Shown here piece by piece: positions 1 through 35,816 of a stretch of 35,816 nucleotides of DNA (positions are counted from its first letter, which is position 1; every line of letters starts with the position of its first letter). The notes under the pieces are model-generated. The model was not told the origin of the DNA, ran no database searches, and was given only the letters and a program-made list of their open reading frames with translations. Made by a program: the position numbers and the translations under genes. The DNA comes from Patescibacteria group bacterium. Its GTDB lineage: Bacteria; Patescibacteriota; Minisyncoccia; UBA6257; HR35. Where the stretch lies: contig JANXBL010000003.1 of the NCBI GenBank assembly GCA_025060575.1, positions 1-35,816 of the forward strand, in the 5' to 3' direction.

Positions 1-76
1 TAGCTTGAAAAGTAGCTGAAATATCACCAGATCTAACATTTCTTAATAATTCTGAAGGAGAAGGAAAGTTTGGCAT
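1..76 (-). CDS. 5' fragment of a hypothetical protein running off the window edge (MPNFPSPSELLRNVRSGDISATFQA...)
   Basis: ATG at 76-74 and an open frame to position 1, divergent from the tRNA. Only 25 codons are visible. Confidence 0.45.
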   Translation of the reverse strand, partial: MPNFPSPSELLRNVRSGDISATFQA

Positions 77-111
77 TATGTCAAATTAATTTTAAAATAA
101 AAATATTATTC

Positions 112-184
112 GCCCCTGTAGCTCAATTGGAAGAGCGTGTGGCTTCGGACCACAAGGTTGGGGGTTCGAGTCCCTCCAGGGGCA
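112..184 (+). tRNA. tRNA-Arg, anticodon TCG (no encoded CCA)
   Basis: Cloverleaf: acceptor GCCCCTG/CAGGGGC, D-stem GCTC/GAGC, anticodon stem TGTGG/CCACA with loop CT-TCG-GA, T-arm GGGGG-TTCGAGT-CCCTC, discriminator A184. Confidence 0.96.
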
Positions 185-186
185 AA

Positions 187-1191
187 TCATAACTTTCCTC
201 TTCTTATCTTTTCATACCAGTATGTTAAATAATATTTAAAGGAAAAACGATAGTCAAAGGTAGGCAACAGATTTATTAAATGTCCGCCAAAACCTTTTTT
301 AAATTGGCTTAATCCATGCCAAGGGTGATTAGAGTCACTTTTCCTGGCTATTCCCCAGAAATTGTAAAATTTACAGCCTCTTCTCTTGGCTTCCTGAATA
401 ACTGTCCATTGCAGTTTATAGTTTAACGGTTCTTTAATTGGCAATGAAGCAGAATGATGATAAAAGGCAATATTATGAGAAAAAATAATGAGGGCAGCTG
501 AACAGTATGAGTTTTCTACTTTTCCTAAAAATAGAAGCGCTTTATTTTTTTGGGTAAAAATTTTAAACTCTTCTTCAATTAATTTTTGCGGATAGGGAAC
601 AAAATTTTTTCTCTTACTTAATTCTTGATAAAGATCGAAGAAAATTTTTAAACTATCAATGTCTGATTTTATTTCAATTTCTAGAAAGGGTTTCTTTAGG
701 CTATCAACAACCATTTTTCGATGACCATCACTCATCTCTTCTAACATTTTTTTATCATCATCTATCTTTTTCAACCAGAAATTTTCAGTGACTGCATAAG
801 TAGGAGCAAGCCTAAAGCCTAGAGATTTAAAAATTTCTTTAATTTCATTGTCAGTTTGAATGGGGTTGATTCTTAAAAAATCATATTTTTTATGAAATTT
901 TTTTTCTTTCAAAAAATTTAACAATGATAACAAACATTCTTTTAGATGATCATTTTTTGTGACTGGGCCATGATGGACAACTAATCCATTCCCTCTTTTT
1001 CCTCGATAACCAATAAGCTGACATAATCCTACAATTTCTTTTTCATATATAAAACCCAGATTTAAAACTTCTCTTCCTAGGCTTTTTTCTGCTTGACCAT
1101 ATTCGTAATCTTGAAGAAAACTTAGATAATCATTTTTATCCAAAAAATCATTCCATAGCTTTTCATTATCAATTTTTTCAATTCTAATCAT
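187..1191 (-). CDS. FemAB/FemX-family aminoacyl-tRNA-dependent transferase (annotated as peptidoglycan bridge formation glycyltransferase)
   Basis: W-N-D-F...SFLQ N-terminus, HGPV motif, LQW..IQEAK..G...YNFWGI and GL..FKKGFGG C-terminal signature. Confidence 0.88.
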   Translation of the reverse strand: MIRIEKIDNEKLWNDFLDKNDYLSFLQDYEYGQAEKSLGREVLNLGFIYEKEIVGLCQLIGYRGKRGNGLVVHHGPVTKNDHLKECLLSLLNFLKEKKFHKKYDFLRINPIQTDNEIKEIFKSLGFRLAPTYAVTENFWLKKIDDDKKMLEEMSDGHRKMVVDSLKKPFLEIEIKSDIDSLKIFFDLYQELSKRKNFVPYPQKLIEEEFKIFTQKNKALLFLGKVENSYCSAALIIFSHNIAFYHHSASLPIKEPLNYKLQWTVIQEAKRRGCKFYNFWGIARKSDSNHPWHGLSQFKKGFGGHLINLLPTFDYRFSFKYYLTYWYEKIRRGKL

Positions 1192-1226
1192 TTTTTAATT
1201 TTAAAAAATTTTATCAATTTGATAAT

Positions 1227-1256
1227 TTGACAAAATTAAAAAGTTTGTTATAAAAT
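1227..1256 (+). promoter_or_regulatory. sigma70-type promoter pointing into the GC-rich intergenic element
   Basis: TTGACA 1227-1232. The -10 is either TG-T-TATAAA 1246-1254 (16-nt spacer) or TAAAAT 1251-1256 (18-nt spacer). Confidence 0.65.
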
Positions 1257-1262
1257 TTATAT

Positions 1263-1447
1263 TAGTAACCAGCTGCCAAGGTCGGGGGTTTTTCTGGGCT
1301 TTCCACAATCAGCTGCCACTTGGCAAGCCTATCAGCCAATCCAATCTTTTGGATGGCTGTGCTGCTTGCCACCCTGAATCCACCCGCCACAACCCGACTT
1401 TTTAAGCCGGGAGGGCTTTGCTCTCCTTTCACCTCCCGGCTCTTTTT
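1263..1447 (+). ncRNA. Candidate structured non-coding RNA (irregular rod, possibly 6S-like; family unassigned)
   Basis: 56% GC over 1271-1440 (96/170 by hand count) in an AT-rich genome. Nested stems 1278-1286/1393-1401, 1295-1298/1383-1386, 1309-1312/1374-1377, 1321-1328/1364-1371, 1333-1338/1354-1359, 1340-1344/1349-1353. Promoter upstream and terminator downstream. Confidence 0.6.
1405..1447 (+). terminator. Intrinsic terminator-like hairpin overlapping the DegT stop codon
   Basis: AGCCGGGAGG (1405-1414) pairs perfectly with CCTCCCGGCT (1432-1441), followed by CTTTTT. The loop is long (17 nt). Confidence 0.55.
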
Positions 1448-2640
1448 ACTATATCTATTATTTTTTCGGCAATTTTTTCGTTAACATCAATGTGCGTTGG
1501 GAGATTTAAAACTTTGCCACCCAATTGTTCTGCCTTAGGACAGCTGTTTACTTGATAATCAAAATTTTTTGGATCAGAATAAGGGATTAAAACAAAGTTA
1601 TACCAGTCACCTAGATATATCTTTTCTTTTTTCATAAGTTTGACTATTTCTATTCTTTTTTCTGTAAGGAGGGGGAATCTTAAAAATATTGGTTGAGAAA
1701 AATTGTTAGTTTTAAAAGTCTCCAGTCCAGCCTCTTTATATAAGGAAGAAATTAATTGGCGATGTTGATTAAATCTTTCTAATTTCTTAAGCTGGTTAAC
1801 CAAAAGAGGCATAAGAACTCCAGGTAATTTTTTGAGATAATCGTAAGGTTTTTGGCCTAATTTTTCCTTTTCTGAGACCATTTCATTAAGCATCTTAAAC
1901 TTCCTAAGTAGTTTGACGGCGGATTTAGTCAAGAAATTATAATTTCTTTTAAGTCTAAATAAAACTACACCAGTTAATAAAATTTTTTTTATTTCCATGC
2001 CACTAGGCTCGTTGATTTTTTCATAAGCATCGTCTAGTTTTGAGATTAAAGATTGATTGTTAACTACTAATGCTCCACCGACAATACTTGATATTACCTT
2101 GTTTCTATTAAAACTTAGTAAGGCTACATCACCGAAATTGCCCAGATAGTTATTTTTAAATTTTGCTCCCAATGAGTGGGTTAAATTTTCGATCACCACT
2201 AAATTGTTTTCTTTCGCTATGGTCATAATTTCATCCATCTTAGCTGGCAGACCAAATGTGTTCTGAATAACTATTGCCTGCACTTCCTCTTTTATTTTTC
2301 TCTTAAGATCTTCAATGCTGATATTAAAACTTTCATCAATATCAACATAAATAGGCCTTAAACCGGCAAACTTAATAGCATTGGGAACGACTATACAAGA
2401 AAAGGCTTGAGTGATAACCGCTGATCTATTTTCTAGGCTAGAGAGAAGAAAGGTTAGAGCGCTTCTGGCTGATTTAAAAAAATAGACTTTAGCGTTAGGA
2501 AAATATCTTGCCAAAATTTCTCTGGCCTCTTTTTCTAGGGCTGAGGTGTCATATTTTTTACCTTGCAAAATACCCTTTATTATTTCATGGTCATCATTTT
2601 CAAAATTTGGCACTATATCAATGCTGATTATTTCTGGCAT
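1429..2640 (-). CDS. DegT/DnrJ/EryC1/StrS-family PLP-dependent aminotransferase
   Basis: SARSAL, QAFSCIVVPNAI, QNTFGLPA, IENLTHSLGA, SFNRNK (PLP lysine), GGALV, CPKAE..LNLPTH. Confidence 0.9.
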   Translation of the reverse strand: MPEIISIDIVPNFENDDHEIIKGILQGKKYDTSALEKEAREILARYFPNAKVYFFKSARSALTFLLSSLENRSAVITQAFSCIVVPNAIKFAGLRPIYVDIDESFNISIEDLKRKIKEEVQAIVIQNTFGLPAKMDEIMTIAKENNLVVIENLTHSLGAKFKNNYLGNFGDVALLSFNRNKVISSIVGGALVVNNQSLISKLDDAYEKINEPSGMEIKKILLTGVVLFRLKRNYNFLTKSAVKLLRKFKMLNEMVSEKEKLGQKPYDYLKKLPGVLMPLLVNQLKKLERFNQHRQLISSLYKEAGLETFKTNNFSQPIFLRFPLLTEKRIEIVKLMKKEKIYLGDWYNFVLIPYSDPKNFDYQVNSCPKAEQLGGKVLNLPTHIDVNEKIAEKIIDIVKRAGR

Positions 2641-2663
2641 CTATAACTAGATTTTAAGGTATT

Positions 2664-2700
2664 TGTTCTATAATTTACTTAGAACACTCTAGACGGAGGT
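2664..2700 (+). promoter_or_regulatory. -10 box inside an inverted repeat, plus Shine-Dalgarno for ORF 2710
   Basis: TATAAT 2669-2674; perfect IR TGTTCTA (2664-2670)/TAGAACA (2680-2686); GGAGGT 2695-2700, 9 nt before the ATG. Confidence 0.55.
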
Positions 2701-2709
2701 GCTGAAAAA

Positions 2710-2988
2710 ATGGAATTAAACGTCCGAAATGTAAGAGTGAGGTACGAGATACTTTCAACCTCTTATCTTTCACCAGGGGAGAATATGACTAGAAATTCCT
2801 CTATCGTTGCGACAGACCTTCCTTCTGGTCAACTGGTGAAAATGAGCCTGGAGGCCACTATCACTATGAAAGTGATGGTAACCTCCTATGGCCATACCAA
2901 AGGCGAAGCGTTTAATAACGCCGCTAAAATGGTAGAAAAACTTATCCCCTCCTCTAGGAAAATCTTTCAACTTCGCTTCTCAGACTAA
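2710..2988 (+). CDS. Small hypothetical protein (92 aa), possible dodecin-like/HicB-like beta-alpha motif
   Basis: Strong SD, own -10 and own terminator. Motif VMVTSYGHTKGEAFNNA. Confidence 0.65.
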   Translation: MELNVRNVRVRYEILSTSYLSPGENMTRNSSIVATDLPSGQLVKMSLEATITMKVMVTSYGHTKGEAFNNAAKMVEKLIPSSRKIFQLRFSD

Positions 2989-3004
2989 CATGAAGACCAA
3001 TGGC

Positions 3005-3038
3005 TGGTGGCCGTGAGACGGTCACCATTATTTTTTTT
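3005..3038 (+). terminator. Intrinsic terminator
   Basis: TGGTGGCCGT-GAG-ACGGTCACCA (10 bp, with a G-U pair on + only), followed by TTATTTTTTTT. Confidence 0.8.
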
Positions 3039-3042
3039 GTAA

Positions 3043-4611
3043 CTAATTCAAACCGATAAAGCGATTGAAATAGTTATTAAACTTAGCTGGTAATCTGTTC
3101 ATAATCCATACACCAACCTTTTTCATCTTTAATGTTTTTAGGAACAGTTCCATTTCGGTTAAATCCTCAACAATCATCACTCGATCAAGTAAAATTTTTC
3201 TAAAAATTTCGTAATGGTCATTTGAGGTAAGGATAACTTTATCAAAGCTTTTTAATTTTTGAGCTAACTCTTGATAGATCTTTTGAGTTTCTTTCCCTAA
3301 TTCGAAAAGTCCATTAAAAATAATCAGTTTATAGTCAAGCTTTAATTTTTCAAAAAAATCTAAAGAGCTAAAAACGCCATGAGGGTTAGCATTGTATGAG
3401 TCATCAAAAATATAAAAATTTTCTATTCTTTTCAATTTTAAAAATCCTTCCGGCAATTCGATCTTTTCGACCACCTCGCTGTAATCGTTAATATCATCAA
3501 TTTTTGAGATATAAGCTAAAGCACCGCAAAGATTTTCAATCTGCATAGGAAAGATAATTTTGCTCTTTAAAACTATTTCATCCGATAAATACTTAAATTT
3601 AAAAACAGTTCTTTCTAAATCATTTTGTAGTATTTTATAGGCAAAATCTCCTTCTAGACCATAGGTATAAATTTCTATCCTTCTATCTCCAATAGCATTT
3701 TTTACTTCCTTCTTAAGTTCATTCACATATTCGTGGTTATTGTTTATAAAAATAGTTCCCTCTTTCATCCAACTCAAAACCTCAATTCCCTCACCTCTCA
3801 TAATATTTTTTATATTGCCAAAGAGAAACAAATGCTGTTTAGTGATGCCTGTGATATATGCTATTTTGGGAGTAATAAATTTTGTTATCCATTTAACGTT
3901 CCCCAGATAATACGAGCCGAACTCTATCACGAGAAAGTCGTAATTATCTAATTTGCTTTTATCGATAAACTTTAACAGAGCTAATTCATGATTAATTCTA
4001 GGAGGAGGAGCTAAAACATGGTATTTTTTCCTTAGCAGTTGAACCAATAACTCCTTTGTTGTTGATTTACCATAGCTACCTACTATACCAATTATTTTTA
4101 AAGATTCATTTTGATCAAGTTTCTTTTTAACTCTATTGCCGAGCCAAATCATATAGGGTTTAGCAATTAGGTAGCTTATCTTACTTGCAATAGTGAAAAT
4201 TAAAAATTGACTTGACCAAAAAGATAAGCCAGCCACTACTAAAATATCGTTTCTAAAAATGTTTAATATCCAAAAGTTCAAAACAAGAGATATTGCTAAA
4301 ATTATGGTTGCTCTAAGAGTAAAGCTTATCTTTTTGATTAATCTAAAACGCAAAACTAATAAAATAGCTAAGATAAGGAGGAGAAAATCCGTGGGATATT
4401 TGTCTATCGAAAAATCAAGTATAAATATAAGTAAGAATATTAACCAAAGAAGATATTCTTTAACATTAAAAATAAATTTTTTTGAGCTTTCTAGAAAAAA
4501 ATGAGCCCTAACTCTTCTTAGTAGATAGTCCTTGATTTGATAAATTCTCAAAACTGGAAAGCCATTAATAAAGATAATAATTAAAGAAAGCAAAAAGCTG
4601 GTGATCATCAT
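3043..4611 (-). CDS. murF: Mur ligase, MurF-type, with an N-terminal multi-pass membrane domain
   Basis: P-loop GIVGSYGKSTTKE, VIEFG, TGITKQHL, DDSYNANP, GLFELG; hydrophobic N-terminal ~150 aa. Confidence 0.8.
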   Translation of the reverse strand: MMITSFLLSLIIIFINGFPVLRIYQIKDYLLRRVRAHFFLESSKKFIFNVKEYLLWLIFLLIFILDFSIDKYPTDFLLLILAILLVLRFRLIKKISFTLRATIILAISLVLNFWILNIFRNDILVVAGLSFWSSQFLIFTIASKISYLIAKPYMIWLGNRVKKKLDQNESLKIIGIVGSYGKSTTKELLVQLLRKKYHVLAPPPRINHELALLKFIDKSKLDNYDFLVIEFGSYYLGNVKWITKFITPKIAYITGITKQHLFLFGNIKNIMRGEGIEVLSWMKEGTIFINNNHEYVNELKKEVKNAIGDRRIEIYTYGLEGDFAYKILQNDLERTVFKFKYLSDEIVLKSKIIFPMQIENLCGALAYISKIDDINDYSEVVEKIELPEGFLKLKRIENFYIFDDSYNANPHGVFSSLDFFEKLKLDYKLIIFNGLFELGKETQKIYQELAQKLKSFDKVILTSNDHYEIFRKILLDRVMIVEDLTEMELFLKTLKMKKVGVWIMNRLPAKFNNYFNRFIGLN

Positions 4612-5300
4612 TTTGTTAATATATTTCTCAGGACTTCAGCGAATTGAGTCGGAATTTCTCTGTGAAGATTATGACCACCTGATAAAATGAACATCTCAGC
4701 ATTTTTTATTTTCTTTTTAAGTAGATAAGCATTTTTTAGAGGTGTGGCTTTATCATATTTACCCCATAAGATAACCGTTGGAACCTGAATTTTTTCAGCT
4801 AAATTACTTAGATTTTGATTAATGTTGGCAAATGTTTTTTTTAAATTTTCGTCAACCAAGAAATAATCATAGCTACCTACAATGAACCGATAAAAAAATT
4901 TTTTAATCAGATAGGTTAAGTGAGAGGATAATTTTTTTTCAATCGGCTTAAAAATTCTAACCACCACAGATACTATTTTCTGTTTAATTCCTTTTTTTCT
5001 GATAATTGCTGAATTATAAAGAATCAACTTTTGGATTTTGTTAGGAAATTTTAATGAGTAGAGCATTGCCAAGGCGCCACCAAAAGAATGACCCATAAGA
5101 TTAAATGTTTCGAGTTCCTTTAATTCTTCTTCTAGATAATTTAAGTAATCATCAAAATTATATGGTCGATCAATTTTTAGTTGAAAACCTGGCAGGGGAA
5201 TAACCTTGATTTCGATGTCATCCTTTAAAATATTACCGATGGCATCAAAGCTTTCAACCTTTTCTCTCCATCCTGGTATTATTACTAGTCTATTTTTCAT
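4608..5300 (-). CDS. Alpha/beta hydrolase (ATG at 5300 preferred over TTG at 5318)
   Basis: IIPGW oxyanion region, LPGF, nucleophile elbow GHSFGG, WGKYD acid, GGH histidine; ATGA overlap with murF. Confidence 0.88.
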   Translation of the reverse strand: MKNRLVIIPGWREKVESFDAIGNILKDDIEIKVIPLPGFQLKIDRPYNFDDYLNYLEEELKELETFNLMGHSFGGALAMLYSLKFPNKIQKLILYNSAIIRKKGIKQKIVSVVVRIFKPIEKKLSSHLTYLIKKFFYRFIVGSYDYFLVDENLKKTFANINQNLSNLAEKIQVPTVILWGKYDKATPLKNAYLLKKKIKNAEMFILSGGHNLHREIPTQFAEVLRNILTK

Positions 5301-5318
5301 AAAGTTTAATTTTATCAA

Positions 5319-7406
5319 ATGACGTTAGAAGATCTTGAAATTGATTTAAGGGAATTTCGGGGAATTGGTTATAAAACCGCTTTAAAATTAGCGGAGAACA
5401 AAATAAAGACAGTTAGAGATTTGCTCTATTATTTTCCCTATAAGTATCAGGATTTATCTCAGATTCAAAAAATTCAGGACTTAAAAGTTAATCAGGATGT
5501 TGTTATTGTTGGTAAAGTTAGCAATCTTAAGTTTTTTTCGTCGCCTCGAAAAAGAATGTTTATCTTACAAGGAATTGTTTCTGATGATACTGGTAGCTTA
5601 AAGATTGTTTGGTATAACCAACCATTCTTACTTAAGACACTTTCAGGTAATCCTACCTTGCTAATTTATGGTAAGCTTGTTAAGAATAATTTCGGAATCA
5701 ATATTCAATCGCCAAAATTTGAAATAGTTAAAGGCTCTAAGGTTGAGATGGCAAGAATCATACCGATTTATTCAGCAATTGGCAACCTTACCAGCAATTT
5801 CTTTGCTAGATTGATTAAGGGTGTCCTAGAGAAATACGATTTAAATTCTCTAGCCGATCCATTGCCTTCAGAGGTATTAGCTAAATTTAACTATCCTTCA
5901 ATTGGCCAGGCGCTATACTTTATCCATCAGCCAAAAAGGTTTGAAGAAATTAAATTAGCTCAAGAAAGATTTTCTTTCGAAGAATTATTCTATCTCCAAT
6001 TAGCTCTTCTCAAAGAAAGAGAAAGCTTAGCTAAAAATAGAGCTGTAATTTTTGAGATAGATAACAATATTACTAAAAAATTTCTAGAACAGTTTAGCTT
6101 TAAATTAACTGATGGCCAGAGAAGAGTAATTAATGAGATATTTGCGGATCTTAAAAGTGGAGTTCCAATGAATAGATTACTTCAGGGAGAAACTGGTGCT
6201 GGTAAAACTTTGGTTGCCGAAATTTTAGCCCTTAATGTAGCTTCGAAGGATTATCAGGTAATTTTTATGGCACCAACTGAGATTTTAGCCCAACAGCATT
6301 TTGGAAGATTTTTGAAAGATTTTTCAAATTTCAATATCGGTTTAGGGTTGATAACTTCGGGTGGAGCATTTTATGGCGAGCGAGGATTTAAAGCTGTTAA
6401 AGATATTAACTTTATTCAACGTTTTCTCGTTTCTGGCAAAATAAAGATTTTAATTGGTACTCACTCTCTCATTGAAAATGAATTTTCCTTTCAACGAGTG
6501 GGATTGGTTATTGTTGATGAACAACAAAGATTTGGTTTGGAACAGAGAAAAAGGTTAATTCAAGCCACTAATCAAAATTTTTTGCCACATTTTCTTTCAA
6601 TGTCAGCCACTCCCATTCCTCGCACTTTAGCTTTAGCCTTTTATGGTGATCTAGATTTTTCCCAATTAGATGAAAAACCATTTGGTCAACAACCGATAAA
6701 AACTTATATTGTGCTTAAAGAAAAAGAAGGTAATATGTGGCAATTCGTTTTAAAGGAAATCAATGAAGGTCATCAAGTTTTTGTTATCTGTCCGAGAGTA
6801 GAAGATAGAGAAGATGATGTTAAGTCAGTTAAGGCAGAATACGAGAGAATCAAATCAATATTTACTCCATATGAAAACGTTAGGATTGGAATGCTTCACG
6901 GTAAAATGAAAGCTAACGAAAAGGAAAAAATTTTAAAAGAGATGCAAGTAAATAGAATTAATATTTTAGTTAGCTCTTCGGTGGTTGAAGTCGGCATTGA
7001 TCTTCCTTTAGCTACAGTGATAATTATTCAATCGCCCGAAAGATTTGGCCTAGCTCAACTTTATCAATTAAGAGGAAGAGTGGGGAGAAGTGTTCATCAA
7101 GGTTATTGCTTTTTATTGCCTCAAAAACTTTCACCAAGATCAAAATTGAGACTTAAATATTTTCTTCAAGCGAAATCAGCTCTTGAGCTAGCAGAATACG
7201 ATCTTAGATTAAGAGGAGGTGGAGAACTGTTAGGAGAAAAACAGGCCGGCATTCCTGATTTAGCAATGAAATCACTAACTAATATTAAGCTTTTAGAAAG
7301 AGCCAAAGACTTAGCTAGAGAATTTTATAAACAAAATGCTAACTTTAATCGTTATCCATTGCTAAAAAGAGAAATTTTAAAGAGGAAAAAAATTCTTTTT
7401 GTTTGA
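5319..7406 (+). CDS. recG: ATP-dependent DNA helicase RecG
   Basis: Wedge/OB N-terminus, MNRLLQGETGAGKT, MAPTEILAQQH, DEQQRFG, MSATPIPRTLA, QLRGRVGR, DLRLRGGGE. Confidence 0.95.
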   Translation: MTLEDLEIDLREFRGIGYKTALKLAENKIKTVRDLLYYFPYKYQDLSQIQKIQDLKVNQDVVIVGKVSNLKFFSSPRKRMFILQGIVSDDTGSLKIVWYNQPFLLKTLSGNPTLLIYGKLVKNNFGINIQSPKFEIVKGSKVEMARIIPIYSAIGNLTSNFFARLIKGVLEKYDLNSLADPLPSEVLAKFNYPSIGQALYFIHQPKRFEEIKLAQERFSFEELFYLQLALLKERESLAKNRAVIFEIDNNITKKFLEQFSFKLTDGQRRVINEIFADLKSGVPMNRLLQGETGAGKTLVAEILALNVASKDYQVIFMAPTEILAQQHFGRFLKDFSNFNIGLGLITSGGAFYGERGFKAVKDINFIQRFLVSGKIKILIGTHSLIENEFSFQRVGLVIVDEQQRFGLEQRKRLIQATNQNFLPHFLSMSATPIPRTLALAFYGDLDFSQLDEKPFGQQPIKTYIVLKEKEGNMWQFVLKEINEGHQVFVICPRVEDREDDVKSVKAEYERIKSIFTPYENVRIGMLHGKMKANEKEKILKEMQVNRINILVSSSVVEVGIDLPLATVIIIQSPERFGLAQLYQLRGRVGRSVHQGYCFLLPQKLSPRSKLRLKYFLQAKSALELAEYDLRLRGGGELLGEKQAGIPDLAMKSLTNIKLLERAKDLAREFYKQNANFNRYPLLKREILKRKKILFV

Positions 7407-7439
7407 TTTTACATTTAACATTTTTTCCACAAGTTTTTA

Positions 7440-7468
7440 TTGACTTTTTAAACAATCTTCAATATAAT
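7440..7468 (+). promoter_or_regulatory. sigma70 promoter P1 of the S-layer-like gene
   Basis: TTGACT (7440-7445), 17 nt, TATAAT (7463-7468). Confidence 0.7.
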
Positions 7469-7507
7469 TTACTTTGATACTAAATGTTGAAAAATCCCCA
7501 AAAAAAC

Positions 7508-7537
7508 TTGACTTCTAAAAATCATTTAGTATATAAT
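7508..7537 (+). promoter_or_regulatory. sigma70 promoter P2 of the S-layer-like gene
   Basis: TTGACT (7508-7513), 18 nt, TATAAT (7532-7537). Confidence 0.65.
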
Positions 7538-7563
7538 TCAATTATTAAAATAAAATTTTAAAT

Positions 7564-7649
7564 AAGGTCGTAAAGTAAAATTAATAAAAAGGTCAATTAA
7601 ATTAAAACCATCATCTTCAAGGTCAAAAATTAAAACGAAGATTGATGGT
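7564..7649 (+). repeat. Three AAGGTC-core direct repeats and a leader hairpin
   Basis: AAGGTCG 7564, AAGGTCA 7589, AAGGTCA 7619; stem ACCATCATCTTC (7607-7618)/GAAGATTGATGGT (7637-7649). Confidence 0.7.
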
Positions 7650-7660
7650 AGAAAATAAAA

Positions 7661-9643
7661 ATGAATAAAAAATTATTTGTCGGTTTACTTGCCGCTTCAT
7701 TATTACTTTCAGTCGTCGTTCCTTATTCAAGCACTTCAGCTCAAACAACTTGTAATGTTGATGCTTTAAGAAGAGTTTCATTTGGTCAAAGAGGACCTGC
7801 TGTTGGGGCTCTACAGAGATGCTTGATTGAATTAGGTTATCTAAATATTGCAAGACCTACTAATTATTATGGTAGTCAAACTGCGGCTGCAGTTTTGCAA
7901 TTTTACAGAGATGCCAATATTCAGGCTGGAGTACAAGCAAGAGGAAGAGTCTTTGGTCCTGCAGGAATAGCTGCTATGAGACAAATGCTTGCTGGAGAAA
8001 TGCCTGAAAGAGAGGAAGTAGTGGTAAGACCACAACCAGAACCACAACCACAACCACAAACAGGTCAAGTACCACCTGAAGTCTTGAATCAAGCATTATC
8101 TTTGATTATTGCTGGTAAGACCAATGAGGCTTTAGCCTTAATGGCTCCTTATCTTGGTGGTCAACTTCCTCCCGTTGCTACTCCAACTCAACAAACAACC
8201 ACACCACCAACTACAGGTCCTAATCTTACTCCAGGAGTACCAGGCTATCTCACCGCAGAAATTGAACCATCTGTTAGCGGTGTTATTGTTAGAGAAGGAG
8301 AAACAGCTAGAGCTTTTGGATTAAGATTCAGAGCAGATAGTGGCGCAGTAAGAATTGATTCTATAGTTCTAAGATGGCCTACTACAAATCCTGCTGCTCC
8401 TGCTAGAGTTATTTCAAGAATAGAATTGCTTGATGACAACAACAATGTTCTTTCCAGTAAGACACCTGCTGATTTTTATCAAGATTCTAATCTAAATTAC
8501 TTTGTTCCTTTTTCTGGTTTGAACTTTGTTGTACCTGCTAATCAATTTAGATCATTGTTCTTTAGAGTAAGTCTAGTAGGAACACTTCCTTCTGTAACAC
8601 CAACATGGCCGAGAGATGTTACTTTTCAGGTAAGTGCTTCTGATGTTAGAGGAACTGATGGTACTGGCGCAGTTATTTCTCCTTCAATTTCACCATCACC
8701 TTTATCCCTTACCTTTTCTGCTGATGCTACAGTTGCTGGTTCGGCATACTTTGTGACAGCAGTTGATCCTTCTTCACCAATGGAAGGATATGTTTTCGCT
8801 TCTGATTTAGTTAATGGTAAATCTCAAGATGTTCCTGCTTTAGTTGTTAACTTAACGCCTAAGAATGATGACTTGAGATTAACCAGCATGACTGGTTCTG
8901 TTGTAAATACATCTATAGTTGAAAGATTAAGAATAAAAATTGGTAATACCACTGTTATCCAGACTACTTCCAGCAACGGTTCTTGGGAAGTTCCTTTAGC
9001 TTCTTACGGTATTACCCTTAAAAAAGATCAAGCTCAAAAGGTTACTATAAGTGTTGACTTAAGAAATGCTGCGGTAACCCCAGCTACCTTTACAGTATCT
9101 GTTGCTACTACCACGGCTATAAACAGCGTGGGAGATACAAAAGGATATACAACTCAAGCTGTGTCTCAGGTCTTAGGTTTTGTTAAAGGTGGCCCAACAT
9201 TTGCTGTTTCTTCTAAGTCTTTAGTACTTAAGGCAAAGAAAGATTCGAGCCAAACTATTGTTACCACCACTGTTGATACTGTTTCATATGTTATAAATGT
9301 TACTGCTAATGGTACGGATGTATATATACCAACATCTGCACCTGTTTATGTTGAAGTTGTAAAACCTGATAATTCAGTTGTTGCAACAACTACATTAAAT
9401 GTAGTTAATGTTGTACCAAATAACACCGAGCTCGTAGGATCAAGGTATAGAGTTCCAGCTGGAAATACAGTATCTTTTGAACTTTCTAGGGTTGTAAATA
9501 CTGACATAGGTGGAAACTTAACCTTAAGAGCTTGGGTTAAAAGAATCAATTGGGGATATGATTCTACTAGCCCAACTGTCCAAGCCACCTTTATGGCTAA
9601 TGATGTGAATACTTACGCAACATCTTTGGTTGTTCCTCAGTAG
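7661..9643 (+). CDS. Secreted peptidoglycan-binding-domain protein, probable S-layer/major surface protein
   Basis: Signal peptide; PG_binding_1-like segment (FGQRGPAVGALQRCLIELGYL...YYGSQTAAAVLQF); Pro/Gln/Thr linker; Val/Thr/Ser-rich beta domains; tandem promoters and strong terminator. Confidence 0.75.
   Translation: MNKKLFVGLLAASLLLSVVVPYSSTSAQTTCNVDALRRVSFGQRGPAVGALQRCLIELGYLNIARPTNYYGSQTAAAVLQFYRDANIQAGVQARGRVFGPAGIAAMRQMLAGEMPEREEVVVRPQPEPQPQPQTGQVPPEVLNQALSLIIAGKTNEALALMAPYLGGQLPPVATPTQQTTTPPTTGPNLTPGVPGYLTAEIEPSVSGVIVREGETARAFGLRFRADSGAVRIDSIVLRWPTTNPAAPARVISRIELLDDNNNVLSSKTPADFYQDSNLNYFVPFSGLNFVVPANQFRSLFFRVSLVGTLPSVTPTWPRDVTFQVSASDVRGTDGTGAVISPSISPSPLSLTFSADATVAGSAYFVTAVDPSSPMEGYVFASDLVNGKSQDVPALVVNLTPKNDDLRLTSMTGSVVNTSIVERLRIKIGNTTVIQTTSSNGSWEVPLASYGITLKKDQAQKVTISVDLRNAAVTPATFTVSVATTTAINSVGDTKGYTTQAVSQVLGFVKGGPTFAVSSKSLVLKAKKDSSQTIVTTTVDTVSYVINVTANGTDVYIPTSAPVYVEVVKPDNSVVATTTLNVVNVVPNNTELVGSRYRVPAGNTVSFELSRVVNTDIGGNLTLRAWVKRINWGYDSTSPTVQATFMANDVNTYATSLVVPQ
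8030..8059 (+). repeat. In-frame hexamer tandem repeat (CCACAA)x5 with one CCAGAA variant, encoding PQPEPQPQPQ
   Basis: Read directly from the sequence. Confidence 0.85.
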
Positions 9644-9668
9644 CGATTGTGGTTTATCCCTGTTTTTC

Positions 9669-9699
9669 AATCCCCCGGCCAAAGAGGCCGGGGGATTTT
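9669..9699 (+). terminator. Intrinsic terminator
   Basis: AATCCCCCGGCC-AAAGA-GGCCGGGGGATT, a perfect 12-bp stem 25 nt after the stop, with a short T run. Confidence 0.85.
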
Positions 9700-9759
9700 G
9701 ATTCGGCTTAAATTATAGTCATTTTTTTGTATTAAAATTAATAAAAGATTTGAAATTAG

Positions 9760-10875
9760 ATGAAGCTTAAGATTAAAAATAAAGATTTATTATTAATTGT
9801 TTTGATCTTTATTGTCTTAGGGTTTTCCTTTGCTCAACAAAAACCTAAATTTAGACCTAATCGAAATATTGAAACTATTATTCAATCAGCCCCACCATCT
9901 ATTATTGAGACTAATCAAGTAACTTTTAAATTTTCTGGAGTAAACTTTAGAAAGCAGGATGATAAACTTCGCTTTCAAACGAAACTTTGGCCATTAGAAA
10001 AGGGATGGCAAGATAACTATTCCAACGAGAAAACTTATTCCAACTTACCTAAAGGTAAAAACGTCTATTTGTTCTATGTAAGAGCAGTGAATGAGAAAAA
10101 TGAATATGATCCTTTTCCAGCGGTATATGTCTTTGAAACGAGAATTTCTCCGTTCTATAAAGATGTTTCCATCGGGACTTCTTATGATGGTATGTCTTTA
10201 ACTCTTTATAATGATTCTGATAGGGAAATTAATATTACTGGTTGGAAAATATCTACCTCGAAATTAGTTTTTACTATCCCTCAAGGAGTTAAGAACTTTA
10301 CCTATGACATTAATAAGATTAAGTTAGAAGATATTGTTTTATCTGCTAGAGGAAGAGCGATTATTCAGGCTGTCTATTCTTCGGCGACTTCTGGGCCAAT
10401 TGGAAGTGATTGGCGTAATTTACCTCTCTCTCCTTATGGTTTTAATTTTTTGCCTAATAAATGTTTTCTTTATGTTAATAAAAATTTTAATGATCACTAC
10501 GCCTGTGATTACTTAAGTATTTCTCGAGAGGAACTTTTGCAGATGGTCCTTAATGGAAGAATTTCTTCTGATTGTGCTGTTCTGTTAAGCTCCTCGGATT
10601 GTGATGGTAGCTGGTTAATTCGTCGGACGATAGAAAGAGGAGATTTAAGGTGTCAAGCTATAGTTGAGCAGTGGTATAACTATAATTCTTGTTATCAACG
10701 CAAATCAGCAGATAGTGATTTTTTTAGTAAAATTTGGAGAATCTATTTTGATCCCAGAAACGAAGATGATAAAAAAAATAGAAAACCGATCGAAAGATTT
10801 TTCCGTGATCGTTTTGAAAAGATTATGCTTTTAGATCAAAACAATCTTTTGGTAAACAGCTACGAAATTTATTAA
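9760..10875 (+). CDS. Secreted protein with Y_Y_Y/FN3-like domain and lamin-tail-like domain with Cys-rich insert
   Basis: Signal peptide (SFA|QQ); TYSNLPKG..YLFYVRAVN; LTLYNDSDREINITGWKI; six Cys; IMLLDQNNLLVNSYEIY C-terminus. Confidence 0.65.
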   Translation: MKLKIKNKDLLLIVLIFIVLGFSFAQQKPKFRPNRNIETIIQSAPPSIIETNQVTFKFSGVNFRKQDDKLRFQTKLWPLEKGWQDNYSNEKTYSNLPKGKNVYLFYVRAVNEKNEYDPFPAVYVFETRISPFYKDVSIGTSYDGMSLTLYNDSDREINITGWKISTSKLVFTIPQGVKNFTYDINKIKLEDIVLSARGRAIIQAVYSSATSGPIGSDWRNLPLSPYGFNFLPNKCFLYVNKNFNDHYACDYLSISREELLQMVLNGRISSDCAVLLSSSDCDGSWLIRRTIERGDLRCQAIVEQWYNYNSCYQRKSADSDFFSKIWRIYFDPRNEDDKKNRKPIERFFRDRFEKIMLLDQNNLLVNSYEIY

Positions 10876-10951
10876 TTTTTCAGATGTGGTTATCTTCAGA
10901 AAATTAACTTAGTTTATAATTTATATATTGCTAAAATTTAGGTTAACCATG

Positions 10952-11024
10952 GCGGCGGTAGTTCAGTTGGTAGAACGTCTCCCTTCCAAGGAGAAAGTCG
11001 CGGGTTCGAATCCCGTCCGCCGCT
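10952..11024 (+). tRNA. tRNA-Gly, anticodon TCC (no encoded CCA)
   Basis: Acceptor GCGGCGG/CCGCCGC, D-stem GTTC/GAAC, anticodon stem TCTCC/GGAGA with loop CT-TCC-AA, T-arm GCGGG-TTCGAAT-CCCGT, discriminator T. Confidence 0.96.
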
Positions 11025-11044
11025 CTTCTGCTTTAAATTTAAAA

Positions 11045-11073
11045 TTGACATTTTATAGATTTTTTGATATTAT
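11045..11073 (+). promoter_or_regulatory. sigma70 promoter
   Basis: TTGACA, 17 nt, TATTAT, with extended TG at 11065-11066. Confidence 0.65.
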
Positions 11074-11148
11074 TAAAAGTAATAGTTAAATTTTAAAGCG
11101 TTATTTGTTGTTTAAATAAAATTTATCAATTTAATCGTTATATTAACG

Positions 11149-13236
11149 ATGACTAGAAAAATATTAAATTATCTAACGGGGATTATTTTTCTTATGCCAT
11201 TTACTTTGCTAATTGTTGATACTTCTGTGCTTTTCCCTTACATTACAACTAAAGCTATCATTTTTAGAATTCTGGTGACTATAGGCTTTGTTCTTGCTCT
11301 TTGGTTATATCTAATTAATCCTGGTTCCTTTCCTAAAAAGAACTTTATGTTGATAGCCATAGTTTTTTTCTTATTGGCGAACATTCTGTCAACAATTTTT
11401 AGTATTACACCTTATCGTTCCTTTTGGGGGAATGCGGAAAGAATGGAAGGTCTATGGTCATTGTTTTTTTATTTAGGATATCTTTTTTTGCTCATAACAC
11501 TTTTTCAATTTGCTCCTGAGAAAAAAAAGACAATATTCATTTCAATTGCTATTGTTTCAGTCATTATTTCTGCTGTCCAAATAAATCAAGCTTTTTTTGA
11601 TGGCATAGTAAGACCATCGGCTACTTTGGGTAATGCCACTTATGTAGGTTTCTTAAGTTTGCTAGTAATTTTTTTAACTTTATTCTTTTTATCTACTGCC
11701 AAAAGTTTTCCCGAAAAATTGATCTATTTTGGTTTAATTGGCATGAATTTAATCTCACTTTTAGCTTCTCAAACCAGAGGGTCAATTTTGGGTTTATTGG
11801 TTGGTGCATTTTTCGGTTCGTTGTTGTACTTGATTCTAAATAGATGGTCATTAAAAATTAAATTGGCTGTATTAGGTGGGTTAGTTATTTTAATTTTCGG
11901 TTTTTATTTTTTCTTAAAGACAGATCTGGCTTATCAAATTCCCGGATTTAATCGATTAGCCGATACTCTAAAAAATCCGGTTTCAGTTTTTCCTCGTCTT
12001 TTTGCTTGGAAAATATTTCTTGATGCCTTTAAAGAAAGGCCGATATTTGGGTGGGGGCAGGAATCTTTGCCCGTAGCTTTCTTTGCTCATTTTAACCCCG
12101 AGCTTTACTTATATGAAAGAGCCATTTTTGATCGTCCCCACAATAAGTTCGTTGAAATGTTAGTTTCAAACGGTATAGTTGGTTTTATAGCTTGGCTATC
12201 AATATTTATCGCTTTCGTTTACTATCTTTTAAAACAAAACATTTCCATTTTTCAGAAATCAGTTTTATTTGGTTTACTGTTTGCCTATCTCGGACAAAAT
12301 TTTTCTCTTTTTGATATGCAAGCAAGTTATCTTGTCTTTTTGTTTGCCCTTTCTTTGGTTACTCCAAAAGTTGAGATAAAGGAAGACAGGGGACGATTCA
12401 TTAGGCCCTACTTGGTTTTAGCCTCGGGAGTTGCTTTAGTTCTTATCGTTATTCACTTGCAACATTACTATGTGGTCAGGAATATTATTAGCGCTTTAAG
12501 AGGAGTTAACCCTCAAACAAATCTTCATGATACTAGATATGCAACCTCCGAATTTAAAAGATTGTCGAACATTGCTGGACCGTTTTTAACCGAAGAAGCA
12601 ATAATGATTGCTAACTATCTAACAAATAATGCTGGCAAGATAGATAACTTTGGGGATTTTATCGCTCTTTTTGAAGTTATTGAAAAAGCTTATCAAAAAG
12701 ATCGTTATGATTATCGATTAACTAATATCTATCTTGGTAATCTCTATATTTTGACAGCGATTGAAAAACAATTTGGGCAAGATTCTCGACCAACTATTGC
12801 TAAAATAGACTCTATCTATCGTGAATTAATCTCTCAATATCCTTTGGTACCAGAAACTTATATTCAATATGCCCTTTTTTGGTCTAATTTAGGAGATAAA
12901 CAGAAGGCATTAATGATTCTGGAGGAAGGCGAGAGAAAAATAGCATCTTTATATCCTAAATATTTATTACAACAGGCAACGGCTTTAATAAATTTAGGCG
13001 AAAATAGTTTAGCCTATAAAAAGGTGCAAAAGTTTAAAGAAACTAATATTCATAACTTAACCAGCGATGATTACCAAATTCTTCTTGAGACATATTCAGC
13101 TAACAACGATGTGGAAAACTCAAAATCATTAATTTCTCAATGGTTGAAGATTGATAATTCAAGTTCTACCAAGAAATTAATAAGGGAAATTTTATCGAAA
13201 TACGGCCAAGCTAAAATTTACAATCTTGACATCTAG
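11149..13236 (+). CDS. O-antigen ligase (Wzy_C) family polytopic membrane protein with TPR-like C-terminus; possible protein O-oligosaccharyltransferase
   Basis: About 12 hydrophobic segments; RPSATLGNA, SQTRGS, RLFAW..., RPIFGWGQE, DRPHN; helical C-terminal domain. Confidence 0.85.
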   Translation: MTRKILNYLTGIIFLMPFTLLIVDTSVLFPYITTKAIIFRILVTIGFVLALWLYLINPGSFPKKNFMLIAIVFFLLANILSTIFSITPYRSFWGNAERMEGLWSLFFYLGYLFLLITLFQFAPEKKKTIFISIAIVSVIISAVQINQAFFDGIVRPSATLGNATYVGFLSLLVIFLTLFFLSTAKSFPEKLIYFGLIGMNLISLLASQTRGSILGLLVGAFFGSLLYLILNRWSLKIKLAVLGGLVILIFGFYFFLKTDLAYQIPGFNRLADTLKNPVSVFPRLFAWKIFLDAFKERPIFGWGQESLPVAFFAHFNPELYLYERAIFDRPHNKFVEMLVSNGIVGFIAWLSIFIAFVYYLLKQNISIFQKSVLFGLLFAYLGQNFSLFDMQASYLVFLFALSLVTPKVEIKEDRGRFIRPYLVLASGVALVLIVIHLQHYYVVRNIISALRGVNPQTNLHDTRYATSEFKRLSNIAGPFLTEEAIMIANYLTNNAGKIDNFGDFIALFEVIEKAYQKDRYDYRLTNIYLGNLYILTAIEKQFGQDSRPTIAKIDSIYRELISQYPLVPETYIQYALFWSNLGDKQKALMILEEGERKIASLYPKYLLQQATALINLGENSLAYKKVQKFKETNIHNLTSDDYQILLETYSANNDVENSKSLISQWLKIDNSSSTKKLIREILSKYGQAKIYNLDI

Positions 13237-13254
13237 ATATTTTTAAGAAATAAT
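13226..13254 (+). promoter_or_regulatory. Probable nrdJ promoter overlapping the upstream stop codon
   Basis: TTGACA 13226-13231, 17 nt, AATAAT 13249-13254; AAGAGG upstream of the ATG. Confidence 0.5.
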
Positions 13255-13300
13255 TTCTCTTAATCTTATTAACCGTCGTCTATTAAGAGGTATTTTTAAG

Positions 13301-15988
13301 ATGGCCAAAAAAACAGTTATCTCTTCAAGTTTTAAAACAAAAAACAATAGTCAACTTTTAAAAATAGACTATTTTTTTTCTAAACCTCATAAACATCCTT
13401 TCGATGAAGTTAATTGGATTAAAACAAAAGCAGAAATACCGGGTTCTAATTTCCTTATGGAAGAAGTTGAATTTCCTGATTTTTACTCCCAGAATGCAAT
13501 CAATATCATTTCTTCTAAGTATTTCAAGATTAACAAAGGCAAACAAGAGACTTCTTTAAAGGATATACTTTTGAGGGTAGCGAAAACTTTCAAAGAATGG
13601 GGGTTAGAGCAAGGTTATTTTGATAATGAAAATAGTCAAATTTTTGAGAAGGAATTAATATCGATTATCCTCTTTCAAAGAGCAACATTCAATTCACCTG
13701 TTTGGTTTAATGTTGGAGTGAATGGCAGAAAACAACAATGCTCAGCTTGTTTTATTCTAGATGTTCAAGATAGTATGGAGTCTATTTTGGAATGGATAAG
13801 GACTGAAGGATTAATTTTTAAGGGTGGCTCAGGATCAGGAATAAATCTTTCTACCTTGAGGGCAAAAGGAGAGTCACTTTCTAGCGGTGGGCACTCTTCA
13901 GGGGTAATTTCTTTTATGAAGGCTGCTGATGCAGTGGCGGGAGCAATTAAGAGCGGAGGGACAACGCGACGGGCTGCTAAGATGGTTATTCTTAATGCTG
14001 ATCATCCTGAGATAATTGATTTTATCAGAGTTAAAGCAGAGGAAGAAAATAAAATTAGAGCTCTAATCGATGCTGGTTATGATATGTCAGATATGAATAA
14101 TCCACTTTGGCAAAATATTTTCTTTCAAAATGCCAACAATTCAGTGAGAATACCTGACTCTTTAATGGAAGCAGCTTTAAGAGATGGAGAATGGAAAACT
14201 TATTATGTAACTAATGGTAAGGTGGCTCAAACGTATAAAGCTAGGGATATTTTAATGGAAATTGCTAAAGCTGCTTGGGAATGCGGTGATCCTGGAGTTC
14301 AATTTGATGATACCATTCAACGATGGCATACGTGTAAAAAATCGGGCAAGATTAATGCTACCAATCCTTGCGCAGAATATCTTTTTCTTGATAATACGAG
14401 TTGTAATTTGGCTTCCATCAACCTACTTAAGTACATCGACGAAGAGGGACATTTTGATATCGAAGCTTTTAAACATACAGTAAGAATTATCTTTTTGGCT
14501 CAGGATATATTGATTTCCAAGGCTGATTATCCAACAGAAAAAATAGCTGAAGAGACAAAAAAATATAGAACCATTGGATTAGGTTATACAAATTTAGGAG
14601 CTCTGATTATGAGTTTAGGCTTAGCATATGATTCGGAGGAGGCAAGATCACTAGCTTCAGCTATTACTTCTTTAATGACTGGAACTGCTTATCTTCTTTC
14701 AACTGAGATTGCTAAAATCACTCATCCCTTTCCTGAGTATGATAAAAACAGAGAGTCGATGTTGGAGGTGATTAATATGCATCGCAATGAAAGCTATAAA
14801 TTGAGAGATAAATATAAAGAAAGTCAATTTATCTATCTCATTGAAGAGGCTAATAAAGTGTGGGATGAGACAATGGAAAATGGTAGTAAATTCGGATTTA
14901 GAAATGCCCAAGCAACAGTGATTGCTCCGACAGGAACAATTAGTTTTATGTTAGATTGCGATACCACTGGTATTGAACCAGATTTTGCTTTAGTTAAAAA
15001 CAAACAACTAGTGGGCGGAGGTTGGTTAAAAATTGTTAACAAAAGTGTTTCTTTAGCGCTAAAAAGATTAGGATATCTACCGGAAGAGATCGATGATATT
15101 ATTAAGCATTTAGAAGAAACGGAAAATATTGAAACCGCTCCTCATCTTAAGAAAGAGCATCTTAGCGTTTTTGATTGTGCTATTAAACCACTTCAAGGTC
15201 AAAGATTTATTCATTGGTTAGGTCATGTAAAAATGGTGGCTGCTGTTCAGCCTTTTATTAGTGGAGGTATAAGTAAAACATTTAATATGCCCAATGAATG
15301 CACTGTGGACGATATTTACAATGCCTATTTTACTGCTTGGCGATTAGGGATCAAATGCTTTGCTGTTTATCGAGACGGCTCTAAGGCAACTCAAGCTCTT
15401 TACACCAAAAAGAAAGACAAGCATACTAAAAGTATTATTAGAAGAAAATTGCCTGATATTCGTCAATCTGAAACGCACAAATTTTCAATTGCCGGTCATG
15501 AAGGCTATTTAACATATAGTTTTTTTGAAGATGGTTCCTTGGGTGAAATTTTTATTAGAATGTCAAAACAGGGGAGCACTCTTTCCGGTTTGTTGGACGC
15601 TTTCGCTATTGCTGTTTCTATTGCTCTTCAATATAATGTGCCATTAAAGGAGCTGGCTAAGAAATTTGTCCATATGAGATTTGAGCCAATGGGAATTACT
15701 AATAACAAAGAAATTTCAACTACTTCCTCGATTGTTGATTATATTTTTCGCTATTTAAGCATGAAATTTTTAAACCCTGAAGAATTGAAAAATTTAGGTA
15801 TAGAAGCAAAGGATAGAACTTTATTAAATGATCATCCGAGATTAATCAATAATAATAATCTTTTAAGCGATGAGAAAGGCGAAAATCTAACCGGTCCACC
15901 CTGTCGATATTGCGGAGGAATGACTACTAGAACAGGTTCTTGTTATACTTGTCTTGATTGTGGAGAAAGTAGCGGAGGTTGTGGCTAG
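13301..15988 (+). CDS. nrdJ: Adenosylcobalamin-dependent (class II) ribonucleotide reductase
   Basis: FNSPVWFN, CSACFIL, SGGTTRRAAKM, TNPCAEY (thiyl Cys), APTGTIS, ISKTFN, YRDGSK, C-terminal TSCPD-like domain and CxxC..CxxC ribbon. Confidence 0.93.
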   Translation: MAKKTVISSSFKTKNNSQLLKIDYFFSKPHKHPFDEVNWIKTKAEIPGSNFLMEEVEFPDFYSQNAINIISSKYFKINKGKQETSLKDILLRVAKTFKEWGLEQGYFDNENSQIFEKELISIILFQRATFNSPVWFNVGVNGRKQQCSACFILDVQDSMESILEWIRTEGLIFKGGSGSGINLSTLRAKGESLSSGGHSSGVISFMKAADAVAGAIKSGGTTRRAAKMVILNADHPEIIDFIRVKAEEENKIRALIDAGYDMSDMNNPLWQNIFFQNANNSVRIPDSLMEAALRDGEWKTYYVTNGKVAQTYKARDILMEIAKAAWECGDPGVQFDDTIQRWHTCKKSGKINATNPCAEYLFLDNTSCNLASINLLKYIDEEGHFDIEAFKHTVRIIFLAQDILISKADYPTEKIAEETKKYRTIGLGYTNLGALIMSLGLAYDSEEARSLASAITSLMTGTAYLLSTEIAKITHPFPEYDKNRESMLEVINMHRNESYKLRDKYKESQFIYLIEEANKVWDETMENGSKFGFRNAQATVIAPTGTISFMLDCDTTGIEPDFALVKNKQLVGGGWLKIVNKSVSLALKRLGYLPEEIDDIIKHLEETENIETAPHLKKEHLSVFDCAIKPLQGQRFIHWLGHVKMVAAVQPFISGGISKTFNMPNECTVDDIYNAYFTAWRLGIKCFAVYRDGSKATQALYTKKKDKHTKSIIRRKLPDIRQSETHKFSIAGHEGYLTYSFFEDGSLGEIFIRMSKQGSTLSGLLDAFAIAVSIALQYNVPLKELAKKFVHMRFEPMGITNNKEISTTSSIVDYIFRYLSMKFLNPEELKNLGIEAKDRTLLNDHPRLINNNNLLSDEKGENLTGPPCRYCGGMTTRTGSCYTCLDCGESSGGCG

Positions 15989-16863
15989 ATTTTTGCTCGT
16001 CTTCTACCGTGAAAAGCTCGATGGATCTCTTTAAGTTCTTTGTTGGTGAGATGAGTATAAATTTGTGTTGTTTGAATATTTTTATGACCAAGCAAAAGTT
16101 GAATGGCCCGGAGATCAGCTCCTGCCATTAATAAATCAGTAGCAAATTGGTGTCGCAAAAGATGAGGAGTTACTTTTTTAATTAGGCCAACTTTTTTAGC
16201 ATAGTGCTTGATTATTTTTTGAACACCACGACTAGTTATTCTTTTACCTCTAAGGTTAATAAATAGTGCAGGATCATTATCTTTTCTTGCTTTAAGGTAA
16301 TTTTCTAAACATTTTTTGGCTGTTTGAGAAAGAAAAACAACTCTGATTCTATTTCCTTTACCTCTTACTTTTATCTCCCCTTTTTCTAGGTTTATGTCTC
16401 TATTAAGATGACAAAGTTCAGATACTCTTAAACCAGTGCTAAATAATGTCTCTAATAAAGCTCTGTTTCGTAGACTTTTTAAATCATTGCCTTGAGGTGC
16501 GCTGAGTAATTTGTTTAATTCTTCATCGTCTAAAATGTTTATTTCTCTATCTGGTAATTTGGGTAGTTCTATCAAATTTGGTTCATAGATATTCTGTTTG
16601 TTTTTTTGAAGAAACTTTAAAAAATTGCGAAGAGCAATCAGATAATAAGACTGAGTTTTAAGACTTAGATTTCTTTTATTTAAATGAATTCGGTAATTAA
16701 ATATCGTTTCACTATTGATTTCGTTATGTTTATTACTCTCTAACCAATTTAAAAAATCTAATATTTTTCGTCTATATTCTTTAATGGTTCCGTTACTCCT
16801 GCCTTTTTCAATGGCGAGATAATGCTCATATCTGTTGAGCCATTTTTTGAGGTCTTCAATCAT
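15985..16863 (-). CDS. XerC/XerD-family tyrosine recombinase (ATG at 16863 preferred because 16953 overlaps rpsO)
   Basis: SAM-like N-domain, TGLRVSEL, GKG, HLLRH, LLGH, TQIYTH; full R-K-H-R-H-Y catalytic set. Confidence 0.92.
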   Translation of the reverse strand: MIEDLKKWLNRYEHYLAIEKGRSNGTIKEYRRKILDFLNWLESNKHNEINSETIFNYRIHLNKRNLSLKTQSYYLIALRNFLKFLQKNKQNIYEPNLIELPKLPDREINILDDEELNKLLSAPQGNDLKSLRNRALLETLFSTGLRVSELCHLNRDINLEKGEIKVRGKGNRIRVVFLSQTAKKCLENYLKARKDNDPALFINLRGKRITSRGVQKIIKHYAKKVGLIKKVTPHLLRHQFATDLLMAGADLRAIQLLLGHKNIQTTQIYTHLTNKELKEIHRAFHGRRRAKI

Positions 16864-16903
16864 TTTGGTAAAGTTAATTTTTATGCTAAAATTATTATAA
16901 AGG

Positions 16904-17167
16904 ATGGTAAAAATAAAAGAAAAAATTAAAGAGATTGTTTCTAAGTATGGCAAAAATGAAAAAGACGTTGGCAGTCCTGAGGTTCAGGTAGCAATTCTAA
17001 CCGAAGAAATTTTGAATCTAAGCAAGCATCTTAAAGATAATAAGAAAGACAAGAGTTCTAAGAGAGGACTTATTTTAAAGATAGTTCAGCGAAAAAAGTT
17101 GCTTCATTATCTTAAAAGGACATCGTATTCTAGATATAAAAAGATAGTTGAGGATCTTAACTTATGA
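16904..17167 (+). CDS. rpsO: 30S ribosomal protein S15
   Basis: DVGSPEVQVAILT...HLK.NKKD.SS.RGL...RKKLLHYL. Confidence 0.97.
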   Translation: MVKIKEKIKEIVSKYGKNEKDVGSPEVQVAILTEEILNLSKHLKDNKKDKSSKRGLILKIVQRKKLLHYLKRTSYSRYKKIVEDLNL

Positions 17168-17667
17168 ATCCTTTAGCTCGTTCAGATCAAAGAGTAAGTG
17201 TTTTTATTGATACCCAAAATATTTATCACTCCTCGAAAAATTTATATGACCGTAAAGTTGACTTTAAAAGGTTGGTTGATATATTAGTTGGCGAGAGGAG
17301 CGTGATTAATGTGCTGGCTTATGTCATCAGAGCTGAATTTACACCAAGAGAGATAGATTTTTTTGAGGCACTAGTTAGTCAAGGTATCAGATTACGAATT
17401 AAGGATTTACAAGTATATCCTGATGGGACTAAAAAGGCTGATTGGGATATTGGTATTGCTGTCGATGTCATTAGGTTCAGTCATTTGGTAGATGTAATCG
17501 TTCTAGTCACAGGAGATGGTGACTTTCTACCTTTAGTAGAATATTTACAAGGCCAGGGAAAACAAGTTGAGGTAGCCGGGTTTTCACAAACAACTTCTTC
17601 TCGCCTAAAGGAGTCAGCTGATTTTTATTATGATTTAAGCGAGTTAATTTCGTTTATTCTAATTTGA
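17164..17667 (+). CDS. NYN-domain (LabA/DUF88, PIN-like) putative ribonuclease
   Basis: FIDTQN, KADWDIGIAVD, LVTGDGDF acidic active-site motifs; ATGA overlap with rpsO. Confidence 0.9.
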   Translation: MNPLARSDQRVSVFIDTQNIYHSSKNLYDRKVDFKRLVDILVGERSVINVLAYVIRAEFTPREIDFFEALVSQGIRLRIKDLQVYPDGTKKADWDIGIAVDVIRFSHLVDVIVLVTGDGDFLPLVEYLQGQGKQVEVAGFSQTTSSRLKESADFYYDLSELISFILI

Positions 17668-17683
17668 TTAGATCCAGAATAAA

Positions 17684-19771
17684 ATGGATAAAAAATATAT
17701 TTATCGGTCAGAAAATTACGAGATTGAATTTACTCTGAATGATTGGGCAGAAAGATCTAAAATATCAGTTCTGACAAAAAGCAAAGATACAGTGATATTT
17801 ACGGTTGTTAATTCTGGTAAGGAAATACCAGATTCAGATTTTTTACCATTGACTATTGATTATGATGAAAAATTTTATGCGGGTGGTAAAATTTTTGGTA
17901 GTCGATTTATAAGAAGAGAAGGCAAACCAACCTTAACCTCCATATTAAATTCTAGATTAATTGACAGGAGTATTAGGCCTGCCTTTTTATCTAATTTTCG
18001 CTGTCAATTACATATAGTTAATACACTGCTTTCTTATGATCCAGAAAGCGATCCAGCGGTTTTGGCACTTCTAGGAACTTCTTTTGCGCTTCATCATTTA
18101 GGATTAGACTGGCTAGGTCCGGTAGCAGGAGTAAGGGTTGGATTTGATGGTGAGAGATGGCAAATAAACCCTAAAAACGATCTTAGATCAGGATTATTAG
18201 CAGAAGGAGTGGTATCAGGAACAATTAATAAAATTAATATGATTGAATTAGAAGGAAAGGAAATTGAAGAGCGAGAAATCATCAACGCTCTTAAAATTTC
18301 TTTTTCTGAAATACAAAAAATAAATTCATTTTTTCAGTCAATCGAGATTGAAAAAAATAAAAATGTCCCAAATGATTATCCATCCAAAGAAAATTATAAT
18401 TTCTACTTAGAAGCAGAAAAAATACTAGATAAGTTTTTAGAAGAAAAAAATATTTCTTTGCAAAAAGTCTTATTCTCTCAAGATGAGGGAGATAAAGGTT
18501 GGCAATCAGTAATATCGTCTTTAACAGAGTATGACTTTGGAGAAATAACGCCATATGTTTTGAATGCTCTTCAAAAAAAATTTAAACGAGTTTTTCAAGA
18601 CACAATTCTGAAAGAAAAAATTAGACCAGACGGTAGAAAGTTGACTGAAATTAGAAAAATTTCTGCAGAGCTGGATATTTTACCTCGTGTTCACGGTTCA
18701 GCCATTTTCAAAAGAGGATTAACTCATATTCTTTCAACGCTAACTTTAGCTAGTCCAGGAGAAGAGCTTATTTTGAGAGAGATCGAATATGAAGGGAGTC
18801 GACATTTTATTCATCATTATAATTTTCCTCCCTATTCAGTAGGTGAATTAGGTAGTTCACGCGCCCCTTCGCGAAGAGAAATAGGTCATGGAGAATTAGC
18901 TGAAAAAGCTTTGAGAAATATTGTCCCTTCTCAGGAAGAGTTTCCTTATACTATAAGATTAGTTTCCGAGGTTCTCTCTTCTAATGGTTCGACATCCATG
19001 GGCTCAGTTTGTGCTAGCTCATTAGCCTTAATGGCAGGAGGAGTGCCTCTTAAAAAGCATGTTGCAGGTATAAGCATTGGTTTAGCATATGAAAATGATC
19101 AAGAATATGAATTGCTAACTGATATTCAAGGACCAGAAGATTTTTTTGGAGCAATGGACTTTAAAGTGGCGGGTACAGAGTCGGGAGTAACAGCTATTCA
19201 ATGCGATGTTAAAATTGAGGGGCTGAATATTGAACAAATTGAGAGTGCTTTAGATAGAGCAAAAGATGCCAGGCTAAAAATTATAGATTACCTCAATACT
19301 ATTATCAGCCAACCAAGGAGCAAGCTAAGTCCCTTTGCTCCAAAGGTTGAAAAAGTTAAAATTGATTCTTTCAAGATAGGACTAGTGATAGGGAGTGGAG
19401 GAAGAACGATTAATGATATTATCACTTCCACCAATACCAAGATAGATATTAATCCTGATGGTTTAGTGTATATAAGCGGAGATAATCTTGAGGATGTTTG
19501 TTTAGCTAAGAATTGGATAAAAATTATTAGTGATTCACTGCAGGTGGGAGAAATTATTAAGGGGAAAATTATCAAGATCCTTCCTTTTGGGGCTATAATT
19601 GAATTAGCTCCTCAAAAAACCGCTTTTCTTCATATTTCTGAAATTGCTGATCGAAGGATTGAAAATATTGAAGATGAGATTAAGGTTGGTGAGGAGATGG
19701 ACTTTTTAATAAAAAACATAGCAGAAGACGGGAAAATTTATCTTTCCTTAAAAAATGTCAGACGAGAATGA
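17684..19771 (+). CDS. pnp: Polyribonucleotide nucleotidyltransferase (PNPase)
   Basis: SRLIDRSIRP, RPDGR, HGSAIF, RREIGHG, SNGSTSM, MDFKVAGT, KH (IGSGG) and S1 (FLHISEI) domains. Confidence 0.96.
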   Translation: MDKKYIYRSENYEIEFTLNDWAERSKISVLTKSKDTVIFTVVNSGKEIPDSDFLPLTIDYDEKFYAGGKIFGSRFIRREGKPTLTSILNSRLIDRSIRPAFLSNFRCQLHIVNTLLSYDPESDPAVLALLGTSFALHHLGLDWLGPVAGVRVGFDGERWQINPKNDLRSGLLAEGVVSGTINKINMIELEGKEIEEREIINALKISFSEIQKINSFFQSIEIEKNKNVPNDYPSKENYNFYLEAEKILDKFLEEKNISLQKVLFSQDEGDKGWQSVISSLTEYDFGEITPYVLNALQKKFKRVFQDTILKEKIRPDGRKLTEIRKISAELDILPRVHGSAIFKRGLTHILSTLTLASPGEELILREIEYEGSRHFIHHYNFPPYSVGELGSSRAPSRREIGHGELAEKALRNIVPSQEEFPYTIRLVSEVLSSNGSTSMGSVCASSLALMAGGVPLKKHVAGISIGLAYENDQEYELLTDIQGPEDFFGAMDFKVAGTESGVTAIQCDVKIEGLNIEQIESALDRAKDARLKIIDYLNTIISQPRSKLSPFAPKVEKVKIDSFKIGLVIGSGGRTINDIITSTNTKIDINPDGLVYISGDNLEDVCLAKNWIKIISDSLQVGEIIKGKIIKILPFGAIIELAPQKTAFLHISEIADRRIENIEDEIKVGEEMDFLIKNIAEDGKIYLSLKNVRRE

Positions 19772-21578
19772 AAAGAAAATAAATTATAAAATTCTAACTG
19801 CTGATCATCTTCTTGAGGGGACAGAGGCTGAAAGTAAAGAAGCAATATTTAAAGATAGGGTAAATGTTGAACCAGAAGTGGTCAAAAAAGTTGATTCTTC
19901 TGCGGAAATAACACGCGAAGAGCCTAATCTTGATCAAGAAAAAATTGAGTTCGAAACTAAATTAGAAAGTGGAGTGGTCCATCCTACTTCAGAAGAGATT
20001 TTACCTGCCGTTGATTTTCAGCCGACATCATTAACATCAACATCACCAATAACCATCGAAGAACAGCCAGCCATTACGAAAGAAACTCTACAACCTGAAT
20101 ATTTCTCACCTTCTTCTACTTTGCCATCAGAAGAAACACCAGCTAAACCAAAATTTGAAATTATAAAACAGGAAGAGCTAATCTCAGAAGATGCTCCTCA
20201 ACTTAAGAAGACAACTCCAGAACTAAAAAGAAGAAAAATTGATTTTAAATTATTGTTACGCTTTATTCTTCCCATTGCTGGTGGTTTAGTGTTGGTTGGC
20301 TTTATTATGGTTTTTAAGCCTTATCAAAAATTTATTTTCTCGCCTAAGTCAAACAATAATCAAACAAGCTCAGTTGAAGACTTAGCTATAAGATTGCCAG
20401 AAATAAAAACTACTTCTGAGCCTTTGATTATTATAACTTCTGCTAAAGAAATGGTGACTTCTTCAATCTCTACTTCAACAATCTCCACAATGACTACTCC
20501 CACTCTGCCATTGGAAACAACTTCCATTGTTATTTTACCTCCTTTAATCAAGGCGACAGATTCTATTCCTACGCCAACAAAAGTAACATCTACCGAGACA
20601 TTATCAACAAATGAAAATCAAACTTCAACTAGCACCAAGACAACATCTGCTATACCTTCTGTTAAAACACCTCAAAAATCTACCTTTATCGTTGCTACTT
20701 CTCTTTTACCAACTTTTCAACCTTCATCAGCTCAAACCACAACAAAAACAACTACCTTATCTTCGGCAACAAACGCTACTTTGACAATAACCACCAAAAC
20801 TGATGGTTCAGCTAAAACAGAATCAAAAACCTCTCGTAAGGTAAGCATCAAGACAAAAACTTCCTCCATTCCTGAGATTAAGTTAAGCACTACTTCAGTT
20901 CCTGATACAACTGTCACTAAGCAAGAATTAATTCCAACAACATCTGATCAATTGGAGAAGTTGATAACATCAAATCAACAGAATACTTTTTCACTTTCAA
21001 ACCTACCAGCTGAAATCATTACTTTTCCCGATATTGAAGAGAGAAAACTGGAATTAAAGGAGGTCAATTTTTCAGAATTAGAAAAAAACCTTGTATCCTT
21101 TATAGCAAGGCAAGATTTCTATTCTTTAATGATAAACCTTAAAATTTTAGTTAATGAACAAATCGTTCCATGGGATTTGGTATTTTCCTACTTTATTAGA
21201 CCAACGAAAATTAAAGAAACAGATTTCAATCTTTTTAAACAATCGCTAACTAATAAAATGGCTTTGCTAATTTATTATGGTCATACTAGAGAATATCCTA
21301 TTTTGATTTTTGAGACCAAAGACTCCAAGGTGGCAAGACTTTTTAATAATCAATGGATGAAAGGAGCAATGTCAAGTGATTTACAGACATTATTTTTAGG
21401 AGCTACCAGTGGTAAAGTAACTTCTCGTTTCACCACTAAGAAATTTAACAATGTGAGCTATAATATAATTTATTTCCAAAATAACTTTCAACTATGCTGG
21501 CTTGTTTTCCATAACTATGTAGTATACTCATCAAGCGAGGAAGGCTTAAAAAAAGTTATGTATTATTTATCAAAATGA
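19755..21578 (+). CDS. Single-pass membrane protein with acidic disordered N-terminus, long Thr/Ser/Pro mucin-like stalk and globular C-terminal domain
   Basis: TM LLLRFILPIAGGLVLVGFIMVF preceded by KRRK; about 200 aa of T/S-rich low complexity. Confidence 0.75.
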   Translation: MSDENEKKINYKILTADHLLEGTEAESKEAIFKDRVNVEPEVVKKVDSSAEITREEPNLDQEKIEFETKLESGVVHPTSEEILPAVDFQPTSLTSTSPITIEEQPAITKETLQPEYFSPSSTLPSEETPAKPKFEIIKQEELISEDAPQLKKTTPELKRRKIDFKLLLRFILPIAGGLVLVGFIMVFKPYQKFIFSPKSNNNQTSSVEDLAIRLPEIKTTSEPLIIITSAKEMVTSSISTSTISTMTTPTLPLETTSIVILPPLIKATDSIPTPTKVTSTETLSTNENQTSTSTKTTSAIPSVKTPQKSTFIVATSLLPTFQPSSAQTTTKTTTLSSATNATLTITTKTDGSAKTESKTSRKVSIKTKTSSIPEIKLSTTSVPDTTVTKQELIPTTSDQLEKLITSNQQNTFSLSNLPAEIITFPDIEERKLELKEVNFSELEKNLVSFIARQDFYSLMINLKILVNEQIVPWDLVFSYFIRPTKIKETDFNLFKQSLTNKMALLIYYGHTREYPILIFETKDSKVARLFNNQWMKGAMSSDLQTLFLGATSGKVTSRFTTKKFNNVSYNIIYFQNNFQLCWLVFHNYVVYSSSEEGLKKVMYYLSK

Positions 21579-21913
21579 CTATTAACTTTGAGGAGCTAAG
21601 GGAAAAATTGATCAAGGAAAAAGAAGAGATAGTTTTAATCTTAGAAGTGCTAGGGAAAGCAGTAAGGGATTCAGTAAGTGAAGTTGTTTCATCAAGTGAT
21701 GAAATCGCCGATAAGTACGAACTAAAACAAGAAATTCATGTTCAAAAAGAGGTTTTGGAGGAAAAATTAGAGAAAATAGAACAAGCCTTAAAGAGGATAG
21801 AAAGTGGTACTTATGGTAGATGTACCCGATGTGGTCAAGCGATTGAGGATGCTAGGTTAATGATTGATCCTGCTGCTGATCTTTGTAGAAGTTGTGCCCT
21901 AAAGACTATCTAG
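21575..21913 (+). CDS. TraR/DksA C4-type zinc-finger protein
   Basis: Coiled coil then ALKRIESGTYGRCTRCG..I...RL...P....CRSC. Confidence 0.9.
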   Translation: MTINFEELREKLIKEKEEIVLILEVLGKAVRDSVSEVVSSSDEIADKYELKQEIHVQKEVLEEKLEKIEQALKRIESGTYGRCTRCGQAIEDARLMIDPAADLCRSCALKTI

Positions 21914-22916
21914 GGAAAACTTCTATCTTGTCAACTTCTACAGCTGAGGATAGATTAAAGTAACCAGCAAGGGCGATATTTATGCCGTTATCAGTGGCCA
22001 GAGACTTTTGGGGAAAATAGATGGGGATCTCAGGCATTGCTTTTTTGAACATTCTCTTAAAAGTTTGATTAGCACTGACTCCTCCACTAACAATGAGCGT
22101 CTTAACTTTAAAATCGCGACTCGCTTTTTTCATTTTATAGATAATTATTTCAAAGATGGTTTTTTGTAAAGAAGCACAAAGATCGTTAACTGTTCCTTCA
22201 TCTAGCTTGCCATATTTTTTTATTTGAGATACAAGATCGATGAAGGCTGTTTTCAGACCAGCAAAGCTAAATTGATATCCTTTTTGAAGTAGTGGTTTAG
22301 GTAGGGAAAAAAATTTTTTAGCCATTTTGGCTCTTCTTTCTATTTCTGGACCACCTGGATAACCCAACCCTAGAGCGCGAGCACATTTATCTAGGCATTC
22401 GCCAGCTGCGTCATCGACTGTTTCTCCTATTTTTCTTCTTTCGTTCCATGATTTAAAGACATAGAGAGTAGTATGACCTCCAGAAACTACCAAGACAAGA
22501 GCAGGAAAATTGATAGTAATAAATTTTTGCCATTGCTGAGTTTTTTTTCTGATTAGAACAGAGTACCAATGAGCTGAAAGATGATTTACAGGAATGACTT
22601 TTTTGTTGAGGTTTTTAGCTAATTCTTGAATAAATTTTTTTCCAGCTAGCAATGATGGCAAAAGGCCTGGCCCCACACTAAAGGCTAGGTAGTCAACTTT
22701 CTCTAGTTCAAAGCTGTTCTTAATTCTTTTAAATAAAAAAGGTAAATTTTTTTCATGCTCTCTTGCTGCTAGTATCGGTACTACTCCTCCATAAGGTTGG
22801 TGAATTTTTACTTGGGATGACAATTGATTATCAATTATCTTAACTCTGTTTTCTTTAACTTCAATTAGCCCTAGACCAGTTTCATCGCAAGTTGTTTCAA
22901 TTCCTAGTATGTACAT
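21906..22916 (-). CDS. tsaD: tRNA t6A37 threonylcarbamoyltransferase TsaD
   Basis: ILGIETTCDETG, YGGVVP, GPGL, NHLSAH, VSGGHT, GETVDDAAGE, FSFAGLKT, GGVSAN, TDNG. Confidence 0.96.
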   Translation of the reverse strand: MYILGIETTCDETGLGLIEVKENRVKIIDNQLSSQVKIHQPYGGVVPILAAREHEKNLPFLFKRIKNSFELEKVDYLAFSVGPGLLPSLLAGKKFIQELAKNLNKKVIPVNHLSAHWYSVLIRKKTQQWQKFITINFPALVLVVSGGHTTLYVFKSWNERRKIGETVDDAAGECLDKCARALGLGYPGGPEIERRAKMAKKFFSLPKPLLQKGYQFSFAGLKTAFIDLVSQIKKYGKLDEGTVNDLCASLQKTIFEIIIYKMKKASRDFKVKTLIVSGGVSANQTFKRMFKKAMPEIPIYFPQKSLATDNGINIALAGYFNLSSAVEVDKIEVFPR

Positions 22917-22990
22917 TTTCTGTCAAAAATTTAAGATTAATACTATGATATAATTATAATTATAAGCTGATAGAGGATAAAATTTTAAAA

Positions 22991-23467
22991 TTGAAACCAG
23001 ATAAAGTGAGATTGATAGGCAATGATGATAGACAAAGAGGCGTTTTTAGTTTGGAAGAAGCAAAAGAGATTGCTGAAAAAGAGGGATATGACTTGATTTT
23101 AGTTAATGCCAAACAGCAACCGGTAGTAGTAAAGCTAGTAGATTACGGAGCCTACATTTATCAAAAGGAAAAAAAACTTAAGAATATTAAGAAGCAGAAA
23201 GAAACTAAAGAGGTGAGAATTAGTTTTACTGAGGCACCTTATGATTTGAAGAGAAAAGCTGAATTGAGTAGAAAATTTCTTGAAGATGGGCACCAAGTTC
23301 AGATTAAATTGCTTCTCAAAGGTAGAGAAAGAAATTTTCAAGACTTGGCTGATGAGAAATTAAATAATTTTTTAAAAATGATAAGCGAAATAGTCAAATT
23401 TACCGTCAACCAACCGATTAAGAAAACAAATAATTTTTTAATGATTATTATCAGTCCAAGTAAATGA
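22991..23467 (+). CDS. infC: Translation initiation factor IF-3 (non-AUG start; true start may be ATT 22982 or further upstream)
   Basis: VRLIG, EA..IA...GYDLILV, PVVVKLVDYG, KEVRI, KFLEDGHQV, KGRE; directly upstream of rpmI. Confidence 0.92.
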   Translation: MKPDKVRLIGNDDRQRGVFSLEEAKEIAEKEGYDLILVNAKQQPVVVKLVDYGAYIYQKEKKLKNIKKQKETKEVRISFTEAPYDLKRKAELSRKFLEDGHQVQIKLLLKGRERNFQDLADEKLNNFLKMISEIVKFTVNQPIKKTNNFLMIIISPSK

Positions 23468-23661
23468 AAAGCAAATTAACCACAATGGCTAAAATTAGAA
23501 AATCATTTTTAAAAAGGTTTAGAATTACAGCTAGGGGTAAGATTTTAAGAAGAACAAGAGGCCAAAGCCACTCTTTTGTTAAAAAAGAGACCGAACATCT
23601 TCTAAGGAGGAAAAGGCTAAAATTAGCCAATAAGTTAGTTTTAGAATACAAGAACTATTGA
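23464..23661 (+). CDS. rpmI: 50S ribosomal protein L35 (alternative start ATG 23485)
   Basis: KSFLKRFRITARGKILRR...SH...KK; position after infC. Confidence 0.9.
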   Translation: MKSKLTTMAKIRKSFLKRFRITARGKILRRTRGQSHSFVKKETEHLLRRKRLKLANKLVLEYKNY

Positions 23662-23673
23662 GCATTTTTTAAA

Positions 23674-24237
23674 ATGGAGATTATATTTCCTCAAATAAAA
23701 GTTGTTATCTCCGGTGCAGCTGTCAGCTCTCCTTGTCGAGAAGATATTTATGAGTTGTCATATGAAGTTGGCAAAGAGTTAGCTAAAAAAAATTGCGTAG
23801 TATTGACAGGAGCAACAACCGGTGTTCCATTATGGGTAGCTAAGGGTGCCTTTGAAAATGGTGCTCTTGTTGTTGGTATTTCTCCTGCTCGAAGCTATCG
23901 CGAGCATACCAAGTTATATAAACTACCTGTTGATTACCATAATTTAATTTTGTATAGCGGTGAAGGATATAGTGGTAGAAATCTTTTGCTAGTTAAGATG
24001 GGAGACGGAGCGATTTTTCTTTGTGGTCGTACTGGTACTTTAAATGAGTTTTCTGCTGCCTTTGAAGAAGAAAAGCCAATTGCCGTTTTGACAGGATCAG
24101 GTGGGGTAGAAAAATATTTTTCTGAATTAATCATGGTTTCTCAAAAAGGTGAAGGCAAGATAATTTGGGAAAGTGATCCTAAAATTTTAGTAGAAAAATT
24201 TGTCTCTCTTTTGAGAGAAGAAATTAACAATGCTTGA
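23674..24237 (+). CDS. LOG/SLOG-superfamily Rossmann-fold nucleotide-binding protein
   Basis: VGKELA...VLTGATTGVP, VGISP, GRN, GRTGTLNEF, VLTGSGG. Confidence 0.85.
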   Translation: MEIIFPQIKVVISGAAVSSPCREDIYELSYEVGKELAKKNCVVLTGATTGVPLWVAKGAFENGALVVGISPARSYREHTKLYKLPVDYHNLILYSGEGYSGRNLLLVKMGDGAIFLCGRTGTLNEFSAAFEEEKPIAVLTGSGGVEKYFSELIMVSQKGEGKIIWESDPKILVEKFVSLLREEINNA

Positions 24238-24652
24238 GTCAATAATTGTTAGGTTGATTCTTTCTCTCTTGTTAGGCGCCTTAATCGGGGCTGAAAGAAG
24301 CTTTATTGGCAAACAAGCAGGACTAAGAACTTTTGCTTTAGTTTCTATGGGAGCCTGTCTCTTTACCTATTTGGGTTTGAGCTTAGAACCCTCTAATCCT
24401 TCGCGGGTATTATCTAATTTAGTGGTGGGTGTAAGTTTTCTTGGAGCAGGCATCATTTTCGTTCATCAAGAAAGAGTTGTCGGTTTAACTACTGCTGCTT
24501 CATTATGGACAACAACCGCAATTGGTGCTGCGGTTGGTATGGGCTATGTTAAAGAAGCAATATTTGTTACAATTTTAACTTTAGCAATTTTATGGTTGCT
24601 AGTGTATGTTGAGAAGCTTATTCGAAGATCAGACGATGAGCAACGAGGTTAA
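24230..24652 (+). CDS. MgtC/SapB-family membrane protein
   Basis: LGALIGAER, AGLRTFALV, GVSFLGAGII, GLTTAASLW. Confidence 0.92.
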   Translation: MLESIIVRLILSLLLGALIGAERSFIGKQAGLRTFALVSMGACLFTYLGLSLEPSNPSRVLSNLVVGVSFLGAGIIFVHQERVVGLTTAASLWTTTAIGAAVGMGYVKEAIFVTILTLAILWLLVYVEKLIRRSDDEQRG

Positions 24653-25748
24653 ATCATTTTTTATTATTGTTAGTACTATCATTGGTTTAGGTGTTTTCAC
24701 TTTACCTGACACATTTGCTAAAAGTGGTTATTTTTTTTTGATTTGGTTAGTTTTTTGGTTCTTTGCCTTTTTGATTTTACATCTTATGTGGGGAGAAATC
24801 TTGCTTCAGACTGAAGAAAAGCACAATCTTCCGGGGTTAACATCTATCTACCTTGATCCTCGTCTTAAGCACATAGTTTGGTTATTTGATTTTTTGGGTT
24901 TGATGGGAGTTTTTTTGGTATACTTCATTTTTTTGGTAAAGTTTTGGCAATTAATACTTCCAGATCTTAGTCCTTTTTGGCTTAAATTAGCTTTTGCTCT
25001 TTTCAATATATACTTTATCATTAAAGATATTTCAATATTTTCTAAATTCGAAGTAATTCTAGGGCTAGCAATTGGAATTATTTTCCTTACTATCTCGATT
25101 TTTCTTTTGCCTCATTTTAAGTTTGATAATATTATGTCAATTTTGGATCAAGGAAGAGAACCATTTTTACCCTATGGCATTATTCTTTTTGCTCTCTCTG
25201 GTACCTCTGCCTTACCAATCGTTTATGATTTAATTGGTAAAAACAGAACTTCATATCTGAAGGTTAATTTTTATTCTTTGTTATTTGTAACGGCTATTTA
25301 TTTTCTCTATGTTTTTTCTGTCAGCGGAGTGTTAGGAATTTCAGCAAGCGAAGAATCTTTACAAAGTTTAAGTTCTCACCTTCCTAAGTTATTTTTAATA
25401 ATTACAATTATTCTAGTTACTCTTAATATTACCTTTATTGATATGGCCTTTTACTTAAAGAGGGGTTTAATTTTCGATTATCAACTATCTCCTAAGTTAG
25501 CTAATTTTATTATTGCCCTCTCAACACTTTCATTGATTTTTTGGCAAATTGATAATTTAATTTATCTTATCGATTTTATCAGTTCCTTCTTTTTAGCTTT
25601 TAATCTTCTTATAGCCTGTCTTATCTATTTAAAATTAAAGAAAAGATTATTTTTTAATTTTCCTAAGGTAGCGGTCACATTTTTAATATTAGTTTTTCTG
25701 AGTGGAATAATATGGCATATTTTCGTTCGAATAAAGGATTTAGTCTGA
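24636..25748 (+). CDS. Amino-acid permease (aromatic amino acid/HAAAP-like), start ATG 24636 preferred
   Basis: STIIGLGVFTLP, PFLPYGIILFALSG; about 11 TM segments. Confidence 0.78.
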   Translation: MSNEVKSFFIIVSTIIGLGVFTLPDTFAKSGYFFLIWLVFWFFAFLILHLMWGEILLQTEEKHNLPGLTSIYLDPRLKHIVWLFDFLGLMGVFLVYFIFLVKFWQLILPDLSPFWLKLAFALFNIYFIIKDISIFSKFEVILGLAIGIIFLTISIFLLPHFKFDNIMSILDQGREPFLPYGIILFALSGTSALPIVYDLIGKNRTSYLKVNFYSLLFVTAIYFLYVFSVSGVLGISASEESLQSLSSHLPKLFLIITIILVTLNITFIDMAFYLKRGLIFDYQLSPKLANFIIALSTLSLIFWQIDNLIYLIDFISSFFLAFNLLIACLIYLKLKKRLFFNFPKVAVTFLILVFLSGIIWHIFVRIKDLV

Positions 25749-26953
25749 TCGAAATTTTAGTAGTATTAGGGTTGTTGACTATAATTTTTAGCACTTTTTT
25801 TTATTTTTGGAATTCAAGTCAGGCATTTAAAAAAGTTCGCGATTCTAGAAGAATGAATGATTTACAAGCCATTGATATGGCAATTAAGAATTTGATAATT
25901 AATTATTCTGATATCTACTTAGGAGAAGAAAACATTATTTACATATCTTTACCCGATGCTACTTCTACCTGCAATAGTTATAACTTAACTCAAGTTTATT
26001 CTCCATTTTCTTATCGTTGCCGAGCTTCAACTACTTATCTTAATGTTGACGGTAGTGGTTGGTTGCCAATTAACTTTGTTTCGGGGAGTGTGATGATGTT
26101 GTCTTCATTACCTCGCGATCCTTTAAATAATTCTAGTTACTTTTATAGTTATCAAACAAGGGCAGGAAGATATAAACTATCTGCTCGTTTAGAAGATCCC
26201 ATTTTTTTAGAGGAAATGATAAGGGATGGTGGTCTTGAACCTACCCTCTATGAAGTGGGAAATGATTTAAGAATTCCTTCTCCACAAAGCGGGCTAGTGC
26301 TCTATCTTCCATTAAATGAAGGAACAGGAACAATTGCCTATGATTTATCTGGTTATAATAATAATGGCATCCTTTATAGTAGCTCAACGATTTGCTCTGA
26401 TCCACCTACCTCTGGCTGTCCTCAGTGGATAGATGGTAAGGTCGGTAAAGCTTTAAAGTTTGATGGACTAGATGATTATTTATATAAAGATGTTATCAAT
26501 GGATCTCCTAAATCATATCTTACTATTTGTTCTTGGATAAGAACTTCTATGTCTAGCGCTGCTTACATGCTTCAATTAAATAGAAGTCCTAGTAATTATT
26601 TTAACGAGTTAATGTTTGCAATTGATAGCGGTAGATTACAATTTATTGATTATTCAACAAGTACCTATGGATTTTCACTTGCTCAAAAATCAATCAAAAC
26701 TATTAACAATAATAACTGGAGATTCGTTTGCTTCGTAAAATCAAATACTGTTGGTTTATACTACATAGACGGTGATTTTGATAGTCAGGTTAGCGCTTCG
26801 ATCAATGTTCAGTATGGTGCTAATGATTTTGCTATCGGAAAAGATTATAGAGATAACAATAAATTATTCAATGGTTTTCTAGATGAAATCCGCATCTATA
26901 ACCGTTCTCTTTCTCAGAGTGAAATTAAAACCATTTACGAAGCAACAAAGTAA
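25712..26953 (+). CDS. Type IV prepilin-like protein fused to a C-terminal LamG/concanavalin-A-like domain
   Basis: KG|FSLIEILVV methylation motif, RDSRRMNDL, LPRDP; GLVLYLPLNEGTG...GKALKFDG...FNGFLDEIRIYNRSLS. Confidence 0.9.
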   Translation: MAYFRSNKGFSLIEILVVLGLLTIIFSTFFYFWNSSQAFKKVRDSRRMNDLQAIDMAIKNLIINYSDIYLGEENIIYISLPDATSTCNSYNLTQVYSPFSYRCRASTTYLNVDGSGWLPINFVSGSVMMLSSLPRDPLNNSSYFYSYQTRAGRYKLSARLEDPIFLEEMIRDGGLEPTLYEVGNDLRIPSPQSGLVLYLPLNEGTGTIAYDLSGYNNNGILYSSSTICSDPPTSGCPQWIDGKVGKALKFDGLDDYLYKDVINGSPKSYLTICSWIRTSMSSAAYMLQLNRSPSNYFNELMFAIDSGRLQFIDYSTSTYGFSLAQKSIKTINNNNWRFVCFVKSNTVGLYYIDGDFDSQVSASINVQYGANDFAIGKDYRDNNKLFNGFLDEIRIYNRSLSQSEIKTIYEATK

Positions 26954-26962
26954 TTTTTAATT

Positions 26963-28102
26963 ATGAGAAAAATCTATTTTGACTTTGCAGCTACTACGCC
27001 TGTTAGAGAGGAAGTTTTACTTGAAATGATGCCGTATTTTACTGAAAAATTCGGTAATCCATCTAGTTTGCATTGGTGGGGACAACAAGCTTTAAAAGCT
27101 GTTGATGATTGTCGAGAAATGATTATGAATTTGATTAATGCTCAATCGCCAAACGAAATAATTTTTACTTCTTCAGCTACCGAAAGCAACAATTTAGCCA
27201 TTAAAGGATTAGCTTTTTTTTATTATTTTAAAAAGGGGATCAAGCCTCATTTTCTCACCTCAACTATTGAGCATGATTCTATTTTAAAAATTTTTGATAA
27301 TTTAGAAGAATTAGGGTTAGCTAGAATTAGTTATGTTAAACCTAGAAGTGATAGCTTAATCTATTTTGAGGATATTATCAATCATATTGAAGATCAAACT
27401 AAGATGATTGTTTTACACTATGTTAATAGCGAATTAGGCACAATCCAAAGAATAAAGGAAATTGCTAACCAGGTTAAGAAAACTAAAAGTGATATTCTTT
27501 TTCATGTTGATGCTGTTCAGGCTGGTTTTGAAAATTTGGATGTTCAAAGTTTGGGAATTGATATGATGACTTTATCTTCGCATAAAATTTATGGTCCTAA
27601 GGGAGTTGCCTTGCTTTATAAAAGAAGCGATATTGAATTAGTTGATATTATTTCTGGTTCTGGGCAGGAAAATAGTTTAAGAAGTGGCACCGAGATGGTT
27701 CCATTGATTGTAGGCTTCGCTAAAGCGCTCGAATTAGCGATCTCTCAAAGAGAAAATATTAATCAGTTATTAACTGATCTAAGGGATTATTTTATCTTGA
27801 AAACCAGTAATTTTTATGATAAAATTTTTTTGAACACTAAAGTTGAAATTTCTTCTCCGAAAATTTTGAATGTTTATTTCCCAACAAGAACCGCTGATGA
27901 ATTATTGTTCTATTTGGATTCACATGGAATTGCAGTAAGCGCGGGAACAGCTTGTCAGTCAAGAGCAGCACTGCCTAGTTCGGTGATATCTCATTTATTT
28001 TCACCGGAAAGAGCAAAAAAGAGTTTGAGGGTTTCATTTGGGCTAGGAAATAAGTTTGAAGATATTGATTTTTTAGTCGAATGTTTAAACAGGATTATTT
28101 GA
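26963..28102 (+). CDS. iscS: Cysteine desulfurase (NifS/IscS group I)
   Basis: YFDFAATTP, GNPSSLH, FTSSATESNN, HVDAVQ, SSHKIYGPKG, SAGTAC. Confidence 0.9.
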   Translation: MRKIYFDFAATTPVREEVLLEMMPYFTEKFGNPSSLHWWGQQALKAVDDCREMIMNLINAQSPNEIIFTSSATESNNLAIKGLAFFYYFKKGIKPHFLTSTIEHDSILKIFDNLEELGLARISYVKPRSDSLIYFEDIINHIEDQTKMIVLHYVNSELGTIQRIKEIANQVKKTKSDILFHVDAVQAGFENLDVQSLGIDMMTLSSHKIYGPKGVALLYKRSDIELVDIISGSGQENSLRSGTEMVPLIVGFAKALELAISQRENINQLLTDLRDYFILKTSNFYDKIFLNTKVEISSPKILNVYFPTRTADELLFYLDSHGIAVSAGTACQSRAALPSSVISHLFSPERAKKSLRVSFGLGNKFEDIDFLVECLNRII

Positions 28103-28109
28103 TTCTAAG

Positions 28110-29363
28110 ATGAAAAAAATTCCTTGGCAAGTTTTTGTCTTAGGAATTGGCTTGATATTAGTCTTTTCTGATGCCAGTGGTCAAGCTTTTTTCAACAATT
28201 TATTAGATATTTTATTTGGAAGAACGAAGGTTGCTACTTCCACTAATCAGAATAATTCCAATAACTACTTTATTTCTTTACCATCAGCCATTTCTTTAGA
28301 AAATGTTGTAACTGGGATTGTTGAAAGAACATCGCCCGCGGTGGTAAGTATTGTTATTAGTAAATATGTGCCAGTAATTGAAAGATTCTATTTTAATCCT
28401 TTTGAGGACCTAGATTTGCCACCGGAATTAAAACCATTTTTCCAATTTGAGTTTCCTGCTCCTCGATCAGTCCCTAATCAAAACAGATCAGAAAAAAGAA
28501 AAGTTGGCGGAGGGACAGGTTTTATTGTTTCTCCTGATGGATTAATTGTCACTAATAAACATGTAGTCAGTGATAGAGAAGCTGAATATACAGTTTATCT
28601 TAGTAATGGTAAGAAATATACAGCTAAAGTTTTAGCTGTTCATCCAGTTGATGATTTAGCTTTGATAAAAATTAATGCTAACAATTTACCTGTTTTGAAA
28701 TTAGGTGATTCAGATAGGATAAAACTAGGCCAATTTGTTTTAGCCATTGGCAATGCTTTGGCTGAGTTTCAAAACACGGTTAGCTTTGGCGTTGTCTCTG
28801 GTCTAAAGAGATCAATCACTGCTTCTGATGAAAGTGGTAATATAGAAAGATTAGATGACCTTATTCAAACTGACGCAGCTATTAATTTTGGCAATTCCGG
28901 TGGTCCATTGATTAACTTACAAGGTGAAGTTATTGGTGTTAATACTGCCATTGCTGGTGGTGCTGAAAATATTGGTTTTGCTATTCCTGTCAACCGTGCT
29001 AAGAAAATGATTGAAGAGTTCAATCGAAAAGGCAAAATTGAAGTGCCATTTTTAGGAGTTTATTATATGCTGGTTAACGATGAGATACAGAAAAAATTTG
29101 ATTTACCAGTTAACTATGGAGCTTTTATCTACCGCGATAAGGAAAGTGCTATTGTCCCTAATTCTCCAGCAGAAAAGGCTGGTTTAAGAAATAGAGATAT
29201 AATTTTAGAGATAGATAATGAAAAAATAACACCTCAAAATAATCTCGCTCAAATAGTGAGCAGAAAAAACATTGGTCAAAGAATATCGCTTAAAGTTTTA
29301 AGGGAAAATAGAGAAATTACTCTTTATGCGGTTATCGGGTCTCTACCAGAAAATTCTCGGTAG
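28110..29363 (+). CDS. htrA: HtrA/DegP-family serine protease with one PDZ domain
   Basis: N-terminal anchor, GTGFIV, TNKHVV, DLALIK, IQTDAAINFGNSGGPL, SPAEKAGL. Confidence 0.93.
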   Translation: MKKIPWQVFVLGIGLILVFSDASGQAFFNNLLDILFGRTKVATSTNQNNSNNYFISLPSAISLENVVTGIVERTSPAVVSIVISKYVPVIERFYFNPFEDLDLPPELKPFFQFEFPAPRSVPNQNRSEKRKVGGGTGFIVSPDGLIVTNKHVVSDREAEYTVYLSNGKKYTAKVLAVHPVDDLALIKINANNLPVLKLGDSDRIKLGQFVLAIGNALAEFQNTVSFGVVSGLKRSITASDESGNIERLDDLIQTDAAINFGNSGGPLINLQGEVIGVNTAIAGGAENIGFAIPVNRAKKMIEEFNRKGKIEVPFLGVYYMLVNDEIQKKFDLPVNYGAFIYRDKESAIVPNSPAEKAGLRNRDIILEIDNEKITPQNNLAQIVSRKNIGQRISLKVLRENREITLYAVIGSLPENSR

Positions 29364-29907
29364 TTATTATTCCTAAGTCAATTAAAAATTTTTCATAGCT
29401 ATTAAAAACAATATTAAACTCTTCGTCCTTTAGATCAACATCGTCTCCCTTATTAATTTTTTCTTTTATTAAATTAACAATTTTAATAGATTTCTTAAGA
29501 TCCTCTTTATTTTTGGCAACATCATCAGGAATTTTATCGACTTTTTCCTCTAAAGTATATTCACCATAACCAAACATATCTACTATTGAATTAACGAATT
29601 TGTCTATTTCAATTAAACCTCTTATTTTATCATTAATAAATATAGCCTTAATTCTTTTAAAGTTTTTCTCCTGATTCTTAATAAACTTAAAGTCTTTTCT
29701 CGATTTAAGAAATGATTGCCAATAATCAATTTCATCTTGATTTACCAATTCAAATTTTATCCACCAAATTATCATAAGGGAGGTAAGGATAAGGGATGTT
29801 AGATAAACGGATAATTTGGCAAGACCTAATCCAGTAGGAATAATAAAATTTAGAATAGTTTCAAAAAATAAGAAAACTTTTCCTACGGTTAATTCAATAA
29901 TTTCCAT
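29332..29907 (-). CDS. Hypothetical membrane-anchored helical protein
   Basis: 191-aa ORF overlapping the gatA end; hydrophobic N-terminus. Confidence 0.7.
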   Translation of the reverse strand: MEIIELTVGKVFLFFETILNFIIPTGLGLAKLSVYLTSLILTSLMIIWWIKFELVNQDEIDYWQSFLKSRKDFKFIKNQEKNFKRIKAIFINDKIRGLIEIDKFVNSIVDMFGYGEYTLEEKVDKIPDDVAKNKEDLKKSIKIVNLIKEKINKGDDVDLKDEEFNIVFNSYEKFLIDLGIITTENFLVETR

Positions 29908-31276
29908 TAGTGTTTTTTATAAAAGAGAAAATAGCTTTTTCTTCAAAGAGATTGCCAATAATTTGAGCACCTACAGGTAAATTATTGACGAACCCAATTG
30001 GAAAGCTAAGCGCAGGAAGGTAAGCTAAATTTACGGGTACAGTATAGATATCAGCCAAGTACATTGATAATGGATCGGTCATTTTTTCTCCTATTTTAAA
30101 TGGCAAGGTAGGAGAGGTGGGCATAAGAATTAGGTCAACTGAACGAAAAGCCTTTTGGAAATCCTCAAAAATAAATTTTCTAGTTTTTAAAGCTTTGAGG
30201 TAATAAGCCTCATAATAGCCATGGGAAAGAACAAAAGTTCCTAACAGTATTCTTCTTTTAACTTCCTTGCCAAAACCTTTTTCTCTGGTTAATAGATATG
30301 TTTGTAAAAGTTCTTCATCTTTTATTGATAATCCATAACGAATACCGTCATATCTTGCTAAGTTGGAACTTACTTCAGCTGTCATGATTAAATAATAAGT
30401 TGGCAAAGAATAGGGCAATGATGGTAATGAAATTTTTTTGATTTTAAAATTTTGACTAATTTTTTCAATAAACTTTTCAAGGCACTCTTTAACACCACTT
30501 TCTAAGCCAAGACTATATACCTCCTCCGGTACTCCAATTATTTTAATTTCCTTCGTAATTTCCTTATAAACTTGAGAAGTGCTATCAAACTTATCTTTTC
30601 CTCTGATAATAGTAAAAACAGTTATTAAGTCATCCAAGTATCTAGAAAAAACTCCTATCTGATCAAGAGAAGAAGCCATAGCTATCAGGCCATATCTGGA
30701 AACAGCAGAGTAGGTTGGTTTTAAACCATAAACTCCACAAAAACTAGCTGGTTGTCTAATTGAACCACCAGTATCAGAACCTAATGCTATTGGGATAATT
30801 CCTGCTCCTACCACTGCTGCTGATCCACCTGATGAGCCACCAGGCACTCTTTCCGGGTCAAAGGGGTTAAAAGTTGGATGATAGGCTGAGTTTTCAGTGG
30901 ATGAGCCCATAGCAAATTCATCTAGGTTTGTTTTGCCCACAATGACTGCACCAGCCTCTTTTAATTTTTTGATTACAGTAGCATCATAAGGGGCAATGTA
31001 ATTTTCTAGTATTTTTGATCCAGCAGTACATCTTTCTCCCTTGACCAAAATATTATCTTTAATAGCAATGGGTATACCCCAAAGAGGTAAATTTTTATCT
31101 TTGTTCTTTAACTCATCTAATGTTTTCTCTATTAGTTTTTCTGTTAAAAATAAGAAACCCTTAACCTTTTCATCTTCTTTCTTGATAAATTCAAGATAGT
31201 GATGATAAAAATCTTCCAGTCCTATTTCATCTATTAATTTTCTTAGTTCATCAATCGATAAATTTTTAAAATTCAT
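29894..31276 (-). CDS. gatA: Asp/Glu-tRNA amidotransferase subunit A
   Basis: AIKDNI, GKTNLDEFAMGSSTENS, PGGSSGGSAA, GSDTGGSIRQPA, SSNLARYDG, EVKRRILLG. Confidence 0.96.
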   Translation of the reverse strand: MNFKNLSIDELRKLIDEIGLEDFYHHYLEFIKKEDEKVKGFLFLTEKLIEKTLDELKNKDKNLPLWGIPIAIKDNILVKGERCTAGSKILENYIAPYDATVIKKLKEAGAVIVGKTNLDEFAMGSSTENSAYHPTFNPFDPERVPGGSSGGSAAVVGAGIIPIALGSDTGGSIRQPASFCGVYGLKPTYSAVSRYGLIAMASSLDQIGVFSRYLDDLITVFTIIRGKDKFDSTSQVYKEITKEIKIIGVPEEVYSLGLESGVKECLEKFIEKISQNFKIKKISLPSLPYSLPTYYLIMTAEVSSNLARYDGIRYGLSIKDEELLQTYLLTREKGFGKEVKRRILLGTFVLSHGYYEAYYLKALKTRKFIFEDFQKAFRSVDLILMPTSPTLPFKIGEKMTDPLSMYLADIYTVPVNLAYLPALSFPIGFVNNLPVGAQIIGNLFEEKAIFSFIKNTNGNY

Positions 31277-32196
31277 CTGATGGTATTTAAATACTTTACT
31301 ACTTCAAGGGAGGCAATGATTCCTTGTCCAACAGCGACTCCGATTTGTTTATGTGGTATATTGGTTACATCTCCAGCGGCAAAGACGCCAGGAATTGATG
31401 TTTGGCATAGTTGATTAACTATAATCTCGCCGTATTCATTCTTTATGTTCCAAGCGTCAGGAACAAATTCTGAATTGGGTTTAAGCCCGATATGAATAAA
31501 AATTCCATCAACTGCTAAATTTTTTACTTCACCTGTCATTTTATCTAAATATTTTAAACCACTAACTTTTTGATCGCCATAGATTTCCTGAGTAAGAGCA
31601 TTATAGATTATTTCCACATTCTCTTTTGATTTTAATTCTTCAATTAAGACTTTATCTCCCTTCATTTCTGGGTTCTTATTAATGATATAAACCTTTTGGC
31701 AAATTCTTGAGCCCATAATTCCACCTTCATTAGCAGAGTTTCCCCCTCCTATAATGGCAACAATTTTATTTTTAAATAATGGCAAATCGCAGACAGAGCA
31801 ATAGCTCAATCCTTTATGGTAAAATTTATCTTCTCCTGGTATGTTAAGCTTTTTAGGACTAGATCCCGTTGCGATGATGATCGTTTTAGCTTCGTATGTA
31901 TTTTTATTTGTTTTGATGATAAAACCGTTTGGCTTTTTAATCTCAAGAGATAGGACCTCTTCTATTATTGGCTTTATTTGGTATTTTTCCATATGTTCCC
32001 TAAATTTTTTGGCTAATTCCACTCCATTAGTTTCGGGAAATCCAGGATAATTTTCGACAATTCCCGACAATGCCATCTCACCACCAATATCTTTGGCAAT
32101 AATCGAAAATTCTATTCCTTGCCTTTTTAGATAGATAGAGGCAGAAATTCCTCCAGCCGAAGCACCAATTATGATCGAATCGTAGACATTGCTCAT
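31273..32196 (-). CDS. trxB: Thioredoxin reductase (TrxB/AhpF-like)
   Basis: FAD motif, ENYPG, YCSVCD, IGGGNSA, VFAAGDVT. Confidence 0.9.
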   Translation of the reverse strand: MSNVYDSIIIGASAGGISASIYLKRQGIEFSIIAKDIGGEMALSGIVENYPGFPETNGVELAKKFREHMEKYQIKPIIEEVLSLEIKKPNGFIIKTNKNTYEAKTIIIATGSSPKKLNIPGEDKFYHKGLSYCSVCDLPLFKNKIVAIIGGGNSANEGGIMGSRICQKVYIINKNPEMKGDKVLIEELKSKENVEIIYNALTQEIYGDQKVSGLKYLDKMTGEVKNLAVDGIFIHIGLKPNSEFVPDAWNIKNEYGEIIVNQLCQTSIPGVFAAGDVTNIPHKQIGVAVGQGIIASLEVVKYLNTIR

Positions 32197-32243
32197 TTTA
32201 CTAAATAAAATAAAAATTACATTAGAAAATATTTATTCTTTGC

Positions 32244-32474
32244 TTATGATAGAGCTGAAGATATTTCGTCAGGAGAGAATCCTACGATTATTTTTCCCTC
32301 AATATCAATAACAGGCACTCCATACTGGCCTGATTTTTCTACCATTTCATTTGCCCATTCTTCATTAGTTTCAACATTTCTCTCTTCATATTCATATCCC
32401 TGACTTTTAAGAAATTCCTTTGCTGCTTGACACCAGGGACAATAGGTTGTTGTATAGATAATTATTTTTTTCAT
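32244..32474 (-). CDS. Glutaredoxin-like (NrdH/YruB-type) redoxin
   Basis: CPWC active site, SGQYGVPVI, IVGF. Confidence 0.9.
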   Translation of the reverse strand: MKKIIIYTTTYCPWCQAAKEFLKSQGYEYEERNVETNEEWANEMVEKSGQYGVPVIDIEGKIIVGFSPDEISSALS

Positions 32475-33145
32475 TGCTGTTGAAGTTTTTCAATCCCCGA
32501 CAAGAGACAATTTTCGTCAATACCTACCACCTGAAAAGCCATGTTATCCTTTTGAATAAAAAAATTTGGTGTTCCTCCGAGGTTCAAGCTAAGAGAATAA
32601 TTCATGTCATTTTTAATGTCTTGATTATATCTATTCTCATCAACGCAAGCATCAAAGTTTTTTGTGTCCAGATTCAATGTTTGAGCAATTTCTGTCCAGA
32701 TTTCCTTTCGAGTAGTATTTTTACCTGCTAATAATTCTTCGAATATCTTCTTATTAAATTCCCAAAATCTTCCTTGTTCATTAGCACACCTGGCTGCATT
32801 AGCAATTGGTTCAGCTTCTGGGTGAACCGAAAAATCACGATAATAAAGAGCGACTTGTCCATCTCGCACTAGCGGTTCTATCTTAGGATAAAACTCAATC
32901 GCTGCTTTAGCACAGAAGGGACATAGATAGTCCGAAAATTCAACTATTTTAATAGGTGCATTAGGATTTCCATAGGGCGGTAAATTGCCAAGCTCAACAG
33001 GTGTTGTTGGTTTAAGGTTATTTTGACAAGATGAAACTTCTCTCTTTTGGACTTTACCACCTAGAAAATAAAGAGAGATTGACAAAGCTAAAATTACTAA
33101 AATGATAATTATCAAACCTAAATTTTTCTTAATGTGTGTTAACAT
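32471..33145 (-). CDS. Membrane-anchored DsbA-family thiol-disulfide oxidoreductase
   Basis: N-terminal TM, GNPNAPIKIVEFSDYLCPFC, AARCANEQGRFW, GTP cis-Pro loop. Confidence 0.9.
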   Translation of the reverse strand: MLTHIKKNLGLIIIILVILALSISLYFLGGKVQKREVSSCQNNLKPTTPVELGNLPPYGNPNAPIKIVEFSDYLCPFCAKAAIEFYPKIEPLVRDGQVALYYRDFSVHPEAEPIANAARCANEQGRFWEFNKKIFEELLAGKNTTRKEIWTEIAQTLNLDTKNFDACVDENRYNQDIKNDMNYSLSLNLGGTPNFFIQKDNMAFQVVGIDENCLLSGIEKLQQQ

Positions 33146-33223
33146 TAAATTAGACTAATCATTTAATTAACGACTTTTAAAATTATAACATAGTTATAAA
33201 GATTTATAAGCTATTAAAAGTTT

Positions 33224-33664
33224 ATGACTAACGGTAATAATCCTCTTTTTTGGATATTGGCTGTTGTTCTAATTCTAATTAATATCTTTGCTGACATAGT
33301 AGAATTAGTGGCTAATCTAATAAGTCTTACCGTGGTAGGCTCTTTTGTTTTGTTTATAAGTTCAATTATTGGAGGGTCAATTAGCTTTATGACTTCTTTA
33401 CTTTTGATTGTTATGGGAGGAATTGATTATACATCGATTGCTAAAAAAATAGCGATTTACTTGGTTAGTTTTTTAGCCGAACTTATTCCCGGTATTAGTT
33501 TTTTGCCCCTAAGAACTATTTCTGTTTTTATTGTGATTATGATGATGGTTGCTGAAGCTAGAGCCCAAAGGTTTGTTCAAGAACAAGGAGAAAAAAGTGA
33601 AGAAGGTAATGAACAAACAGAATCATCTCAGGATACGAACTTAGTCGAAAATCAGAACCAATAA
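33224..33664 (+). CDS. Hypothetical membrane protein (3-4 TM, ELIPGISFLP motif, acidic tail)
   Basis: 146-aa hydrophobic ORF with ATG. Confidence 0.7.
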   Translation: MTNGNNPLFWILAVVLILINIFADIVELVANLISLTVVGSFVLFISSIIGGSISFMTSLLLIVMGGIDYTSIAKKIAIYLVSFLAELIPGISFLPLRTISVFIVIMMMVAEARAQRFVQEQGEKSEEGNEQTESSQDTNLVENQNQ

Positions 33665-33825
33665 GAAAAAAGCAGTTTAGCCAAATTTTTGTTTTTAAAA
33701 GTTTTTATTCATAAGGCTTTAAATAGTGACTAAACATTGATCTAATAGAATTTAAGTTGGGTTATAATTAAAACAGCTAAAGTTTAAGGAAGGTTACTTT
33801 AGTTAATTACTTAGAATAAAAGTTT

Positions 33826-35816
33826 ATGACATTTAATAAAAATATTTTCGTTTTCTTAATTATCTTGTGTGCTTTTTTTAATTTTTCTTATGCTCAAACA
33901 ACTCCACCTTCTCCTGGTCAAGTTTCTAACTTAGTTATTTCTGACATCACTACTTCCTCCTTAAAACTTTCTTGGCATCCATCAACTAACACTGACTACT
34001 ATAAAATTCAAAGAGATTATACTCCTAACATTGCCTCAACCACAGAAACATCATTTATTGACACTGGTCTTTTCCCTTGTACTAAATATATGTATGTCAT
34101 TGAATCAGTCAATAGATACTATGGCAATGAAAACAGATATGTTTCTCGAGGAACCTATAGTGGGACAGCCTCTGCCACTACCCAGTGTTTAGACTATTAT
34201 GACTTTCATCTTGGTTTTGATGGTCCTCAGACTGTTGTTCAAGGAAATAATCTTTATCTTAGAGTAGTTGTTCATATTTTTTATCCTTCTAATCCTAACA
34301 ATATCTACTTTCGAGTAGTTAATCAATTACCTTCTGGTGTTTCTGTTTCTTTTCCTGATATTTCCTCTGGGCCAAATGATAGATTTTGTAATAATCCAGA
34401 TTTAGGTTGTCAGTGGTGGCGACCAAGTGGAAAAGCAGTAACTACCATTAAAATTACCACTTCCTCTTCTACTCCTTTAGGTATTTTTACTGTCAGAGTT
34501 CAAGCAAAAGCAAGGCATTTTACAGCTGTTCCTCCTGATATTGCTGTTCGTTATGTTGATATTCCCATTAATGTTTTACCTCAACCACAACCTCTTCCTA
34601 AAAAAGAATTCAAACAATTACCACCTTTACCAGAGAAATCAAGATGGGAAAGTAATATGGTAAATTTTGGATCTTTACATTGCGAAGATAAAAATCTTTA
34701 TCGTTGGCATTGTTGTGGTTGGGAAGGCGGTGTTTGGTATTATGATGGTATGAGAGTTTATTATAACATTACTGACTATACTCAAGACCCCAAATGGATA
34801 ACTTGCGCTTCATACTTTAAATACATTCCTAATGCATCTTACACTCCTTATCGCCAAGTGGTGTTAGAAAAAAATGGGAGAATTCATGGTTGGCGAGTAT
34901 TTACTGAAGGATTAACAAGAGACTATTTTAGATTTGGAGATATCCTTTCCAGACAAGCAGTGATTTTACTATCTCAAAATAGTGGCTATGCCAATGTTTT
35001 CAGAGGTCAAAGAATTTGGGACATTATCTCTCCTCTTAGACAAAGAGAAGTTGCCTATGCCATTATGGCTCATCTTGATGCCGAAAAATTAGGTATGCCA
35101 GAACATCCTGAATTGAGAGAATATGTTAACGTTGCTCTTGGTCATCTTGATCAGCTTTTTAACTTTACTAGTCCACCCTATAATTATCAATATCCTTACC
35201 CCTATACTCAACCATTCTATGTTGCTCTTGCTTCTGAAGCTCTAATCAGATACTACGAAGAAAAAGAACAGGATCCCAGAATACCTGTTGCTATCAAACA
35301 AGCTTATGAATGGATATGGGAATACATGAGAGGAAATGTAAGAACAGGAATGACCATTTCTTATAGTGACAAAAAAGATCCTCATGAAGGTGGCGGTCCT
35401 AATTTATCTGATGGTTTAGTTGATCTCAATCTTCTTAATTTGCCTCCTCTTGGTTGGCTCTATACTTTAACAGGAGACGAAAAATATATCGAATGGTCAG
35501 ATCTTTTATGGTCAGCAGGAGTAAAAGGAGCATGGCTATCAAATGGTAAACAATTTAGTCAAAATTATCGTTGGTCATTTAAATATCTAGAGTGGAGAGA
35601 CGGAATTAAACTTAATCCCTATGTTCCTCCTTCAGCCAATTTCCTAAATCCTACTAACTATCATCAATATCTTAAAATCTCACTCTTTTCAGACAATTAC
35701 TCTCCTCAACCAGGAGATATTATTACTTATCGTGCTGTTCTCAGAAATATTTCCACTACTACTCTTGTCAGAACAAGATTTTCCTTTCCTCTAACTACCT
35801 TGATCAATCAAAATCA
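33826..35816 (+). CDS. Large secreted multidomain protein, truncated by the window end: FN3, Ig-like, helical (six-hairpin glycosidase-like?) domain and DUF11-like start
   Basis: Hand translation from ATG 33826 is open to the end (>660 codons): MTFNKNIFVFLIILCAFFNFSYA|QT, LKLSW..YYKI..FIDTGL.PCTKY.Y, WYYDG, REVAYAI, DLNLLNLPPLGWLYTLTGDEKY, KQFSQNYRWSF, PQPGDIITYR. Absent from the ORF track because no stop is in the window. Confidence 0.85.
   Translation, partial: MTFNKNIFVFLIILCAFFNFSYAQTTPPSPGQVSNLVISDITTSSLKLSWHPSTNTDYYKIQRDYTPNIASTTETSFIDTGLFPCTKYMYVIESVNRYYGNENRYVSRGTYSGTASATTQCLDYYDFHLGFDGPQTVVQGNNLYLRVVVHIFYPSNPNNIYFRVVNQLPSGVSVSFPDISSGPNDRFCNNPDLGCQWWRPSGKAVTTIKITTSSSTPLGIFTVRVQAKARHFTAVPPDIAVRYVDIPINVLPQPQPLPKKEFKQLPPLPEKSRWESNMVNFGSLHCEDKNLYRWHCCGWEGGVWYYDGMRVYYNITDYTQDPKWITCASYFKYIPNASYTPYRQVVLEKNGRIHGWRVFTEGLTRDYFRFGDILSRQAVILLSQNSGYANVFRGQRIWDIISPLRQREVAYAIMAHLDAEKLGMPEHPELREYVNVALGHLDQLFNFTSPPYNYQYPYPYTQPFYVALASEALIRYYEEKEQDPRIPVAIKQAYEWIWEYMRGNVRTGMTISYSDKKDPHEGGGPNLSDGLVDLNLLNLPPLGWLYTLTGDEKYIEWSDLLWSAGVKGAWLSNGKQFSQNYRWSFKYLEWRDGIKLNPYVPPSANFLNPTNYHQYLKISLFSDNYSPQPGDIITYRAVLRNISTTTLVRTRFSFPLTTLINQN

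Follow-up and report, generated by a model that had tools for sequence, protein, structure and literature searches.

A probable small RNA gene in an ultra-small bacterial genome carries a hairpin loop conserved in Armatimonadota

Several families of bacterial small RNAs (sRNAs), including RoxS/RsaE, 6C RNA, Yfr1, CcsR ('cuckoo') and Bacillaceae-1, carry conserved C- or CU-rich unpaired motifs, and LhrC pairs with ribosome-binding sites through its UCCC motifs. The ends of 6S RNA form long closing and terminal helices, and the central bubble between these is two-sided; the SRP RNA signature is GNRA/AGCA. For ultra-small (CPR-like) genomes and Armatimonadota, small regulatory RNAs are essentially uncharted territory, and a literature search that covered listings and the opening lines of abstracts found nothing on the motif described below or on sRNAs of these phyla.

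Here, we analyzed an intergenic locus in a 35,816-nucleotide stretch of DNA (the window) from a Patescibacteria group bacterium. Its predicted RNA ends in a hairpin whose C/U-rich loop recurs, with almost every letter the same, in small RNAs of a distant phylum. This suggests a regulatory RNA family that is new, rather than a 6S-like RNA.

A predicted transcript on the + strand

Within the examined positions 1227-1447, an island at 1271-1440 has a GC content of 56.5% (56% in the preliminary description), compared with 33.3% for the whole window, 32% for the genome and 8.6% for the 70 nt upstream (1192-1261). The island is intergenic, and no ORF of at least 100 aa covers it. It is preceded by TTGACA-18-TAAAAT, a promoter already recognized in the preliminary description, which agrees with the consensus at 11 of 12 positions and is the top promoter-like site of positions 1-4000. 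Promoter-like sites are common in the DNA of these first 4 kb, with 21 observed in the same scan against 15.0 +/- 4.0 expected. From the usual -10 spacing, transcription would start near 1263-1265.

The flanking FemAB-family and DegT-like genes both lie on the minus strand, so that the predicted RNA is divergent from the former and convergent with the latter. The DegT-like ORF ends inside the hairpin loop, its TGA stop being the reverse complement of 1429-1431. The FemAB-family mRNA would be leaderless, because a divergent promoter-like site lies within a few nucleotides of its ATG (Table 1).

Table 1. Features of the locus, numbered along the window
Feature	Positions	Strand	Basis or description
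Divergent promoter-like site TTATCA-16-TAAAAT	1198-1225	-	9/12 positions; 6 nt upstream of FemAB-family ATG (1191)
-35 box TTGACA	1227-1232	+	Small-RNA promoter; within the 8.6% GC spacer
-10 box TAAAAT	1251-1256	+	Small-RNA promoter; 18-nt spacer to the -35 box
Predicted transcript, ~184 nt	1264-1447	+	Promoter, fold, U-run at 1443-1447
5' domain, irregular 124-nt rod	1278-1401	+	MFE fold; 37 predicted base pairs
Closing helix AAGGUCGGG/CCCGACUUU	1278-1286 with 1393-1401	+	MFE fold
One-sided 22-nt internal loop CUUUCCACAAUCAGCUGCCACU	1299-1320	+	C-rich, two CCAC motifs; mean unpaired probability 0.84
Apical arm	1321-1371	+	Helices of 8, 6 and 5 bp, 4x4 internal loop, 1-nt bulge, UCUU end loop
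Helix UGGCAAGC/GCUUGCCA	1321-1328 with 1364-1371	+	MFE fold
Helix CAGCCA/UGGCUG	1333-1338 with 1354-1359	+	MFE fold
Hairpin UCCAA-UCUU-UUGGA	1340-1353	+	MFE fold
CCACCCGCCACAA, partly unpaired CCAC-rich stretch	1380-1392	+	Just 5' of the closing stem; 1385-1392 unpaired probability 0.84
Conserved module, 10-bp GC-rich stem AGCCGGGAGG/CCUCCCGGCU around the loop	1405-1414 with 1432-1441	+	MFE fold; R1 match
17-nt loop GCUUUGCUCUCCUUUCA, C/U-rich, anti-SD-like	1415-1431	+	Unpaired probability 0.97; loop columns at least 90% conserved
Terminator U-run CUUUUU	1442-1447	+	U-run after the hairpin also in the family alignment

The minimum-free-energy (MFE) fold of 1262-1447 consists of the rod helices and the 3' hairpin listed in Table 1. 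It contains the helices of the preliminary description, whose rod of about 125 nt measures 124 nt, as well as its 10-bp hairpin and T run. Of the two G-U pairs proposed there as strand-specific, G1280-U1399 is present in the fold, whereas T1295-G1386 is not, position 1295 being a bulge. The large internal loop has 22 nt on its 5' side and 0 nt on its 3' side. Unpaired segments of the RNA are 70% C+U (33/47 nt), and CCAC motifs occur five times against 1.04 expected (P = 0.0018, mononucleotide shuffles). One of the CCAC-rich stretches, CCACCCGCCACAA on the 3' strand of the rod, loosely resembles by eye the CACC/CCAC-containing 5' segments of other members of the family described below.

The whole RNA folds on the + strand with -69.6 kcal/mol, compared with -53.3 +/- 3.8 for shuffled sequences (z = -4.28; 0/200 as good), and the rod alone with -47.2 kcal/mol (z = -3.73; 0/200 as good). 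The minus strand also folds stably (z = -3.57 for the whole RNA and -2.95 for the rod), and folding energy therefore cannot decide the strand. The U-run after the hairpin is found on the + strand only.

We found no homologue of the rod by blastn against 60 relatives or with a single-sequence covariance model (R2) against 40 relatives. R2 also had no match in 121 genomes of the phylum sampled on the Armatimonadota side, a search run without a positive control. Within the reach of these searches the rod thus appears lineage-specific and, because no homologue was found, its structure is a purely thermodynamic prediction.

The 3' hairpin has the layout of an intrinsic (Rho-independent) terminator, a 10-bp GC-rich stem followed by CUUUUU on the + strand, and probably doubles as one. 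Our terminator scan did not list it, because its loop, atypically long at 17 nt, is above the 3-8 nt limit of the scan.

Three DNA runs, all from one study and labelled hot springs metagenome, contain the stretch; no RNA run was listed. A second sample (DNA run X2) spans 1184-1403 with 0 differences while the flanking coding DNA varies; owing to this identity, strain variation yields no covariation data. Taken together, the + strand has the anatomy of a gene: an intergenic, GC-rich segment with a stable fold, its own promoter, a strand-specific U-run and, in the family alignment, strand-specific G-U pairs. In agreement with the preliminary description, the locus is very probably a genuine small RNA gene that had escaped annotation.

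A hairpin family with a near-invariant loop

The hairpin belongs to a family in which the loop, consensus GGCUUUGCUCUCCUUUCAC, is near-invariant, the 10-11 bp stem covaries freely and a U-run follows. The loop of the window's copy equals the consensus in every loop column; its stem, AGCCGGGAGG/CCUCCCGGCU, is unlike the stems of all other members yet fully paired. Against covariance model R1 the hairpin scores 64.5 bits (E = 7.8e-16), its own sequence being one of the 15 from which R1 was built.

As an exact 20-mer pattern, the loop occurs once in the window's genome and in 4 of 401 genomes of the order. It recurs in three related ultra-small genomes, and these four genomes of the window's family keep the loop with differing stems. 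Exact matches in metagenomes comprise 10 loci, eight with a flanking stem and T-run, and in species-representative genomes 14 loci, 12 with a stem. Ten of those 12 are labelled Armatimonadota, Chthonomonadaceae or Fimbriimonadales, and the other two are MAGs of the window's family. We surveyed R1 in two phylum samples of 121 genomes each. In the phylum to which an Armatimonadota-labelled MAG led, it matched 22 genomes; in the window's own phylum it matched the window's genome only, the other 120 having no match. Armatimonadota-labelled genomes of 2-8 Mb account for most members found, the remainder lying in a few genera of the ultra-small-genome family. The proposal of a new small-RNA class in a reduced genome is supported with a modification: nothing in Rfam 15 corresponds to the RNA, and the family is not confined to reduced genomes.

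The hairpin is usually present in one copy per genome, as in the window's genome. Its neighbour genes vary and include ParB, PolI exonuclease, DUF520, GreA and trpF/ABC transporter. By eye, -10-like boxes (predicted promoters) lie upstream of the relatives' copies. The exact motif is absent from viral contigs and gave no blastn match in plasmids or phages.

Covariation of the stem is evident. In the 15-sequence alignment, 8/11 stem pairs change on both sides and 0/500 shuffles reach the observed score. In a second alignment, of 36 distinct sequences and fitted to the model, both sides vary at all 11 pairs and 93.6% of cells are paired; its covariation score of 0.849 compares with 0.200 for shuffles. 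The pair table contains 32 G-U cells that would be A-C mismatches on the other strand and thereby support the strand carrying the U-run. The covariation among homologues that the preliminary description proposed to look for is seen in the hairpin stem; for the rod, no homologues were found to compare. Treated there as a generic terminator, the hairpin instead appears to be the sole conserved part of the RNA.

Outside the hairpin, members differ. Relatives carry a short (20-45 nt) C/U-rich 5' segment before it, where the window's copy has the 124-nt rod instead. Type-1 members of Armatimonadota also keep a 22-nt 5' segment, GAUUCGAGUUCACCUUCCUUCC, and some relatives begin with CACCUCCUU (genome G007), which matches the canonical 16S tail read in genome G401. 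More diverged members retain mainly the core CUCUCCUUU.

Compared with known models, the hairpin appears to define an uncatalogued small-RNA family that Rfam does not contain. At the gathering threshold, Rfam 15 yielded only two tRNAs in the whole window (112-184 and 10952-11024); at E <= 10 nothing credible was found on 1150-1520, and at E <= 1 there was no match at the hairpin in seven family loci. This covers the models named in the preliminary description, 6S and SRP among them. As it had also stated, the RNA is not a tRNA: none of the 43 Aragorn features of the genome is a tRNA or tmRNA at 1262-1447, and Rfam calls no tRNA there. Elsewhere in the genome, RNase P RNA and tmRNA are present, and the other non-coding GC islands are tRNAs, rRNA pieces or without assignment. 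The protein Atlas gave no taxonomic lead.

Bacterial sRNAs rarely preserve a 17-20-nt loop between two phyla so far apart, and its conservation points to gene transfer between phyla or to a very conserved partner. The locus supplies R1 and a set of 36 distinct sequences whose stem covaries throughout. Because Armatimonadota include cultivated members, the family is amenable to bench work; the window's host is uncultured.

Possible roles of the RNA

We tentatively favor, at a little short of an even chance, an independently transcribed sRNA of about 184 nt that acts in trans as a riboregulator of an uncatalogued family. In this model, the segment from about 1264 to 1447 (+) would be transcribed on its own and ended by the intrinsic terminator. 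The exposed, C/U-rich, anti-SD-like loop would form base pairs with purine-rich sites of the GGAG type that lie at mRNA translation starts or close to them, and the C-rich, CCAC-bearing unpaired stretches of the rod would add pairing in the window's own copy. Pairing would then alter translation or stability of the mRNA, as described for sRNAs with C/U-rich seeds. The C+U-rich unpaired segments, the retention of the CUCUCCUUU core in more diverged members, the site in genome G404 described next and the weak LhrC alignment are in line with pairing. The computational analysis establishes the gene-like layout, the strand, membership in the family and covariation of the stem; expression, targets and the direction of regulation are hypothetical.

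To look for targets, we scanned the genome with the loop. The best non-self duplex has -28.3 kcal/mol compared with -27.5 for the reversed-loop control, and there are 11 exact complementary words of at least 12 nt, compared with 14 in each control. Most sites that match the loop core fall within ORFs, and a single site in the genome's own 23S rRNA (-24.1 kcal/mol) is within the control range. One Chthonomonadaceae genome (G404) has a site complementary to its own loop at 19/20 positions, which spans both the SD-like box and the GTG start codon of an ORF longer than 500 aa. Nine further genomes (eight on the Armatimonadota side, one of the window's family) were searched for the loop's reverse complement with up to three mismatches. 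No long target site emerged; the matches were sRNA copies and 3-mismatch sites as in the reversed-pattern control. The G404 site is therefore a one-off.

Translation initiation in the host was also examined. The 16S 3' tail lacks CCUCC, and GGAG-type boxes among 363 long ORFs are not enriched upstream (3.3%, compared with 5.5% inside). With the 16S anti-SD lost, SD boxes hardly used and mRNAs apparently mostly leaderless in this lineage, a generic mechanism of blocking the SD has little to act on. Across 25 family genomes, counts of AAGGAGG-N4-9-ATG showed no relation to the presence of a strong hairpin. These observations, together with the absence of an outstanding target in the RNA's own genome, weigh against a riboregulator. 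Loop invariance over 17-20 nt also exceeds what a pairing seed usually needs. An anti-SD-like RNA in a host without an anti-SD raises the question of what such sequences do where the SD mechanism is missing.

A loop fixed over 17-20 nt in two phyla, while the stem varies at every pair, fits a fixed partner better than a short seed. The RNA might accordingly be a decoy or mimic of the 16S rRNA 3' tail, its CU-rich loop, and in relatives the CACC-UCC-type 5' segments, binding a tail-recognizing protein or a ribosomal site. The conserved GAUUCGAGUUCACCUUCCUUCC of type-1 members, the tail-like CACCUCCUU start in G007 and the lack of a consistent RNA target are in line with this. We nevertheless consider it unlikely. 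The partner protein is hypothetical, the order of elements differs (CACC follows CUCCUUU in the loop and precedes it in the 16S tail), and the mimicked tail is absent in this organism, whose own 16S lacks it.

Patchy occurrence in the window's phylum (4/401 genomes of the order, 0/120 other sampled genomes) may instead indicate a relic acquired horizontally from an Armatimonadota-like donor, the hairpin now serving as a terminator only or having no function and the rod being fortuitous GC-rich DNA. The hairpin of a relative (G022) is identical to a Fimbriimonadales copy at 43/48 aligned positions, and the host makes hardly any use of SD and anti-SD pairing. This reading is quite improbable given that the loop is kept in four family genomes despite their differing stems, that a near-consensus promoter lies upstream, that 1184-1403 is unchanged in the second sample amid variable coding DNA, and that no convergent gene needs a terminator with a 17-nt loop on the + strand.

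The position of the locus allows for a role in cis, in which the + strand RNA would act on minus-strand read-through from the DegT-like into the FemAB-like gene, either through its full complementarity or through transcriptional interference. The two neighbouring genes share the minus strand, the DegT-like ORF ends within the hairpin loop, and read-through is plausible because no U-run follows the hairpin on that strand. Against this, the conserved module occurs in unrelated gene neighbourhoods, so a cis role is not what conserves it, and a promoter-like site of its own abuts the ATG of the FemAB-like gene. We regard such antisense action as improbable to a slightly greater degree than the relic.

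A long shot is that a few episymbiont-like lineages acquired the sRNA from Armatimonadota hosts and keep it under selection, to act on SD-dependent translation of the host or as an anti-SD in trans. It would then be kept although the symbiont's ribosomes lack the anti-SD tail and its genes mostly lack SD boxes. As a trans anti-SD it would serve the few symbiont genes with a GGAGG box, which are GC-rich and in many cases secreted-looking. If true, a host-acquired RNA would be a molecular marker of the pairing between this lineage and Armatimonadota.

The preliminary description had inclined to a 6S-like RNA polymerase decoy, with the rod mimicking an open promoter and sequestering the holoenzyme; we consider this very improbable. 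The RNA is similar in length (~184 nt) to 6S RNA and, like it, folds as a rod that contains a large unpaired region; the rest of the genome yielded no canonical 6S RNA. However, the 6S model (RF00013; cut-off 46.4 bits) had no match at E <= 10 on 1150-1520 or at E <= 1 genome-wide, the latter a search of limited reach that was positive in 5/14 control genomes. The big loop is one-sided (22 vs 0 nt) rather than a two-sided bubble, and the transcript ends do not form the closing stem, because the RNA runs on into the separate conserved hairpin. The rod is moreover not conserved even within the family, whose conserved part is a hairpin of another kind.

Finally, translation of either short ORF in the region, 1262-1432 (-, 56 aa) or 1320-1484 (+, 54 aa), can be practically dismissed: both ORFs exist, but Pfam yields no match to either one at E <= 1, a search of 30 related genomes turned up no real relative of the 56-aa frame (its single weak match falls in a tRNA cluster), the + strand ORF passes through the hairpin and U-run, and the conserved module has no conserved frame or start codon.

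Comparison with known RNA families

Bacterial SRP RNA also was ruled out. The resemblance is that a GC-rich, hairpin-like RNA of some 100-120 nt is seen in a small genome with no other sign of an SRP RNA. Unlike the GNRA/AGCA signature, the apical loop is UCUU and the 4x4 loop is CUAU/UGCU, consistent with the earlier remark that the helix-8 signature is lacking, and the SRP models (RF00169/RF01854) did not match. In relatives, these models gave a match at E <= 1 in 1/41 and none above the cut-off; the single weak match falls in apparent coding sequence. No Ffh or FtsY was found in the genome: the Ffh M domain (PF02978) is absent from it and from all 31 genomes searched, itself included, and the GTPase domain (PF00448) from it and from 15 other genomes of the family, with controls positive in 14/14 genomes.

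The best, insignificant Rfam alignment is to the terminator loop of LhrC (RF00616), which holds a C/U-rich stretch in the model. Its 21.2 bits (E = 0.67) compare with a gathering score of 110, and membership in that family was rejected. Like LhrC of Listeria, the RNA is a short trans-encoded sRNA with a C/U-rich stretch in the loop of its terminator hairpin. It differs in loop sequence, in phyla and in 5' architecture, and its loop of 17-19 nt is invariant across phyla.

With RoxS/RsaE, 6C RNA, Yfr1, CcsR and Bacillaceae-1, the RNA shares G-poor unpaired segments in loops, several copies or motifs per RNA and predicted pairing to purine-rich start regions. It differs from these families in matching none of their Rfam models, at E <= 10 in the window's copy or at E <= 1 in seven relatives, in its motif, UUUGCUCUCCUUU, and in its occurrence in Armatimonadota and a few ultra-small genomes, phyla that are new for such RNAs.

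The predicted small RNA locus and its strand

The small RNA lies in a 237-nt spacer between two minus-strand genes (table); the TGA stop of the DegT/DnrJ-family gene is the reverse complement of 1429-1431. GC content is 56.5% at 1271-1440, 8.6% in the 70 nt upstream (1192-1261) and 30.4% in the 250 nt downstream. The window is contig C33 of an assembly (G000; 626,735 bp in 54 contigs, 97% complete) that averages 32.1% GC; the terms ultra-small and CPR-like are applied to it solely on size and composition. One of its contigs, C49 (527 bp), is very GC-rich, carries a tRNA-Gln and is probably a binning contaminant; another, C47 (640 bp), is a 23S rRNA fragment. Upstream of the island, TTGACA (from 1227) and TAAAAT (to 1256), spaced by 18 nt, match 11 of 12 promoter positions. 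This is the top promoter-like site of the first 4 kb, where such sites are frequent in the local AT-rich DNA (21 seen against 15 expected).

All helices named in the preliminary description are present in the minimum-free-energy fold of 1262-1447, and none of 200 shuffles was equally stable (z = -4.28; rod alone, z = -3.73). Folding of the minus strand is almost equally stable, so energy does not choose the strand. We assign the gene to the + strand because the U-run occurs only there, the promoter lies there and the family evidence favours it. The earlier observation of a structured RNA gene is thus borne out by promoter, GC island, stable fold and U-run, and this predicted small RNA gene on the + strand is very probably expressed.

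Features of the window and of other contigs of its genome (G000)
Feature	Position	Strand	Remark
FemAB-family gene	window 187-1191	-	flanks the small RNA
Small RNA, rod	window 1278-1401	+	124 nt
Small RNA, 3' hairpin	window 1405-1441	+	followed by U-run
DegT/DnrJ-family aminotransferase gene	window 1429-2640	-	flanks the small RNA
AAGGAGG-box gene	window 2710-2988	+	terminator-like hairpin 3005-3027
AAGGAGG-box gene	C4:314-742		
AAGGAGG-box gene	C5:13460-13828		
AAGGAGG-box gene	C11:34880-35287		
AAGGAGG-box gene	C22:38456-38710		
AAGGAGG-box gene	C22:41734-43095		
AAGGAGG-box gene	C27:3602-4348		
AAGGAGG-box gene	C28:1742-2662		
AAGGAGG-box gene	C44:27241-27963		
AAGGAGG-box gene	C51:9203-10873		
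Csx1-like CARF/HEPN protein gene	C40:667-1977		GGAGG box; 2-kb contig

A hairpin family in two phyla

Sequence comparison identifies the terminator hairpin with its C/U-rich loop as the hallmark of a small-RNA family in which all stem pairs covary and the loop is invariant between two distant phyla. When the 186 nt were compared with 60 relatives by blastn, the final 38 nt alone matched, and these only in three members of the window's family, G022, G015 and G017. These copies keep the loop, have a different stem that still pairs, and are followed by a T-run. In an alignment of 15 hairpins, both sides had changed in 8 of 11 stem pairs, a covariation reached by none of 500 shuffles. Realignment of 40 matches (36 distinct) to a covariance model of the family, R1, gave 93.6% paired cells, double-sided changes at 11 of 11 pairs and a covariation score of 0.849 against 0.200 in shuffles, figures flattered by the fit to R1. 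The pair table of this set holds 32 G-U cells by manual tally, which on the opposite strand would be A-C. Conservation is 90% or higher in the loop columns UUUG-CUCUCCUUU, and more diverged members retain mainly CUCUCCUUU.

The loop pattern occurs once in the window's genome and in 4 of 401 sampled genomes of the order, all four in one family. One exact scan of metagenomes returned 10 loci, eight of them flanked by stem and T-run, and one scan of species-representative genomes returned 14, of which 12 have the stem. Two of these 12 are MAGs of the window's family; the other ten are titled Armatimonadota, Armatimonadetes, Chthonomonadaceae, Fimbriimonadales or Fimbriimonadaceae. The two loci without a hairpin belong to Pirellulaceae and Blautia; taken from the other strand, the Blautia locus reads as an ordinary ribosome-binding site with an ATG after it. 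Strong R1 matches (at least 50 bits) were found in G000, G015, G022 and G017 (two in G017), and further genomes of the family had CU-loop hairpins with weaker scores. At E <= 1e-4, R1 matched the window's genome alone among 121 genomes of its phylum, a sample drawn from other families. In the phylum to which the Fimbriimonadales MAG G401 belongs, at least 22 of 121 genomes gave a match, with 50 candidates scored per genome. Some hairpins of ultra-small genomes are near-identical to copies in Fimbriimonadales (43 of 48 positions, manual count). Together with the patchy distribution, this suggests that gene transfer may have occurred between the ultra-small genome group and the Armatimonadota side. 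Rfam does not hold the family, and the part of the literature open to our queries, which included the loop sequence itself, did not yield it.

Two subtypes are seen in Armatimonadota-labelled genomes. Type 1 RNAs (about 70 nt) show a -10-like box, recognized by eye, then a conserved 22-nt segment, GAUUCGAGUUCACCUUCCUUCC, taken to be unpaired, and then the hairpin. Their neighbour genes differ (ParB, PolI 5'-3' exonuclease, DUF520, GreA), in keeping with a stand-alone gene. Type 2 has a slightly different loop and a fixed place between trpF and an ABC-transporter gene. In some members (L065, L045) the 5' part extends to about 60 nt, indicating a variable 5' domain and a constant 3' module.

The window's copy has an extreme 5' domain, a rod of 124 nt interrupted by a one-sided loop of 22 nt and a 4x4 loop, and contains five CCAC motifs against 1.04 expected (P = 0.0018). 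Homologues of the rod were found neither by blastn in 60 relatives nor with a single-sequence covariance model, R2, in 40 relatives or, in a search run without a positive control, in 121 genomes of the Armatimonadota-side phylum. A second sample covers 1184-1403 with no differences. With neither homologue nor variation, the structure of the rod is a thermodynamic prediction only.

Translation initiation in the host and the proposed mode of action

After the conserved helix-45 region, the 16S rRNA of the window's genome reads GGACCAAAUCUUUUUAG and lacks CCUCC (contig C51, minus strand, past 11575). The tails of G017, G007, G022 and G015 (L139-L142 among the loci read) are likewise CCUCC-free; that of G401, read in the same way, is the canonical GGAUCACCUCCUUU. 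On contig C1 of G401, 16S 3'-end motifs recur at 273660, 276594 and 279528, spaced by exactly 2,934 nt, either an unusual tandem array or an artefact of the assembly. Taking the first ATG of each of 363 long ORFs as its start, so that some starts are wrong, GGAG was found upstream in 3.3% against 5.5% inside genes, and -10-like hexamers within 22 nt of ATG were strongly enriched (TATAAT, 31 against 2; TAAAAT, 46 against 10). The host lineage thus appears not to use the SD mechanism, and the pattern suggests that mRNAs of this genome may be mostly leaderless. The FemAB-like gene is an example, with a -10-like box (1191-1225 region, minus strand) that stops 6 nt short of its ATG.

Textbook AAGGAGG boxes do occur, in a minority of genes. 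A looser box pattern marks 23 of 541 ORFs, of which 13-17 were picked by eye, the box lying 6-9 nt before ATG and often after a shared ACAC/CTCTA-like motif. Many are GC-rich coding islands and several have secreted- or membrane-protein-like starts. Pfam searches of 14 reached curated cut-offs for only two, through a 3D domain in one and Csx1 in the other; a third, beside a membrane protein, matches sigma-70 region 2 weakly. These genes could be targets of the small RNA or a special regulon; they could equally be foreign, from an SD-using donor. The AAGGAGG-N4-9-ATG count is 16 in the window's genome against 13 in the control, and across 25 family genomes such counts bear no relation to the presence of the strong hairpin. 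We therefore claim no link between the small RNA and these genes.

The unpaired parts of the small RNA are 70% C+U (33 of 47 nt), and the loop is complementary to a purine-rich box plus spacer, GGUGAAAGGAGAGCAAAGCC. We propose that the small RNA would act by base-pairing through the C/U-rich loop and other C-rich unpaired stretches. A direct hint, from a single case, comes from the Chthonomonadaceae MAG G404 (L093, contig C179). There, 19 of the 20 positions of site 1501-1520 are complementary to the loop of the small RNA of G404 itself, and the site spans an SD-like box and the GTG with which an ORF exceeding 500 aa begins (from 1520); roughly 0.002 such sites are expected by chance. The ORF encodes a low-complexity product whose C-terminal part has hydrophobic segments. 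Applied to nine further carrier genomes, the search returned only opposite-strand copies of the small RNA and 3-mismatch sites like those from the reversed-pattern control. In the window's genome, no site was a clear target: the best loop duplex reached -28.3 kcal/mol against -27.5 for the reversed loop, and exact complementary words of at least 12 nt numbered 11 against 14 in each control. Our confidence in base-pairing is at most moderate, since SD usage is missing in the host and the target searches gave no clear candidate. Its main rival is that the RNA would serve as a decoy for a partner recognising the loop sequence.

Seven loci in relatives, L003 (G015, contig C11), L082/L083 (G022), L073 (G007), L078 (G014), L079 (G013) and L084 (G017), bear extra hairpins with U-runs and C/U-rich or C-rich loops, that of L003 preceding the family hairpin by about 55 nt. 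Some open with CACCUCC-like 5' ends, such as CACCUCCUU in G007. This suggests that the lineage, whose 16S rRNA lacks an anti-SD, may have a broader repertoire of CU-rich sRNAs.

Relation to known RNA families

The window's genome contains tmRNA and RNase P RNA (145 bits); searches of it for 6S, small SRP and large SRP RNAs found none. SRP RNA was considered seriously because its matches are nearly absent across the order (1 of 41 genomes at E <= 1, none over cut-off). The SRP54-type GTPase domain was not found in this genome or 15 others of the family, nor the Ffh M domain in any of 31 genomes searched, this one included; each search was positive in 14 of 14 control genomes. A genome that lacks Ffh would not be expected to have an SRP RNA, and this identity is excluded. 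The searched genomes of the family, G000 included, thus yielded no Ffh/FtsY, Ffh M domain or SRP RNA, and elsewhere in the order there were only weak P-loop-like matches, in 3 of 9 genomes. Nothing on this turned up in the part of the literature covered. The 6S-like decoy first proposed is unsupported, the Rfam 6S model matching neither the locus at E <= 10 nor the genome at E <= 1, in a search that was positive in only 5 of 14 control genomes.

Rfam 15 gave nothing for the small RNA in the window at gathering threshold or in 1150-1520 at E <= 10. The best alignment in 1150-1520 was to LhrC, at 21 bits where the gathering score is 110, and it is carried by the terminator loop. LhrC and RoxS/RsaE use C/U-rich seeds to pair with the regions where translation starts, a design that the C/U-rich unpaired parts of the small RNA described here appear to share.
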